Source: Candidatus Latescibacterota bacterium
GTDB lineage: Bacteria > Latescibacterota > UBA2968 > GCA-2709665
NCBI GenBank assembly: GCA_963667175.2
Contig: CAXXXF010000015.1
Location: 480,001-544,000 of the forward strand
Direction: 5' to 3'
DNA length: 64,000 nt
The translations under genes were made by a program, and so were the position numbers. Shown here in pieces: positions 1 to 64,000 of this stretch. The notes beneath the pieces are model-generated. The model saw only the letters and a list, made by a program, of their open reading frames with translations, was not told the origin of the DNA and did no database searches. Position 1 is the first letter of the stretch. Each line of letters opens with the position of its first letter.

Positions 1-61
1 GACCATTACAGTGGAACAACTCGCCGAGGAAGACGGGATCTTCAAGGTGACGCTCGCATGA
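1..61 (+). CDS. 3' end of upstream gene of the kinase operon (partial)
   Basis: Open frame TITVEQLAEEDGIFKVTLA* ends at TGA 59-61, overlapping the next ATG (ATGA coupling). Confidence 0.6.
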   Translation, partial: TITVEQLAEEDGIFKVTLA

Positions 62-708
62 AAATCCGGCTCAACAAGGCGCACTTTCCGGTGACAACGC
101 TGGGTTACGGGCGCCGGCTCGGGCTGTGGGTGCAGGGGTGCGGCATCGGATGCAAGGGCTGCGTGTCCCGCGACACGTGGGATCCCCGCGGCGGATGGGA
201 AGTCGACGTGACGGAGGTCCTCGCGTGGTGTGATTCGCGGCGAACGCTCGGCATCGACGGGATGACCATCAGCGGCGGCGAACCGTTCGAGCAGCCCGGG
301 GCGCTGAAACGGCTGCTTGAAGCGCTCGACGCGTGGCGGCAGGGGCTTGAACGACCGTTCGACGTACTTTGCTACAGCGGCCTGCCGCTTGCCAGAATCA
401 GGCGCCGCCACGCCGGCGCGCTCGCCTTTGTCGACGCGCTCATCCCGGAGCCCTACGTCGCCGGCCGCCCGGCGTCCGGTCCGTTGAAGGGTTCGAGCAA
501 CCAGCCTCTGGTTCCACTGACGGCGCTCGGCCGGACGCGCTACGGGGACGAGGCGCAACACGCAGGGGACGCGCCACGCATCCAGGTCAGCGTCGAGCGC
601 GGCGCCGCCTGGTTCATTGGCATCCCCGGGCCCGGCGATATGGAAAAACTGGAGGAATTTGCCCGGGCAAGGGGCGTGGTGATGGAGGACGTATCGTGGC
701 GCGCGTGA
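58..708 (+). CDS. Radical SAM / 4Fe-4S single-cluster protein (NrdG-like activase family)
   Basis: LGYGRRLGLWVQGCGIGCKGC (CxxxCxxC), GMTISGGEPFEQ and GSSNQ motifs. Confidence 0.85.
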   Translation: MKIRLNKAHFPVTTLGYGRRLGLWVQGCGIGCKGCVSRDTWDPRGGWEVDVTEVLAWCDSRRTLGIDGMTISGGEPFEQPGALKRLLEALDAWRQGLERPFDVLCYSGLPLARIRRRHAGALAFVDALIPEPYVAGRPASGPLKGSSNQPLVPLTALGRTRYGDEAQHAGDAPRIQVSVERGAAWFIGIPGPGDMEKLEEFARARGVVMEDVSWRA

Positions 709-1316
709 AAGTCTGCAGGTTGTGCGGGCAACACAGCGGCCCCGACGAATTGTTCTGCACGGCGGCCGACTGCGGCACGTCGCTGGCCGACGTGAGCGCC
801 GTCGACAGCAGCGAGATTGAGCGCATGGCCGCTGAAGCCGAGGCCGAGTCAGCCGACGGCGGCGGTGACGAAGGCCGCGACGTCCAAAGCGGCGCGGCCG
901 GAAACGGCGCGGCCGAGACCAGCGGCGCGGAAGGCCCCCAACCGGCCCCCGGCACGGCCGGACAAACGGTGCGAGACGTCCAGGCGGCGCCCTGCGCGCT
1001 GGTTTTCCCCTGGGGCCGCGTATCCATTGCCGGTCGATTGGGCGTGGGCCGCGACACGGGATTTTCTCAAATCAGCAGGCAATTGGACGCCTATCCGACG
1101 GTCTCCAGGCAACACGCCGTGGTCAGCGCGGCGCAGGGCCGATGGACGGTTCGGGACGAGGGCTCCACCAATGGGACCTACGTAAACGGCGCGCGGCTCG
1201 CGCAGGGCGAGACCAGGGCGATTCAAAACGGCGACCAGGTCGGTTTCTCGCGGGGATTGCAGGTTGGCGTCGAGATCGCGACAACGGGAGACGCGAGTGG
1301 CGCATCCGGACAATGA
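705..1316 (+). CDS. Zinc-ribbon + FHA domain protein
   Basis: GTG start overlaps upstream stop; N-terminal CRLC...C(TAAD)C; FHA motifs GR, SRQHA, DEGSTNGTYVNG. Confidence 0.9.
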   Translation: MKVCRLCGQHSGPDELFCTAADCGTSLADVSAVDSSEIERMAAEAEAESADGGGDEGRDVQSGAAGNGAAETSGAEGPQPAPGTAGQTVRDVQAAPCALVFPWGRVSIAGRLGVGRDTGFSQISRQLDAYPTVSRQHAVVSAAQGRWTVRDEGSTNGTYVNGARLAQGETRAIQNGDQVGFSRGLQVGVEIATTGDASGASGQ

Positions 1317-2079
1317 CGCTCGGGAAGACGGCAGGGCGACGCTGGAGGTCACGGCAATCACCCACCGGGGGCGCGTCCGCGCCCACAACGAAGACACGAT
1401 CGTCGTCGGCAACTGGATTTGCGGCGATTCCATGGACGAGCCGCGCCAGTTCGAACACGACGCCTCGCTGACGACGCTGTTGCTTGTCGCCGACGGCATG
1501 GGCGGTCACGTCGCCGGGCGGGAGGCGAGCCGGCGCGCGGCGCGAGCGATGGTCCGACTGCTTCCGGGCGATACCGGCGCGGGTGAGCCTGAAATTGCGG
1601 ACGCATTGCGGGCGGCCAACCGGGAGGTGTTTGACGCCGCCGCCGAGGATCCGGCGCTCAAGGGCATGGGCACGACCGTGGCCGGGCTGGTCGTGACGTC
1701 CGACCGGACGATCTGGTTCAACGTCGGCGACAGCCGGGTCTACAGCGTCAGGCAGGAGTTCCTGCGCCAGCTCAGCGTGGATGACGTCCCGGCCTGGCAG
1801 GGCGCCGGCGGTCACGTGATCACGCAGGCACTGGGCGGCGCGCACGCGTACGTCGAGGTCAATCCGCACGTCGGCGCCCTGACGACCGCACCCGGGCGAC
1901 GTTACCTGCTTTGCAGCGACGGCCTGACCGACGTCGTGCCGATGGATGCGATGGAGCGCGCCCTGGCGGACGACGACCTCAGCTTTGTCGGCGAACTCCT
2001 CGACGGCGCATTGGCCGCGGGGGGGCCGGACAACGTCTCGATCGTCGCGGCCCGAATTCGACGCGACGGCCAGGAATAG
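1297..2079 (+). CDS. PP2C-family Ser/Thr protein phosphatase
   Basis: GRVRAHNED, VADGMGGH, GTT, NVGDSRVY, LLCSDGL, GGPDNVS; GTG start after GGGAG. Confidence 0.93.
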   Translation: MAHPDNDAREDGRATLEVTAITHRGRVRAHNEDTIVVGNWICGDSMDEPRQFEHDASLTTLLLVADGMGGHVAGREASRRAARAMVRLLPGDTGAGEPEIADALRAANREVFDAAAEDPALKGMGTTVAGLVVTSDRTIWFNVGDSRVYSVRQEFLRQLSVDDVPAWQGAGGHVITQALGGAHAYVEVNPHVGALTTAPGRRYLLCSDGLTDVVPMDAMERALADDDLSFVGELLDGALAAGGPDNVSIVAARIRRDGQE

Positions 2080-2183
2080 CGTCGCAGGCGCCCGGAAGCC
2101 TGCGCGTGCCCGAAGTCGTGAACGCCCCAGGGTCGGGGACGTCCCGCGCGATCGAGTCGAACGGAGTCAGGAGTTGAACAGGT

Positions 2184-3788
2184 ATGAGCGCTCCTTACGT
2201 AAGTTACGAGGTCTGGATCAACGGTCTGCTGGCGGCCAGCCGGTTTGAGGCCCTCGCAAAACGCGCCCACGCGCTGTGTGCGGAGTTGAGCGAAATCGCG
2301 GAGCGTTGGCAGAAGGCCAGGGACCATTACGGCGAAGATTGCCCGGCCTGGTCCTATGGAGACACTGAGTTGCCGGCCTCCGTCCGCAATCTTCTTGCCG
2401 GCGGTGAACTCGCCGGGCGCGCGGCGAAAGTGGAAGAGACGCGATTTCGGGAGTATTCCAGTGAAGAGGCCGGATCGCGGGCTCTCTGGAACCAGATGGA
2501 AGTGGATTTGGGCGACCTGGAGAATGTCCTGAAAGAGGAGGGGGCTTCCCCCAAGCTGGCCGGGCGCGTGACGAAATTGATGAATGGTCCGAAGGTTTCC
2601 AGTGATTTTGCCGACCGTGTGGCCAAAGACCTGAAGGCGCAGGGGGTTTCCGGTGATCTTCCCGAGTATATAGCCGAAGTGCTGAAAGCGGGGGGTGGGC
2701 GGCGTTTGGCGAAAAAACTGGAATCAACGCGAATGGGGGACACGTTCGGGGCTACCGGCGGCGAGTTGGAAGCCGTCGCCCGTGACGTCAGTGAGTTGGA
2801 AGCCTTCGTCCGAGATCTTGCCGGACGCGTGGGGAAAGCCAAACGGGAGCACGCGCAATTCAACGTACGAAAATCGTTGCAGGCGACCGCACAGGAGGCG
2901 GCTACCCGTGCCGCGAGCCTGGAGGAGCGGAGAGAGAGAGAGGAAGCGGACAAGGCCGGGAGAGAGGAGCGCGAAAGGCGTCGTATTTCCGAACAGGTCT
3001 TCGGTCTGGTCGAGAGCCTGACGGCAGAGGTCTCGCCCCTGGACAGGACCGCCATCGCGCAACGGGCGCGGGAGGCGGTCGAATCGACGCAGGTTTCCCG
3101 TCGCCGGGCCCTGCTGACCCAGCTGCATCTCGACGTTCGGCGAGCCAACGAGGCGGGACGAGCGCGGCAACGCCGCGTCGATCAGGTGGAGCAATGGCGC
3201 CAGCGACTCATGGGGCTTGAAGGGCCGGAGGTCGAAGAACTGGACGAAACGCTTCGGCGAGTTGTCGACGAGGAGGGGCCGCTGCCGCAAGACGCGGCGC
3301 AAAGGGTCGAGAGCGTCGTCGCCCGGGCGACCGAGGCCGCCAATCGCGCTTATGCGTTGGGCGTCATATCGGAGGAACTGGAGAACCTGGGATACGTCGT
3401 GGAAGCCGACTTTGAAACGGCCTCGGAACAGGCGCCGGAAATGCTGCTTCGCAAGCCGGACATGGAAGACGATTACCTCGTGTCGTTGCGAGCCGAGGCG
3501 GCCGGGCTGCGCAACCGCGTGGTTCGCGAGGCCGACGATCCCGGCGAACGAAGCGCGGGTCGCGAGCGGACGGATCAGGAAACGGAACGCGCCTGGTGCG
3601 AGGACCTCGCCGCGGCCCTGGCCGCGGCGGAGCATAAAGGGGTTCGCGGGCGAGCCGTAGAACGCATGGAACCCGGCGCGGCGCCCGTCCCGACCATTGC
3701 CCCATTGAAGGGCAAACCCAGGTCCACGCGCAGGAGCAGGCGCAGGCGTGAGCGGACCGGTCGACAGGAGTCGCGGGTCCGTCGTTGA
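2184..3788 (+). CDS. Large coiled-coil hypothetical protein
   Basis: 534-aa E/R/A-rich helical ORF, AGGAG RBS, lies between PP2C and kinase. Confidence 0.75.
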   Translation: MSAPYVSYEVWINGLLAASRFEALAKRAHALCAELSEIAERWQKARDHYGEDCPAWSYGDTELPASVRNLLAGGELAGRAAKVEETRFREYSSEEAGSRALWNQMEVDLGDLENVLKEEGASPKLAGRVTKLMNGPKVSSDFADRVAKDLKAQGVSGDLPEYIAEVLKAGGGRRLAKKLESTRMGDTFGATGGELEAVARDVSELEAFVRDLAGRVGKAKREHAQFNVRKSLQATAQEAATRAASLEERREREEADKAGREERERRRISEQVFGLVESLTAEVSPLDRTAIAQRAREAVESTQVSRRRALLTQLHLDVRRANEAGRARQRRVDQVEQWRQRLMGLEGPEVEELDETLRRVVDEEGPLPQDAAQRVESVVARATEAANRAYALGVISEELENLGYVVEADFETASEQAPEMLLRKPDMEDDYLVSLRAEAAGLRNRVVREADDPGERSAGRERTDQETERAWCEDLAAALAAAEHKGVRGRAVERMEPGAAPVPTIAPLKGKPRSTRRSRRRRERTGRQESRVRR

Positions 3789-3814
3789 ACTCCTTACATG
3801 GCAAGGAGACGCCA

Positions 3815-5830
3815 TTGCAACAAGGCGGGACCACCGTCCGCGAAGGCGGGACCACCGTCCGTGAAAGCGGGACCACCGTCCGCGAAGGCGGGACCACCGT
3901 CCGCGAAGCGCCCGCGTCTCCGTCCGCCGCCCCCGCGCAGGACACGCAGGCGCCCGGATGGCTGCCCGGCGACCTGGCGGCCGACTACCGCGTGATCGAG
4001 TCCCTGCCCGCGCGAGGCGCCGAAGCCGACCTCTACGTCGTCGAGCCGCTCGACGCCGAGGATGACACCCGGCGCGTGGCCAAGATTTACCGCGAGGGCA
4101 TGGCGCCCAAGGAGGACGTGCTCAGCCTCGTGAAACAGGCCGAGCCGGCCCACGTCGTCCGGCTCGAAGCCTACGGGCAGGACGCCGGCGCCGGCCGGTG
4201 GTGGGAACTGATGGAGTACGTCGAGCGGGACAGCTTGCGCCAGCTCCTCGATCGAGAAGGACCGAAGCTCTCCGAAGACCTGATACGCGACATTCTCCGG
4301 GAACTCAACGACGCGCTGACGGACTTGCACCGGCTGCAGCTGGAACATCGTGACCTGAAGCCAGACAACGTCCTGGTGCGCAGCCTCACGCCGCTCGATC
4401 TGGTGATGAGCGACTTTGGCATCGCCTCGGTCGTGGAAGGGCCGAGGCACTATACCGAAAGGATGCAGACGGTGATGTATGCGCCGCCCGAGGCCTTCGC
4501 CAGCAAGGCGGTGGTTGAGCACACCAAGTGGGACTACTGGTCGCTGGGGATGATGCTCGTCGAAATGCTGGAGAAGCATCCCTTCAAGGACGTGGAAGAC
4601 CAGGCGACCAGCTTCCGAATCATCAGTGATGACGTTAATGATCTGACCCGGGAAATCTCCGATCCGGCCTGGCGGATGCTGTGCCGGGGGTTGCTGCGGC
4701 GCACGCCGGAGGCTCGTTGGAACGCCGAGGAGGTGTCGAAGTGGCTTGCCGATCCGAACGATCCGGGCCTACGCGTGGCCGAAGAGGCGTCCGGGTCTCC
4801 GCCCGTTGCCGAGCCGTTGCCGGCCACGATCGACTTCGACGGCGCCAGCTACGCCACAACGGCGGAACTGGGCGCCGCCCTGGCCGAGGACTGGGGCAAG
4901 GCCGAGTCGTACTGGATGCGCCGGTACCGGGACGTGCGCGACTGGGTGACCGACGGGCTTGGGCTGACGCCCCTCGGCGACGCCCTGGCGGACATCGACG
5001 ACAGCGGCATGCCCCTCGATTTCCAGGTATTCAACTTCATCTATCACCTGGCGCCCGAAGCGCCGTTGCGCTTCCGCGACGAGCGCCTGACCATGGAGGG
5101 CCTCGCCGCGCTTTGCCGGCGGGCGGCGGTTCAGGAAGACGCCGACGCCCGCGAAACGTTGCTGAGGCTGTATCGGCATGGCATTCTGCTACTGGCCGGT
5201 TCGCTGCCGGACGGGGAAGCCCTGGCCGACGTGGCGCAGCGGTGGGTAGACGCCGTCGACGACTATGAACGCCGGCGATCCCGGTTCTTGGAGCAAGGCA
5301 TCGACGTGCCCGACGCGGACGACGACGTGATCGTCCTTCTGCTGGCGGGAAGCCTGCCCGTGCCCGAGGTCGTGGACGCCCTCAGGGCCCAGGCCCGCCG
5401 CGCCCGCACCGCGGACGCGCGCAGGTGCCTCTGGTTCAAAGAGCTGGGCGCCCCCGAGGAGATGGCGGTCCCCGTGCTGGCCGTGCTTCCCCATCTTCAG
5501 GCCCCGGCCGGGCGAGAGGGCAGAATCATTCGATGGCGGCCCCTCCGCGGTTGCATCGGGGGCCTCATCGTCGGCGGCCTGTGGGGGTGGCAGGTGCAAT
5601 GGGCGATGGAGCGACGCGGAGATTTCGGGATCCACAGTTTCGGAGGCTTCTTTGACCTCTGGGAGGGCGTGATATTGCTGGCATTGGTGGTCAAAGCCTT
5701 TCGCGTGGCCCTTGCCTGGTACCTCGAAGGTTGGAAAGGCGCGCGGCAGGCCTGGCGCAGGAGAGGCGTGGTGAGGAGGGGAGCAGCGCGGATCCATGAA
5801 CTGTTGACGTATCAAAGTGGCGGTGAGTAA
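3815..5830 (+). CDS. Ser/Thr protein kinase with N-terminal repeats and C-terminal membrane segments
   Basis: VAKIY, HRDLKPDN, DFG, YAPPE, DYWSLG; AAGGAG RBS before TTG 3815 (ORF open from 3785). Confidence 0.92.
   Translation: MQQGGTTVREGGTTVRESGTTVREGGTTVREAPASPSAAPAQDTQAPGWLPGDLAADYRVIESLPARGAEADLYVVEPLDAEDDTRRVAKIYREGMAPKEDVLSLVKQAEPAHVVRLEAYGQDAGAGRWWELMEYVERDSLRQLLDREGPKLSEDLIRDILRELNDALTDLHRLQLEHRDLKPDNVLVRSLTPLDLVMSDFGIASVVEGPRHYTERMQTVMYAPPEAFASKAVVEHTKWDYWSLGMMLVEMLEKHPFKDVEDQATSFRIISDDVNDLTREISDPAWRMLCRGLLRRTPEARWNAEEVSKWLADPNDPGLRVAEEASGSPPVAEPLPATIDFDGASYATTAELGAALAEDWGKAESYWMRRYRDVRDWVTDGLGLTPLGDALADIDDSGMPLDFQVFNFIYHLAPEAPLRFRDERLTMEGLAALCRRAAVQEDADARETLLRLYRHGILLLAGSLPDGEALADVAQRWVDAVDDYERRRSRFLEQGIDVPDADDDVIVLLLAGSLPVPEVVDALRAQARRARTADARRCLWFKELGAPEEMAVPVLAVLPHLQAPAGREGRIIRWRPLRGCIGGLIVGGLWGWQVQWAMERRGDFGIHSFGGFFDLWEGVILLALVVKAFRVALAWYLEGWKGARQAWRRRGVVRRGAARIHELLTYQSGGE
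3824..3907 (+). repeat. 4 x 21-bp in-frame tandem repeat encoding (G/S)GTTVRE
   Basis: GGCGGGACCACCGTCCGCGAA four times with two single-base variants. Confidence 0.97.
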
Positions 5831-6216
5831 TGCATTACCTGATCATTGCCGTATTGGTGCTGGCGCTGCTGGCCGTGATATTGGTCCTCACGAGCGTGTT
5901 GGGATTCGTGGCAGCCGGAGTCACCGTTCCATCCGTTTTCGCAATGATCCTGCTTGGCCTTGTGGGGCTGACCGATCCCACGTGGCCGCATGCTCTCCTG
6001 GGCGCCGCCGTCGGCGCCTGTGCTCACCTCGCGCACCCGTACTTCCGAAAGGCCCGCCGATGGCCGTTCACAGAGGCGGTGGTCCGGCTCCGGACGCGCC
6101 TGACTGGCCGGTGGTGGGGCTATGCGATCCTGATTCTATTGTTGCTCATCATGGCGAGGCTGGCGATGGCGCTGTTGGTCGTTGCGATGTCTCTTCAGGA
6201 GCTTCTGCTCACGTAG
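5830..6216 (+). CDS. Small multi-TM membrane protein
   Basis: Hydrophobic 128-aa ORF coupled to the kinase stop (TAATG). Confidence 0.75.
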   Translation: MHYLIIAVLVLALLAVILVLTSVLGFVAAGVTVPSVFAMILLGLVGLTDPTWPHALLGAAVGACAHLAHPYFRKARRWPFTEAVVRLRTRLTGRWWGYAILILLLLIMARLAMALLVVAMSLQELLLT

Positions 6217-6309
6217 TGGAGATTTGCCGGGCTTTCCCGCGTTCCATCCTGATCTCCAGCCATTGCCCTCCCCTGCTGTTCCGTCCCAAAAATACCTTTC
6301 CATTCTACC

Positions 6310-6344
6310 GCCTGCCTGCGCGGGGCCCTGCGCTGCAGGCAGGC
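6310..6344. repeat. GCCTGCCTGC...GCAGGCAGGC REP-like hairpin
   Basis: 10-bp inverted repeat; same family at 24476-24505 and 24536-24556. Confidence 0.65.
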
Positions 6345-6437
6345 CGATTCATCCCGTCTCGCAACGTTGCGCGCCACCTCGAAGGCCGCCGGGTTGCGGA
6401 CCTCCTGCTGATCTCCACGGCGGCGGCCATCCTTTAG

Positions 6438-6490
6438 CAGCCCGTTGAAAAAGTCCATCCGGGCTGCGGAGCGACTTTTTCAACGGACTG
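6438..6490. mobile_element. 53-bp internally deleted MITE (same family as 24448-24654)
   Basis: TIRs CAGCCCGTTGAAAAAGTC / GACTTTTTCAACGGACTG; flanks TTAG and TCAG. Confidence 0.8.
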
Positions 6491-6894
6491 TCAGGCGCGG
6501 GCTATGGTTGCAAAACGCGCCGTACGTTGCAACATGCAACCCATTTGAGGTGGCGCGCGCCAAACTTCCCCATCGGTCTCCCGATAAACGTCCACTTCTA
6601 TTGATTTCTCAACCGCGCAATCGATCGCCGATATCCCAAGCCCGACGTATTGCGCAACACGCCCTCTGCGTGCGAACCCATCGTAACCGTTCTAACCGTT
6701 CCATATTCGACAATTTACCCGTTTTCTCAAAGATCGGCACGGTTTTTGTATGTATTCGAGAGTCCTCGATCCGGCCGTATGGCGCGAGGTGACACGCTTC
6801 CGGACGGGCGCCGTGCGGTCAGCCCTCATGGAAACCCGTGCGTACGCCGCACGCTTTCCAATTGGCAGACGACGTCGTCCATGGGAGGGAAACC

Positions 6895-7599
6895 ATGCCG
6901 TCTTCCGAAAACGGACTCGCACGCCAGATCGCGAAGTTGTTCAAGGAGTTGGTGGAACGGGAATTGATAAGCATCGAACGGACTACGGACCGGCGAAAAC
7001 GGGAACTGCGCCGAAAAATCGAAGCGAGGGAAACGGAATTGGAAGACGATGGTGGACTGGAGGCCCTGTTCGAACGGTACAAAGCCGACCTGTCGGAGAC
7101 GGAGCGGCCGGAGAGTCGGGTGCAGGAACGCCGCCTGTATACCAATTGGGAAGGCAGGCTCAGGTGGGAACTGGGCCGGTGGAGAATGAAGCTGACTGAA
7201 CTGGAAGACCGTTCCAGCGACCCTCAGTCAACGTTGACGAGCGCGCGAAAAAGGGTCATGCGCGTGCTGCTGCGTGAGACCCTGGTCGCGGTCGATCCGG
7301 GAATCAACCATGGACCGGATTCGGGTGAAGATGCGTTTGACAGCCTCGAGGACTGTCTCATTCCGGTTATCCGTCACATGAAGGAAGGAAAAAGCCACTC
7401 CGAAGCACTCCGCCTGGTTGCCGAAAAACTGGGAATCCGAAAAACGACGGTTGCCTCTCGATGTACCGGAGGTCTGGACCTGACAACCGAACAGTTCGTA
7501 ACAAACGTTAGCAACGGGCGTATCGTCCAAATCGTGAAGAAAAAATACCCCCGACAGATCGAGCTGATCTGCCGCAAATTGGCGCCGCTATATCGGTAG
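6895..7599 (+). CDS. Hypothetical protein, possible C-terminal HTH
   Basis: GGGAGGG RBS + ATG; SEALRLVAEKLGIRKTTVASRC resembles an HTH. Confidence 0.6.
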   Translation: MPSSENGLARQIAKLFKELVERELISIERTTDRRKRELRRKIEARETELEDDGGLEALFERYKADLSETERPESRVQERRLYTNWEGRLRWELGRWRMKLTELEDRSSDPQSTLTSARKRVMRVLLRETLVAVDPGINHGPDSGEDAFDSLEDCLIPVIRHMKEGKSHSEALRLVAEKLGIRKTTVASRCTGGLDLTTEQFVTNVSNGRIVQIVKKKYPRQIELICRKLAPLYR

Positions 7600-7718
7600 T
7601 GCCCGCGGATACGTACCGGACTCGAATCGCGAGCGGACCCCTGCAATTCCGCGCGCATCCTCACCCATCCGTCAGTTATGGTCGCCCGGAGCGATTCAGA
7701 GGGATTGAGGCGCCGGCG

Positions 7719-9161
7719 CTACTTCTTCAAGACCTCCAATCCGAACCGTTCCGAAGTCTCGAGCGTCTCCCTCACGTAGTCCCAGGTGGTGTTGTGGTTG
7801 AGGATGCACATCCTCAGCGAAAACGTCCCGTGCAGAAGCGTCGACGAAAAGAACGCCCGATCTTCCCAGAACACGCGCGCAAGCACCTTCCTGTTGATCT
7901 CTTCCAGTGCCGCTTCATCCAGTTCCTCGTTGGGAGGATTCACGCGAAAACAAACCACGCCCAGCGACACGGGCGTCAGAAGTTCAAGGTTTGGACTCCT
8001 CTCCACGTACTCCCCGGCCTGCAGGGCCAGCTCCATCCCCTTCGACACCGCGCGCCGGAACGCCGCCAGCCCAAACGTCTGCACCGACATCCAGATCTTC
8101 AGAGCGCGCATCGACCGGCTCAGCTGCAGGCCCCGGTCGGAGACGTTCGGATGGTTCGCGCCCCACACCGTATCCTGCAGGATATCAGAATGCACTGCGA
8201 AAGCGCGCTCGAGCGTACCCGCGTCCTTGACCAGAAGGCCTCCTGCCTCGTACGGCTGGAAGAACCACTTGTGTGCGTCCAGACCCACCGAGTCGGCGCG
8301 TGAGATCCCGCGGAGCAGCTTTTTGCCGCGTTCCGTCACCGCCGCGAAGCCGCCATAGGCCGCATCCACGTGAAGCCAGATCCCTTCCGCCGCGCAGAAA
8401 TCCGCCATCGCCTCCAGCGGGTCAATCGCCCCGGTGCTGCTGGTCCCCGCGTTGGCGCAGACCGCGATGGGGTTGAACCCCGCCGCGCGATCCTCGGCCA
8501 CCGAGCGCGCCAGCGCGTCAACGTCCAACCGGAACCGCTCGTCGCTGGGAATCATGCGAATACATTCCGGGCGCACGCCCACGATCCTTGCCGCGCGGAC
8601 GTGGGCGCTGTGGCTCCGGTCGCTCATGTAGACGGTCGCGCGCTCGGGATGGCCCGCGGCTTCGCGCGCCGCGACGAACGCGTCTACGCTTGCGGCCGAA
8701 CCCCCGCTCGTGAGCAGTCCGCCCGCGCCGTCGGGATAGCCGATCCAGCGTCGCAGCCAGTCAACAACAACCAGTTCAAGCTGGCTGGGACCGCTGGCAA
8801 CCAGCCAGGTGCACGCGTTGATATTGTACCCCGCCGCCAGAAAATCGGCCACCACGCCCGGCCACGTGGGCGACGAGGGGATGAATCCGAAGGCTCTCGG
8901 ATGGTCGAGCCGAGCCGCGAATGGCAGGATCTCCTTCGCGGCCTGTTCCACTACCTCCCCGGCAGGCCTCCCCTCCTCCGGGGGCGCCTTCATCAACCGG
9001 TCGCTGAGTTCGCGCCGAAACTCGCCGTCCCATGCGCCTTCATCGAGCAGTTTCTCGGTCCGCGCAACCAGGAGTTCGGCAGCTCTACGCGCCAGTTCGA
9101 GCATCGCTTCCGGGGACATACTGAGGTCGCCACAGCCCTTCCCGGCTGGCTGACATTCCAT
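7719..9161 (-). CDS. Group II PLP-dependent decarboxylase (aromatic amino acid/glutamate decarboxylase family)
   Basis: HPRAFGFIP, TSGGS, GAIDPL, WLHVDAAYGG, DAHKW (PLP lysine); start uncertain. Confidence 0.9.
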   Translation of the reverse strand: MECQPAGKGCGDLSMSPEAMLELARRAAELLVARTEKLLDEGAWDGEFRRELSDRLMKAPPEEGRPAGEVVEQAAKEILPFAARLDHPRAFGFIPSSPTWPGVVADFLAAGYNINACTWLVASGPSQLELVVVDWLRRWIGYPDGAGGLLTSGGSAASVDAFVAAREAAGHPERATVYMSDRSHSAHVRAARIVGVRPECIRMIPSDERFRLDVDALARSVAEDRAAGFNPIAVCANAGTSSTGAIDPLEAMADFCAAEGIWLHVDAAYGGFAAVTERGKKLLRGISRADSVGLDAHKWFFQPYEAGGLLVKDAGTLERAFAVHSDILQDTVWGANHPNVSDRGLQLSRSMRALKIWMSVQTFGLAAFRRAVSKGMELALQAGEYVERSPNLELLTPVSLGVVCFRVNPPNEELDEAALEEINRKVLARVFWEDRAFFSSTLLHGTFSLRMCILNHNTTWDYVRETLETSERFGLEVLKK

Positions 9162-9335
9162 TTGTTCTCTATCCCTCGCGGAATCAGACAAGAATGTCAC
9201 CTTTTCGTCCTGTGCCCCTGCAACGCCAGGACCGCAAACATTGCTGCCGAACGGTCGTTAACGAAAGCGTACAACTTGCCGGGACATTGGCCAAATACCG
9301 CACCACGATAAGTTCATTTATTTGCACGAAATGAA

Positions 9336-9366
9336 TTGACATCGTGCCGAGTATTGGGCATATATA
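9336..9366 (+). promoter_or_regulatory. Sigma70-like promoter of hicAB with imperfect palindrome in the spacer
   Basis: TTGACA-N17-CATATA(TA); TGCCGAGTATTGGGCA is an imperfect palindrome (possible HicB operator). Confidence 0.5.
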
Positions 9367-9385
9367 TCCCACGGGAGACGTAGTC

Positions 9386-9574
9386 GTGCAAACCAGTTCG
9401 GTACAGATCCGGCGCCGGCTGCAAAGAGACGGATGGCGCCTTGCGCGCCACGGCTCCGGACACGACGTCTATAGACATCCGGTCATCAGGGGAATCATTA
9501 CCCTGCCGAGGCACAGAACGGTATCGCCGGGTGTTGCCCTCTCCATCGCGAGAAAAGCAGGCTGGCTGAAATGA
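9386..9574 (+). CDS. hicA: HicA-family toxin
   Basis: LQRDGWRLARHGSGHDVYRHP...TLPRH...IARKAG; GGGAG RBS + GTG. Confidence 0.88.
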   Translation: MQTSSVQIRRRLQRDGWRLARHGSGHDVYRHPVIRGIITLPRHRTVSPGVALSIARKAGWLK

Positions 9575-9596
9575 AAGACACCAGGGGGGCCCGTGC

Positions 9597-9983
9597 ATGG
9601 TTCGATATCCCGCGCTGATCGATGGCGAAAACGGCGCCTACGGCGTGACGTTTCCCGACCTTCCGGGAATCGTATCCATGGGCAAAACCGTCGACGAGGC
9701 GCTCGTGAACGCCGAAGAAGCGCTTCGCGATTACGTGATCGAGGCCGAGAAGGACGGCGAGACGATACCACTGCCGAGGGCTCTCGAACGGGTGGACGTC
9801 CCGAACGGGCATGCGCTTGTGTCCATCCCGTTGATTCGAATCTCCGGCCGGAACGTGCGCGCCCATATGACGCTGGACGAAGGTGTCGCCGCCTTTATCG
9901 ACCACGAGGCGCGAAGGCGCCGCATGACCCGAAAAGCCTACGTCGAATGGATGGTCCGACGTATCGCCGAGATGGGCGGATAG
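9597..9983 (+). CDS. hicB: HicB-family antitoxin with C-terminal RHH-like domain
   Basis: YGVTFPDLPGIVSMGKTVDEALVNAEEAL; C-terminal VRAHMTLDEG...IDHEARRR. Confidence 0.9.
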   Translation: MVRYPALIDGENGAYGVTFPDLPGIVSMGKTVDEALVNAEEALRDYVIEAEKDGETIPLPRALERVDVPNGHALVSIPLIRISGRNVRAHMTLDEGVAAFIDHEARRRRMTRKAYVEWMVRRIAEMGG

Positions 9984-10014
9984 ACGCCGCAAACGTACGC
10001 CCGGTTGCGGAAAC

Positions 10015-11544
10015 TCACTCGAAAACGACCAGTTCGCCGTTCCTTACGACCAGCACGACCGGATCGTAAACCGCGTCGCCACTCTGGTCGAAGGAGAACG
10101 AGCCCAGAACCGTATCCAGGGCCCTCGTACCCGCCATCGCGTCTCGAATCGCGCCCGCGTCGGTTGACCGGGCGCCGGCGATTGCCTCGGCGAGAATGTA
10201 CATGGCGGCGTACGATTGCGCGGCCCACGTGTCGGGTTCCGTTCCGTATTTCGCGAGGTAATTCTCTACAAAGGTCTCATTCCCCGGCGTGGCCGCCGCG
10301 CCGGACCAGCTGACAAATGAAATCGCGCCTTCCGCGTCATCACCCGCGGCCTCGACTTCAGCCCTCGAAAGGACGGGAACGAGAAAGGGTATATTCGAAG
10401 CGATGCCGACCTCGCGCGCCTGAATCAATATCTCTGATTGTTCGGTACCCAATGCCGAGACAAAGACGACATGAGGATTCAACGCCTTGATGCGGGTTAA
10501 CTGTTCCGTAAACGTGGTATCCCCGGTGCTGATTGTCTCTCGCGCCAGGATTTCGACGTCGATTTCGGCCAGTGTGTTTCTGATCGCCTCGTCGCTGCTG
10601 CTGGAGAAGACGTCGGTCTCGTCCACGATCATGGCGACTCGCCGATACCTCAACTTTTCCTGTGTCTCCCTGACGGGGCCGGGGACCAGCGCATTGACGT
10701 TCAGACCCGCGCGGAAGATATAGTCGCCTATCGCGCTCAGGCCGGCCGCAGTGGAAGTGGAACTGAATGCAATGACCTCGTTCCGTTGGGCGATGGGAAA
10801 CGCTTCCCTGGCCGCGGTGGAAATCACCGGGCCGAGAATGACGGAAACACGTTCCCTATCGATCAGTCTGTTGAACGCTTCAACGGCGCCGTCCGCGGCG
10901 CCTCGTGAATCCTCGACAATGAAGCTGATGCGGGCGCCGCCAAGTTTCGATGAGCCGTTGATTTCGTTCTGCGCGAGCGCAAAGCCGTCTCGCGCGGGAA
11001 ATCCGTATCGCGTCTGCGGGCCCGTCAGCGGAAGGACGACTCCGATCGCGATCTCTGCCGGAAGCCCGCCGGGCGACAGCCTGATCGAACCCGCCACCCG
11101 GGCTTTTTCGCCGATCGGCAGTTCGACCGTCGTTTCGTAGCCGCCGTTTACGGGAATGCTCGACCAGGACCCCGCCACGCTTCCGCCCCGTATCGCGCGC
11201 GCGCGGCAGTAACCGGTCGCCCGGTCGTCTTCGATATTAATCCTCGCCTGGCCGCGGGCGTTGGTTGTGCCCGACCACTCGTATTCCGCCGCTCTCCCCG
11301 ATACGGATCGTCCCAATTCAACCGTGACGCCACTTACGGGCGCCTGACTCTGCGTCACGCGGGCCACCACAACCGCCAACGCCTGATCCCCGCCCGAAGC
11401 CAGCTTGCCGAGCGGCGGCGGCGCCTGCTCGCCGGCCTCCGGAAATTGAGACGTCGTCATACGATCGCCGCCGCAACCCCATGCTGCGCATATGGCCAGA
11501 GGCGGCAGTAACGCACTGCGGATACGAAAAGACAGGGTACGCAT
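10015..11544 (-). CDS. Lipoprotein: N-terminal beta-domain + branched-chain amino acid-type substrate-binding domain (paralog 1)
   Basis: Lipobox AWGC; IGVVLPLTG, EIN..LGG, ILGP, YIFR, G.FSFD..GD motifs. Confidence 0.88.
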   Translation of the reverse strand: MRTLSFRIRSALLPPLAICAAWGCGGDRMTTSQFPEAGEQAPPPLGKLASGGDQALAVVVARVTQSQAPVSGVTVELGRSVSGRAAEYEWSGTTNARGQARINIEDDRATGYCRARAIRGGSVAGSWSSIPVNGGYETTVELPIGEKARVAGSIRLSPGGLPAEIAIGVVLPLTGPQTRYGFPARDGFALAQNEINGSSKLGGARISFIVEDSRGAADGAVEAFNRLIDRERVSVILGPVISTAAREAFPIAQRNEVIAFSSTSTAAGLSAIGDYIFRAGLNVNALVPGPVRETQEKLRYRRVAMIVDETDVFSSSSDEAIRNTLAEIDVEILARETISTGDTTFTEQLTRIKALNPHVVFVSALGTEQSEILIQAREVGIASNIPFLVPVLSRAEVEAAGDDAEGAISFVSWSGAAATPGNETFVENYLAKYGTEPDTWAAQSYAAMYILAEAIAGARSTDAGAIRDAMAGTRALDTVLGSFSFDQSGDAVYDPVVLVVRNGELVVFE

Positions 11545-11574
11545 TGGATCCCCACTCTTTTGGAATTCCGGACC

Positions 11575-13185
11575 TTACGGTACAAACCGATAGACCACCG
11601 GCAACTGCGCGGGATCGGTGATGCTCGGGTCCGTGTGGTGATAGATATTGATGCGTCCGGTTCCACAGTCGCCGAAAGCATCGCTGCTGAGCGTGCCGAC
11701 GAGACCCTGGAATCCGGACGTTGCGAAGAGTTCCCGGCGCAGTGCGTTGCGGTCAACGATCAACGATTCGCCGTCCCGAATCGCAATGGACGCGATGGCG
11801 CTGAGCAACAGCGTCGTGGCATCGTAGGAGTGCGCCCAGTACGGCGTGCCGGGAAATCCGCCGTACGCGGCTTCATACGCGGCCAGCGCGTCGTCTACGC
11901 TCTTTCCGGTCGCGGCGTTGACGTTTGTGCCCAGATCCGCCTCCGGACCCGCGGCGTAGATGCCTTCCGACTGCGGCGTGGCGAGGAATTCCGAATCGAG
12001 AAGGGCCGCGCCGGTGATGAGCGTCGCGCCTTCCAGGCCGTCGAATTCCTTCACCTGCTTCGCGAATGGTATTCCCTCCTCGTCGAAGAGCGGGAAGAAG
12101 ATGCCGTCCGGCCCGGCCTCCGCGAATTCAGCCAGGACGGACGTCATGTCCTGTTGCCCCTTGTCTATCCGCGCGCGGACCGGGACCTCGCCTCCCACGG
12201 CGGCGAACGCATTGCCGAAGGCGCCGACGAGGGCCGTCGTGTACGGGTCACCGTCGTCGACAGCCACCATGCGCCTCAGACCCAGTTTATTGTACGCGAA
12301 GTCAGCCACAGCCCGCGCCTGGAAGAGATCGTTGACCGCCACCCGAAAGTAGCCGGGGTGGTAGTCGGAACTCGCATTGCCCGCCAGGTCGGAGGTCAGC
12401 CTCGGCGACGTATTGGACGGCGAAATCATCACCAGACCTGCTTCACTGATCACCGGCGAGGCGGCCACGGCCGCTCCGGAGCAGGATGTGCCGATTACGC
12501 CCAGCACCCGCGAATCCGCAACAATCTGTTCCGCCCCCGCGCGACCGCCCTCCGGACCGCACGTACCGTCGATTGCCTCGCCGAGTTCGACGCCGTGACC
12601 GTGGATCATCCCAAAATCGGCAACGGCCAGTTCAACGGCATTCCGCGACGGATCTCCGAGCGACGCGGCGATCGTATGGGTAAGCAATGAACGAACGTGC
12701 ACGGCCTCGCCTCCGCCGATCGTCACAAGGGTCCGAACATACGCGCCCGTTACGCGAGCGTGTCCGCCAACGGGCAGATCGACCGTGACTTCGTAGCCCA
12801 TGTTCACCGGTATGCTCGACCATGAACCCACCTGGATGCCGGCATTCATGGCGCGGACCTTATGGTAGCCGCCGCCAGATGCGATTTCCACCCGCGCCAG
12901 GCCGTTCGCGTCGGTGATTCCCGACGCCTCGAAGCTGGCCGCCCGTCCTGAAATCGAACGCGAGATTTCCACCGTGACGCCGCCAAGCGGCGTTTGACCA
13001 TCCAGCACCCTGGCCGCGACCAGGGCCGCTGTCCTGTATCCGCCGGCGGCCAGTTTTCCCAGCGGCTGGCCGCCCCGTTCCCCGGTCTCCGGTATCTGCG
13101 ACGGGGTCACGCGTTCGACGCCGCATCCCCAGGCGACGAACGCGACAAGCGCCAACACCATCAAACTGCGAGTTCCGTATAACAT
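11575..13185 (-). CDS. Lipoprotein: same N-terminal domain + LivK-like binding domain of a different subfamily (paralog 2)
   Basis: Lipobox AWGC; GVIGTSCSG, MISPSNTSP, YFRVAVND, SYDAT; GGAGGG RBS before ATG 13185. Confidence 0.88.
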   Translation of the reverse strand: MLYGTRSLMVLALVAFVAWGCGVERVTPSQIPETGERGGQPLGKLAAGGYRTAALVAARVLDGQTPLGGVTVEISRSISGRAASFEASGITDANGLARVEIASGGGYHKVRAMNAGIQVGSWSSIPVNMGYEVTVDLPVGGHARVTGAYVRTLVTIGGGEAVHVRSLLTHTIAASLGDPSRNAVELAVADFGMIHGHGVELGEAIDGTCGPEGGRAGAEQIVADSRVLGVIGTSCSGAAVAASPVISEAGLVMISPSNTSPRLTSDLAGNASSDYHPGYFRVAVNDLFQARAVADFAYNKLGLRRMVAVDDGDPYTTALVGAFGNAFAAVGGEVPVRARIDKGQQDMTSVLAEFAEAGPDGIFFPLFDEEGIPFAKQVKEFDGLEGATLITGAALLDSEFLATPQSEGIYAAGPEADLGTNVNAATGKSVDDALAAYEAAYGGFPGTPYWAHSYDATTLLLSAIASIAIRDGESLIVDRNALRRELFATSGFQGLVGTLSSDAFGDCGTGRINIYHHTDPSITDPAQLPVVYRFVP

Positions 13186-13419
13186 GGTACGTCCCTCCAC
13201 TCTCATAGCGACCCGCGAAACGGACGCTGTCCTTCGGTCAATCGCCCTGAAAGAAGGTTGAATCCGGCAAAAAATGCCCTTCGACGAACCTGCATGGGAA
13301 GACCGGTTGTGCCGTTGTGTACAGGCCCCAAAATGACGGGCAGCAACCACTGCCCGCCATTTTGGAAAAACATCCGTCAGGTCGAGGTCTTCGAAGCCGA
13401 GAAGAGCGGGCGTGCCAGG

Positions 13420-13590
13420 GAATCTGAGATTTCCGGTTCCTCACGATCACCGCGGGCGGATCGGTCGTATACCGCGTCTCCGTCAGCATTGAAAGAGAAA
13501 CGGAGTAGACGGCGGCTATCAGGGGCGTTGTGGCGTCATACGCGAACGCCATGAAGGGGTTGGCGCGGGTCCCGGGGTCTTCACGACTCC
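13420..13590 (-). pseudogene. Relic of a fifth binding-protein C-terminus
   Basis: Minus strand gives PFMAFAYDATTPLIAA and, in another frame, FSFNADGDAVYD; boundaries approximate. Confidence 0.7.
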
Positions 13591-13641
13591 CGATGAAACA
13601 ACCTCCCGGTCAATGACGCCGGAATGATGAAAAGCGCAAGC

Positions 13642-15174
13642 TTACTCGAAGACCTCGAACGCGCCGTCGCGGACAATCATTACGATCGGCTCGTAAACGG
13701 CGTCGCCGTCCCCGTCGAACGAGAATCGCCCCAGAATCGTGTCGACGTCTCGCGTTTTGGCCATCGCTTCTCTGATCGCCCTCGCGTCCGTCGATCCGGC
13801 TGCCGCAATTGCGTCCGCGAGAAGGTGAAGGGAGGCATAAGAAAGCGCGGCCCACGGACTCGGCGCGGCGCCGTGCTTCGCGTTGAAGCCGTCCACGAAG
13901 GCACGGTTTCCGGGGGTGGCGGCGATGGAAGCCCAGGTCGCAACGGTGATCGCGCGTTCGGCGGCTTCGCCAACGGCGGCGACTTCATCCGGCGTCAGAT
14001 CGGGGACAATGATGGGAACGTTTCCGGGAATGCCGGCTTCACGGGCCTGGATCAGGAGGGGAACCATCTCCGCCGCCAGACACGACACAAAGACGGCGTG
14101 TGGATTCAATGCCTCTACGTTGGCCAACTGATCGCTAAACGTGGTATCCCCGGTCGCAAACGTCTCCCTGGTCAGAATCTCGACGTCGATTTCGGCCAGG
14201 GCGTTGCTCAACGCCTCGTCCAGACTCCGGGAATAGACGTCCGCGTCGTCCACGATCATGGCCACTCTCTGATAACGCAGTTTCTCCTGCGTTTCCCGCA
14301 CGGCGCCGGGAACGAGCGTCCCGACGCTCAGACTTGCGCGAAAAACATAGTTTCCGATTGCGCTCAGACCGGCCGCGGCCGAGATGGGGCTGAACGCCAC
14401 GACCTGATTTCGTTGCGCGATTGGAAAGACGGCTTTCGCCACGGTGGAAATGCCGGGCCCCAGGATGACGTCTACGCCGTCTTCGTTGATGAGTTTGTTG
14501 AACGCCGCAGTGGCGGCGTCTATGGCGCCCTCCGTATCCTCGACGATGAACTCGATCTTTGCGCCGCCAAGTTTCGACGAATTGTTGATCTCTTCGAGAG
14601 CGAATTCAAGGCCTTCCATCGCCGGCCCGCCGTACACGATCTGCGGTCCGGAGAGGGGCATGGCCACGCCAACCGCGACCTTTGCGGGCAGACCGCCGGG
14701 CGTCAGCGAGATCGAACCGGTCGCGCGCGCGCTTTCGCCAATCGGCAGTTCAACCGCCGACTGATACCCGCTGTTGACCGGTATGCTCAACCAGGAACCG
14801 ATTTCGCTTCCGCCACTCGTGGCCCGCGCCGCATAGTAACCCGTTACGCCGGCGCCCCCGATCTCCACGTACGCCTGGCCGCGCGCGTTGGTCGTTCCGG
14901 ACCATTCGAAATCGACGGACCGACCGGAAACCGAGCGGGAGAACTCAACGCTAACGCCGTCTAAGGGCGTCCCCCCGTCTCGCACGCTGGCCACCACCAC
15001 GGCCCGCGTCATGCCATCGAGGGCCAGCTTGCCCAGGGGCCGGGCCGCACTGTCCGCCGCTTCGGGAGTCTGCGACCTTGTCAGGCGCTCGCCGCCGCAG
15101 TTCCAGATCAGCCCGGCGAGAAGCGACAATACGAGTGCTATTCGTGTATTGTTGAACACATCGGATCTTCTCAA
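13642..15174 (-). CDS. Lipoprotein substrate-binding protein (paralog 3)
   Basis: Lipobox IWNC; close similarity to paralogs 1 and 4; start uncertain. Confidence 0.88.
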   Translation of the reverse strand: MRRSDVFNNTRIALVLSLLAGLIWNCGGERLTRSQTPEAADSAARPLGKLALDGMTRAVVVASVRDGGTPLDGVSVEFSRSVSGRSVDFEWSGTTNARGQAYVEIGGAGVTGYYAARATSGGSEIGSWLSIPVNSGYQSAVELPIGESARATGSISLTPGGLPAKVAVGVAMPLSGPQIVYGGPAMEGLEFALEEINNSSKLGGAKIEFIVEDTEGAIDAATAAFNKLINEDGVDVILGPGISTVAKAVFPIAQRNQVVAFSPISAAAGLSAIGNYVFRASLSVGTLVPGAVRETQEKLRYQRVAMIVDDADVYSRSLDEALSNALAEIDVEILTRETFATGDTTFSDQLANVEALNPHAVFVSCLAAEMVPLLIQAREAGIPGNVPIIVPDLTPDEVAAVGEAAERAITVATWASIAATPGNRAFVDGFNAKHGAAPSPWAALSYASLHLLADAIAAAGSTDARAIREAMAKTRDVDTILGRFSFDGDGDAVYEPIVMIVRDGAFEVFE

Positions 15175-15210
15175 TCTTATGAAGCAGACTCTGAGAATCC
15201 CTTCGGAAAC

Positions 15211-15254
15211 AGCAAGAGAAGACAGGCAGCGGTCACTGCCTGTCTTCTCTTGCT
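15211..15254. terminator. Perfect 19-bp stem-loop between paralogs 4 and 3
   Basis: AGCAAGAGAAGACAGGCAG-cggtca-CTGCCTGTCTTCTCTTGCT; weak U-tract. Confidence 0.6.
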
Positions 15255-15301
15255 ATGCGGACCTTTTTGTAAACGGACACTTCAAACCGCGACACGAGAA
15301 C

Positions 15302-16819
15302 TCACTCGAACAATTCGAACGCGCCGTCCCGGACGATCAGCACGATGGGATCGTAGACCGCATCGCCGTCGGCATTGAATGAGAAACGGCCCAGAATCGT
15401 ATCGACGTCCCGGGTAGCAGCCATTGCGTCCTTGATTGCGCTCGCGTTCGTCAAACCGGCGTGCGCGATAGCATCCGCGAGAATGTTCAGCGAGGCGTAC
15501 GAAAGCGCGGCCCACGGACTCGGTTCACTGTCGTTTTCCGCCATATAACTCTCGATGAAGGCCTGATTCCCCGGCGTGGAAGCGTTGGTTGCCCAGCTCG
15601 TAATGCTGATCACCCGTTCCGCGGCCTCTCCTGCGGCGGCCACTTCATCCAGCGTCATTTCGGGAATAATTATGGGAATATTCGAGGGGATGCCAACTTC
15701 ACGGGCCTGGATCATAATCTGGATCATTTCCGCCGCCAGACACGAAACAAAGAGGGCGTGCGGATTCGATTCTTTGATGCTGTTCAACTGGTCCGCGAGC
15801 GATGTATCTCCCGTTGCAAAGGTCTGCCGGCTTAGAATCTCCACCTCGCCTTCCGCGAGCGAATTGCTCAGCGCCTCGTCCAGGCTTCTGGAATAGACGT
15901 CGGCGTCGTCGACCAGTGTGGCGACTCTGCTAAACCTCAGTTTCTCCTGCAGTTCCTTGACGGCGCCCGGGACCAGCGTACCCACGTTGAGACCGGATCG
16001 GAAAATATAGTCGCCGATCGCGCTCAGGCCGACGGCGGTCGAGGTCGAACTGAATGCCAGGACTTCGTTCTGTTGGGCGATCGGAAACACTTCCTTTCCC
16101 ACGGTCGAAATACCGGGGCCCAGGATGACGTTTACACCGTCTTCGTTGATGAGTTTGTTGAACGCCGCGGTTGCGGCGTCGATCGTACCCTCCGTATCCT
16201 CGACGATAAATTCGATACTTGCGCCGCCGAGTCTCGTGGAACTGTTGATTTCTGCCCGAGCCAACTCGAAGCCTGCCATCGCCGGCAGGCCGTACAGGGT
16301 TTGAGGACCCGTAAGCGGCACGGCGACACCGATGGCTATCGTTTCGGGCAGACCGCCGGGCGTCAGCGCGATCGAGCCGCCTGCGCGCGCTTTTTCGCCA
16401 ATCGCCAGTTCAACCTCCGACTGATACCCGCTGTTGACCGGTATGCTCAACCATGAGCCGATTTCGCTTCCGCCGCTCATGGCCCGCGCCCGATAGTAGC
16501 CCGTCACGCCGGCGCCACCGATGTCCACGTACGCCAGGCCGCGCACATTGGTCGTTCCGGACCACTTGAATTCCGCCGTTCGACCGGAAACCGAACGCGA
16601 GAACTCGACGGTAGCGCCGCCTACGGGCATCCCGCCTTGTTGCACGTTCGCTACCACCACGGCCCGCATCATGCCGTTCAGGGCCAGCTTGCCCAGGGGC
16701 TCGCCGTTGCCGCCCCCCGATTCCGGCGCCTGCGACCTTGTCAGGCGCTCGCCGCCGCAACCCCACGCCAGGACCCCGACAGCCGCCAACAGAAAGATGC
16801 TGCGAAAACCACGAAACAT
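15302..16819 (-). CDS. Lipoprotein substrate-binding protein (paralog 4)
   Basis: Lipobox AWGC; GGGAGGG RBS; same architecture as paralogs 1 and 3. Confidence 0.9.
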   Translation of the reverse strand: MFRGFRSIFLLAAVGVLAWGCGGERLTRSQAPESGGGNGEPLGKLALNGMMRAVVVANVQQGGMPVGGATVEFSRSVSGRTAEFKWSGTTNVRGLAYVDIGGAGVTGYYRARAMSGGSEIGSWLSIPVNSGYQSEVELAIGEKARAGGSIALTPGGLPETIAIGVAVPLTGPQTLYGLPAMAGFELARAEINSSTRLGGASIEFIVEDTEGTIDAATAAFNKLINEDGVNVILGPGISTVGKEVFPIAQQNEVLAFSSTSTAVGLSAIGDYIFRSGLNVGTLVPGAVKELQEKLRFSRVATLVDDADVYSRSLDEALSNSLAEGEVEILSRQTFATGDTSLADQLNSIKESNPHALFVSCLAAEMIQIMIQAREVGIPSNIPIIIPEMTLDEVAAAGEAAERVISITSWATNASTPGNQAFIESYMAENDSEPSPWAALSYASLNILADAIAHAGLTNASAIKDAMAATRDVDTILGRFSFNADGDAVYDPIVLIVRDGAFELFE

Positions 16820-17219
16820 AACGAACCCTCCCGAGCTATGAATTAGCAGCGAAAAAGAGCCAGAAAGCTACACGCGGCCCCCGCGAAACTGCGCGCGTGC
16901 CGATTCGCCCCTGACTCGTTTATTGATTCCCGTTGGAAATCACAAAACAACTGCGTATCTCCCGGCATCGACGTTGGAATGCGGCGTGCAACCTGCCCGT
17001 TATAATATAAGTGCATTTCGCTTGAGCACAAGGGCAATTTCGAAATTCTTTATTAAAAATGCGACGGTTTCCGGACGCGGAAGCAATCCCGGTCGCGATT
17101 GGAAGGGGCCGTACGGCGAGACCGGTAACGCGCACACCGGTCCACACCGCAAAATCACGCGACCCGTCCGCCGGAGTCCGGCCGTGGAAGTGCCGGGCGT
17201 CAATTCATGCATTTTTGTT

Positions 17220-18842
17220 CTAAATGCCGAGAACGCCTCTCGCCGCCTGGCGCGCCTCCTCCAGCGTTTCGACAATGCGGTGCCTGGGTAGACGTTTCAG
17301 GACGCCGAGGGTCTGCAGGGTCCTCGCCGCCAGGCCGGAAAGTCCCATCACGACGCATTCGGTCTGTTCGCTTTCCGCGAGATCCATGAGCTGTCCAATA
17401 ACCATGGCTGCGCTGTCGTCGAGATACGTGGCGCCTGAGAAGTCGAAGATGACCACTTCGTGGTCCTTGACGTCCGCGCCGATCACCCCGGCCAGCTTGT
17501 GGGAAGACGCGACGGTGAGGCTTCCCCGAAGCGCCACCAGGCCTACGCGCGCCGAGTACGGACTCAGCGCGTCGGCGTCCATGTCCTCCTCCTCGGCGAA
17601 GAACGCCCGGTCCAGCAGCGGCACGGAGACCACGCTGTCCAGCTCCAGTCGTTCCAGTTGCCGCGCATGCACCATTCCGGCGGCGATCAGGCCGATTGCC
17701 ACGGCCGTTACCAGATCGACAAATACCGTGAGTCCAAGCGTGATCATCATGACGATGAGATGCTCGCGCCGCAGCCGGTGTAGCCGGGCAAGAAGACGCC
17801 AGTCGACGACGTCCCATCCGACCTTCATCAGAATGCCGGCGAGAACGGCATGGGGAATCGGCTCCACGTACCGCCCGAGACCCAGCATCAAAACCAGCAG
17901 GAGGATCGCGTACAACCCGCCGGACACCGGCGTCGCCCCGCCTGCGCGAATGTTGGTTACCGTTCCGGTGGTGGATCCGGCGCCGGGCAGCCCGCCGAAC
18001 ATTCCCGATATCATATTGCCTATCCCCTGCCCCACCAGTTCCCGGCTCGCGTCGTGCCGGGTACCGGTCAGCGAATCGGCAACCAGAGAGGTGAGGAGGC
18101 TGTCCACCGAACCCAGAAGCGCGAGAATAAGCGCGGGTTCCAACGCCATCATCAGAAAGGAGACCGTGGGCGGCGTCAGTTGCAGATCCGGCAATCCTGT
18201 CGGTATCCTGCCGATGACCGGTACGTCCGTCAGCCAGAAGACGCCGAGCAACGTCCCGACAAGCAGCGCCAGGAGCGGGCCTGGCAGGTATCTTGCGAAG
18301 CGGCGCGGCCAGAGCGCTCCGACGACGAGCGCGACCGTCGCGATGGCCAGCGCGTTGGTATTGACATTGTCCACCGCGTCGGACAAGGCGCGAATCGTGC
18401 CCACGACGCCGCCCGGCGCCGCGGGGGATCCTAGAAACGGCAGGACGTGGATCACCATGATGATGATCCCGATCCCCGACATGAACCCGGATATGACCAC
18501 GTGCGGCGTGTAGGCGACGAAACGACCGATCCTCGACAAGCCGAGAAGCACCTGCAGCAGACCGGCCATCACGACCACTGTCAGGGCTTCTGAAAGATTG
18601 GACGTGTAGCCCGAAACAATGACCACCAGGGCAACGGTCATCGGCGCCGTGGGACCCGAAATCTGAGTCCGGGTACCGCCGAATACCGCCGCGAAGAAGC
18701 CGACCGCGATCGCGCCGTACATCCCCGCCGCCGCGCCCATTCCCGATGCGACGCCCAGGGCCAACGCCACGGGCAGCGCCACCACGGTTGCCGTGACGCC
18801 GCCGAATACGTCGCCCCGCAGCGCGTTTAAATCATAATTCAT
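17220..18842 (-). CDS. SulP-family anion (sulfate/bicarbonate) transporter with STAS domain
   Basis: LRGDVFGGVTATVVALPVALALG, ISGPTAPM, ELVGQGIGN; STAS VIFDFSGATYLDDSA. Confidence 0.93.
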   Translation of the reverse strand: MNYDLNALRGDVFGGVTATVVALPVALALGVASGMGAAAGMYGAIAVGFFAAVFGGTRTQISGPTAPMTVALVVIVSGYTSNLSEALTVVVMAGLLQVLLGLSRIGRFVAYTPHVVISGFMSGIGIIIMVIHVLPFLGSPAAPGGVVGTIRALSDAVDNVNTNALAIATVALVVGALWPRRFARYLPGPLLALLVGTLLGVFWLTDVPVIGRIPTGLPDLQLTPPTVSFLMMALEPALILALLGSVDSLLTSLVADSLTGTRHDASRELVGQGIGNMISGMFGGLPGAGSTTGTVTNIRAGGATPVSGGLYAILLLVLMLGLGRYVEPIPHAVLAGILMKVGWDVVDWRLLARLHRLRREHLIVMMITLGLTVFVDLVTAVAIGLIAAGMVHARQLERLELDSVVSVPLLDRAFFAEEEDMDADALSPYSARVGLVALRGSLTVASSHKLAGVIGADVKDHEVVIFDFSGATYLDDSAAMVIGQLMDLAESEQTECVVMGLSGLAARTLQTLGVLKRLPRHRIVETLEEARQAARGVLGI

Positions 18843-18880
18843 CGCATTGTGTCCTTATTGTCCGGTCGGGTCGCCTAACG

Positions 18881-19322
18881 GCGGTGAGACGTAAGACGGG
18901 AGACGGTAGAAGATAACGTTAGCATCACACCTGTCCAAAATCGGTTTCAGTCTTGGACAGCATCTGGTTCACTCTCGAGAAGCAATGCCTTGACCAAGGT
19001 CGCCTGAGACTCACAAATTGCCTATTTCACTGGCTTATTGAGACGGAAACAGCACAATTATGGCCGTTGGAATAGTCACTTTGGTCTTGGACAGCATTGC
19101 GCAGACAATGGCAACCTGGTTTTCATTATCTGGGTCAAACCCGTCCAAAATCGCCATTTGAAGCCGTTTTTCGAACCTTATCTCTGGGAATTCGACGGTT
19201 CTTGGACAGCAGTGCGTTAGCATAGTGTTTTCGCATAAACCGTGCCTGTCTGTTTTTCGTTATCGTAACGACAAGAAAAACCATAGGGCACTCACAGTAT
19301 CTTACGTCTACCGTCTCACCGC
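18881..19322. repeat. Heptad-unit inverted repeat (GTGAGAC/GTAAGAC-type) enclosing the MITE
   Basis: GCGGTGAGACGTAAGACGGGAGACGGTAGAAGATA (18881-18915) vs TATCTTACGTCTACCGTCTCACCGC (19298-19322). Confidence 0.7.
18926..19214. mobile_element. 289-bp MITE with 15-bp TIRs and 9-bp target duplication
   Basis: TIRs CACACCTGTCCAAAA / TCTTGGACAGCAGTG; CGTTAGCAT at 18917-18925 and 19215-19223; AT-richer interior. Confidence 0.85.
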
Positions 19323-19459
19323 TTCTGCGGGGCCAGCGGGAGAGGTCTGCGCGCCTATCGCCAGTATATTTCGCGATGCCGTATCGTCCTCCCGTGGCCG
19401 CGGGTTATCATCTCCCGTCTACCCCGGAGGGGCGGGGCACGGGGGGAGCGGTCACAGGC

Positions 19460-19487
19460 TTGACAATGCCCCGATGTACCGTATCAT
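19460..19487 (+). promoter_or_regulatory. Sigma70-like promoter upstream of GPP34 gene
   Basis: TTGACA-N16-TATCAT. Confidence 0.5.
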
Positions 19488-19529
19488 TAGTATCGAACGT
19501 AGACTATCAATTACTGAAAGGATGGGCCG

Positions 19530-20186
19530 ATGCTGAGATTCCCCGAGGAACTCATGCTCCTGATACTCGACGACGAGAACGGGAGGTTCGCCCGTGTGCC
19601 GGACCAGTCCCTGCGCTACGCGCTTGCCGGCGGCGTGCTGATGGATCTCGCGATGGAGAACCGTATCGATACCGATCCGAAGCAGCTTGTTCTTTTGGAT
19701 TCGACGCCCGTAAACGACAGCCTTCTCGATCCGACGCTCGCCGACGTTTCGCGGGCAGACGAAACCCATGACGCGCGCTATTGGGTGGAACGCACCGCCA
19801 TTCGCAGCGCCGCGGGCATTCGAGAGACGTCTCTGGACCGGCTGGTCGAGAAGGGCATCCTGGAACGCCGGGACGACCGGTTTCTGTGGGTCTTCCGGTC
19901 GCGGCGGTATCCCGTCGTGGACGATCACGCCGAGCGGGAGGTCAAACTCAGAATCATGGAGATTCTGTTCAGCGACCAGATCCCCGACCCTCGCGACGTC
20001 GTGATCGTCAGCCTTGCGCACGCCTGCAACCTCTTCAGCCAGATATTGTCAACCAGGGAACTGGCCCGTGTCGCCCCCCGCATCAACCAGGTGCGGAAGC
20101 TCGACCTGATCGGCCAGGCGACGTTCCGGGCGATCACGGAAATCGAACTGTCGCTCGCGCTCGCCGTGCAGATGCGCCCGTACTGA
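19530..20186 (+). CDS. GPP34 (GOLPH3/Vps74-like) family protein
   Basis: EELMLLILDD, LAGGVLMDLAMENRID, LVEKGIL...FLWVF..RRYP. Confidence 0.85.
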   Translation: MLRFPEELMLLILDDENGRFARVPDQSLRYALAGGVLMDLAMENRIDTDPKQLVLLDSTPVNDSLLDPTLADVSRADETHDARYWVERTAIRSAAGIRETSLDRLVEKGILERRDDRFLWVFRSRRYPVVDDHAEREVKLRIMEILFSDQIPDPRDVVIVSLAHACNLFSQILSTRELARVAPRINQVRKLDLIGQATFRAITEIELSLALAVQMRPY

Positions 20187-20208
20187 ATCTCCTTCTGCGC
20201 GGTCCGTC

Positions 20209-21969
20209 TTACCCCTCTCCGGCCGTTGACGTGGGACCCGCCACCTGAACGGTCACGATGTCCAGATCGTGATACTTCTGGTGGCGCACCGACGACGCGT
20301 AATGCCGCAACAGCCGGAACGAGATCTCGTGCTCGTCCATGATCTCGGGCTGTTCGGTCAGATACGCCAGCCTGTCTTCCAGATTCTCTCCCGAGGCAGC
20401 CGCCAGAAACTCCAGTTCCGCCGATCCGTCCAGAAGCCGCGCGGTGATAACGAGCAGCCGTTCCCGTTCCTGCCCGCTTTCCTCTGCCTGCTGTATCAGA
20501 ATCGACAGGGTCTCCTCCCCCGCGGCGCACAGCCGCCCGGTTGCCGGGTCCTGCCAGCCGTTTCTGTCTGCAAACCCCCGGAGAAATCCGTCGATCCTTC
20601 GGAGTGAGTCGGTTGACAGACCAACCTCAAGTCGCTTCCGGCGTCGGGCGGTCATTTCCATGAAAGCCGTCAGCAGGATTGCCGCAAGACCGCCTGCGGT
20701 CATCCCGTTGCCGAGCAACGTCCCCCATGACCCGCCAAGCAAGTCGGGAAAGATCACCTGACCCTGAAAACCCGCACCCAACCAGAACGCGATACCCACT
20801 ACGGTGGCTTTCCGGTGATCGAGGCCATCCTCGACGATCAGTTTCATACCCTGGACAAATAACAGTCCGATCAGAAGCGTAACGTAGGCCGCGCCGACGG
20901 GATTGGGAATGGCAATCACGAGAGCCGTCACCTTGGGAGACATCGCCAACAGGACAAACAGGACCCCGATATAGATACCGACTCGGCGAGCCGCGACTCC
21001 GGTCAGTTCGGCAAGCGATATGCTGGTGGAATAGGTCGTATTGGGCGGGGTTCCGATCAGACCCGAGAGCAGGTTGCCCATCCCGTCGGCGTTGAGGGCG
21101 CCTTGCACCAGCCGGAAGTCGGTTGCCCGGGGCCGGCGCCTCGAGACCCGCTGAATCGCAACACCGTCGCCGACGGTCTCGATCGCCCCTACGACCGTAA
21201 CCACCACGAAGGCCGGAAGCAGCGCCCAGAACTCCGCGCCCAGGGAAAGATCCAGCCCCGGCCAGGCGTATTTCGGAAACCCGATCCAGGGCGCATCGAG
21301 AACCGGACGGACGTCGTACAGGCCGAACATGGCGGCGACCACGCATCCCACGCCGATCCCGATCAGCGGCGCCCAAAGCCTCAGGGACGCGGGGGCCCGC
21401 AACGCCAGCACCACGAGGGTAACGAACGCCGCTCCGGCGGCTGCCGGAGGCGCGGCCGCGGGCGTCCCCTCCGGCACGTCCGTCAAGAGGCCGAAGATGA
21501 CCGGCATCACCGTGACAGCGATCAGCATGATCACCGTTCCGGCGACGACCGGCGTAATAACCCTGCGGAGCAGCGAAAGCTTGGCGGCCAGCGCGAACTG
21601 AAATAACGAGGATATTACGATGAGGCTCGCCATCAGGGCCGGACCGCCCTTCACCAGCGCGGTAATGCACACGGCGATGAAAGCGCCGGACGTGCCCATG
21701 ATGAGCACGTGTCCCGCCCCGATGCGTCCAACCCTGACCGCCTGCAGGACCGTGCTCACGCCGCTGACCACGAGCGCCGCGAAGGCGATCCAGTTCAGGT
21801 AACTTTCCGGTTGATTCGCCGCCCGGCCGATAATCACCGCGCTCAGCACCACCGGCGCCAGTACGACCACGGCGGCCTGAAAGCCAGCCGCGGCGGCGAC
21901 AGAGTGTGGCGGCCGTTCGTCCGGCTCATACCGGATGGTTTCGTCTGTGCGGACTTTTTCTTCAGGCAT
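20209..21969 (-). CDS. NCS2 (xanthine/uracil) permease with C-terminal degenerate RsbW/HATPase-like domain
   Basis: LIMGTSGAF, IETVGD, ADGMGN..G..G..PNTTYS signature, then a soluble tail. Confidence 0.85.
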   Translation of the reverse strand: MPEEKVRTDETIRYEPDERPPHSVAAAAGFQAAVVVLAPVVLSAVIIGRAANQPESYLNWIAFAALVVSGVSTVLQAVRVGRIGAGHVLIMGTSGAFIAVCITALVKGGPALMASLIVISSLFQFALAAKLSLLRRVITPVVAGTVIMLIAVTVMPVIFGLLTDVPEGTPAAAPPAAAGAAFVTLVVLALRAPASLRLWAPLIGIGVGCVVAAMFGLYDVRPVLDAPWIGFPKYAWPGLDLSLGAEFWALLPAFVVVTVVGAIETVGDGVAIQRVSRRRPRATDFRLVQGALNADGMGNLLSGLIGTPPNTTYSTSISLAELTGVAARRVGIYIGVLFVLLAMSPKVTALVIAIPNPVGAAYVTLLIGLLFVQGMKLIVEDGLDHRKATVVGIAFWLGAGFQGQVIFPDLLGGSWGTLLGNGMTAGGLAAILLTAFMEMTARRRKRLEVGLSTDSLRRIDGFLRGFADRNGWQDPATGRLCAAGEETLSILIQQAEESGQERERLLVITARLLDGSAELEFLAAASGENLEDRLAYLTEQPEIMDEHEISFRLLRHYASSVRHQKYHDLDIVTVQVAGPTSTAGEG

Positions 21970-22000
21970 TGATCTCTCCCAATGAAGCGTGAGAATCCGG

Positions 22001-22774
22001 CTACAACCGCCAGACCGCCAGCATCTGGGCGATAACTTCATCCTGGTCTGTTCCCAGCTTGTTTCGCCAGAATTGAAACTCCACGCCGATCATCAATTGA
22101 TTGGCTTCTCCCGCTATCGCCTTTCCCGCGTCCCAGACGACCTGCGGCTGCGCCAGTATCGATCCGTTAACGTCCTCCCCGAACTCGTTCGAACGGCCGC
22201 CAATGTACTCGGCATGTCCCACGAACAGGAACGACTGTGTTGCGACGTCGGCGGGAAGCAGCCAGCTGCCGTCGAACATAAAGCTGTTGCCGGTCTTCGG
22301 AGCGCCGCCTCCTTCCACGCCGGTGTTGTCGTCAATATAGGCTGTCAGGTCCGTATTCAGGAAGACGAATCCCGGTACGTTCCAGGACGCCCTCACTCCC
22401 GGCAGGTATTTCAGCACCCTGGCGTCGCCCCCCGCGTTAACGCCGGCAACCAGGGCGAAATCTCGAATGGGCCCCGCGCCAATTCCCTTCTTCGCCAGCT
22501 TGCCGAAACTCAGGGTCGGATACCATTCGGTATAAAAGTCTCTGTCGTTGAATCCGTCGCTGCCGCCGTCGTCGATGTAATCCAGAAAAAAGAAACTGTC
22601 GCCCAGTTTCCACGTCGAGGCGTTCTGCACGGTAAACACGAGCGTACCATGGTGGGACCCCGAGAACGGATTGAGATGCGCGCCGTATTGAAGGTGAAAC
22701 TCCGTCTGCGCGACCGCGGCGGTGGGGGCGGTCAGCAGCACAACAACCCAAATACCGGCGTACATGGTCTTCAT
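22001..22774 (-). CDS. Tsx/DUF5020-like outer-membrane channel
   Basis: Signal peptide; STWKLGDSFFFLD, FYTEWYP, GVEFQFWRNKLG; upstream of NCS2. Confidence 0.75.
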   Translation of the reverse strand: MKTMYAGIWVVVLLTAPTAAVAQTEFHLQYGAHLNPFSGSHHGTLVFTVQNASTWKLGDSFFFLDYIDDGGSDGFNDRDFYTEWYPTLSFGKLAKKGIGAGPIRDFALVAGVNAGGDARVLKYLPGVRASWNVPGFVFLNTDLTAYIDDNTGVEGGGAPKTGNSFMFDGSWLLPADVATQSFLFVGHAEYIGGRSNEFGEDVNGSILAQPQVVWDAGKAIAGEANQLMIGVEFQFWRNKLGTDQDEVIAQMLAVWRL

Positions 22775-22888
22775 TGCCTGTTTCCTAATGAATGTATTTT
22801 GTCTCTGCATTTGGCGAGTTTTGCCGTGAGTTGTAACGGGCCGCGGCAAACACAGCGCTGCCTTCGGTCCCTTGCAGGCGCAGAACAG

Positions 22889-22905
22889 CCACGAGATTCT
22901 CGTGG
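22889..22905. promoter_or_regulatory. Perfect palindrome, candidate operator
   Basis: CCACGAGA-T-TCTCGTGG upstream of the porin/NCS2 genes. Confidence 0.3.
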
Positions 22906-23124
22906 ATATCGGAGAGGAAGTTTACACGGTGGATCGGGAGGCTGAATGAATGGGGGCGGGATTTTCCGCAGGTCTGAATCTCGGTCCGCAGGTCCCGGTC
23001 TGCGCAGCTTCTGTCCAGGTAGGTTGGCAGTTCGGCCCTCTCCGTCCCGAGATCGTCTCCTGCAAGTCCAGGCGCAACAGGCTGCCTGCCGGAATTGACG
23101 TACGCCAATCCGTACGCGGCTCGC

Positions 23125-24429
23125 TCAGGATTTGCCGGGCGCCGGAATCCCATATCGCTGTAACGTGCTCGCCAGCGTGGGACGCCCGATCCGAATCCTG
23201 CCGTCATTCAGCAGATAAGAGAAAAGATATCCGACGCCGAGCATGAGGATCCCGATCAGAAAGCAATACATGACCGCTCTGTCCGGATATACATCCTTGA
23301 GATACCCGACGTACAGGGGACCCGTGATACCGGCGGCGGCCCAGGCCGTCAGGACGGCGCCGTAGATGGTGGACATCTTCTTTGTGCCGAAAACGTCGAG
23401 AACGAAAGGCGGCATGGTCGCGAATCCGCCGCCGAAGCAGAGCAGGACGTAACAGACCAGGGCCGAGAATATCCAGGGATTGGTCTCTGTCATGAGGATG
23501 CCGAAGACGACCATCTGACTTGCGAGGAGAACCCTGAAAACGGTAACACGGCCGAACCGGTCCGATAGCAGACCCCAGAACAGTCGCCCCAACCCATTGC
23601 AGATGGAACTGACGGCAATGAGCGTCGCGCCGTACTCAGCCAGCGTACTCGGCTCGATCGAACTGTCCGCCAGGCCCCAGATCTCCTGGAGGATTTCCGA
23701 CTGGAAGCTGATCACCGAGATTCCGGCGGCGATGTTGAAGAAGAAGACGATCCACATGATTACGAACTGGGTCGTCTTGAGGTACGTGACGGCGGAGTCC
23801 GGCTCCCCGTATTCCAGTGCGTCATCCGCTGCGGCGCCCGCGGGGCCCGCGGGCGCGGGAGGATCGCTGAGGGCCAGGCTGCAGGGAATCAGGATAGCGC
23901 CGAATATGGCCCCAAGCCAGATGAAGACAAGCGGAAGAGTACCCTCGGTTGTTACGATCAAGAATGGCGCCAGTCCCTTGCTCAGCAGGAAGGCGCCGAC
24001 GCCGAAGCCCATTACGACGATCCCTGTGGCCAGCCCTTTGCGGTCGGGGAACCATTTCGCGACCGTGGCGACCGGCGTAACGTATCCCAACCCGATTCCC
24101 GCGCCGCCGATCACCCCGTAACCAAGGTAGAAGAGCGGTATCGAATCTAGGTGAAGCGCGGCCCCGGAAATCAGGTATCCGCCTGAAAACAGGATGCTGC
24201 CGGTCACCGCCAGGAACCTCGGACCCAACCGGGAGAGCATATTGCCCGCCCAGGCCGCCGAGACGCCCAGCGTGAAAATCGCAATACTGAAGGCCCACGC
24301 GGTTTGGGTATGGGTCCAGCCCCCCTGACGGACCAGGATCGTCTGAAAGAAACTCCAGGCGTAGACCGTGCCGAAGCAGACCTGCAGAACCGTGCAGAAC
24401 AGCGCAATGGCGCTTCTTGGAATGCGCAA
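23125..24429 (-). CDS. OFA-family (oxalate/formate antiporter-like) MFS transporter
   Basis: GTVYAWS, GYVTPVATVAKWFPDRKGLATG, NGLGRLFWG..SDRFGR; GGAGG RBS + TTG just outside the MITE. Confidence 0.9.
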   Translation of the reverse strand: MRIPRSAIALFCTVLQVCFGTVYAWSFFQTILVRQGGWTHTQTAWAFSIAIFTLGVSAAWAGNMLSRLGPRFLAVTGSILFSGGYLISGAALHLDSIPLFYLGYGVIGGAGIGLGYVTPVATVAKWFPDRKGLATGIVVMGFGVGAFLLSKGLAPFLIVTTEGTLPLVFIWLGAIFGAILIPCSLALSDPPAPAGPAGAAADDALEYGEPDSAVTYLKTTQFVIMWIVFFFNIAAGISVISFQSEILQEIWGLADSSIEPSTLAEYGATLIAVSSICNGLGRLFWGLLSDRFGRVTVFRVLLASQMVVFGILMTETNPWIFSALVCYVLLCFGGGFATMPPFVLDVFGTKKMSTIYGAVLTAWAAAGITGPLYVGYLKDVYPDRAVMYCFLIGILMLGVGYLFSYLLNDGRIRIGRPTLASTLQRYGIPAPGKS

Positions 24430-24447
24430 TCCCAATCCTCCGTCTAA

Positions 24448-24654
24448 CAGCCCGTTGAAAAAGTCCATCCGGGCTGCCTGCCTGTGCGTTCGCACGCAGA
24501 CAGGCGTCCGGCCCTTATGACCGAACTACGGCGTTGCCTGCCTGCGGCAGGCAGGCGCTCCCTCCCCGAATCCAGGGATTCGCGTCGGTCACGCGCCTTG
24601 CCTTCGGCCATAATGACTCGGCCTCGCCTGCGGAGCGACTATTTCAACGGACTG
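24448..24654. mobile_element. 207-bp MITE with 4-bp CTAA target duplication
   Basis: TIRs CAGCCCGTTGAAAAAGTC / GACTATTTCAACGGACTG; CTAA at 24444-24447 and 24655-24658; two internal GCCTGCCTG hairpins. Confidence 0.88.
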
Positions 24655-25398
24655 CTAACCTCGCTTTGCTGCCGCGTCTCCCGACCCTTCAGTGTCTCGC
24701 GACTTCCCCGATACGTACCGAAACAGGCGCGCGAGGTCGCCGACTTCATCATCGCGGGCAAGCAACCCGTCGTCCTCCGGCTTCTCCCGACTTCGATCCT
24801 CGGCCAGGTCGACCGCGTAGGAAAGAAGCCCTCCCAGCGGCTTTGCGGCCAGGTTGACGAGCCAGATCGACGCCAGGACGCCAACGACAAGAAAGATACT
24901 GATGAGAATGACCTGCTGGCCGATGGCGCGCTGAATTTTGAGCGCGACAATGTCCAGATCCATTCCCACGTGGACCGTGCCGGCCACTCCGGCCAGGATC
25001 GGGCTTCCCACCTCCAGGAAATCGCCCAGACCCGGTATGCTTCGTTCAACAGGTTCGGTGTTGGACGGATCGCTCTCCAGAATCTCCTCGGGGATGCCAG
25101 GCACGAACGTATGTGCCAGATACTCGCCCTTTTCGCTGGTAATATAGATGTAGCGGATGCCCTGAATCTCGACGAACTGATCGATCATCGACTGCAGCGT
25201 CGCAAGATTCCGGTTCAGGAGGATGTCCACGCTGGCGTTGGCGATGGTCTTCGCGATGTCTTTGCTGTTGGACGCGTACTCCGCCGACAATTGCGTGTCT
25301 ACCGTGTAGATGCACAGGAAAGACGTCGACAGTACGATCAATCCGAATAACGCAAAGATACCGAACCGGGTCTTCTGAAACAGCTTTTGAATTTTCAT
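24655..25398 (-). CDS. 2-TM periplasmic-sensor/HAMP protein without output domain
   Basis: TM, periplasmic region (YIYITSEKGEYLAHTF), TM, then KPL...DDEVGDLARLF (HAMP) and stop. Confidence 0.75.
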   Translation of the reverse strand: MKIQKLFQKTRFGIFALFGLIVLSTSFLCIYTVDTQLSAEYASNSKDIAKTIANASVDILLNRNLATLQSMIDQFVEIQGIRYIYITSEKGEYLAHTFVPGIPEEILESDPSNTEPVERSIPGLGDFLEVGSPILAGVAGTVHVGMDLDIVALKIQRAIGQQVILISIFLVVGVLASIWLVNLAAKPLGGLLSYAVDLAEDRSREKPEDDGLLARDDEVGDLARLFRYVSGKSRDTEGSGDAAAKRG

Positions 25399-25399
25399 A

Positions 25400-26767
25400 T
25401 TACGAAAGCCAGCTTTCCCAGTCGTCCAGCGTCACAAAGCGGCCGTCCTGAACGACAGTGTAGTAAACGGTTTGCAGCCCCTGTCGTCGATCGGGTCCGA
25501 AAGAGACTCTCTCCCCGATGCCGAGATCGAAATCCCGAACCGAGAAGACCGCGTCCTCCAGTCCCGCCCTGCCTGGAGTGTCTCCAAGACGCCGGAGAAT
25601 CTCGGTCATCAGCTTTGCGTCGAGGAAACCCTCCAGACTGACAAAGCTCTGTTCGAACGGACTGTAGGGCTCTTTGACGAGTTCCTTTGGAACGGCCGGG
25701 TTGTAGCGCGCCATCAACTCACGGTACTCTCTCACGGCCGGAATGGAAGTATCTTCATAGCTGGGCACGACCTGGGAATTGACGAGATACCGGGTGTACG
25801 TCTCGGCGTCGTCGCGGCCCTCGCTGAGCAGATGCAGCAGATTCTCACTGCCTACGAACGAGAGATTGGCGATCGGGACCTTCAGGCCCAGGTCGATCGC
25901 GTCGCGGGCGAAGGCGGCGCACGCGGCGTACGATCCGATGCAGATGACGGCGTCCGGAGAAGCGCCCTGCAGGATTTCCACCTGGCGCCTCATGCTTCCT
26001 GTGAACCGCTGCCCGCGACGGTAGGTCGCCTCCCCGGCAAGTCGTTCGCCGTGCGTCTTTAGCGCTGCCCTAACGCCCGCCCAACCACTTCGGCCGTAAG
26101 CGTCGGCCTGGTAGAATACGGCGATCCGCTTTCTGCCGGTCCGAACGAAATTGTCCACGAGGCCGGCGGTTTCCTGACGGTACGACGCCCTGAGATTGAA
26201 CGCGAAATCCCCGTACGGCGGCTCCCTTTGAGGCTGGGCGCCGGTAAACGGAAAGAAAAGATAGACCCGCTCGTCCTGGAATTTCTTCAACAGCGGCAGG
26301 GCGCGAGTCACCGTCGGCGTACCCACGTACCCGAACAAAAGGAACACGCGGTCTTCCACCATGAGCTTCATGGTGTTCTTCACGCACGGATCAGGCTGGT
26401 AGCCGTCGTCGTACAGCTTGAAGACAATCTGGCGGCCGCCAACACCGCCATTTTCGTTGACGTGATTGAAATAGGACCTGGCGCCCCGGTAGAGCTCGCT
26501 GCCCAGTCCCCTGGAGGGTCCGGAAAATGCAGCGGACATGCCCAGGACGATCTTGCCGTCATATACGCCTTCAGAGCCTTCGCCACTATCGGGGTTTTCC
26601 GTTGAAACCCCCTCTGATCCTCCTGTTTGGGCTCCGGCGTCGGTCCAACCGCCCCACGATAACGCCAGCAACCCGAAAAGACCCCGACGGAGCAGCGACC
26701 TTCGCGTAAGATCAAGCGCGTGACCGTTCCGTGCGTCGCGTCCGTCGGTCCAATTGGGAAAATCCAT
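25400..26767 (-). CDS. Tat-exported ABC-type substrate-binding protein
   Basis: TRRSLL twin-arginine motif; IVLGMSAAFSGP, YDDGYQP, YVGTPT, FNLRASY. Confidence 0.88.
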   Translation of the reverse strand: MDFPNWTDGRDARNGHALDLTRRSLLRRGLFGLLALSWGGWTDAGAQTGGSEGVSTENPDSGEGSEGVYDGKIVLGMSAAFSGPSRGLGSELYRGARSYFNHVNENGGVGGRQIVFKLYDDGYQPDPCVKNTMKLMVEDRVFLLFGYVGTPTVTRALPLLKKFQDERVYLFFPFTGAQPQREPPYGDFAFNLRASYRQETAGLVDNFVRTGRKRIAVFYQADAYGRSGWAGVRAALKTHGERLAGEATYRRGQRFTGSMRRQVEILQGASPDAVICIGSYAACAAFARDAIDLGLKVPIANLSFVGSENLLHLLSEGRDDAETYTRYLVNSQVVPSYEDTSIPAVREYRELMARYNPAVPKELVKEPYSPFEQSFVSLEGFLDAKLMTEILRRLGDTPGRAGLEDAVFSVRDFDLGIGERVSFGPDRRQGLQTVYYTVVQDGRFVTLDDWESWLS

Positions 26768-26842
26768 TCCGTTCCTCTTCAGCCGAAATACGGCGCTGCC
26801 TGAATCGCTTCCGCGCCAATTCGATCGCAGACCGACCGATCC

Positions 26843-27958
26843 TCAGAAATTGTACGTGAAATGGATATCGAGCCGGTTGGCGATTCCGTCGTTCGGTCCC
26901 TTGTAGGTGGTTTTCCAGTACAGATATTCGACCGCCACCTGTAATGGCTTCCAGGGCCGATATCTGCCGACAGCGTAGAAGGCGCCATTCCTGGTACGCC
27001 CGCCAGAGGGCACGGCATTCTCGTCCGGCTTCTCCATCGTCGCCCCGGCGTAGAGCTTCCACCGGGCATTGGGCATGATCACGACTTGGGCCCACCCGCC
27101 GGTGGAGGCGATCTCCTCGCCTGTCGACGTGTTGACCCCCTGGCCGATGCCGCCGCGAATATCCGTGAGATTGCTCCCTGTCCAGGCCTCGCCCTGCACC
27201 ATAAACTGATCTGTAAGGGAAATCGAAGCGTCAAGACCCACCACGGTCGAGGCGAAGCTTGTCTCGCCGCCCACGGGTTCGGCCGTCTCCTCAACGCCCC
27301 AATGGGCCCACGCGCCCGCCTTGAATCTGGGCTGCTCGAATCCCAGCCTCGCCTGCAGAAATGGCAATGCGGCGTCCCAGCCGTCCAGAATGCCATTCCT
27401 GTCCAGGTCTTTCTTGTCCACCGCCCCGGTCTGGCCCGCCGCCACCGCCAGCGAAAAACCGCCTTCCGGTTTGTACGTGAGCCTCGCCTGCGGATGCCGG
27501 TCTCCCAGGTTGCCCGCGTGCCACATCAGACCGTCGTTGTTGGCGATCGGAAAGATCGGCGAAATCACGTCCCAGCACTGGCCGGCGAGAAAATGCCAGT
27601 CCCCCCGCTGCAGATTGAAATAGGCCTGCCGGAGGCGCAGGATCTGGCGCGATTCGCTGCCCCCGTTCTGAAAATCGATCTCAACCAGGCCGCTAATGCT
27701 GGAGGTCTCGTCCAATTTCACGGGTTTGAATCTGGCGCCGAGGCGGGTGAGACGCGGGTACATGGTCAAATTGCCATCGGTTTCGGCGCCGGGGTCTTCC
27801 GGCTTGACCCAGAAGCCGAATTGGTGGCTTTGCATCTTCGAATCGTCGATTACGGCGTCGAAGCGGACAAAACCGTAAACCGAGAACTCTCCGGCATCAA
27901 TCGAATTCCCCCCGCTCAACAGGCAGGCCAACATGGCTGCGGCGATAGCCTTTTTCAA
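26843..27958 (-). CDS. DcaP-like outer-membrane porin
   Basis: Signal peptide; YGFVRFD, TRLG, EIDF, RLRQAY, LAGQ.W; C-terminal YNF. Confidence 0.8.
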   Translation of the reverse strand: MKKAIAAAMLACLLSGGNSIDAGEFSVYGFVRFDAVIDDSKMQSHQFGFWVKPEDPGAETDGNLTMYPRLTRLGARFKPVKLDETSSISGLVEIDFQNGGSESRQILRLRQAYFNLQRGDWHFLAGQCWDVISPIFPIANNDGLMWHAGNLGDRHPQARLTYKPEGGFSLAVAAGQTGAVDKKDLDRNGILDGWDAALPFLQARLGFEQPRFKAGAWAHWGVEETAEPVGGETSFASTVVGLDASISLTDQFMVQGEAWTGSNLTDIRGGIGQGVNTSTGEEIASTGGWAQVVIMPNARWKLYAGATMEKPDENAVPSGGRTRNGAFYAVGRYRPWKPLQVAVEYLYWKTTYKGPNDGIANRLDIHFTYNF

Positions 27959-28057
27959 AAATCCGCTCCTTTGCAGAGGAGTACCCTGATCCGACGGAAC
28001 GTCTGCGACGAAACCCAGCGAACCGCCGGCATATCCAGCTTCTGGCGCCAGCGGGAT

Positions 28058-28321
28058 CTATTCTTCAGCCGTGTCTTCCGCTCTATCGCCGTTTTGTCCG
28101 CGGATGCGTTCCACGTAGGACCGGCCCCTGCTTACTGCTTTGTCCACGCTGCGTCGAACGGATTGGCGGGTTTCAATACCACTACGGGGCGCCAGCATTA
28201 CGCCGGCGATGATTCCAAGCGCCAATCCGATGATTGCGCCCAGGCCGAATATACTCAGGCATTGACTCACGTTGTTCGTCTCGCGATCCACCGAAGCCTC
28301 CTCGTCAGTTGGTTGTCCCAC
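28058..28321 (-). CDS. YtxH-like protein
   Basis: GAIIGLALGIIAGVMLAPRSGIETR. Confidence 0.8.
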   Translation of the reverse strand: MGQPTDEEASVDRETNNVSQCLSIFGLGAIIGLALGIIAGVMLAPRSGIETRQSVRRSVDKAVSRGRSYVERIRGQNGDRAEDTAEE

Positions 28322-28632
28322 ATTAGAACTCTCGCACGAATCCCTAATTTATAACGCAAATTATCAGAATAGTCAATGCATTTGGTGAAATCTGCGGGGA
28401 AACGGCGTGTATCTATCGCGGAGCAAATCATACGGATTCCGCAATCTCCGCTGAAACAGAAGCGCCGACATTCGGTTGATTTAGCGGGGACCCGCCGCTA
28501 TCAGCGACCGCAAAACCACGCCAGCGGATACACCTGTAGCACCAGGTCCCGAGGTCCCGCTACACTCACATTCGAATCATCACGGGCAGGACCTCGGCTA
28601 TGAAGGGCATTCGGCGGCGCAAGCACCAACCG

Positions 28633-30015
28633 CTACCGGAAGCGTATGGCGTAGAGGTCGGCCTCTTTCATTGCCACGCGAAGCCGTACCGGCCTCCCGG
28701 CCAGCGCCGACACGTCGGCGCCCCTGTCCCAGCCGACCACCCGCTCAATCTCGTCTCCGAAGATCTCGGCGCTTTCCGAGAGCGTGCGGCCCTCGATGGG
28801 GCTGCCCCGCTCGTCCTGCATCTCGAACCGGATTTCGCCGGCCACCGACGTCGAGTAGTTGACGACCAGTTCACTGCCGGCAAAGGTGAAGGGCCTGGTC
28901 AGGATCTCGCCGCCGCCGAAGGGCGCGTTGACGGAGACGAAACCGTCGGTCCGCAGGACGCCTCGACGAAGCCGGCACGTCGGGTTCCGGTAGTTCTCTA
29001 CGTAATAGATCGAAATCTCCCCGGGTCCGGTGGGCACGACGCCGACGCCGGCGGCCATATTCCGCTCATTCCAGTTCCTTGAGTCCAGACCGGGGCGGAT
29101 GAACGGACCCATAAACCGGCGGTCCCAGCGGATGCCGTCCCGGCTGGCCATGAAGACCCCCTCGGAAAGGCCGTCGAACGCCCATTCCTTGTGGAACTTC
29201 CGGCCAAGCCGCAGCCGCTTGGGGAACATCATGTAGTTGTGCGGAGCGCGAAAGTAGAGGGTCGCCGCGTTGGTGTACAGGTGCTCCTTCCGCCTTCCGC
29301 CCACGTCGATCAGCTCCGGCACGGTCCAGTCCAGAAAGTCGTCCGATTCGGCCCTCCGAATCGACCGGTATACGCCACCCTGAGCCGGGCCCGTACCACG
29401 ATCGCAATCGGTTGTGAACCCCCTCAAGTAGCCGACGTACTTGCGGATATTGACGTCCCAGAAGGCCACGTTGGGGGAGTCGAAGACGGGACGGTCGTCG
29501 GGTGGCGCATGCAGGATCGGCCCGTCCCGGATCAGCTCCCAATGGATGCCGTCGGGCGAACCGTAGCCGTAGATCGTGGAGCGCCCTTCCAGCTTTTCGC
29601 CCCTCAGGAATCCCTTGTACCGCTGCGAGTCCGGCGCGGCCGGATTGGGATCCTTGAAGACGCAGGCGTTCCAGTGCGCGGGGCCCATGACGATGTTGTT
29701 GTCTTTCGAGCCCTCGAACTCGTGGAGCCCGAGGGTTGGACGCTCGAAGTGGATGCCGTCCGGGCTTTCGGCGTAACAGGTCGTCCGGTGCGTTCCATCG
29801 GGGCCGGTGGCGCGGTACCAGAGGCGATAGCGCCCGTCGTCGAGGATAACGTTCGCGGCCCACGACGTCTCCCCTTCCCAGGGTTGGTCGAAGTCGAGGG
29901 CGACCTCAGCCGGCGCCGGAGGATGGAGCTTGAGGCTCGTGTCCGTCATCGTGTCGATCAGCCAGTCGTCGACGAACAGCTCAAGCCTGGTGCCAATGTC
30001 TCTCACGCCAGCCAT
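28633..30015 (-). CDS. Beta-propeller glycoside hydrolase-like protein
   Basis: ELFVDD, YAESPDGIHF, SPDGIHW, SRDGIRW (Asp-box-like), LRTDGFVS; C-terminal ADLYAIRF. Confidence 0.7.
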   Translation of the reverse strand: MAGVRDIGTRLELFVDDWLIDTMTDTSLKLHPPAPAEVALDFDQPWEGETSWAANVILDDGRYRLWYRATGPDGTHRTTCYAESPDGIHFERPTLGLHEFEGSKDNNIVMGPAHWNACVFKDPNPAAPDSQRYKGFLRGEKLEGRSTIYGYGSPDGIHWELIRDGPILHAPPDDRPVFDSPNVAFWDVNIRKYVGYLRGFTTDCDRGTGPAQGGVYRSIRRAESDDFLDWTVPELIDVGGRRKEHLYTNAATLYFRAPHNYMMFPKRLRLGRKFHKEWAFDGLSEGVFMASRDGIRWDRRFMGPFIRPGLDSRNWNERNMAAGVGVVPTGPGEISIYYVENYRNPTCRLRRGVLRTDGFVSVNAPFGGGEILTRPFTFAGSELVVNYSTSVAGEIRFEMQDERGSPIEGRTLSESAEIFGDEIERVVGWDRGADVSALAGRPVRLRVAMKEADLYAIRFR

Positions 30016-30098
30016 GGATCATCCTCCTGACATGCCGCTGGTGACTCTCTATTATGATACGCGCCGATGCCGGAACCGACGGCTTGCAGGCTGGCATG

Positions 30099-31322
30099 CT
30101 AATTCCAATCCACCGGCGAATGCATCTCACCCAGCACGGCCCTTCTCACCCGGTCCAGGCCCTGAATCACCAGCCACCGCCGCATAAGGTCTGTGTCATC
30201 GAAGCGCCGCCCCGCCTCGTTCATGCTCAGCTCTCCCGGCCCTCGGACCGCAATTACCGTAGAGTTCCCGTTGAATGGGCCGATCATCGCCAACCCCACG
30301 CCGCCTTCCGGCGCAACGCGCTCCGCCAGCACGCCAGCCATCGTCCGGTCATCGGCGCTTCGAGGCAATCCGTTGCGCGCGTCCGCCGTCGCCTGCCCGG
30401 CATCGCTCCCGTGCAAGTCCGTGAACACGACGCTCTGGAATCCCGCCTCACCCAACTCCCGCGACAACTGTCCGCCGGTGAGTCCATCCACCACTCCCAG
30501 TTTCAGCTTACGCTGCGCCAGGAGCCTGCCCACGACTTCGGCCACCGTGTCTTTCTCCACACCGTAGACCGCCACGCCCAAGCGGTCCCGGAGTCTGGAT
30601 TCCATACCGGCAATCAGCGCGTCGGCATCCGCTTCCGTATCGGCCCTGGCTGTCACGCGAACGTCGGTCTGTCCGGCGTGCGCCGCCAGGCCGACCGATG
30701 GGTTCGAAGACGCCATCAGGTCGCCGATGCCACGATCGATATTGCTTTCGCCAACCGCGCACGTCCGGAGCACCCGCACCCGGATGACCTTCACCCCGCC
30801 CATCCTTTCCACGAGCAACGGAACGACGGTATGCTCCATCATGTGCGCCAGTTCCCGGGGCACTCCCGGCAGGCAGACGATGAACCCCCGCCCTTCCGTG
30901 TCTTCGCTCAGAAAACACGGCGCCGTCCCAACCGGGTTCTCCAGCGGCAGCGCGCCATCCGGCAGGTACGCCTGCCGCCTGTTGTTTGCGGCCATTTCCC
31001 GACCAAAGCCGCGGAAACGCGCCGCAATCTGTCGTTCCAGATCCTCGCTGTAAACCAGCTTCCGTCCGGTTGCGCGCGCGATCGCCTGCCGGGTCACGTC
31101 GTCAACCGTCGGCCCGATGCCGCCCGACGTAATCACCACGTCCGACCTGTCCAGCGCGAGGTTGAGGACTTCGGTGATGCGCTCTTCGTTATCTCCAACG
31201 GTGGTCTTGTAATAGAGGTCCATTCCGATGTTGCGGAGCGCCACGGCCAGCAGGTTCGCGTTCGTGTCGACGATTTCTCCCAGCAGGAGTTCGGTCCCGA
31301 CCATAACAATCTCAGCGCGCAC
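30099..31322 (-). CDS. cinA: CinA-like protein with degenerate C-terminal PncC domain
   Basis: GTELLLGEIVDTN, GGIGPTVDDVT, NPVGTAP, LPGVPREL. Confidence 0.85.
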   Translation of the reverse strand: MRAEIVMVGTELLLGEIVDTNANLLAVALRNIGMDLYYKTTVGDNEERITEVLNLALDRSDVVITSGGIGPTVDDVTRQAIARATGRKLVYSEDLERQIAARFRGFGREMAANNRRQAYLPDGALPLENPVGTAPCFLSEDTEGRGFIVCLPGVPRELAHMMEHTVVPLLVERMGGVKVIRVRVLRTCAVGESNIDRGIGDLMASSNPSVGLAAHAGQTDVRVTARADTEADADALIAGMESRLRDRLGVAVYGVEKDTVAEVVGRLLAQRKLKLGVVDGLTGGQLSRELGEAGFQSVVFTDLHGSDAGQATADARNGLPRSADDRTMAGVLAERVAPEGGVGLAMIGPFNGNSTVIAVRGPGELSMNEAGRRFDDTDLMRRWLVIQGLDRVRRAVLGEMHSPVDWN

Positions 31323-31337
31323 AATCCCCCCTCAGGT

Positions 31338-32933
31338 TCATCGAAACATCGGCGCGGCGGCCGGTTCGATCGCCACGTTCACGCACGCGGGAAGTCCCGA
31401 CGCCACCGCGTCGTTCAGCGCGGCCGGGAGATTCGCCGCCCTGTCCACAAACGCGCCGTACCCGCCCAGCGCCTCCGCCACCCGTTCGTACCTCGTCGCG
31501 AGCAGATCGCACCCCACGGCACGGTCCGGCCCGTAGGATTCCACTTGAAGCTGATACTCGGCGTTCCACCTCGCGTCGTTTCCGACGATGACGACAACCG
31601 GAAGCCCGTAGCGAAGCGCCGTATCCAGTTCCATCGCATGATAACCGAATGTCCCGTCGCCCAGCAACACGAATACCGTCCTGTCCGGATGCGCCAGCTT
31701 TGCCGCCAACCCCATCGGGAGCGCGCTGCCGATCGCGCCGGACGGGCCGTTGATCAATCTGATCTCGGCCGCCAGTCCCGCCTGCGCCCACTGCCCGAAC
31801 TCCCCGCCATCGCTCACAAAGACGGCCCCTGAGTCCATAAAAGGCTGTACCGCCTCGCACACGGCCAGCGGATGCAAGGGTCCTGCCGTCCCCCGCGACC
31901 GGCTGTCCCACTCCGACGGCGTGGCGCTCCGGGACCTTTCCACCACCGACCGCCACTTCCCGTAATTCCACGACCGCGCGGACGCCCCGGCCGAAAGCCG
32001 CCGGGTCGTCTCCCACGGGTCGGCGCGCTGGCGCAGCGCCACGCTGGCGTCGCCGCGCAACTCACTCTGTTCAGCGTCGATCTGGATGAAACGCCGCTGT
32101 TCGGAAAAGAAAGGCGGCTGACCAAAGCGCAGTGAAAAATCCAGTTTCTTTCCCAGAAGGAGCACGACGTCGGCGCCTGCCAGACACGTGGCCGCCCGGC
32201 GCAGGGCCGGATCGTTCACGCCGCGCGGGCTATCCATGGGCAGCGCGGGAATTCCCGTTATTTCCACCAGTTCCTGCACGGCCGACCAGCGTTGCGCCCG
32301 CGCCATCGCGGGCCCTGCCAGGATCAGCGGCCGCTCCGCATGCCCCAGCATATCCAGCACGGCGTCCGGATCGGCGTCCGCCGCGCCCTTCGTCCGTTCC
32401 GGTTGGGCAACGCTCTTGCTCTTACCTGGCGCCGATGCCTCCAGGACGTCGGACGGCAAACTCAGGTGCACCGGCCCCGGACGGCCGGATACGGCCAGCC
32501 CCAGCGCCCTCGACAGGCCACTTTCAAGATTTTCACGTCTCTCCACCCGCCAGGATGCCTTGGCCACGGGATGCGCGGCCGCCGCCTGGTCCACCTCCTG
32601 AAACGCTCCCCTCCCGATCTGCGCCTCGGGGCAATGTCCGCTCAGCATCACCACGGGAGACTCCGCCATCAACGCCACGTAGAGCGCCGACAACCCGTTG
32701 CAATGGCCGGGGCCCGCCGTCAGCAGCGCGATGCCGGGCTCGTCGGTCAACCTTCCCCAGCCGTCCGCCATATGTACTGCCGCTGCTTCATGCCGTGTGT
32801 GGATCAGTTCGAGTTCCCGCCCGATGGTCGCGTCGTAAACCGAAAGGATCTGATTGCCCGACAGGGAAAACAGATGCCTTATCCCAGCCGCTATCAACCC
32901 TTCGACCAGCACTTCCGCACCGGTCATTGACAT
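31338..32933 (-). CDS. Thiamine-diphosphate-dependent enzyme (acetolactate synthase-like family)
   Basis: RHEAAAVHMADG, TAGPG, GAFQE, GRPGPVHL, GDG...N ThDP motif. Confidence 0.9.
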   Translation of the reverse strand: MSMTGAEVLVEGLIAAGIRHLFSLSGNQILSVYDATIGRELELIHTRHEAAAVHMADGWGRLTDEPGIALLTAGPGHCNGLSALYVALMAESPVVMLSGHCPEAQIGRGAFQEVDQAAAAHPVAKASWRVERRENLESGLSRALGLAVSGRPGPVHLSLPSDVLEASAPGKSKSVAQPERTKGAADADPDAVLDMLGHAERPLILAGPAMARAQRWSAVQELVEITGIPALPMDSPRGVNDPALRRAATCLAGADVVLLLGKKLDFSLRFGQPPFFSEQRRFIQIDAEQSELRGDASVALRQRADPWETTRRLSAGASARSWNYGKWRSVVERSRSATPSEWDSRSRGTAGPLHPLAVCEAVQPFMDSGAVFVSDGGEFGQWAQAGLAAEIRLINGPSGAIGSALPMGLAAKLAHPDRTVFVLLGDGTFGYHAMELDTALRYGLPVVVIVGNDARWNAEYQLQVESYGPDRAVGCDLLATRYERVAEALGGYGAFVDRAANLPAALNDAVASGLPACVNVAIEPAAAPMFR

Positions 32934-33003
32934 GGAATGCGCCCTTCCTGTAACGCCAACGTCCGCGCACTGATGGAACGATCTGTCTTTACCGAACCGG
33001 GAA

Positions 33004-34206
33004 TTACCGGTCGAACATGCCTCTCACCAGCGCGTTCATCTCGCGCGCCCGGTGGAACGTCTCCGCGACTTCCTCTTTCAGGTCTTCCGGCCAGTAGACC
33101 GTACCCTCGCGAACCGTCAGCACCGGCTGAATCATGCGTGCGCCCATCTCCAGGTTGTCGCCCACGTCCCGGAACTCGAACGCGCCTTCCCGCACCTCGA
33201 ACGCTGCCAGGTCCGCTACGGTCCCAACCTTCAACGTTCCCAGTTCGTCCTCCCGGCCGATCGCCGCGGCCGGCGCCGCCGTTGTCTGGTAGACGACCTC
33301 GGGCAGTTCCATTCCGAAGTTCAGCATCTTGGACGCGGTCTCGGGCAGGCTGTAAACCGGATCGTTCAGACAATGCACGTGCAAATCGGTACTGATCACG
33401 TCCGAGGGAAAGCCCTGTGCAAGAGCCTTTTTGGCGACTTCAAACAGGAAACTGCCGCCGCCGTGGCCGAGGTCGAACAGGACCCCTCGCTCGCGTGCCG
33501 CCCACACCTCCGGAATCACCCTTTCCTCGGTACCGAGGATGGTATCGCCGCCGCCATGATAGCAGTGGGTGACAATATCGCCTTCTCGAACCTCTGCCAG
33601 CACGTCCGGAAGCGGAACGCCGGCGCTTGCGTGTACCATCACCTTCGAATTCGAAAGCTCGGCGGCCTTCACCGCCAGTTTCAGGGGGGCCACCCCGTTG
33701 TCCCCCACCTGCTGCCGGCCTTCGCGCACCTTCACGCCCACACAGAGCTCCGGCCATCGACCGATGATGTACGCCGTCCGTTCCGGGTCCGCATACCTCA
33801 GATCCTGCATCTCGCCCACGGGCCCATAGGTCAATCCTATGCCGCTGATATGCACAAATGTCAAGACCTGCGTCCGCGCCGGCGCCGCCACGTAGTCCCG
33901 AAAGCCCATGAAATTCGCCCATCCCGGGCTGCCCGCATCCACGACTGTCGTTACGCCCGTCGCCAGGCATAGCGCATCGGCCTTGATGCCCCAGGTGGTG
34001 GCGCCCGCATAGATGTGGGTGTGGATATCGATCCAGCCCGGCGTCAGAATCTTTCCGCCCAGATCCACCGTTTCTCTCGCGGGCTCCGCGATCTCCTTCT
34101 CCACGGCGGCGATCGTTTCACCGCGGACCGCGACGTCATACACCCCGTTCAATCCCTGGGCGCCGTCGATCACGGCGCCGCCTTTCAGCACCAGGTCGTA
34201 GATCAT
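33004..34206 (-). CDS. Amidohydrolase/dihydroorotase-like metallohydrolase
   Basis: PGWIDIHTH, GVTTVVDAGS, GVKVR, THCY, DLGHG.GSF, ISTDLH. Confidence 0.9.
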   Translation of the reverse strand: MIYDLVLKGGAVIDGAQGLNGVYDVAVRGETIAAVEKEIAEPARETVDLGGKILTPGWIDIHTHIYAGATTWGIKADALCLATGVTTVVDAGSPGWANFMGFRDYVAAPARTQVLTFVHISGIGLTYGPVGEMQDLRYADPERTAYIIGRWPELCVGVKVREGRQQVGDNGVAPLKLAVKAAELSNSKVMVHASAGVPLPDVLAEVREGDIVTHCYHGGGDTILGTEERVIPEVWAARERGVLFDLGHGGGSFLFEVAKKALAQGFPSDVISTDLHVHCLNDPVYSLPETASKMLNFGMELPEVVYQTTAAPAAAIGREDELGTLKVGTVADLAAFEVREGAFEFRDVGDNLEMGARMIQPVLTVREGTVYWPEDLKEEVAETFHRAREMNALVRGMFDR

Positions 34207-34265
34207 ACTCTTGATTCCTTGCTCGAGACGCCGGTACTCCCACGTCTCTTCGGGATCCGGTTGTT

Positions 34266-35000
34266 TCACCGGCGCATGACGATATGGAACCGCTTGAGCA
34301 GCAGAGCCAGGGCCAGTCCGTTTGCCGCAAGTCCTCCCAATCCGTACCAGGCGTATCCTTCTCCAGACACAACCAGCCAGAACATCTTCATCGGCCAGTA
34401 GGTAGGGACCAGACCGGCGAGAAACTGCCAGTCGGACACCACAAAAAATGCGATCACGGGAATTATGGCGATCGCGTTCAGGATCTTTACGAAAGCGAAC
34501 CCGGTTACCTTGTTCTCCGCGAAACCCGCCAGCGCGAGCGCGGTAATCGGGGCATTGAACGAAGCCAACAGCGACACCGCCGCCAGATCGGACAACGAGA
34601 CCGGCATCAGACCGATCAGGCGATAACCGGCAATGGTAATGACAAAGCCGGACATCAGTGGAATCGTGATCCTGTAGGCCAGATACCCGGCCGCCGACGC
34701 GGGTGTGACCATCAGCGCCGTAAGCATCCGGTCATCCCGCTCGTCCAGCAGAAGAAAGCCGATTACCGTGCCGACCATCCCCGGCGCCGTCATTACGTAA
34801 GTGCTCATCAGCAGGGGGTAATACGGCCTCAGATCAAATGCATGGACGTCGAGCAGCCAGTCGGCCAGCGGCGGCAGGCCGAATCGATACAGGGCGGCGA
34901 TCAGCCACGGCATGGCGGCCATCCAGGCCAACAGCCTGTCGCGCTTCACGTTCCTGAAATCAACCCAGCCGAGGGATCGATAGGCAGCCAGCATCTGCAA
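34266..35000 (-). CDS. ABC-2 exporter permease
   Basis: GFLLLDERDD..LTALMVTP, AENKVTGFA; multi-TM. Confidence 0.82.
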   Translation of the reverse strand: MQMLAAYRSLGWVDFRNVKRDRLLAWMAAMPWLIAALYRFGLPPLADWLLDVHAFDLRPYYPLLMSTYVMTAPGMVGTVIGFLLLDERDDRMLTALMVTPASAAGYLAYRITIPLMSGFVITIAGYRLIGLMPVSLSDLAAVSLLASFNAPITALALAGFAENKVTGFAFVKILNAIAIIPVIAFFVVSDWQFLAGLVPTYWPMKMFWLVVSGEGYAWYGLGGLAANGLALALLLKRFHIVMRR

Positions 35001-35015
35001 GGATCGGTACTCCCG

Positions 35016-35726
35016 CTATACGCCCGCCTCGCGGACGACGAATCGGGTAAACCGCCGCCGCGCAACGACAAAGCCGACACCGGTCCATGCAATCGCCGCC
35101 GCGATCGCGAAGGCCATCTCCCCAATGCCGGTCGGGCGAAAGGCCGCCCTCATCAATTCCATGGCCGGCTCCATCGGATGAAGAATGAATATCGACCGGT
35201 CCGCCAGCCCGAAATGAGGCAGCAGAGGCAGCAGCAGCGCGGTCACGTAGAGAACGGAAGGAATCAGAAACGCGTTGATCGAACCATACCTTACAACCAC
35301 GATAAACCCCGCCAACGAGTAAATCGCGCCGAGCGCGAATGCGCCCGACAACAGCAACGCCCAGTTTCCGCGGATTCCCATGACGACCACGACGATCAAC
35401 AGGCTCTCGGCAATCGCCAGCAGCGTCAGCGAAACGACCTTTGAGAATAGATATTCAACGTCTCGAAGCGGCGTAGCCACGAGCGAGGTCAGAATGCCCT
35501 CGCTCTTCTCAATCAGAACCAGACCGCTGATGAAGTAAAACGTCGTCACATAGAGGTTGACTGCGAAAAATGCCGGCACGACGGCGCCGGCATCCGCTCG
35601 CCCGATTCCAGGAATCAGGCTGAACAGCGCTCCCCAGAACAACACCATGCCGACGCCAACCGCATAGAACTTATACCTGTACTGCAACATCGCATCCCAG
35701 CGGAGAACCGAAAACAGGCGCTTCAT
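35016..35726 (-). CDS. ABC-2 exporter permease
   Basis: EKSEGILTSLVATPL..EYLFSK; multi-TM. Confidence 0.82.
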   Translation of the reverse strand: MKRLFSVLRWDAMLQYRYKFYAVGVGMVLFWGALFSLIPGIGRADAGAVVPAFFAVNLYVTTFYFISGLVLIEKSEGILTSLVATPLRDVEYLFSKVVSLTLLAIAESLLIVVVVMGIRGNWALLLSGAFALGAIYSLAGFIVVVRYGSINAFLIPSVLYVTALLLPLLPHFGLADRSIFILHPMEPAMELMRAAFRPTGIGEMAFAIAAAIAWTGVGFVVARRRFTRFVVREAGV

Positions 35727-36577
35727 GTCAACGTTCTCCCGGTCACCTTAACGAAGATATCTTCCAGCGTGGTCTCCTGGGTATGCATCGTCTGAATGGA
35801 CGCGGCGCGCAGGATTTCCATAAACCCCGGATGATCCGCCAACCCTTCCAGAGGGAATTCCGCCCGCTGCAGGCCGCCGTCCGCAAGGGTTTCCACGCAC
35901 AGCGTTCGCCGGCCGTATCGCAGCTTCAACGCCCGCGGCGCGTCGACCAGCCGGACGTCGCCGTCCACGATAAACGCCACGCGATCGCAGAGTTCATCCG
36001 CCACGGCCATATCGTGGGTTGTCAGGAATACCGTGGCGCCGGTGTCACGCTGCTCCCGGATCAGGTCCCGGATCCGGCGGCTGCTCACCGGGTCCAGGCC
36101 CGCCGTGGGCTCATCCAGAAAGAGGAGTTCCGGTCTGTTCAACAGCGCTCGCGCGAAGTTCAGCCTCCCGCGCATGCCCCTGGAAAACTGCCCGACGCGT
36201 TTGTCGCCGTCTTCCTCGAGTCCGACCAGACCCAGAAGGCGCCGCGGAGTTTCCGTTTGCCCTGTGTAGAGGGTGCGGAAATAGCGGAGATTCTCCAGGG
36301 CCGTTAATTTCAAATAGTGGTTGGGGACCTCGAACGAGACCCCGATCCGCTCGTAATAGCTGTTGTCCCACGATCCGAGATCCCGCTCGAAGACCAGAAC
36401 CCGGCCGGTGTATTCCCGAAGAAGCCCGATCAGCACTTTTTGAGCTGTACTCTTGCCCGCCCCGTTGGGGCCGAGGAAGCCGAAGATCTCCCCCTTCTCA
36501 ACCTTGAAGTCGACCGAACGCACCGCCGGCGCCGCCGCGCCCGGATAGACGTAGGTCAATCCCTCGGCTTCAATCAT
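35723..36577 (-). CDS. ABC exporter ATP-binding subunit
   Basis: GPNGAGKS, FSRGM, LFLDEPTAGLDP, TTH. Confidence 0.93.
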   Translation of the reverse strand: MIEAEGLTYVYPGAAAPAVRSVDFKVEKGEIFGFLGPNGAGKSTAQKVLIGLLREYTGRVLVFERDLGSWDNSYYERIGVSFEVPNHYLKLTALENLRYFRTLYTGQTETPRRLLGLVGLEEDGDKRVGQFSRGMRGRLNFARALLNRPELLFLDEPTAGLDPVSSRRIRDLIREQRDTGATVFLTTHDMAVADELCDRVAFIVDGDVRLVDAPRALKLRYGRRTLCVETLADGGLQRAEFPLEGLADHPGFMEILRAASIQTMHTQETTLEDIFVKVTGRTLT

Positions 36578-37143
36578 GAAACGCTCGCACCGCGGACTTC
36601 CGGTTCAACCTGAATACGTTCTCTCTCCGCGCCCGCTTTCGTCAGATATTTCTGAAAGAACTCCCGTGTCGAGAGGCCGGACTCCCTGTATATCCGATGG
36701 ATGTCCACCCGGTCCACGTCGTCTCCCCACGGCCAGATCCGGTCCTGTAGACAGACCACGCCGCCAACCCCGTCGAAGGCGTCCTGAATCCACCGGCGAT
36801 GCCACCAGACGAAGGGTTCCGGCAGGTGTTGAGGCGAATAAAAGCCCGCTTCGATAACCTCCTCCGGTTGCGGTGTCAAACCCTGGCTTCGAGGAACGCC
36901 GGCGAAGACTATCGAATGATTGCCTCCTTCACGCCACCTGGGGCTGGAATAGATCCCCACCAGCCGCGTCAGCTCGATTTCGATCCCGGTTTCTTCCCTG
37001 ACCTCCCGGATTGCCGTTTCGGCAATGGTTTCTCCCGGCTCGCCATTCCCGCCCGGCAGCGCCCACGCTTCGCAGTCCCGTCTCTTGATCAACAGCACGT
37101 TGCCTGAAGTACTGACAACCGCGCTCGCTCCAATGGTCGGCAT
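36574..37143 (-). CDS. NUDIX hydrolase
   Basis: GNGEPGETIAETAIREVREETG Nudix box. Confidence 0.9.
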   Translation of the reverse strand: MPTIGASAVVSTSGNVLLIKRRDCEAWALPGGNGEPGETIAETAIREVREETGIEIELTRLVGIYSSPRWREGGNHSIVFAGVPRSQGLTPQPEEVIEAGFYSPQHLPEPFVWWHRRWIQDAFDGVGGVVCLQDRIWPWGDDVDRVDIHRIYRESGLSTREFFQKYLTKAGAERERIQVEPEVRGASVS

Positions 37144-37187
37144 ACAGTCTCCCTGCTTCGCTGTGCTCAGCCGCAACCGAAACGGCG

Positions 37188-37973
37188 CTACCGGAAGTGC
37201 GGATGTTCCATCACCGCCCGTTCCGCTTCCGTCATGTCCAGAATGTAGTCAGGATACGTCACCTCATGCGCGCCCACCCCGTAGGCCTGAAATCCCGGGC
37301 TGAACTTGTACAGCAGCGCCCGCCGCTGATGGTCGGCCGTCCACGGCAGCGTCCCGTGGGTCAGCGTCTCCGTAAAAATCACCACGTCTCCCGCGCGCCC
37401 ATTGACCTCCACCACGTGTTCCTGGTATTTCTCACCCCGGATCATCTCCCTCGGGCACGCCAGATTCGCCTTGTGGCTGCCCGGCAACACCACCACACCC
37501 CCGTCGCCCGGTCCTTCGTCCGCCAGCAGATATTCCACCACGGTCAGCCCGCAGTAGATGCGTCCGCTCTTGAAAAAATACGCCTCTGACAGATCCGGAC
37601 GTTCCACGCCGCCGCCGTGCAGCGTGCCCCCTTCGCAGCCCTTGTCCATGGCAATCAGTCCGGGCCCGTGGTCCAGCCGGTATCCCTTGCCCAGAATCAC
37701 GTGCAGATAGGGCATCACACGGGGATGCACGAGCATCTCCCTGAAAGGTTCGCACCAGGGCCGCTCCCATGCCAGCATTCCGCTCAGATCCTTCCTGTTC
37801 GACGTACCCCCAAGCGCCGGCGCGCCGATCGTGAGCGACCCCTCCCTTTCCCTGAGCTGATCGGCGTGGCGAGCGATCGCCTCGTTGCAGCGGTCGACTT
37901 CCTCCGATGTCAGGACGTCTTTGAGCACCAGGTACCCGTTCAGATCGAATAGATATTTCTCATCGTCGGTCAT
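37188..37973 (-). CDS. PhyH-family Fe/2OG enzyme with HxG motif
   Basis: FDLNGYLVL, LHGG, VLPGSHK, GDVVIF...THG, RR. Confidence 0.88.
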   Translation of the reverse strand: MTDDEKYLFDLNGYLVLKDVLTSEEVDRCNEAIARHADQLREREGSLTIGAPALGGTSNRKDLSGMLAWERPWCEPFREMLVHPRVMPYLHVILGKGYRLDHGPGLIAMDKGCEGGTLHGGGVERPDLSEAYFFKSGRIYCGLTVVEYLLADEGPGDGGVVVLPGSHKANLACPREMIRGEKYQEHVVEVNGRAGDVVIFTETLTHGTLPWTADHQRRALLYKFSPGFQAYGVGAHEVTYPDYILDMTEAERAVMEHPHFR

Positions 37974-38080
37974 GTCATCCCTCCTCGGGTTCCTTCAGTG
38001 AGACTTCAGCGCAGAGTACGCGCCTGTCAATTCACGCTGCGTGCGTGCGGCCAGGGGTTGAAATCCCCCGGCGTTCACGA

Positions 38081-38623
38081 TCATTTGTACATCTGAATCG
38101 AGAACATCCCATAGCCATGCCGCTCATAGAATCGAACCGTGCGCATCCAATCCACGTTATTCGAACCCACCATCGAGCGGTTGATTCCTTCCGACTCCGA
38201 TCTCGCCAGCAACGCCGCGACGAGCCGGTCTCCAACTCCCTTTTCGCGGTGGTCATCATGGACAAAGACCTCGTGAACGTCCAGGTATCGCTCGCACTCG
38301 GGTTTGAATATCGAATGTTTCCCGACTTTCACGACTCCCGCGGCGTACGCGATGACGACACCTTCATGCTCACCGACCAGAAAATAGCCGCCGTCAAGCC
38401 AGGACTGAAGATGCTTGTCGCCTTCCACCAACGCGACATAGCCGATTGTACAACCTTCCTCGGCCCAAAGTTTCGACAAACCTACAACAGCGGGCACATC
38501 GTCAGTCCTTGCCTGCCTGATTTGATATCCCAAAGCGTCCGTCACCTTCTTCTCCGGATCTGGAAATCCCCCTTCGACGCGACCTTCCCCTCCAGCACCT
38601 TCGCCCCGATCGCCATTTGACAT
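38081..38623 (-). CDS. GNAT acetyltransferase
   Basis: VFVHDDHREKGVG, FYERHGY; start uncertain. Confidence 0.82.
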   Translation of the reverse strand: MSNGDRGEGAGGEGRVEGGFPDPEKKVTDALGYQIRQARTDDVPAVVGLSKLWAEEGCTIGYVALVEGDKHLQSWLDGGYFLVGEHEGVVIAYAAGVVKVGKHSIFKPECERYLDVHEVFVHDDHREKGVGDRLVAALLARSESEGINRSMVGSNNVDWMRTVRFYERHGYGMFSIQMYK

Positions 38624-38628
38624 TCGCC

Positions 38629-39678
38629 CTATCGACTGACGACGTTCTGGCGATAATCGCCATGGGAAATGAGTTCGGGCGCATAGGCGAACAGCGCGGG
38701 GTTCCCCCCGGTATGCACGTAGACGACCGTGGATCCGGACGGTATCTCCCCCGAGCGGATCCGGTCGATCACCCCGGACATGGCCTTGCTGGTATAAACA
38801 GGATCCAGAAGGATCCCCTCAGTCCGCGCCATCAGGTGCAATGCGTCCAGGCCCGCCTCGGTTACAATCCCGTAGTTCTCGCCCACGTACGCGTCCGTGT
38901 TCTCCATTTCATCGGCCGTCATTCGAATGTCCAGCTCCATCAGCGCCGCCGTTTCGTTGGCCACTTCGGCAAGCTGCGCCCGGCGTTGCGCCTCGTTTCC
39001 CCGGCTCGGCGAGAATCCCTGCGCGCGGACCGGCAATCCCAGCGCTTTCACACCCAACGCCAGCCCCGCGTGCGTGCCGTGACCGGACGCCGTACAGATA
39101 AAGTCCGTCTGCGCGTTCATGGCTTCCAGTTGCGCCACAATCTCCAGCGCGCATCCGACGTAAGCGACCGTGCCCAGCACCACCGCCCGCCGCCCGATGA
39201 GATACGGCTTCTCTCCCTGCGCCCGCAGTTCGTCCATGACCTCTTTCTTCACGTCCTCCTGGCTCACGCCCTCGGCAACCAGCCGGACGTCCGCACCGAG
39301 GATATTGTCCAGCAGTTGATTGCCCTGGATGCCCATCAGGCTCCGATGATCGTGACGGTTCACCAGCACGCATTTCATTCCAAGTTTCGAGGCTGCAGCC
39401 GCCGCCTGCCGCGCGTGATTCGACTGCGAGGCCGCACCCGTCACCAGGGCCGTGGCCCCGTTCGCAACCGCGTCGCCAAGAGCGAGACTGAACTTCCGCG
39501 TCTTGTTCCCGCCGAACGCGAGACCGGTCAGATCGTCCCGCTTCACGAGCACCCGTACTTTCCCGCCCAGCGCCTCCGAGAACCTGGGGCAATCGTGCAG
39601 CGGCGTGGGAAGTTCGGCCAGGGCCGTTTTCGGAAAACGATCGATAACAGCCTGCAATTCCTTAGCGCTAACGGCCAT
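38629..39678 (-). CDS. D-cysteine desulfhydrase/ACC deaminase family PLP enzyme
   Basis: PTPL, KRDD...FGGNKTRK, QSNHAR, EGILLDPVYTSKA, HTGG. Confidence 0.92.
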   Translation of the reverse strand: MAVSAKELQAVIDRFPKTALAELPTPLHDCPRFSEALGGKVRVLVKRDDLTGLAFGGNKTRKFSLALGDAVANGATALVTGAASQSNHARQAAAAASKLGMKCVLVNRHDHRSLMGIQGNQLLDNILGADVRLVAEGVSQEDVKKEVMDELRAQGEKPYLIGRRAVVLGTVAYVGCALEIVAQLEAMNAQTDFICTASGHGTHAGLALGVKALGLPVRAQGFSPSRGNEAQRRAQLAEVANETAALMELDIRMTADEMENTDAYVGENYGIVTEAGLDALHLMARTEGILLDPVYTSKAMSGVIDRIRSGEIPSGSTVVYVHTGGNPALFAYAPELISHGDYRQNVVSR

Positions 39679-39900
39679 GGATTCCTCCATCCGCAATGTG
39701 AAACGGGGAGCCGCGGACCGACCCCGTTTCCCGCAATCGATGCGTGACGTTTCCGCCGCAGCCGGCAATGATGGCAAAATGGCACAGTTTCACCGGGAAG
39801 TCAAAGAAAAAGGGTGTTGTGCGCCTGCCTTCAATTCCATTGTGTCGGCCCCGGTCGATTTCTATATTCGGGAAACCGCAGCACAATCAGGGAGGTACGA

Positions 39901-40725
39901 ATGACCACATCCGCCGAGAGCGTTATCGCGAAAAACGCGCAGGCTCTGGACGACGAGACCACGCGGAAGATCGTGGAGCAGTTCAACCGCGACGGGTTTT
40001 ATTTCATGGAGAATGTGCTCGATCCCGAGGAGGTGGACGCACTGAGGGAGGGCATGGAGCGCAAATGGGACGATCCCCGGATCCAGGCGGACGAGGCCGG
40101 CGATCACATCCGCGGCATCAGCATGATGCGCATGTACGAGTACGACCGCAATTTCCGGGACCTGATCGAACGCGAGCCGATCGCCAGTCTCGCGGAAGCC
40201 ATCCTGGGTGACGACTGCCACATGATGTCCCAGAATGCTCTGCGATACGAACCCGGCCAGGGCGGCGGATGGCACCTCGACGATAGAATCCACTTCCCGC
40301 TTCCCGACGGCGTTCCGCGCCACAATCCGGATGTCCCCGTCCCCTGCTTCGTGATGAACGTGATGATTCCGCTCAGCAGGGCCGACGCCGCGGAATACGG
40401 CGTCACCCAGGTCATCCCCGGCAGCCACTACGCCGGCAGACACCCGAACGACCGCGAGAATCCGACCTTCGAAGGCCGGAAACCGGTGTCCCTTTTCGCC
40501 AAAAAAGGCGACATATATTGGTTCCACAACCAGGTCTGGCATCGCGGGTCGCGGAACGATTCCGACCAGGTGCGTTACGTTGGCTCAATCGTCTACAGCC
40601 AGCGGATGATCGCCCAGCGCCTCTACCCGTTCATCGATTACCGCATGCCCGACCACGTCTGGGAAGGCGCCGGTCCCCGCCTGCAGCGGCTCCTGGGCCG
40701 GCACGAAAAAGGAGCGTATGGATGA
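39901..40725 (+). CDS. PhyH-family dioxygenase (HxD)
   Basis: WHLDD, IPGSH, WHRG; GGGAGG RBS. Confidence 0.9.
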   Translation: MTTSAESVIAKNAQALDDETTRKIVEQFNRDGFYFMENVLDPEEVDALREGMERKWDDPRIQADEAGDHIRGISMMRMYEYDRNFRDLIEREPIASLAEAILGDDCHMMSQNALRYEPGQGGGWHLDDRIHFPLPDGVPRHNPDVPVPCFVMNVMIPLSRADAAEYGVTQVIPGSHYAGRHPNDRENPTFEGRKPVSLFAKKGDIYWFHNQVWHRGSRNDSDQVRYVGSIVYSQRMIAQRLYPFIDYRMPDHVWEGAGPRLQRLLGRHEKGAYG

Positions 40726-40732
40726 GGAAAAG

Positions 40733-40764
40733 CAGCTATCAGCCATCAGCTATCAGCAGTCAGC
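40733..40764 (+). repeat. Heptad tandem repeat (CAGCTAT-like)
   Basis: CAGCTAT CAGCCAT CAGCTAT CAGCAGT CAGC. Confidence 0.75.
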
Positions 40765-40925
40765 TTGTAGCAAAAACCAACCCGTCGACATCATCGTCGT
40801 CACGTGTCAGGAACGAACGGAACGCAGACCTCTCCCCCCGGCCTGCCGGCAGCAATCATCCGTTAGCCAAAACCGGTTACCAATTCGACGGTTGTGAGAT
40901 ATCTATTCACGTATACGTGGTATCT

Positions 40926-41001
40926 TGTAGGGGCGGTTCGCGAACCGCCCGATTGGAATGGTGACGGGGAAAGGAGGGCAACCACAAGGGTTGCCCCTAC
41001 A
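40926..41001. repeat. Inverted pair of GTAG-type REP palindromes (REPIN-like)
   Basis: TGTAGGGGCGGTTCGCGAACCGCCC ... GGGCAACCACAAGGGTTGCCCCTACA. Confidence 0.85.
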
Positions 41002-41086
41002 TTCCAGAGTTCAACAATCAGCTTTCAGTTGTCAGCCAGAAGTAAAAGCCCACCCAATTGACGTCAGCGCAAAGAGGGGGCGTAGC

Positions 41087-41449
41087 GTGCCAAACGTTCA
41101 GGGAATCGGCGGGTTCTTCTTTCGGGCAAAGGACCCGGAAGGCCTTACGAAATGGTATCACGATCACCTTGGCATCAATCCTGCTCCCACGAATATGGAG
41201 ATGGCGCCCTGGGTGACCGGGTCCGGGGCCACGGTTTTCTCACCCTTCGATGCCGACACGGACTATTTCGCGGCGGACAAGTCTTTCATGCTGAACTTCC
41301 GCGTGGCCGATCTGGACGCGATGATCGCGCAGTTGAAGTCCGCGGATATCGAGGTCAGCCACGAAAGCGAGATGGAGGGCATCGGCCGCTTCGCCCGCAT
41401 CCACGATCCCGAAGGAAACGCGATCGAGCTTTGGGAACCCGCGTCGTGA
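41087..41449 (+). CDS. VOC/glyoxalase family protein
   Basis: GIGGFFFRAKDP, MLNFRVADLD, GRFARIHDPEGNAIELWEP. Confidence 0.9.
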   Translation: MPNVQGIGGFFFRAKDPEGLTKWYHDHLGINPAPTNMEMAPWVTGSGATVFSPFDADTDYFAADKSFMLNFRVADLDAMIAQLKSADIEVSHESEMEGIGRFARIHDPEGNAIELWEPAS

Positions 41450-41854
41450 GATTCGCACATGTGCTGGTGGACGCGACGGCGCGCGACCCACTCGGAACCC
41501 TCTGCGCCTCAGTTTGTGAAACCGCAATCCCTCGTAAACGAACGAGGATTCGAGAGAGCGAAGGATCACAACGGCTTCAATCTCCGGCTGACTGCCTGAT
41601 CCGAAAAATATCCGCCTGATATTGGCAATTGGAGTTGATTTTTCGGAAGTCAATGCACTCATTCAAGGGGCTGCATATTCCGGCAATCTGAATTCGCCTT
41701 CGCCCTTGCCACAGTTTTCCATTGTATGTATAATTTCATTCGCCACCCGGAATGAGCTTAGTTTTGGGATAATCAACTCAGTGTGTGCACACACTCTGTG
41801 TTATATTCGTAATCGACTCAAAGAAGCACGCACGAGGGTGAGAAGGGACCTGCC

Positions 41855-42070
41855 ATGGCACGAAAATCACAAACATCCAATTGCAAGAGAGTTCATGTCA
41901 TCTCAAGAAAAGATCGTTGGGCAGTCATGAAGGAAGGGAACTCCAGAGCGTCAAAAATCTACGGCACCAAATCTGCTGCCGAAGAAGGCGCCAGCGAAAT
42001 ATCGAATGGCAGTGATGTTGTCATCCATAGACGAGATGGAACTGTACAAAAATGGATAAAGGCTAAGTGA
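41855..42070 (+). CDS. DUF2188-like small protein
   Basis: VHVI...WAVMKEGNSRASK...TK..A...VVIHRRDGTVQ. Confidence 0.8.
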   Translation: MARKSQTSNCKRVHVISRKDRWAVMKEGNSRASKIYGTKSAAEEGASEISNGSDVVIHRRDGTVQKWIKAK

Positions 42071-42684
42071 ACAGCCGCGGGGACTTCCATTCCAGCGTTT
42101 TCATCAACTGTCCCTTTGATGATGATTACACGCGGCTATTGAGACCTCTTCTGTTCAGTGCAGTTCGTGCAGGCCTGACGGTGAGAATTGCATCGGAGAC
42201 TTTCGATTCAGGGGTGGCAAGGATCAGTCGGATTTGCGAATTGATACGCGAGTCGAAATACAGTGTGCACGATCTGTCAAGGATGCGGGCGTCATACGAG
42301 GGCGATATCCACAGTATGAATATGCCCTTCGAGCTGGGTCTCGACATCGGCTGCCGCGTCTTTTCTCGAGGTATTCAGAGTCAGAAGCGATGTTTGATTC
42401 TGGAGACTGAACAATACGTATACCAACAGGCTCTTTCCGATCTGTCGAACTCCGACATCAAGCGTCACCTGAATCAGCCTGAGGAGGTCGTCCGTCAAGT
42501 AAGGAACTGGTTCGTTGAGGTCGAGGTTGGGAAGCTTCCCAGTGCGACCGTGTTGTGGAAGGAATTTAACGAGTTTATGGCGGACTTCTATCAGGAGAGG
42601 AGTGCCGAGGGCTTTGGAGGCAGAGATCTGGATATGATGCCTGTTCCTGAGTATGTGGGATTCATAAAAGACTGGATAGGGTGA
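42067..42684 (+). CDS. Nucleoside deoxyribosyltransferase/TIR-like protein
   Basis: VFINCPFD, SVHDLSR, NMPFELGLD, SDL..SDI; coupled to DUF2188 (GTGA); AT-richer. Confidence 0.65.
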   Translation: MNSRGDFHSSVFINCPFDDDYTRLLRPLLFSAVRAGLTVRIASETFDSGVARISRICELIRESKYSVHDLSRMRASYEGDIHSMNMPFELGLDIGCRVFSRGIQSQKRCLILETEQYVYQQALSDLSNSDIKRHLNQPEEVVRQVRNWFVEVEVGKLPSATVLWKEFNEFMADFYQERSAEGFGGRDLDMMPVPEYVGFIKDWIG

Positions 42685-42885
42685 CTTAGGAGTAAAACCA
42701 GGAGTTAATGGGTCCAACCTCATGTGAATTTCGCACGAGGTTTTCGTTTATTCAGGAAGAAAGGCGGCACCAGTTACTCCAGGCGTCCGTCCTGCTCGTA
42801 CCAATTCCACGATCCGCTGCCGAAACTCCAGCGACTGGGAAGAACATTCCTGTGTCACGGTGCGCCGTCTTTCCTCTTATGTGAA

Positions 42886-42935
42886 TTCTGGAAATTCGCT
42901 CTCCTCAGGAGGTCTACTTTGAAGACGAACCCTGA
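42886..42935 (+). pseudogene. C-terminal relic of a PIN-type toxin
   Basis: ILEIRSPQEVYFEDEP* preceded by an in-frame stop and overlapping the next small gene; boundaries approximate. Confidence 0.45.
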
Positions 42936-43092
42936 GAGTAACGCTGTGCAATTGATGAGGACCCTCCGTGATCAGATGAGTGAGGAAATGAGAGGAATGA
43001 CTCCTCAACAGCAGATTGCGTACATTGAAGAACGATCGGGCTTGAAACGGGACGATCATAAGGAACCGTCAAGAGACACGAGCACGGGCTGA
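42919..43092 (+). CDS. Small putative antitoxin-like protein
   Basis: AGGAGG + TTG; NAVQLMRTLRDQMSEEMRGMTPQQQIAYI. Confidence 0.6.
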   Translation: MKTNPESNAVQLMRTLRDQMSEEMRGMTPQQQIAYIEERSGLKRDDHKEPSRDTSTG

Positions 43093-43498
43093 TCGTCCAC
43101 TTCCCATCACACTTAGCCTCGATTCGTCATTTTTCGGAAACGTAAATTCGAATATACGCAAGAAAATAAAGGCGATTTGACGTCGGATTTCCAGGAACCT
43201 TCAGGTCACTGGACGTGAACGGAGAAAACATCACTTTGGACGACTTCTACGCCCCGTTTGGCGCCGGTGCCTTTTGTGCTTTTTGTGGCTGATTTTACGG
43301 TTATCTTTTTTCGAATTGAGGTTAGTGAAAAGAGATTGGCGCTAGCAAAACGGTTTTACTTGTTGAATTTTTCCGGATGGTGCGGGTCTCGTCAATTCCC
43401 TCCGGGGATTCGACTTGAAATATCCGTCAACGAGAAACACGACGAATTCTGCCGTCTGTCTTCGTGCATTGACGCCATAACCAGCGAAAGGAATCACC

Positions 43499-44569
43499 AT
43501 GACGAAATCCGATCCGTATGAAAAAGGCCTCGCGGCCGGTGAGGCGGCCGCTTCAGCCGCCGGGGATACATCACAGTCATCGCCGAACGGCGGGCGCATG
43601 TACGTGCGCACCCAGAGTTTCGGGTCCACCGATGCGGAATTGCGCTTTCTGCAGCGCTGCGGCGTGCGCCACAAGGCCGTCGTCTTTCCCTTCCACGAAG
43701 ACCGTGGCTGGGACCTCGACGAGCTGGCCCAGGTAAGGGAGCGCCATGAGGCGTTCGGGATCACGCTGGATATGAGCTCGCTGCCCATCTACGAGCGTTT
43801 TCCCAACATCATCTATTATGGCAAGAGCCCGGAGCGCGACCGGGAGATCGACGTCGTATGCGAGATGATCCGGACCGCTTCGCGCGCGGGCATCGACTCG
43901 CTGCGATACAACACCTGCGTCCTGCCCATCGACCGAACCGAACCGGAAGAAGGCCGCGGCGGGTTCTACCATACCGCGTTCCGCCTGGAGAAAATCCCGG
44001 CGGAAGACAAGGCCAGGCTGACCGAGGCCGGGCGCGTCACGGCCGACATGTACTGGGAAAGAATCGAGTATCTGCTGGAACGCATGATTCCGGTGGCGGA
44101 AGAATTCAAGGTTCGAATGGGCAATTCCCAGGAGGACCCCGCCACACCCCCCGGCTACCGGGGCGTTGACAAGGTCCTCAATGACTTCGAGGGCATGAAG
44201 CGTTTCATCGAGATAAAGCGCGGTCCGTATCACGGCTGGAACTTCTGCGTGGGCTCCGTTGCCGAAGGGCTCAAAGACCCGGCCAGTGAAATCTACCCCA
44301 TCATCGAGTACTTCGGCAGCCGGAATACGATCTTCCTGGTCCACTACCGCAACATCATCGGGGGCCAGTACAGCTTCCGCGAGTCTCTGCCCGATGAAGG
44401 CGACATGGACTTCCACCTCGTCTTGAAGGCGCTGAAGGACACGGGCTACCGTTACGGCATCGATCCCGACCACGTCCCGTGGACGGACGACGATCCGAAC
44501 CGCTCCTACCAGTCCTACGCCTACTGCTTCGGCTACATCAACGCCATGATTCAAGCGGTGTATGGGTAG
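43499..44569 (+). CDS. uxuA: Mannonate dehydratase (UxuA) family protein
   Basis: RDREID, YLLE..IPVAEE..VRM, NFCVG, VHYRN, DEGDMD, PDHVP, FGYINAM. Confidence 0.75.
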   Translation: MTKSDPYEKGLAAGEAAASAAGDTSQSSPNGGRMYVRTQSFGSTDAELRFLQRCGVRHKAVVFPFHEDRGWDLDELAQVRERHEAFGITLDMSSLPIYERFPNIIYYGKSPERDREIDVVCEMIRTASRAGIDSLRYNTCVLPIDRTEPEEGRGGFYHTAFRLEKIPAEDKARLTEAGRVTADMYWERIEYLLERMIPVAEEFKVRMGNSQEDPATPPGYRGVDKVLNDFEGMKRFIEIKRGPYHGWNFCVGSVAEGLKDPASEIYPIIEYFGSRNTIFLVHYRNIIGGQYSFRESLPDEGDMDFHLVLKALKDTGYRYGIDPDHVPWTDDDPNRSYQSYAYCFGYINAMIQAVYG

Positions 44570-44668
44570 CACAGATGTATGTGGACCCTCCACCTTGCCA
44601 CGGAACTGCTCCCCGCCATTCCTTCCGGTCCGGACAACCGAACCGGCGCGCGGGCAAAGGACAACAAC

Positions 44669-45514
44669 ATGGAACCAGCTGAAATCGCGCACCATATCAG
44701 GGAAAACGGCTACTGCATCGTTCAGGACGTCATCCCCTCAGGGGAAGTGGGCAGGATCCGCGAGCGCGTTGTGCGGGCGCAGGCCGCCCAGGACGCCGCC
44801 CACCAGGCCAGGGAGAAGGCGACTCGAGCCAGGGGCCACCGGGTTGGAGCCCGCGGCGTGGGCGTGCTCAAGCAGGCGCTCAATGAAGACCAGTCTTTCG
44901 CACCGTACCTGGCCGACCGGCGGATCATCGGGACCCTCGAAATCTTTTTCGGACCCTGGCTGCGGGTCTCCTGCACCGACGCCGTGGTGAACCACTCGGG
45001 GAACGAGCGCGGCTACTGGCACGCGGACTGGCCGTTCAACCAGACGAACGCCTCCAATGTCCCGGCGCCCTACCCGGATGTGATGATGCACGCGTCGTCG
45101 CTGTGGATGCTGACCGATTTCTCCCATGCCAACGGCGGGACGCTGCTGTTGCCGGGCACGCACCGGAAGAACCGCAATCCGGCGACGGGAGACCTGCCCG
45201 GCTTCGACAATGAGGCGCCGCAGCCGGACGAGATCAACGCCCAGGGAAGGGCGGGATGCGTGCTGCTTTACGACAGCCGGCAATGGCACGCGGTTGCGCC
45301 CAACCGGAGCGGCAGCCCCCGGGTGGCCCTGATCGTGCGCTACGCTCCCTGGTGGCTGAACCTGAATCCCACGCACGTAGGCACGCCGGAGCACGAGATG
45401 ATGGTGGTGGAGACCGGCGGGAAGAACTACGAGATGGAGCCCCTTCGCCGCGACGTATACGACGGGCTTCCGGAGGACGTGAAGCCGCTCTTCCGGCACT
45501 TCGTGGGCAAATAA
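44669..45514 (+). CDS. PhyH-family dioxygenase (HxD)
   Basis: WHADWP, NGGTLLLPGTH, WHA...NRS...R. Confidence 0.9.
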   Translation: MEPAEIAHHIRENGYCIVQDVIPSGEVGRIRERVVRAQAAQDAAHQAREKATRARGHRVGARGVGVLKQALNEDQSFAPYLADRRIIGTLEIFFGPWLRVSCTDAVVNHSGNERGYWHADWPFNQTNASNVPAPYPDVMMHASSLWMLTDFSHANGGTLLLPGTHRKNRNPATGDLPGFDNEAPQPDEINAQGRAGCVLLYDSRQWHAVAPNRSGSPRVALIVRYAPWWLNLNPTHVGTPEHEMMVVETGGKNYEMEPLRRDVYDGLPEDVKPLFRHFVGK

Positions 45515-45650
45515 GCGAGCGGTTGAGGGGTGCGGGGGAGTTTGAAGACCTACATAACGATTTTTTTTAAGTCTCACGAACGCAATCTACGGGGCATCTG
45601 TCCAGCATTAATTGGAAATCTCTCGACAAGCCGGCAAGGGAATCTCGAAA

Positions 45651-46604
45651 ATGGACATCCTAGCGGAGTTGAATAGCAAACATGAGGCGCTGCATCGGGA
45701 CGCCGCGTACTCTGGATTAGGTGCTGTCATCGGACACATCGAGATGGGAGAAAGACACCTCGCTTCTTCCAGAAAGGAGCGAGACGAACGACTGTGCAAC
45801 GACGTCATTTATCGCACGAATCAAGCGTTTGAAGGAGCGCTTAAAGAGGCTTACTCACGTTTAACAGGAAAATCCCCCGAAAAATTGACACCTCATCAAA
45901 TCGAACGATATTTTGAGAAAAATAACGTACTACACAAGCGTGTTCTTGATTTGTTTACCAATTATCGGTTGAATTGGCGGAATCCATCTACCCATGACCA
46001 CATCCTCGCGTTCAGTGACTCGGAAGCCTTCCTCGCGATAATCAACATATCAGCATTCGCGGCCGTTCTGATGGACCAGATAATCGAAGCGGCTGCGACA
46101 GAAGAAGAACGAAATGCAGTTGACAAGCGACGCTCGGAAATTGAACAAACGCTTGGTGACGTACAGTCCCAGAGCATTTACGACCGTCTTCTGTCGTACT
46201 TAAAAGTCTTTAACGACGAACTCCGAACTCAGAATCTTGATAATGTACTTACCGAGACCCAAGTTCTTGGTCGACTAAACGGCTTCATTATGGAATTAAA
46301 TAAAGACCTTACTATTGAGCGAGAAGCTGGAGCCCCACACGGTAGTCACTATAGGGCGGATCTACTTGTAGAGTCAGAACAAGAACGAGTACTCGTTGAA
46401 CTAAAGCGCCCTAACCTGAATCGACGCGGGTTTGCTGAAGCAAAGCATCAATTAGCTAGTTACTTGGAGAAATCAGATGTTAGCGCCGCTATCCTTTTTG
46501 TACCGTCTACTACCGGCGAGGTACGGGCGTTAGAGACAGAGTGGCCAAAGGGTAAAGGAACTCTTTCGGTGGGTCTGGTAATCCCCGAGGAATGGGTCGA
46601 ATAG
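45651..46604 (+). CDS. HEPN + PD-(D/E)xK nuclease fusion, candidate defence protein
   Basis: AFEGALK and RNPSTH (RxxxxH); YRADLLV...VELK and QLASY; AT-richer than flanks. Confidence 0.65.
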   Translation: MDILAELNSKHEALHRDAAYSGLGAVIGHIEMGERHLASSRKERDERLCNDVIYRTNQAFEGALKEAYSRLTGKSPEKLTPHQIERYFEKNNVLHKRVLDLFTNYRLNWRNPSTHDHILAFSDSEAFLAIINISAFAAVLMDQIIEAAATEEERNAVDKRRSEIEQTLGDVQSQSIYDRLLSYLKVFNDELRTQNLDNVLTETQVLGRLNGFIMELNKDLTIEREAGAPHGSHYRADLLVESEQERVLVELKRPNLNRRGFAEAKHQLASYLEKSDVSAAILFVPSTTGEVRALETEWPKGKGTLSVGLVIPEEWVE

Positions 46605-47143
46605 ATGGAGGCAGACTTATAGTCTATGGTGACGTGATGTGCGCGTAGATCTAGTCCCGATATACTGGGAATTTGCAGCCTTGTACCGCTGCGAAAAATG
46701 CGGAATTTACACCTTCAGTCGCACAGTTTCTCTGTATATACAGTAAACTAACGAATGGCCAAACACGAATGACAGGTCCGGCTAGCCTGTTTGTTCGGTG
46801 AAATTTGTAGTACTTGAGTCAGGTCTCCTGATGGGAACGCTCAATTGGGGCATGTTTTTATCGACACAATCACGCTCTTACAACAACACGCCTTGGCGGT
46901 CTGAGGCGAAGCCTCGTTAGATCACGCGGTTTCCAAAGTGTACATCGGCGCCGCCGTGATCGGCGGAAGTTTGGATTTAGAGGAAGGCGCCTTTTATCTT
47001 TTTGCGGGGCGAGGAGGCGGCCGGTTTTGTTATATACAGGTATGAATTGGAATGTCGGCTGTTTCGCGAGAACCAACGGAAATATCTCTAAACATGTTAG
47101 AGTCTTACAGTAAGACTTCAACGCAAGATGCGTAGAAGTTTGT

Positions 47144-48679
47144 TCATGCTGCTTGGATAGCGTTCCGGTTTGTGTGGTTGTCGTATAGTGTCAGTGAAGT
47201 CGCGAGGGTGACGTGTCCGGCCTGTGTGACGCGCCATCTTCTGGACCGAGGTATTTTAGCGATCAGGCCTCGGACGTGTAGACGTTTGAGGAGTCGGCTG
47301 ACGGCGTTGGCTTGTCGTCGTCGCTGGTCGAGGGTTCTGGGTTGTTTGAAGAGGTGTTTTCGGATGTCCCGATTGCGGAAGCCCATCAGGGCGTGTTCGC
47401 CTTTCAGGACGGCGGTGAAGAGGTCGAGGTCGCGGGTGTCGGCGGGATTGAAGCCCCGATAGGTCCGCCCCTTGTGCCTGCGTGGTCGGGCAAGTGCGGC
47501 GAGGCTGTGACGGCTCTTCCCGGTGTCTGGTGCTGCTGCCAGCGCCTGAAGATAGTGTTGGTTGGCCTTCAATGAGATCTCCCGATAGCGGTAGAGGTTG
47601 GCCACCCCTTTGGCCATGGGATACCAGCCCATCACGCGTTGTCCTTGCCGTATGCCCTGGCGGCGGACCTTGAACTGCCTTGGATGGTTGATCACTGTCT
47701 CTATGCGTAGTACGCGCCCGTGTTTGTCGTACATTTTTATCCAGTTCTCACACATCCGGTGTTTGACCCGTGCGCCGGGTTGGCGTTTGTTTTTGAAGTC
47801 CGTGAGGACTTCGCCCTGAAAGTTGCCGTGGAGTTTGCGTCCCAGGAAGGTCAGGATGTCCTGGGGAGAGAAGCACAGCACCGTATGTCTGAGCAGATTT
47901 TCATACAGCACCTTCAGGGCGTGGGGGCTTGTGAACATCACGTCGGTGGCGAACTCAGCCTGGTCAACGACCCAGTAATAGTCCATTCCCGAAAGCAGGT
48001 CTTTGAGCAGGGGGTTGACCCTGCGGGCAAGCCCGGAGAGAATGCGCGGCCAATTTTTCTCGACAAAACGATCGGCAAACCGTTGCGCCCGGGCCACGTC
48101 GTCGATCCATAGAAACGCGTTGTCTGCTTTGCGATAGGCAATGCCGTTTTTATCGAGCTTGCGCGCCAGGTATTCGTGGCCATTGAGACAGACCTGCACC
48201 ACCAGGGGGAACCACGACTGGATGCGGATATGCAGCAACCCGAACTCACGGTCGATATAGTAGAAATAGTAGCACAGGCACTTCCGCCGGGCGTTGCGCA
48301 GGCGAGGCCTTCCTTTCCCTGGAACCAGCTTGAAACTCTGACAGCCCTCCACGGCGCGGTACACACAGACCAGGCCGCGGGTGATCCCATCTCGTTGGGC
48401 GATGCGTCGCGCTTCCTCCTCTTTCCTGACGGTGTTGCGGTCGAGATAGAGGAACGGGCGCTTGTGCCTGCTCGCCATCGCCTCCGCGTGGGCTTTGATC
48501 GTTTTGGAATGCATCGTCACAAAACGCTTGAAGTCCTTCAACAAAAAACCCTGATTACCCATGAAACGCTCCATCGCATCGCCAAATCCCAACGGCAGGT
48601 ACCCCTTGAACAGAACCCGATCAAAACACGATACCACGCCACTGATTTTTTCATTATATTGGTCCACGAAGTCGTTCAC
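47144..48679 (-). CDS. Putative transposase / Rep-like protein (511 aa) with C-terminal wHTH
   Basis: AGGAGG + GTG; FDRVLFKGYLP, LNGHEYLAR, KMYDK...LRIETVIN; basic wHTH-like tail LKRLHVRGLIAKIPRSRRWRVT. Confidence 0.7.
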   Translation of the reverse strand: MNDFVDQYNEKISGVVSCFDRVLFKGYLPLGFGDAMERFMGNQGFLLKDFKRFVTMHSKTIKAHAEAMASRHKRPFLYLDRNTVRKEEEARRIAQRDGITRGLVCVYRAVEGCQSFKLVPGKGRPRLRNARRKCLCYYFYYIDREFGLLHIRIQSWFPLVVQVCLNGHEYLARKLDKNGIAYRKADNAFLWIDDVARAQRFADRFVEKNWPRILSGLARRVNPLLKDLLSGMDYYWVVDQAEFATDVMFTSPHALKVLYENLLRHTVLCFSPQDILTFLGRKLHGNFQGEVLTDFKNKRQPGARVKHRMCENWIKMYDKHGRVLRIETVINHPRQFKVRRQGIRQGQRVMGWYPMAKGVANLYRYREISLKANQHYLQALAAAPDTGKSRHSLAALARPRRHKGRTYRGFNPADTRDLDLFTAVLKGEHALMGFRNRDIRKHLFKQPRTLDQRRRQANAVSRLLKRLHVRGLIAKIPRSRRWRVTQAGHVTLATSLTLYDNHTNRNAIQAA

Positions 48680-50154
48680 GGCGTTCCTCCTTGGATTGAT
48701 GGCGGTCGGGACCACCATCATAACGGACGAACGCCGCTTTTCATACCACAAAACAACCTGCCGCTTCAATACCACACTTCAGGACGGCGGTGAAGAGGTC
48801 GAGGTCGCGGGTGTCGGCGGGATTGAAGCCCCGATAGGTCCGCCCCTTGTGCCTGCGTGGTCGGGCAAGTGCGGCGAGGCTGTGACGGCTCTTCCCGGTG
48901 TCTGGTGCTGCTGCCAGCGCCTGAAGATAGTGTTGGTTGGCCTTCAATGAGATCTCCCGATAGCGGTAGAGGTTGGCCACCCCTTTGGCCATGGGATACC
49001 AGCCCATCACGCGTTGTCCTTGCCGTATGCCCTGGCGGCGGACCTTGAACTGCCTTGGATGGTTGATCACTGTCTCTATGCGTAGTACGCGCCCGTGTTT
49101 GTCGTACATTTTTATCCAGTTCTCACACATCCGGTGTTTGACCCGTGCGCCGGGTTGGCGTTTGTTTTTGAAGTCCGTGAGGACTTCGCCCTGAAAGTTG
49201 CCGTGGAGTTTGCGTCCCAGGAAGGTCAGGATGTCCTGGGGAGAGAAGCACAGCACCGTATGTCTGAGCAGATTTTCATACAGCACCTTCAGGGCGTGGG
49301 GGCTTGTGAACATCACGTCGGTGGCGAACTCAGCCTGGTCAACGACCCAGTAATAGTCCATTCCCGAAAGCAGGTCTTTGAGCAGGGGGTTGACCCTGCG
49401 GGCAAGCCCGGAGAGAATGCGCGGCCAATTTTTCTCGACAAAACGATCGGCAAACCGTTGCGCCCGGGCCACGTCGTCGATCCATAGAAACGCGTTGTCT
49501 GCTTTGCGATAGGCAATGCCGTTTTTATCGAGCTTGCGCGCCAGGTATTCGTGGCCATTGAGACAGACCTGCACCACCAGGGGGAACCACGACTGGATGC
49601 GGATATGCAGCAACCCGAACTCACGGTCGATATAGTAGAAATAGTAGCACAGGCACTTCCGCCGGGCGTTGCGCAGGCGAGGCCTTCCTTTCCCTGGAAC
49701 CAGCTTGAAACTCTGACAGCCCTCCACGGCGCGGTACACACAGACCAGGCCGCGGGTGATCCCATCTCGTTGGGCGATGCGTCGCGCTTCCTCCTCTTTC
49801 CTGACGGTGTTGCGGTCGAGATAGAGGAACGGGCGCTTGTGCCTGCTCGCCATCGCCTCCGCGTGGGCTTTGATCGTTTTGGAATGCATCGTCACAAAAC
49901 GCTTGAAGTCCTTCAACAAAAAACCCTGATTACCCATGAAACGCTCCATCGCATCGCCAAATCCCAACGGCAGGTACCCCTTGAACAGAACCCGATCAAA
50001 ACACGATACCACGCCACTGATTTTTTCATTATATTGGTCCACGAAGTCGTTCACGGCGTTCCTCCTTGGATTGATGGCGGTCGGGACCACCATCATAACG
50101 GACGAACGCCGCTTTTCATACCACAAAACAACCTGCCGCTTCAATACCACACTT
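47403..50154. repeat. Tandem direct duplication, period 1375 bp
   Basis: 47403-48779 = 48778-50154; ORF-track entries recur with offset 1375; 2-bp TT junction overlap. Confidence 0.95.
48741..50054 (-). pseudogene. 3'-truncated second copy of the transposase-like gene
   Basis: Identical up to ...LFTAVLK, then runs through the junction (CGIEAAGCFVV*), losing the wHTH. Confidence 0.85.
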
Positions 50155-50317
50155 TTTGGTTGCGGCTGAGCAAAGCGAAGCCGCCTTAGGAGTTCAAGCA
50201 ACAAGAGCCGCTGTTCCTAGCCGCTCAAGGTATTATTCGGACCCGGCACGAATTGCCGTATCTGTTCGATATTACAACGGTTAGGTAACATCTCAAATCA
50301 GTTAGAAATGGACGCGC

Positions 50318-51376
50318 TTGGACATATTTAAGGAAGTTAAACCGGTTGAGCTTAGGCGTCTTCCTGATCGACACGACCTAGCACACGCTGTCGCGTTCTT
50401 CTTCCACGACGAACTCGCGCGCCTTGTAGTGGAACTAGAGAGGGCAGACTCATTGTCCGTTTCGTTCCAACTGAGAGAGGGGGAATTGGAAGAACTCGAT
50501 GGCCTTGTTGGGGACGAATTGTTCCAATGGCTCGTCAGCACAAATAGGGCGGATGTCGCCGATGAATTGACGTATCGTGAACTCACTGTCGCCGTATTGT
50601 CTGATGCTTGCCATTTTTTGTGTGAGTCCCTACTTGCAAGTGGCAAAGGGAAGCTCGCCGTAGCCTATGCTCTCCTTCGCAAGCCGTTCAAAGAGAGCCT
50701 CCTTCTGCTCGAGTGGCTCTGCGGTTCACAGGAGGAATTCCTGCTGAGGTTCAGCGGAAAATCCGTTGACACCTACGTACTCAACCGTCTGCCAAAGGAA
50801 GAGCGGCTGGAGATCATTCGGGCCGCCGCTAGAAATGTGGATCTTCCTGGTATCGACGAGAAATTGTTGTGGTTGGTTCGATATTCCAAGGAGTACCACA
50901 ACAGCCTTGAGACTTTGTGGACCAAGGCTACACATTTGGTCACATCGGTAAAAGCGTCGGCTACCGAACCCAGCAATCTAAACTTTGTATTCTCCCGGGA
51001 ATCTGCCATTGATGATCAGTGGGATCACTACTACTCGATCGTCCCTCTTATCCTTCGGTACTTCGTTGGGGTAGCTGAACACGTCGCTTCTCGATTCGTC
51101 GCGTGGGATGACAAACATCGTTCCACTCAGCTTTTTCTTCGAGACTTGGCTTTCATGCGTTTTGCCACCCGGCCGGGTGGTTCAGAAAACCTCAATGTGG
51201 ACTCTGATTCCCTCTTCACAGATCTGGCGACGATGGGCTTTCAGTGTACGGAATGCCTCGACACCGTGAACATCGGTGGTGATGGAGTCGACCGGCTGTG
51301 GTTGCGATCAGAAGTGAAGTGCCGTAATTGTGGTCATGAATACAGCGCCTGGGACTTCATGGGTGGTGCCAACTAG
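50318..51376 (+). CDS. HEPN-like helical protein with C-terminal CxxC-CxxC zinc finger
   Basis: AYALLRKPFKE, LWTKATH; CTEC...CRNC; AT-richer. Confidence 0.6.
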   Translation: MDIFKEVKPVELRRLPDRHDLAHAVAFFFHDELARLVVELERADSLSVSFQLREGELEELDGLVGDELFQWLVSTNRADVADELTYRELTVAVLSDACHFLCESLLASGKGKLAVAYALLRKPFKESLLLLEWLCGSQEEFLLRFSGKSVDTYVLNRLPKEERLEIIRAAARNVDLPGIDEKLLWLVRYSKEYHNSLETLWTKATHLVTSVKASATEPSNLNFVFSRESAIDDQWDHYYSIVPLILRYFVGVAEHVASRFVAWDDKHRSTQLFLRDLAFMRFATRPGGSENLNVDSDSLFTDLATMGFQCTECLDTVNIGGDGVDRLWLRSEVKCRNCGHEYSAWDFMGGAN

Positions 51377-51723
51377 GAGACTAGCACCTAGGTTGCGTGC
51401 ACGGCGTACCCTCGAATATAGTCTTACTGCTGCTTCCGAAGGCAGCGTCCTCCGACCCAACCGACCGAATAAAGACCAGCATCTGAGCGTAAATTGTAAT
51501 CGCGAAGAGTGGGTAACTTGGGGTGGGGTGGATAGAGGAGGTGTCTACCCTGAGAGCCTTCGCCGACCCTTCTTCAGTTCTTCGTGAAGCACAGGTATAG
51601 TGTCTCGATGCAGATTGGCTTACCAGAAGTCGGTTTGGAGATTTCTCGTGTTTCGAGCAGCCTATATTTCTCGTAGTTCAGAAAGTGTTCGATTAGAGGG
51701 CGAATGGATAAACCCAAGGAGGG

Positions 51724-51924
51724 ATGATGAGGTATAAAATCGCGCTTCACAAATCCGAAGAAGGCTATAGTGTCTCCGTACCCGGCCTGCCTGGTTGCTG
51801 GTCGCAGGGAGCCACAGAAGTTGACGCGATTGCAAACATCGAGGCGGCCATACGCGAGTATCTTGAAGTTGTTGACAAATTGCTGGACAATGTAGAAGTA
51901 CGAGAAATCGAGCTGACGGTATAG
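51724..51924 (+). CDS. hicB: HicB-family antitoxin (short)
   Basis: GYSVSVPGLPGCWSQGATEVDAIANIEAAI. Confidence 0.9.
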   Translation: MMRYKIALHKSEEGYSVSVPGLPGCWSQGATEVDAIANIEAAIREYLEVVDKLLDNVEVREIELTV

Positions 51925-51925
51925 C

Positions 51926-52138
51926 ATGCCGAGACTGCCAGGAGTAAACCATTTGGATGCAGTCCGTGCATTAGAGAAAGCAGGATTTTACCTGGCACGC
52001 CAAAGCAAGCACGTAGTTATGACAGATGGCGTGCGCATTCTGACAATCCCGCGAAACAACCCTGTGAATGCCTTTACGATGGGAGGAATCGTCAGGGACG
52101 CGGGATTATCTATTGAGGAATTTCGCAAGCTCTTGTGA
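51926..52138 (+). CDS. hicA: HicA-family toxin
   Basis: VRALEKAGF...RQSKHVVM...TIPR...GIVRDAGLSIEEF. Confidence 0.9.
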   Translation: MPRLPGVNHLDAVRALEKAGFYLARQSKHVVMTDGVRILTIPRNNPVNAFTMGGIVRDAGLSIEEFRKLL

Positions 52139-52353
52139 TGGCCAAACTTCGGTACTGAAAATTCCCTGCCATCGGCGGATCTTGCGGTCCACATTCGGCT
52201 GTAGACGTGGCCGACCGATCTCAATCTGACGATGCCGGGTTTTTCGCAGGGACGACTGGAAGGTCGGCATTACCCAAACGTAGAGGCGTTCGTTCAAGAC
52301 ACAACTTTGAAACAGGCGAAACGCTGATCTGACCGGATCAGGAGGCAACGCCC

Positions 52354-53109
52354 TTGGAATGGTATGAAGACGAGTCGTTCTGGAAAGCGACGTATCCGTT
52401 TCTTTTTTCCGAGGCGAGGTTTGACGCCGCCGAGCAGCACCTTGACAACATCCTGGATCTGGTCGGCATCGAATCCGGGTCAGTACTGGACCTGTGTTGC
52501 GGCCCGGGCCGCAGCGCGATCCCCCTGGCGCAGCGCGGGTTTCAAGTCACCGCGGTAGACAGGAGCCCGTTTCTTCTGGGCAAAGCGAAGGCGAGGGCGG
52601 CGCACGAGAATCTGAACATTGAATGGATCGAGAGCGATATGCGGGAGTTCGAGCGGCCGGATGCCTTCGATCTGGTCCTCAATCTCAATACCTCGTTTGG
52701 CTACTTCGATGACAAGGACGAGGACATTGGGGTATTGAGCAGGATTCTTGCCAACCTGAAGCCCGGCGGACGTCTCGTCATGGATCTCATGGGCAAGGAG
52801 AAGCTGGCACGAATCTTCCAGCCGACGACGTCCGAAAAGCTTGAAGACGGCACCCTGCTGGTGCAGCGGCACGAGATCTTCGACGAGTGGACACGCGTCA
52901 GGAATGAATGGATTATCATCAAGGGTTCGGAGGTCCGCACCTTCGAGTTTCACCACACGATATATTCAGGGCAGGACCTGAAGGACAGGTTGATTGCCGT
53001 TGGATTTGGCGACGTGAAACTCTACGGGAGTTTCGACGGGGAGGAATACGGCACGGAATCCAACCGGTTTGTGGCGGTCGCCAGGAAACCCTCCCTGACA
53101 GCTGCCTGA
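52354..53109 (+). CDS. Class I SAM-dependent methyltransferase
   Basis: VLDLCCGPG, VTAVD, DMR, SFGYF, LKPGG. Confidence 0.92.
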   Translation: MEWYEDESFWKATYPFLFSEARFDAAEQHLDNILDLVGIESGSVLDLCCGPGRSAIPLAQRGFQVTAVDRSPFLLGKAKARAAHENLNIEWIESDMREFERPDAFDLVLNLNTSFGYFDDKDEDIGVLSRILANLKPGGRLVMDLMGKEKLARIFQPTTSEKLEDGTLLVQRHEIFDEWTRVRNEWIIIKGSEVRTFEFHHTIYSGQDLKDRLIAVGFGDVKLYGSFDGEEYGTESNRFVAVARKPSLTAA

Positions 53110-53173
53110 TCATACGGAAGGAAGAGCTCCATCCCGGCGAAGAGGTCAGGCCCCATTTGGAGCGACAGAACTC

Positions 53174-53599
53174 ATGGACACCGTCGACATAACTTCGATC
53201 AGATACCAGAATACGCTTGAGGGGATCGGGTCCGACAATCTCGGCGGTCACTTCATGGGTTGGCCCAATCCGCCCTCGCCGGATGCGCATCTGAGGATTC
53301 TTCAGGGCAGCGATTACCTCGTTCTGGCTGTTTCCACGCAAGGAACGGTCGTCGGCTGGATTTCAGCCATCTCGGACGGCGTGTCCTGCGCATATATTCC
53401 ACATCTAAGCGTACTGCCGGCATACCAGGGCAAGGGCATTGGCGCCGAGCTTGTCAGGCGGATGCGCGAACAGGTTGGACACCTTTACATGATCGACCTT
53501 GTGTGCGACCGGGACGTGGCTGATTTCTACGTCAAGCAGGGTTTCTCGGAATGCGTGGGCATGGTCGTTCGCAATTTCGAGCGACAGAACTGCGAATAG
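53174..53599 (+). CDS. GNAT acetyltransferase
   Basis: VLPAYQGKGIG, FYVKQGF. Confidence 0.9.
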   Translation: MDTVDITSIRYQNTLEGIGSDNLGGHFMGWPNPPSPDAHLRILQGSDYLVLAVSTQGTVVGWISAISDGVSCAYIPHLSVLPAYQGKGIGAELVRRMREQVGHLYMIDLVCDRDVADFYVKQGFSECVGMVVRNFERQNCE

Positions 53600-53606
53600 G
53601 GTTTCG

Positions 53607-54395
53607 ATGACGCCTCATTCCAGCGATGTGATTTCCGAAGAAACGGCTCGGTACTACGCCGCGCGTGCTCCGGAATACGACCGTAGCGCGGGGTATCTGA
53701 CGCTCGACGCACATCCTTACCGCGCTGCGAAGAAGAAGCGATACCAGCAGCTGTTTCATGGCCACGACGTACTCGAGATTGCGTGCGGGACGGGATACTG
53801 GACGAACGCCCTTGCGGAAACCGCGACGTCGATTGTCGGCATTGACGTCAACCCGGAAATGATCTCACGTGCGCGCTCCAGGTGCGAACAGCTCCCGCAC
53901 GTGAACTTCCGTCTGGCTGACGCGTATTCCCTGGATCCCGCGGTCGGTACATTCACGGCGGCGTTCGCTGTGTGGTGGTGGTCCCACGTCCCCAGGTCCC
54001 GCCTGCGGCAGTTTCTGCAATCGCTTCACCGCAGGCTGATTCCCGGAGCGTTTGTGCTGTTTTCGGACCAGCTTGAATATGAAATTCCCAAGGTTGATGG
54101 AATGGCCACACAAAGGCATGAGAATGCGAACGGCGATACCATCGAGCGGCGGGTTCTATCGGATGGGCGAGAGTACGATATCGTAAAGAATTTCCCGACG
54201 GAGCGGGAACTTGTTTCATCCGTGAGTGGCTTCGGATCGGACATTCAGTACCGGGAGTGGCCGGGAGAAAAGCATTGGGAACTGACGTACAAGTCTGGCA
54301 AAACGCAAGATAGGGCAAAACCCCGAATAGCATCAACCAACTCCTCGAGTATTACGAGATCGCATTCTCTTTCCGCGATATTCCGCGGGAGGTAG
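53607..54395 (+). CDS. Class I SAM-dependent methyltransferase
   Basis: YYAARAPEYD, VLEIACGTGYWT, WWSHVP, IVKNFP. Confidence 0.88.
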   Translation: MTPHSSDVISEETARYYAARAPEYDRSAGYLTLDAHPYRAAKKKRYQQLFHGHDVLEIACGTGYWTNALAETATSIVGIDVNPEMISRARSRCEQLPHVNFRLADAYSLDPAVGTFTAAFAVWWWSHVPRSRLRQFLQSLHRRLIPGAFVLFSDQLEYEIPKVDGMATQRHENANGDTIERRVLSDGREYDIVKNFPTERELVSSVSGFGSDIQYREWPGEKHWELTYKSGKTQDRAKPRIASTNSSSITRSHSLSAIFRGR

Positions 54396-54610
54396 ACGTT
54401 CTGGAGGAGGCCGCCCGTCGCTTTGCAGAGATCCCTGTCAAGACCTTTCTCGAGATCGGATGCGGCAACAGCCCCCTCATGGAAGAGCTGGCAGGCAGAG
54501 GCTACGATTTCATAGGAATCGACACAAGTGACGAAATGCTCACGTACTCGAAGGAGAAAGCCAGGAAACGGGGAGTTCACGCGCGGTTTGTGAAGGCGAT
54601 CATGGAAGAC
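54347..54610 (+). pseudogene. Truncated methyltransferase fragment
   Basis: EYYEIAFSFRD...FLEIGCGNSP...GIDTSDEML; no start codon upstream of the motif after the stop at 54311; C-terminal half absent. Confidence 0.7.
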
Positions 54611-54662
54611 CGTTCTCTGCGTTCTCCGCGGGCTCTGCGGGTAAGAAGAGACGGTACAGATT

Positions 54663-56936
54663 TTGGAGGTCATCGCTATAATCAAGCCAGGTCACGAGTG
54701 GGTACGGCGGGCGCGCACCTTTCAGATAGAGCAATATCACCCGCCCTTCTGGCCCGACATCGACTTTGACGCGAAGCAGCTCGTCGATGTCGTGCGGAAA
54801 TACCACGCCAACGCTATCCGGTTCGGCAGCGCGGGTAAATGGGCGGTCTTCCCCAATGAGTTCTTTCCCCCGCACCCTCAATTAGGTGAGCGCGACCTGC
54901 TCGCCGAGACTATCGCCGAGGCCCATGCGCGGGAGGTGCGCGTCATCGGGTACATTCCCGTGGGGCACATTATTCCCGAAGATAACATGCTGATCCATCA
55001 TCCGGAGTGGATGTACCGCCCCAGCCCCGAAGGCGACGCTCCTGTCCTGAGGCACCACGGCGGCGGATTTCACCGGCACCTCTGCTTCAACACACCGTAC
55101 CGAGAGGCCATCTGCGCTTTCATCGCACAAGTGGTGGACCACGACGTCGACGCGATCTACACCGATTCCGCCTGTCCTTACCATTCGCACCACACCCCGC
55201 AGTCGCCCTTGTGCTACTGCGACTATTGCCTCGAGAAGTTCGAGAGGCAATTGGGCTGCCCAATGCCGTATGCACCCGATCCGCACAGCCTGCCTCGGGA
55301 AGACCGGGAGATGCTGGAAGCGTGGAGCCTGCAGTACGGCAGGATCGTCGGCGAGGTCTTTCTCGAATTCGCCGCCGCGACGCGAAAGAAGAAGGACATC
55401 CCGGTGCTGACGCACGGCCTGGGTGTGGGCAACTGGCCCGAACGCAGGATCGTGGAGGCGCACGATGGATTCCTCTACGAGGCCGGGGGCGACTTCCTTC
55501 ATCGGCTCGAGGCGGCCAGTCTGGCCGAGTCGTCGGGATGGGCCATGTGGCAATACGTCGGCGCCTTGACGGGCTGGTCGCGGGCGCAGTGCTTCGGCAT
55601 GGAACTCGTCGAGGAGGCCGCAGCCAGCTTTGCTTCCGGAGGGGGCGTCCTGGTGGCGTGCGGCGTGAACCTTTGGCTGTCGCCTCCCCATAAGGCCAAT
55701 CGTGAGCTGGCGGCGCTCCTTGAGATCCTGGAGAGGAACGAATCACTCTTCGAAGATCTCCACCCGTCACCGTTTGTTGCGATTCCGTTTGTTTTGCCGG
55801 TGCGGGTGTATGAGATGCTCGAGCGGTTGCGGTTCCGCGCCGAGCCCCTGGTGATGCGCGATCGTCCGCGCGATGTCATCGGCCAGTCCAGGCAGGACCT
55901 CGCCGACCGTCCGGGGGAGCTCGAGGCCCCGCTCTCCGAGGCGGGCTATCTTGTGCGCACGCCCCCGCAGCAATCCTGCCGTCGCGGGGCCTTCTCGGCC
56001 ATGCTGGCCAACCATTTGCCGACGTCGGTGATCGAGGAGCGGGTTCTCTCCGATGCAGCGGCGTTGGCAAAGTATCCCGTTCTGCTTCTGCCCAACGTCG
56101 GCCATCTCACGCGGGAGGAAGTCGAAGGCATCACGGAATACGTGAAGGCGGGCGGGCGGCTCCTGGCGACGTACCGGACGAGCCTGTACGGCGCCAAGCC
56201 CGATGAGATGCGAGACAACTTCGCCCTGGCGGACCTTCTGGGCGTGGACCGCGTGGACCCGAACCCCGACCAATTCGCTGATTACGAACAACACCTCTGG
56301 GCCGCCGGGACGTTCGACACGTACGGCTGCTGCGTTCCGGGTCAATGGCTGGCCGAGGGGTGCTCGCATGAGCTGTGGCCGCTCAATCGGTTCGAGTTCG
56401 TCCAGGCGCGGCCGGGAACCGACGTGGTGGCGAACATCGTCTTCGGCGGGCGCGAGGACGACGCTCTGTGTCCCGCCGTCACCTGCCGGACGGTTGGCAA
56501 GGGCCGCGTCGTCTATCTGGCCGCGCCGGTGGAGGAGCTTCATTTCGAATATCGCCTGCTGGTGGTCCGCGATCTTCTGGGCGCCGTGGTGGATTGGCTC
56601 TACCCGGAGGGCCGGCCTCTGATGACCGATGGCCCGAACCAACTCGTGATGATTCCGAATGAGAAACCGGGAAGCCAGGTGTTGTTTCTGATCAATCACA
56701 CCGGCGAGCGCGTCGAGCATCTGCCGGGGATCTGGCCGCGCTTCAGCCCACAGTTTGACTATGTGACCACGATACCCGAAGTGAACCTGTGCTGGCAGCT
56801 CACGGAGCGGGGCACTCCTCGTCGCGTGTGGGACGTTTGCACGGGAGATGACCTGGAGGTCACGTTCGACGGAAACCACCTGGAAACCATATTAACGAAC
56901 ATCGGACAGTACGCGATGATTGCCGCTGAGTTCTGA
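54663..56936 (+). CDS. Glycoside hydrolase-like protein (GHL6/GH42-like barrel + trimerisation-like domain)
   Basis: HPQLGERDLLAE, HPEW, CFNTPY, DAIYTD, CYCDYC; YPVLLLPN...YVKAGGRLLAT, GKGRVVY. Confidence 0.75.
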   Translation: MEVIAIIKPGHEWVRRARTFQIEQYHPPFWPDIDFDAKQLVDVVRKYHANAIRFGSAGKWAVFPNEFFPPHPQLGERDLLAETIAEAHAREVRVIGYIPVGHIIPEDNMLIHHPEWMYRPSPEGDAPVLRHHGGGFHRHLCFNTPYREAICAFIAQVVDHDVDAIYTDSACPYHSHHTPQSPLCYCDYCLEKFERQLGCPMPYAPDPHSLPREDREMLEAWSLQYGRIVGEVFLEFAAATRKKKDIPVLTHGLGVGNWPERRIVEAHDGFLYEAGGDFLHRLEAASLAESSGWAMWQYVGALTGWSRAQCFGMELVEEAAASFASGGGVLVACGVNLWLSPPHKANRELAALLEILERNESLFEDLHPSPFVAIPFVLPVRVYEMLERLRFRAEPLVMRDRPRDVIGQSRQDLADRPGELEAPLSEAGYLVRTPPQQSCRRGAFSAMLANHLPTSVIEERVLSDAAALAKYPVLLLPNVGHLTREEVEGITEYVKAGGRLLATYRTSLYGAKPDEMRDNFALADLLGVDRVDPNPDQFADYEQHLWAAGTFDTYGCCVPGQWLAEGCSHELWPLNRFEFVQARPGTDVVANIVFGGREDDALCPAVTCRTVGKGRVVYLAAPVEELHFEYRLLVVRDLLGAVVDWLYPEGRPLMTDGPNQLVMIPNEKPGSQVLFLINHTGERVEHLPGIWPRFSPQFDYVTTIPEVNLCWQLTERGTPRRVWDVCTGDDLEVTFDGNHLETILTNIGQYAMIAAEF

Positions 56937-57044
56937 TTCAGCGACAAAGCGGGCTTACCGAACCATTTCGTTCCGATGATTGTCACATCCCACTAACAAA
57001 CTCAAATCGCAAATGCGACGATCTGTGAGAGAAAGGGTTGCCTC

Positions 57045-58625
57045 ATGACCGAAACGGAAAAAACCCTCTTCGATGTTCCACGGAGCGGGTCCAGGGCGCC
57101 GATGACCGAGGAGCAGAGGTGGGCCTTCGAGCTCGACGGCTATATCCTCCTCCCGAGCCTGCTCGGCGCGCCGGCAGCGGCGCACGCCACACCCGCCGCT
57201 CTGGCTGAGCATCCGGACTTGCTGGCTGCGATTGATCAGCTGGCTGGCGGGGAGTTACCGCTGTGGCACCGCGCTGCGTACGACGGTACTGAAGGGAAGG
57301 AACAGGAGTTCCACACGATCAAGTTTGAGCTGGACCGGCCGTCGCGCCGCCTGACCAAAGAGGGGCAGTGGGCCAATGATCTGACGGTGGATGAGCAGCG
57401 CCGGCTGGGCTACGACACGACCAGCCGGCCCGACCGGGTGTGCGTCTGGGGGCTGCGCGCGCTGTGGGCCGTGGGCGACAGCTGCGTGGTGGTGTGCCCT
57501 GCGTCGCACAAAGCCAACGTCCAGCCGCCCCCGAGCATGGCGCGCGCCGAGGAGCTCGGGGCGACGGAGCGCGTGCAGCTCCGCGCTGGCGACTGTCTGC
57601 TCGCGGTTGCCACCACGCTGGTCGGCGCCGCCCCAGGCTCCTCGCTGCAGGAGTGCATCTTTTGCGACGACTCCCGCTACCCTGGGGGGGCCTTCGGCCA
57701 CGGCGCGACGGGTGTGGACAGCTGGCTGGATGAGCTCACGCCGGCGCGCCGAGCGCTGGTGGCCGGCCCACCACGCGGCCTCGGCCACGACGGCCAGCCC
57801 CTCAGCAACGAGCAGCAGCTGGCGCCGTCGCTGCTGGACGTCAACACGCGGCCTGATGCTCCGAACCACGAGGAGGTCTGGTTCTGGGACCTGAGAGGCT
57901 ACCTGGTGCTGCCTGGCGTGATGGACCGCGAGTGGTTAGCGCAGTGCAATGCAGCGCTCGACTCGCCCTTCGCCGAAGCCAACCGTCGGCCGGTGGCCTT
58001 TTCGAGCAGTGTCGTGGGCGAGTACCCGGACTACGAGGGCTGTTCGCAGACTATTGCCCCGGCCCCGGGCACGCGCTGCACCGAAGAGCGCGTCTCGCAG
58101 ACCTGGACCCATCCCCCACCCTTCAGCGACGGCTTTCGACGCATGATCGACAATCCGCTCGTGAACGCGCGGCTGAAGTGGATGATCGACCCGGGCTTCG
58201 TCATGACGACTTGCTACACCATCGTCAGCCGCGACGGGGCGGCCGGCCAGCCCCTGCATGGCGGCTGGTTTTACGGCGCCGGCCATACCTATCATTTCCG
58301 GGACGGACAGCCTCGTACGGAGCAGGTGAACATCGGCTGGCTGCTCCAAGACGTCGAGACGGCGACGGGCGACGGCGGACTGATGTTAGTCCCCGGAAGC
58401 CACAAAGCGCGGCTACCGCTGCCGCGCCCGAAGCAAACCAGCTGCGATCTGCCGCAGGTCAAGCATATGCAGGGGGTTGCCGGCACGGTGATCATGTACA
58501 CGGGCACGACGACGCACGGCGTGCGCAGTTGGCGCAACCCCAATCGCGAGCGGCGCTTCGTCAACACCAAAGCGGGACCCAATATACGGCGGCCGGAGCG
58601 CGAGGCGGCGCAACCGAGCCCCTGA
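57045..58625 (+). CDS. Tandem-domain PhyH-family protein (degenerate domain 1; HxG domain 2)
   Basis: FELDGYILL...CPASHK, then WDLRGYLVL...LHGG...VPGSHK...THG...RR. Confidence 0.8.
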   Translation: MTETEKTLFDVPRSGSRAPMTEEQRWAFELDGYILLPSLLGAPAAAHATPAALAEHPDLLAAIDQLAGGELPLWHRAAYDGTEGKEQEFHTIKFELDRPSRRLTKEGQWANDLTVDEQRRLGYDTTSRPDRVCVWGLRALWAVGDSCVVVCPASHKANVQPPPSMARAEELGATERVQLRAGDCLLAVATTLVGAAPGSSLQECIFCDDSRYPGGAFGHGATGVDSWLDELTPARRALVAGPPRGLGHDGQPLSNEQQLAPSLLDVNTRPDAPNHEEVWFWDLRGYLVLPGVMDREWLAQCNAALDSPFAEANRRPVAFSSSVVGEYPDYEGCSQTIAPAPGTRCTEERVSQTWTHPPPFSDGFRRMIDNPLVNARLKWMIDPGFVMTTCYTIVSRDGAAGQPLHGGWFYGAGHTYHFRDGQPRTEQVNIGWLLQDVETATGDGGLMLVPGSHKARLPLPRPKQTSCDLPQVKHMQGVAGTVIMYTGTTTHGVRSWRNPNRERRFVNTKAGPNIRRPEREAAQPSP

Positions 58626-58671
58626 TGACCTCTGGCATTTTTTCGTGGATCCTGCCGAAGGCAAATGAAAA

Positions 58672-59523
58672 GTGATACAAGTACTGCCCACCGAAACGCG
58701 ATTCGTTGAAATTCATCACCTGGACTGGGACCTGAAGTGGTCCATCCAGTTTCCGGAAGTCATCACGTCGATGAATGGTGTGACGATGATGTGGCAGGAG
58801 ATTTGCCCTCAATGGACCCGGACGGGAGACAATGCATGGGAATACGAATGGCAGACAACGCCTGAGTACATCAAAGAGCAGTTGGCATACCGTCAAAACG
58901 ATCCCTCAGGGAATGTCATTCGTCACAACTTCATCACAGGTCTTTCTCTCAGAGCAGCCTTGTCCGGACTCGAGGACAGCGTGAAATTGACGTTGACCCT
59001 CACGAATCAGTCATCCGCGAAGTTTTATGACGTCGCTTCCGATGGTGGATGTCTCCAGGCAAAGTCATCTGATTTCCTGGATCAAAATGAAGTCAAACGG
59101 TCCTACATCATGGTGAACGGCAAGCCGGAGAGCATGGGCAATCTTCACAGAACCCTGGATATTCGGACCGCGTATCATGCAGAACTTGCGGACTACGAAA
59201 AAGAATGGGTCAACAGGTCAGCGTGGTTCTGGGGAAGAAGCAACACGGCCATAGACCGGCCGGCCATCCTGGGCGCCGTTTCTCATGACAGGTCCAGGGC
59301 AATCGCGTTGGGATATGAGTGCGCAACGTCGGCGCTTCAGAACGCTGACGGTCACCATTGCCTGCATAGCAGACCTCATTTTGGTGATCTTGCACCGGGG
59401 CAGTCGGTGACTCGGAAAGGCTGCATCCTGTTCGGCAGCGCGTTCTCTACGCTGGCAATGCGACTCCGAAAACAACTCAACAGACCGGACACGTCTGGCC
59501 TGGATGATTCCAAAATAAGTTAG
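58672..59523 (+). CDS. Hypothetical protein
   Basis: 283-aa ORF co-oriented with neighbours; no motif recognised. Confidence 0.6.
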   Translation: MIQVLPTETRFVEIHHLDWDLKWSIQFPEVITSMNGVTMMWQEICPQWTRTGDNAWEYEWQTTPEYIKEQLAYRQNDPSGNVIRHNFITGLSLRAALSGLEDSVKLTLTLTNQSSAKFYDVASDGGCLQAKSSDFLDQNEVKRSYIMVNGKPESMGNLHRTLDIRTAYHAELADYEKEWVNRSAWFWGRSNTAIDRPAILGAVSHDRSRAIALGYECATSALQNADGHHCLHSRPHFGDLAPGQSVTRKGCILFGSAFSTLAMRLRKQLNRPDTSGLDDSKIS

Positions 59524-59607
59524 ATTCCGTACCCAAGTCATAAAGCTAACCTATTCCGACGCATTTTAAGCGGCAAAGCTCGGATATGGATTTCTGGAGA
59601 GTTGAAA

Positions 59608-59823
59608 ATGAGAAATGAATTCACGGCAGTGATCGAACACGACGACGAGTGGATAATTGCCTATTGCCCTGAGATCACGGGCGCCAACGGACAGGGTAAG
59701 ACCAGGGATGAAGCCCTTGCAAGCTTGAGGGATGCGATATCGCTTATCCTCAAGGATCGCCGGGAGGATGGACTTCGCGCGGTTCCTGCAGAAGCGGAAC
59801 GTGAAATTGTCGTGGTCGAATGA
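59608..59823 (+). CDS. hicB: HicB-family antitoxin (short)
   Basis: FTAVIE...AYCPEITGANGQGKTRDEALASLRDAI. Confidence 0.9.
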   Translation: MRNEFTAVIEHDDEWIIAYCPEITGANGQGKTRDEALASLRDAISLILKDRREDGLRAVPAEAEREIVVVE

Positions 59824-60008
59824 AACGCCATGCGTTGTTAAAGCACTTACGTCTTCACGGTTGCCATCTCAAGCGCGAAGGGCGCTCTCACTCACTTTGG
59901 ATAAATCCTGCCTCGGGAGCGGTTGAGACGGTGCCGCGGCATGTCGAGATTCCAAACCGTCTTGCACGTAAGATCTGCAAAGAGCTTGGGGTAGCAGATA
60001 TCGTCTGA
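59820..60008 (+). CDS. hicA: HicA-family toxin
   Basis: LLKHL...REGRSHSLW.NP...VPRHVEI...KICKELG. Confidence 0.9.
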   Translation: MKRHALLKHLRLHGCHLKREGRSHSLWINPASGAVETVPRHVEIPNRLARKICKELGVADIV

Positions 60009-60313
60009 ATAATTCATAGAAAAGGCAGTTTCCTTACCCAAACCATTGTATTATATTATGGTTACGCGAATAACCTGATAACAATGAACGGGGAGGAAAC
60101 TACCGTAGCAGGTCAAGACAAACAATATACGATGTCTATTGCAAGTGTTTCCGGCAAACGGGTAGAAGCCGCCAACGCACTTTCCACGGCCTTCCTTTGT
60201 AGGTATAATTGCGAGTGCCAACGGTTCTACTAATCTCAGGATGGCGAGTGTTCTTTGGCTGCGGTTTAGTAAACCGCTGAAATTCTCATTCGTGGTGAGG
60301 AAGCCGCCACCAG

Positions 60314-60587
60314 ATGGATTTTGAATGGGATCCGGAAAAAGCAGAAGCCAACGAACTGAAACATGATCTCAGTTTTCCGGAGGGGGCCAGTGTCTTCGGC
60401 GACCCTCTGGCGATAACTTTCCCGGACCCGGATCATTCAGTGGATGAAGGACGGCACCTTACTTTTGGTCTCTCGAGACTGGGTCGATACGTAGTTATCT
60501 CGCCTACACAATAGGAATGGAAAGACGAGAATAATAAGTGCGCGTTTAACGACGCGTCGGGAAAGGAGAATCTATGAAGAGGGCTGA
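60314..60587 (+). pseudogene. brnT: Frameshifted BrnT-family toxin
   Basis: MDFEWDPEKA..N..KH..SF...DPDHS stops at 60514; RIISARLTTRRERRIYEEG* continues in another frame. Confidence 0.85.
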
Positions 60588-60801
60588 ACCGGACGAACTG
60601 CGACCGGAATATCGCCGTGGAGATCTCGGTCCTGGCGTCCGGGGCAAATATCTTGAGTCTTTTCGATGCGGAACAAATCTCGTCTTACTCGAGCCGGACA
60701 TTGCCAGGGCATTTCCCACCGAGGAGGCCGTAAATAACGCACTTCGGTCATTTTTGGAAGAGGCCAGAGAACCGACAGACTCAAGGAAGGGCGCCAGTTG
60801 A
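60574..60801 (+). CDS. brnA: BrnA-like antitoxin
   Basis: DELRPEY...GVRGKY...VLLEPDIARAFP...VNNALR. Confidence 0.8.
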   Translation: MKRAEPDELRPEYRRGDLGPGVRGKYLESFRCGTNLVLLEPDIARAFPTEEAVNNALRSFLEEAREPTDSRKGAS

Positions 60802-60863
60802 ATAGTGCAATACAATATTCTTGATGTTATCGCAGTAACGGTTGGGCTAGTGTCCATTCCAGC

Positions 60864-60974
60864 GAGGTATCACCGTCCGGATACGGCGTTCACTGGCCGT
60901 TGATCGATGAAGACCTGTCTATCGACGGATTGCTTGGAATAACTCACGGAAAGAAAATGGCCAAATTCGTCTAA
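60864..60974 (+). pseudogene. C-terminal relic of a DUF2442-family protein
   Basis: EVSPSGYGVHWPLIDEDLSIDGLLG without an N-terminus. Confidence 0.75.
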
Positions 60975-61187
60975 CGGATGCGGCACATGACTGGCGATGG
61001 ATTGTTTTAAAGTAAAGAAGGGAGGAAACGCTTCAAAACAAAGTTCTTGATGAAATGGAATCCGCGTCGTATATTTCGAATGCATAGACAACGGGTCGTC
61101 AACGTCCCGTCGACGCAAATTTCGCAAAAACGGCCATTCAATGGAGGGCTTTCGAAAACCAGGTAATCCGACATTGCCATAGTAATT

Positions 61188-61340
61188 CCGGATTCAGGTT
61201 ACAAAACAGGGAAAACGGTGAAAATCCGTTGCGGTCCCGCCGCTGTAACTGGGGATGTTTCTCGCAACGACGCCACTGGTTAAAACCGGGAAGGCGCGGG
61301 AAACAGGTGATCCAGGAGCCAGAAGACCTGCCTGAGTCTC
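61188..61340 (+). ncRNA. Cobalamin riboswitch
   Basis: AGGGAA..CGGTGAAAATCCG..GCGGTCCCGCCGCTGTAA, GCCACTG..GGGAAGGC, B12 box GCCAGAAGACCTGCC; upstream of B12-uptake-type genes. Confidence 0.93.
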
Positions 61341-61425
61341 AGACCTTAGAAGCTGTTCTAAAATTCCTCGTGGATTCGGGAAAAGGTGACATACACGTGT
61401 GCTTCGGCCGCGTGGTTGGTTATGA

Positions 61426-61460
61426 CCCTGATTTCCGCAAGGAAGTCGGGGATTTTTTTT
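61426..61460 (+). terminator. Intrinsic terminator in the riboswitch leader
   Basis: CCCTGATTTCC-GCAA-GGAAGTCGGGG followed by a T8 tract. Confidence 0.8.
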
Positions 61461-61461
61461 A

Positions 61462-61646
61462 CAAAGCTATCAGCAGTCAGCAGTCAGCTTGAATCAGAAA
61501 CCAAACCACTGACGTCGGTGCCGCGTTTGGATTTGTAGGGGCAACCCTTGTGGTTGCCCGCGTCGCGGCGCGTATATCACGAATTGACGTCGCGGTTCCG
61601 TATCGCGAACGGATTCTGGCTGATCGCTGACAGCCGATTGCTGTTG
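61462..61646. repeat. Heptad-unit inverted repeat enclosing a GTAG-type REP (61534-61559)
   Basis: CAAAGCTATCAGCAGTCAGCAGTCAGCTTGAATC vs GATTCTGGCTGATCGCTGACAGCCGATTGCTGTTG; TGTAGGGGCAACCCTTGTGGTTGCCC inside. Confidence 0.8.
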
Positions 61647-61671
61647 TTTCCGATCGTTGGAGGCTGATTTG

Positions 61672-62796
61672 ATGTTGGATTCTAAGTTCTGGACACGATT
61701 GCTCTTCTGCATCGGTATGTGCGGGACGGCGATACCCGTCTCCTCGGAAGTGTCGCTGCAATATGCCAGGGGGTTTCGCGTTGACTATTTCGAAGGGTAC
61801 AAGGTCGCGACCGTCGTCGCGCCGGGTACTGGCGCAAGGGATACGCTTCGGTACGTCCTGGTATCACGCGACGGGAAATCGCCGGATGGCTATGAAGGGG
61901 CACCGAGGATACGGATTCCCGTGCGGTCGCTGGTCACCACCTCCACGACGCACCTGCCGCATATCGAGAAGCTGGATGAGATTCAAAGCCTCGTTGCGGT
62001 GGACAACGTCAAATTCGTCAACTCGGAGGCCGTCAGACAGCGGTTCGCGGCAGGGAAAATAGCGGAAGTCGGCAGGGGAAGGTCGATCGATTTGGAGCGG
62101 GTTCTCGTGCTCCGCCCCGACGTTGTCATCATCGACGCTCCGTCGCAGGACAACGCAACCCATTCGCTGCAGCAGGCCGGCGTGGCCGCCGTGGTGAATG
62201 CCGCCTATGCCGAGCCGACGCTGCTCGGGCGAGTGGAGTGGCTCAAATTCATGGGCGCCTTTTTCAATAAGGAAGTGATGGCCGCCGCGCAATTCGACAG
62301 TATCGCGGCCAGGTACGAGGCGCTCAGATCGTTGACCGGGAATGTGCCGCGCGAAGAGAAACCGACCGTTTTCGTGGGATCCCTGTGGCGAGGGACGTGG
62401 TTTATGTCTGGCGGCAAGTCCTATCCCGCACAATTGCTCGAGGACGCCGGAGCGGATTACCTGTGGGGAGACAGTGAATCGCGACGGAGTTTGTCACTGG
62501 ACTTCGAAACGGTTTACGAAGTGGCGCACAATGCCGATTTCTGGATCACCATGAGAAACGAGTGGCAATCCATAGACAACGTCGTCGCGGAAGATGAACG
62601 ATACGGGCAATTCAAGGCGGTCAGAACGGGGAACGTCTTCAACGCCAACGCGAGGCTCAACGCAAATGGCGGCAATGATTATTGGGAAACCGGCCTGATC
62701 GAGCCGGACGTTCTTCTGGCCGACATCATTAAGATCCTGCATCCCGACCTGCTGCCCGATCACCAGCTCAAATATTATCGAAAGCTCGATCCGTAG
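61672..62796 (+). CDS. btuF: Cobalamin/iron-siderophore-type ABC substrate-binding protein
   Basis: YARGFRVD, IPVRS...STTH, EPTLLGRVEWLKF, DYWETG..EPD..LAD; downstream of B12 riboswitch. Confidence 0.8.
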   Translation: MLDSKFWTRLLFCIGMCGTAIPVSSEVSLQYARGFRVDYFEGYKVATVVAPGTGARDTLRYVLVSRDGKSPDGYEGAPRIRIPVRSLVTTSTTHLPHIEKLDEIQSLVAVDNVKFVNSEAVRQRFAAGKIAEVGRGRSIDLERVLVLRPDVVIIDAPSQDNATHSLQQAGVAAVVNAAYAEPTLLGRVEWLKFMGAFFNKEVMAAAQFDSIAARYEALRSLTGNVPREEKPTVFVGSLWRGTWFMSGGKSYPAQLLEDAGADYLWGDSESRRSLSLDFETVYEVAHNADFWITMRNEWQSIDNVVAEDERYGQFKAVRTGNVFNANARLNANGGNDYWETGLIEPDVLLADIIKILHPDLLPDHQLKYYRKLDP

Positions 62797-62799
62797 CCA

Positions 62800-64000
62800 A
62801 TGCGAACGATACGAAGCCTGATATTCCTGACTCTATGCGCAAGTACGCCGCTTCAGGCGGCGGAGATTGCGGGCCGCGTCATCGATGCGGACACGCAAAA
62901 GCCCGTCGCCGATGCGCGCGTTCGCGTTCTCAACACCGACCTGGCGACAGTTACGGATGACCGCGGTCACTTTCTCATTCGCGATCTCACGGCCGGCGTC
63001 TATACGCTCGCCATCACGCACATCGCGTATCGGTCCGCGCAACGCACGGTCCACGTGAGTGAAGAGACTCACGTTGCCATCGAGCTTTCGTCCCGGGCGT
63101 TTCCCCTCCATGAGTTCCCGGTGATCGCCGATCCGATGGGACCCGGCGACATACACAGAAGTCCGGCCTATGCCACCGTGATCACGCGCGAGAGTTTCGA
63201 GGGCAGAGAGACGACCCTTCCCGACGTCCTGGCCGAGGCCACGGGTGTGCACGTCAAGCGCCTGGGCGGGTTGGGCGCATTCAGCACGTTGTCTTTGCGG
63301 GGTTCATCGGCCGACCAGGTCGAAGTGTATCTCGACGGCATCCTGCTGAACGCGGCCTTCGGCGGGGGCGTGGACCTGGGCAACCTGCCGCTCGCGCACG
63401 TCGGGCAGATCGAAGTGTATCGAGGCGCGGGCGCCCGCGGAAACGGCCTGGGCGGGGCGGTGCACGTGCGCACGCGCCCCACACAGGCACGGTGGCGACA
63501 CGGCGTTCGCGGATCGTGGGGGGCTTTCGACACGCGGTTGATGAGTGGCATGATCGCGGGCGGGCTGGGGCGGTCGGAGTTTCTTGCCGTGGCCGACTAT
63601 GCGCAAAGCGACAACGATTTCGAATTTCTGGACGACAATGGAACCGAATACAATGCCGACGACGACGTCTGGGCCAGGCGTCGGAACAACCACCACCGGT
63701 CCCTCAATCTGCTGGGCAAATGGCGACGCGCGCTCGGGGAGAACAGCGAAGTGTCCCTCCACGAGACGATGTACTGGAAGGACCAGGGCATGCCGGGCAT
63801 CAGTAACAATCAATCGCGGAATGCACAATTGGGCGCCTTCAGAACGATGACTGAAATCACATACGAGAATCGGGCGCTGGCGCAAGGCATGAGTACGCGC
63901 CAGTCGTTTTACGTCACACACACCAGGGAGCGATTCCGCGATCCCGACGGCGAAGTGGGAATTGGCAGGCAGGACAACGACTATCGCACCCGCACCTACG
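62800..64000 (+). CDS. btuB: TonB-dependent receptor (partial), probably for cobalamin
   Basis: MRTIRSLIFL signal peptide, N-terminal extension (GRVIDADT..PV), plug LRGSSADQVEVYLDG...IEVYRG; open to window end. Confidence 0.8.
   Translation, partial: MRTIRSLIFLTLCASTPLQAAEIAGRVIDADTQKPVADARVRVLNTDLATVTDDRGHFLIRDLTAGVYTLAITHIAYRSAQRTVHVSEETHVAIELSSRAFPLHEFPVIADPMGPGDIHRSPAYATVITRESFEGRETTLPDVLAEATGVHVKRLGGLGAFSTLSLRGSSADQVEVYLDGILLNAAFGGGVDLGNLPLAHVGQIEVYRGAGARGNGLGGAVHVRTRPTQARWRHGVRGSWGAFDTRLMSGMIAGGLGRSEFLAVADYAQSDNDFEFLDDNGTEYNADDDVWARRRNNHHRSLNLLGKWRRALGENSEVSLHETMYWKDQGMPGISNNQSRNAQLGAFRTMTEITYENRALAQGMSTRQSFYVTHTRERFRDPDGEVGIGRQDNDYRTRTY

Follow-up and report, generated by a model that had tools for sequence, protein, structure and literature searches.

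Two short hairpins stand in direct orientation on the minus strand of the window (the whole stretch of 64,000 nt analysed here), and the question raised by this locus is what they are the ends of. The upstream string CTAAGGCGGCTTCGCTTTGCTCAGCCGCAACCAA (50189-50156, minus strand) and the downstream string CTAACGAGGCTTCGCCTCAGACCGCCAA (46920-46893) align and each folds as DNA into a short stem, and both strings, together with two direct repeats just inside the upstream end, were found on the minus strand where the preliminary description had placed them. That description took the hairpins for the two ends of one 3.3-kb element (46893-50189), serving as origin-like and terminator-like nick sites, a reading favored by the alignment of the strings, their folding, and their shared strand and direct orientation. 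Comparison of genome copies nevertheless places the right end elsewhere: 10 of 10 full copies end at the equivalent of 47097 and not at 46893, a public contig of 1719 nt equals the canonical element, the stretch 46922-46782 has both ends of another family with full copies elsewhere, and the 175 nt separating it from the first element are not repeated. A single element spanning both hairpins is therefore hardly credible; rather, the hairpins belong to the left ends of two elements, a family-1 insertion sequence beginning at 50190 and a family-2 miniature (46922-46782), whereas the family-1 right end at 47097 looks different. The following features are referred to below:

47097-50190, minus strand: family-1 insertion sequence (copy comparison, empty sites, Logan contig)
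50186-50190, minus strand: CCTAA, the pentanucleotide target next to the left end (left-end hits; empty site in the closest relative)
50162-50184, minus strand: left-end hairpin with stem arms GCGGCT and AGCCGC around an 11-nt loop (DNA fold and comparison with relatives)
47403-50152, minus strand: two tandem 1375-nt units, 48778-50152 and 47403-48777 (repeat family D1, spacing 1375)
50108-50150, minus strand: direct repeats GTGGTATTGAAGCGGC (50150-50135) and GTGGTATGAAAAGCGGC (50124-50108) (sequence; partly conserved)
50073-50094, minus strand: 5'-leader stem-loop GATGGTGG / CCGCCATC (seen directly, in the sequence and in relatives)
48777-50054, minus strand: truncated first gene copy, codons 1-426 (tblastn, residues 1-426 at 100% identity)
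47144-48679, minus strand: intact gene of a 511-aa protein with GTG start (TBP/Rep_trans-like domain, residues 1-386; MarR-like winged helix, 386-511)
47121-47133, minus strand: ACGCA-TCT-TGCGT, the right-end hairpin, which stops 24 nt short of the 3' end (fold and sub-families)
47097-47117, minus strand: right tip AGTCTTACTGTAAGACT followed by CTAA (comparison with relatives, e.g., GAAGTCACACTGTAAGACTCTAA in a related genome)
46782-46922, minus strand: 141-nt family-2 miniature, left end ATCTAACGAGGCTTCGCCTC..., right end ...CAAACAGGCTAG (full copies elsewhere in the genome)
46903-46915, minus strand: left hairpin of the family-2 miniature, GAGGC-TTC-GCCTC (DNA fold and alignment)

The family-1 element, which runs on the minus strand from 50190 to 47097, was delimited by comparison of genome copies. 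Ten full copies and one cut by a contig end define a canonical element of 1719 nt, corresponding to a net insertion of 1714 nt, as its first 5 nt, CCTAA, belong to the target. Copies share 95-100% identity within unrelated flanks; they start CCTAAGGCGGC, with the exception of one starting with TCTAAGG, and finish GACTCTAA, and the ten full copies and their flanks fix the right end at 47097, where the element terminates in ...GAAGTCTTACTGTAAGACTCTAA. At 3094 nt the window copy is longer because of an internal tandem duplication of 1375 nt. The junction of the two units has a 4-nt microhomology, AAAG; the duplicated unit is immediately preceded by the conserved string AACCAAAAAG (50161-50152), which follows the left-end hairpin, and the first gene copy ends at the duplication junction, with codons 1-426 left. 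A Logan contig of 1719 nt consists of window positions 47097-47402 and 48778-50190, i.e., the canonical element. Logan contigs break at 47095-47097 and at 50190-50193 with varied flanks beyond the breaks; none of them reaches the unique flanks of the window copy or its duplication junction, so that they speak neither for nor against the duplication, and among those examined no joint of right end to left end was found, a form that, if rare, could escape contigs. Searching the genome with nhmmer returned 48 left-end and 44 right-end hits, which make up 34 ordered left/right pairs: 10 full elements, 23 miniatures of 194-340 nt, and one of 1281 nt. These ~23 miniature derivatives retain only the two ends of family 1, between which repeat search and end comparison identified no inverted repeats.

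Empty sites reveal what the element inserts into. Two family-1 insertions break genes that are intact in relatives, and at 7 of 7 aligned orthologous loci the flanks are separated by exactly 5 nt. These 5 nt are CCTAA in the closest relative, whose flanks are 97% and 87% identical, and the empty site at L095 reads ...acagca[CCTAA]gagtccc..., with the pentanucleotide present once. Since the empty sites hold exactly 5 nt, CCTAA in the closest relative, the element is placed 3' of CCTAA; no target duplication was detected at either of the two insertions. The preliminary description had also considered insertion into a pre-existing palindromic repeat. At both insertions the empty sites of relatives contain the 5 nt only and no hairpin, and such a target was rejected for family 1, the closest relative having CCTAA at one of the two sites. 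Flanks of the window copy itself were unmatched in 30 relatives except for a conserved stretch at 51700-51800, and a third insertion (L091) gave no flank alignment in the two loci compared.

Junction variation within and beyond family 1 adds to this picture. The initial trinucleotide CCT is found in 41 of the 48 left-end hits, followed by 2-3 variable nt; in a related genome, left junctions read CCTAG in five of ten copies and CCTAA in the other five, and CTCTAA stands at all eight intact right ends. This combination of a varying left and a constant right junction fits a left pentanucleotide derived from the target. A cut within CTAA (CT/AA, as in Rep_trans) was considered as well and is disfavored, as the left junction varies between CCTAG and CCTAA and the right stays CTCTAA. 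In a sub-family with a 47% identical protein, 11 of 11 copies lie at TAYAC/NTAY (junction at the slash), and with the flanks joined each of the 11 loci has an open frame that crosses the junction as TY/xY; judged from these alignments, this sub-family likewise has a specific target and produces no duplication. CTA(A/G) occurs at both junctions in five of the six sub-families examined, and the YD-targeting sub-family is without a core common to its two junctions.

We then consider the ends themselves. Fold energies of CTAAGGCGGCTTCGCTTTGCTCAGCCGCAACCAA and CTAACGAGGCTTCGCCTCAGACCGCCAA are unexceptional (z -1.82, 11 of 200 shuffles being as good, and z -1.69, 14 of 200), and it is comparison among relatives, not fold energy, that gives the left hairpin its importance. 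Across 22 left ends of distant relatives 99.2% of cells are paired, a value that is partly due to construction because most rows were chosen by a script demanding a perfect stem and a few by already known motifs. Both-side changes occur at four of six stem pairs, and the covariation score of 0.235, compared with 0.052 for shuffled alignments, is reached by none of 500 shuffles. The arrangement CTA, 1-3 nt, GC-rich stem, and AACC is present upstream of the gene at 25 of 46 distinct relatives' loci, with hairpin loops of only 3-4 nt in most relatives. On this comparative evidence, compensatory changes have preserved the left-end hairpin among distant relatives. The direct repeats noted earlier are indeed present, yet they are strong only in the window sub-variant: in six genome copies ~96.7% identical to it and in relatives the first repeat is GGTGGTAGTCAAGAGC, and miniatures retain a GGTAGTGAA-like word at this position. 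They are candidate binding sites of the winged-helix domain. Overlapping the second repeat is the -35 of a promoter-like ATGAAA-16-TATGAT (50119-50092), and the leader stem-loop, whose stem is kept and whose loop differs in relatives, lies just upstream of the ribosome-binding site AAGGAGG; the entire left non-coding region of the family-1 element comprises 136 nt. At the other end, the right 44 nt fold with z -5.13, with no shuffle out of 200 as good, and the right-end hairpin appears as GCGCA-NNN-TGCGC in other sub-families. The family-1 element ends 3' in the conserved hexamer CTCTAA; for the right-tip palindrome, no compensatory changes maintaining it were found in relatives. Within 44000-53000, neither a tRNA nor an Rfam family at gathering score was detected.

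The downstream string CTAACGAGGCTTCGCCTCAGACCGCCAA lies inside the left end of the family-2 miniature, whose hairpin aligns in register with the family-1 stem and contains one compensatory A-T pair. Full family-2 copies of 1837 nt are located in the same genome (G000 C2:22244-20408 and C4:391680-389863), and the family-2 protein has 512 aa and is 28% identical to that of family 1, with D20, E242, Y317, K319, R325, and E327 all retained. The direct orientation and the likeness of the two hairpins are therefore explained by both being left ends of sister families. A clear right-end hairpin or CTAA ends were not found in family 2 or in the YD-targeting sub-family.

The only gene of the element encodes the 511-aa protein. 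Pfam and NCBIfam searches matched it to no catalytic family, including DEDD, serine, or tyrosine recombinase domains, and a PDB sequence search returned nothing for the catalytic part. The Rep_trans family PF02486 yielded no match at E<=0.1 for the family-1 protein or 60 diverse homologs and was absent from the whole genome in a profile search. Alignment by hhalign to a shallow RepC profile of ten sequences was not significant (probability 0.23%), its sole local alignment pairing D20 with D46; the RepC-seeded homolog search gave close relatives only (identity of 86% or more among the 120 matches listed), from which no deep Rep_trans profile could be built. AlphaFold models reached a pLDDT of 93.2 for the whole protein and 91.5 for residues 1-386, which were folded alone because winged-helix matches swamped the whole-protein structure search. 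The only whole-domain structural matches of residues 1-386 are TBP (Z 8.6, 176 aligned) and the Rep_trans initiators 4cij_A (Z 6.8, 189 aligned) and 4cwc_A (Z 6.8, 177 aligned), all in a middling Z range, and the best Foldseek match is 4cij_C (E 3.4e-3). Among viral models (BFVD), 12 matched at E<=1e-3, including A0A345MNV4 (E 2.5e-4, probability 1.0), which PMC13107129 presents as an Inoviridae Rep_trans initiator.

Across 60 diverse members, D20, R21, R325, and E327 are invariant, and E242, D246, K315, Y317, and K319 are conserved in at least 90%. Matched by eye rather than by a scored alignment, these residues follow the order of the Rep_trans motifs, given as D46, D142-x-A-x-D146, R189-x-Y191-x-K193, and R212-x-E214 (PMC4797284) and as motifs N' (D), I (RxD), II (T/SxY/ExG), III (YxK), and IV (W/LxRxE) (PMC5714925). 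Motif N' has its counterpart in the invariant F19-D20, motif I in Q240-x-E242-x-A-x-D246, with acid, Ala, and Asp kept and Arg replaced by Q, motif III in K315-x-Y317-x-K319 on the predicted strand 312-319, and motif IV in V323-x-R325-x-E327 on the predicted strand 323-330; motif II was not recognized in the family-1 protein. PF25213 (HVO_A0261_N) is matched by 17 of the 60 members (best E 1.7e-6) and PF25227 by none at E<=0.1. At 50% identity the protein family comprises >7000 clusters from many phyla; some homologs are labeled ArsR or other transcriptional regulators in databases, and many occur on contigs 1.7-2 kb long.

Copy number, boundaries, empty sites, the covarying left hairpin, the miniatures, and the pattern of fold and motifs were all observed, and we conclude that window positions 50190-47097 are probably a copy of an undescribed multicopy insertion-sequence family, the sole protein of which would be a Rep_trans-like tyrosine nickase transposase. 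In the mechanism we propose, this TBP/Rep_trans-fold enzyme would use Y317, within K315-x-Y317-x-K319, as nucleophile and D20, E242, and E327 as metal ligands, and its C-terminal MarR-like winged helix would attach to the conserved words immediately internal to the left end, a putative role for the repeats. The element would act on one strand, the protein recognizing two hairpins, a GC-rich one set 1 nt inward of the left boundary and another ~24 nt before the right boundary. At the left junction the enzyme would cut 3' of CCTAR, the target pentanucleotide, and at the right junction 3' of the CTCTAA that belongs to the element; the ends would then be joined, perhaps in a single-stranded or circular intermediate, and inserted 3' of another CCTAR. 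Such a cycle would leave no duplication and need no inverted repeats, following IS200/IS605 or IS91 logic with a non-HUH enzyme. The earlier idea of nick sites combined with protein-binding repeats thus survives in general terms, in line with the lack of inverted repeats and duplication, the conserved hairpins, and the nickase fold and motifs, whereas its specific anatomy does not. On balance we also lean, with some reserve, towards regarding the >7000 clusters as a large unannotated bacterial IS superfamily moved by a TBP-fold, Rep_trans-related tyrosine nickase, and hence as a new transposase class. To our knowledge, the current list of transposases (DDE, DEDD, HUH, serine, tyrosine recombinase, Cas1) contains no TBP-fold Rep_trans type, and we know of no transposon moved by this Rep-like type of nickase. 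A search of full-text literature, covering mostly non-subscription journals and with ISfinder outside its scope, returned no paper that, by its title or the opening of its abstract, describes a Rep_trans-type or TBP-fold transposase.

Other readings of the same element have to be weighed. The element might be mobile while its 511-aa protein is only a DNA-binding regulator or architectural factor, cutting and joining being performed by a host or in-trans enzyme. The best structural match, TBP (Z 8.6), is not an enzyme, some homologs carry names such as ArsR or other transcriptional regulators, and no nuclease family is matched significantly by sequence, all of which would agree with such a role. 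We nonetheless judge it quite unlikely, as this is the sole gene in thousands of ~1.7 kb elements, with many homologs on contigs of 1.7-2 kb, and as invariant acidic, Tyr, Lys, and Arg residues stand in Rep_trans active-site order and strand pattern; gene-less miniatures, moreover, keep both ends, as expected for action in trans. A double-strand site-specific recombination element of IS110 or IS607 style, with a short CTA core at both junctions, would account for CTA(A/G) at both junctions in five of six sub-families, for the lack of inverted repeats and duplication, and for the 136-nt left non-coding region. It is very unlikely given a TBP/Rep_trans-like fold, the failure to find a DEDD, serine, or tyrosine recombinase domain, the YD-targeting sub-family without a common junction core, and the absence of any Rfam match in the region.

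It is also unlikely that the element is mainly a 1.7 kb rolling-circle replicon (plasmid or satellite) with a Rep that integrates at CCTAA, so that chromosomal copies would be integrated episomes. The chemistry of such a replicon overlaps with that of the transposase reading. A Rep_trans-like fold followed by a winged helix is the architecture of archaeal Rep-Arvir initiators (PMC13107129), the hairpin with its neighboring binding repeats looks like a double-strand origin, the tandemly duplicated unit begins directly behind that hairpin, and many homologs are on element-length contigs. However, assemblers give element-length short contigs for any repeat, the Logan contigs break at the element ends with varied flanks beyond, and no contig joins the right end to the left end, rare forms of which could escape contigs; the count per genome, ten chromosomal copies with 23 miniatures, is in keeping with a transposon.

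If the protein is a transposase, it would represent a third role for Rep_trans-type nickases, transposition being new beside replication and conjugation, and would parallel the HUH enzymes of IS200/IS605, IS91, and Helitrons, single-strand transposition thereby becoming a clear example of convergent evolution. Transposase would then be the new annotation of thousands of genes listed as "hypothetical" or "ArsR/MarR regulator", and many short contigs in metagenomes would be accounted for as copies of the family repeat. Short targets differ by sub-family (CCTAR, CTAG-type words, TAYAC/NTAY), and the choice of target may therefore lie in the sequence of the element ends, as in IS608, and could perhaps be reprogrammed. 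As the elements of this family are small, sequence-specific, and duplication-free, with varied targets, how such enzymes read their targets is directly testable.

Among known systems, IS110/IS1111 differ by their DEDD transposase, for which no match was found here, and by a bridge or seeker RNA from the non-coding end; no Rfam family reached the gathering score in 44000-53000. IS91, ISCR, and Helitrons share with family 1 asymmetric ends, a tetranucleotide-type target abutting one end, the lack of duplication, and a 3'-end hairpin; Helitron 3' ends follow the pattern CTRR, which the family-1 3' end fits. They are moved by HUH Y2 enzymes, with a helicase in Helitrons, neither of which was matched here by Pfam or NCBIfam. 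IS200/IS605 elements (IS608, ISDra2) likewise lack inverted repeats and duplication, carry hairpins close to their two ends, insert 3' of a specific short word that adjoins the left end and has a similar counterpart at the right end, and have miniature derivatives made of both ends; the right-end hairpin, a subterminal feature of this type, stands out in family 1, whereas family 2 shows no clear one. Their HUH Y1 transposase has ~150 aa, in contrast to a 511-aa TBP-fold protein without HUH motif or Pfam match. IS608 typically shows a strand bias, its active strand lying on the lagging-strand template; no such bias was seen for 34 elements oriented against local GC skew (16 vs 18 with 10-kb and 50-kb flanks, 17 vs 17 with 25 kb), a weak test in a genome of 18 contigs.

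Two groups of replication proteins are comparable in architecture. According to PMC13107129, Rep-Arvir initiators (DUF7845, PF25227; RepSNJ2) combine a sequence-unrecognizable N-terminal TBP-like domain with a MarR-like winged helix, as does the model of the family-1 protein, their essential E25, Y283, and E303 occupy relative positions similar to D20, Y317, and E327, and their cis site is a hairpin near the gene; they are archaeal, replicate episomes, and have an extra C-terminal domain, unlike the multicopy chromosomal bacterial IS described here. Rep_trans initiators (pT181 RepC, pC221 RepD, RepSTK1; PF02486) and MOBT relaxases (NicK, RelSt3, Tn916 Orf20) have a TBP-like curved-sheet catalytic domain, as predicted here by the model, the order F-D, acid-x-A-x-D, basic-x-Y-x-K, hydrophobic-x-R-x-E, to which the family-1 residues were matched by eye, a separate DNA-binding module, and a hairpin beside the action site with adjoining binding words, the latter putative in family 1. 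Rep_trans nicking takes place in the loop of a GC-rich hairpin and forms a 5'-phosphotyrosine adduct. Differences are the lack of detectable sequence homology and a catalytic domain of 386 aa here compared with ~200 positions in the Rep_trans Pfam model; transposition is not among the roles of known members given in PMC5714925, which are conjugation and the replication of plasmids or phages. These enzymes nick CT'AA in a hairpin loop (PMC9371924), whereas here CTAA stands at both junctions, outside the hairpins, and the variation pattern of family 1 favors a cut after CTAA rather than within it. CTCTAA, the loop of the pT181 origin hairpin, is at the same time the 3' end of the family-1 element.

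A BLAST comparison of the region with the whole source genome (5.52 Mb, 18 contigs) identified a 1719-nt repeat, present in ten full copies and one further copy cut by a contig end, at 95–100% identity. Printed side by side, the copies start with CCTAAGGCGGCTTCGC (TCTAAGG in one) and end with GAAGTCTTACTGTAAGACTCTAA in unrelated flanks, and comparison of ends and flanks revealed neither inverted repeats nor flanking duplications. This element, family 1, and the features discussed with it lie in the window as follows:

50190 to 47097, minus strand: family-1 element, delimited by copy comparison
50119-50092, minus strand: promoter-like site ATGAAA-16-TATGAT, its -35 overlapped by the second direct repeat
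50073-50094, duplicate at 48698-48719, minus strand: stem-loop GATGGTGG/CCGCCATC, between the promoter-like site and the ribosome-binding site
46922-46782, minus strand: family-2 miniature of 141 nt, holding only the left and right ends of family 2, 175 nt downstream of the family-1 copy

The preliminary description had read 46893 to 50189 as one element bounded by related hairpins. All strings quoted for it are present on the minus strand (upstream end 50189-50156, downstream end 46920-46893, direct repeats 50150-50135 and 50124-50108), and both end strings form a short stem as single-stranded DNA, with unremarkable energies (z -1.82 and -1.69; equally good folds in 11/200 shuffles of the upstream and 14/200 of the downstream string). 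Its upstream end agrees with the copy comparison; its downstream end does not, the true end being 47097. The canonical form is also found as one 1719-nt contig among public sponge-metagenome contigs, which break at 47095–47097 and 50190–50193 and continue into varied flanks. Several runs of one such study (X1–X3 and X6, compared over window 45500–51500) contain the element and the family-2 left end in many different flanks; the element is thus multicopy in those communities too. Decaying family-1 copies occur among those at C4:188350-190146, C3:244406-246117 and C15:904328-905912 of the source genome (G000), one with two extra inserts of ~29 and ~52 nt and two with frameshifted genes, visible as split tblastn matches.

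The window copy measures 3094 nt because it carries a 1375-nt segment (48778-50152) and an exact tandem repeat of it (47403-48777), which meet at a 4-nt microhomology, AAAG. The left-end hairpin and its AACCAAAAAG string immediately precede the repeated unit, and the duplication leaves a truncated gene copy (codons 1–426) ahead of an intact gene. It could stem from replication slippage, arise as a by-product when the element replicates itself, or be an error of assembly; public sponge-metagenome contigs cover neither its junction nor the unique flanks. Within the flank of this copy, ~100 nt at 51700-51800 show 82–96% identity across the genus and 83% in one genome from outside the family but within the order; no tRNA or Rfam family was called there, and the rest of the flank has no match in 30 relatives.

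The second hairpin belongs to a different element. From 46922 downwards the sequence recurs at four other places in the genome; two of these, on contigs C2 and C4, are full elements of 1837 nt that are 93% identical to each other, begin with ATCTAGCGAGGCTTCGCCTC, end with CAAGCAGGCTAG and encode a 512-aa protein with 28% identity to the family-1 protein. Hence, the two hairpins are not the ends of one element: the downstream one is the left end of a family-2 miniature, and they resemble each other and point in the same direction because both are left ends. Elements of both families cluster. On C4 (389554-391680) 90 nt separate a family-1 miniature from a full family-2 copy, on C3 (244074-246117) a miniature and a full copy are 113 nt apart, and in the window (46782-50190) the spacing is the 175 nt given above; local hopping or landing zones that tolerate insertion may explain this.

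Profiles of the family-1 ends gave 48 left-end and 44 right-end matches in the genome, forming 34 correctly ordered pairs (10 full copies, 23 miniatures of 194–340 nt and one pair of 1281 nt) and leaving 14 left and 10 right solo ends. The miniatures retain ~55 nt of the left end, with a GGTAGTGAA-like word where the first direct repeat would stand, and ~60 nt of the right end. As both ends are kept, they are the cis-acting parts.

The target was examined by removing the element from 23 insertions, keeping 0, 1 or 5 nt of CCTAA and seeking an open frame across the joint. Three of the 23 gave long frames, with at least 112 codons on each side, only when 5 nt were kept. For two of these the intact gene is present in relatives of the same genus, and all 7/7 aligned orthologous loci have exactly 5 nt between the flanks, reading CCTAA in the closest relative (...acagca[CCTAA]gagtccc...); for the third, the two relatives' loci compared gave no flank alignment. 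The 5 nt in the empty sites imply a net insertion of 1714 nt beside a pre-existing CCTAA, with nothing duplicated. By these alignments the left-end hairpin is not part of the target, and insertion into a pre-existing palindromic repeat, the other reading offered earlier, is rejected, since the empty sites consist of 5 nt, CCTAA in the closest relative, without a hairpin. It is close to certain that family 1 is mobile and has the boundaries and target described here.

Hairpin conservation was assessed with a script that searched the region ahead of the gene (at most 450 nt) at 46 distinct loci of relatives for TA, a GC-rich perfect stem and AACC. The composite motif occurs in 25/46 loci; 13/46 have no candidate stem within the scanned 450 nt, in part since some ends are located beyond it. 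Among 22 aligned left ends, four of six stem pairs changed on both sides, the covariation score was 0.235 versus 0.052 for shuffles (reached by 0/500), and pairing was lost when partner columns were slid; the pairing of 99.2% is partly by construction, as the script chose most rows for a perfect stem. The left-end hairpin is conserved by structure, in the variants GCGGCT/AGCCGC, GCGGCC/GGCCGC, GCGGGC/GCCCGC, CCGGC/GCCGG and GAGGC/GCCTC, and the variation of its loop length between 3 and 11 nt speaks for a hairpin over a fixed-spacing dimer site. The right-end hairpin, ACGCA-NNN-TGCGT in family 1 and GCGCA-NNN-TGCGC elsewhere, is retained in family-1-like sub-families; folding of the family-2 right end revealed none. 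In related copies the terminal palindrome AGTCTTAC/GTAAGACT is not kept up by compensatory changes. The direct repeats inside the left end are real but clear only in the sub-variant of the window; in six copies at ~96.7% identity, and in relatives, they read GGTGGTAGTCAAGAGC and TGGGTATGCAAAACGGC, respectively. They are likely candidate binding words for the winged-helix domain and possibly serve autoregulation as well. The stem of the 5'-leader stem-loop is conserved in relatives with a different loop, and this structure may control transposase translation.

The catalytic part of the 511-aa protein has no sequence match in Pfam, NCBIfam or PDB. AlphaFold, supplied with 60 diverse homologs, modeled the whole protein at pLDDT 93.2 and residues 1–386 alone at 91.5. 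A structure search of the model identified residues 386–511 as a MarR-like winged helix (Z up to 9.3).

Structure matches of the model of residues 1–386
All-against-all, solved chains: TBP, Z 8.6, 176/181 residues aligned
All-against-all, solved chains: Rep_trans initiators 4cij_A and 4cwc_A, Z 6.8 each, 189 and 177 residues aligned
All-against-all, solved chains: other rows, half of the domain covered only
Foldseek, PDB: top match 4cij_C, E 3.4e-3, probability 0.84 (0.84–0.91 across 4cij chains)
Foldseek, viral models: 12 matches at E<=1e-3, including giant-virus TBPs; A0A345MNV4, E 2.5e-4, probability 1.0

According to PMC13107129, the TBP fold is that of Rep_trans enzymes, A0A345MNV4 is an Inoviridae initiator with a Rep_trans domain, and in archaeal Rep-Arvir initiators a domain of this kind, which sequence does not reveal, is joined to a MarR-like winged helix, the architecture predicted here for the 511-aa protein. 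In the 60-sequence alignment D20, R21, R325 and E327 are invariant and E242, D246, K315, Y317 and K319 at least 90% conserved, and the model places these residues on beta-strands. RepDE is described by Carr et al. with metal ligands D46, D142 and E214, the nucleophile Y191 flanked by R189 and K193, and the further patterns R140-x-D142-x-A144-x-D146 and R212-x-E214 (PMC4797284); the Rep_trans motifs are listed in a review as N' (D), I (RxD), II (T/SxY/ExG), III (YxK) and IV (W/LxRxE) (PMC5714925). Four motif pairs follow the same order in the 511-aa protein and RepC, and no counterpart of motif II was recognized in the former.

Motif pairs, 511-aa protein and RepC
C-F-D20-R-V-L-F-K-G26 and S-F-D46-A-M-T-I-V-G52
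Q-A-E242-F-A-T-D246 and R-L-D142-L-A-F-D146
I-K-M-Y317-D-K and I-R-I-Y191-N-K
V-L-R325-I-E327 and W-R212-V-E214

The family-2 protein, 28% identical, retains D20, E242, Y317, K319, R325 and E327. An hhalign comparison with a shallow RepC profile was not significant (probability 0.23%), its single local alignment setting D20 opposite D46. The predicted assignment as a Rep_trans-like enzyme is drawn from fold and motif pattern rather than sequence homology.

The family extends well outside this genome. More than 3678 homologs of the 511-aa protein were found among 8000 candidates scored, and 7483 cluster representatives at E<=1e-3 in a 50%-identity library; homologs are mostly ~510 aa, many on 1.7–2 kb contigs, and carry names such as hypothetical or regulator. 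Scanning of species genomes confirmed 294 relatives, of which 79 distinct loci were kept, in genomes labeled Planctomycetota, Acidobacteriota, Latescibacterota, Armatimonadota, Chloroflexi, Gemmatimonadales, Burkholderiales and others; weaker relatives (23–34% identity) occur on Burkholderia, Rhodococcus and Mycobacterium plasmids. PF25213 (HVO_A0261 N-terminal domain) matches 17 of the 60 aligned homologs (best E 1.7e-6), which hints at a link with haloarchaeal plasmid proteins. Ends of five further sub-families were defined from multi-copy genomes. On the left, four of them carry [C/T][C/T]TA[A/G]N followed by a hairpin (GC stem, short loop) and then (A/C)ACC; on the right they carry (C/T)CTAA. 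The fifth, whose protein shows 47% identity and which has 11 copies of 2.15–2.17 kb at loci L057–L071 of one Planctomycetota genome, begins with TTATAGCAGCATAGCCGCAACC, ends with CCGTATCATT and sits between TAYAC and NTAY in 11/11 copies, which reads as clean, sequence-specific insertion at a target differing from that of family 1. The joined flanks carry an open frame TY|xY, mostly at YxYD codons of YD/RHS-repeat genes, so that its target is a repeated protein-coding motif.

In the mechanism that we propose, a dimer would engage one strand at its hairpins. Y317 would cut 3' of CCTAR at the left junction, becoming linked to the element's 5' end, and 3' of CTCTAA at the right junction, becoming linked to the flank; the free 3' ends would attack the opposite adducts, yielding a sealed donor that keeps CCTAA and a single-stranded circle or, alternatively, would prime rolling-circle synthesis for copy-out. 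Insertion would follow from the reverse reaction at a further CCTAR. The 5'-phosphotyrosine polarity assumed here is also that of IS608 TnpA. For Rep_trans enzymes this polarity is reported in PMC5714925. A strand bias, weakly tested by 34 elements, was not apparent (16 versus 18). Taken together, we consider it probable that these elements form a new insertion-sequence family, working in an IS200/IS605- or IS91-like manner with a Rep_trans-like enzyme; a family-2 miniature lies beside the window copy. The preliminary description was borne out in part as observation; its interpretation was right in spirit and wrong in anatomy. NCBIfam, which includes models for transposase families, has no match for the 511-aa protein, and a literature search (full text; by title and abstract start; outside ISfinder and subscription journals) found no description of a Rep_trans- or TBP-fold transposase. 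The roles given for the Rep_trans family in the sections available of one review are replication and conjugation only (PMC5714925).

As the right end reads CTCTAA and the target CCTAA, the insertion data alone fit cleavage anywhere in the CTAA common to both. Of the ten copies in a related genome, five have CCTAG and five CCTAA at the left junction, without regard to internal variant, and CTCTAA stands at 8/8 intact right ends; in the source genome CCT forms the first three left-junction letters in 41/48 matches, the following letters varying, and the right tip is constantly CTAA in well-preserved matches. This junction variation favors a cut after the pentanucleotide. Family 1 would then be arranged like IS608, with the target word directly next to the left end and a similar word of the element's own at the right end. 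For Rep_trans initiators and MOBT relaxases, nicking is reported at a conserved CT'AA within the loop of a hairpin rich in GC (PMC9371924), whereas the family-1 CTAA lies outside the hairpins and the junction data would place the cut after it. In pT181-type origins a binding site lies beside the nick hairpin, to which the family-1 repeats would correspond by position (PMC4797284), and the pT181 hairpin loop, CTCTAA, is the same hexamer as the family-1 3' end, a match that we regard as a lead, not a test.
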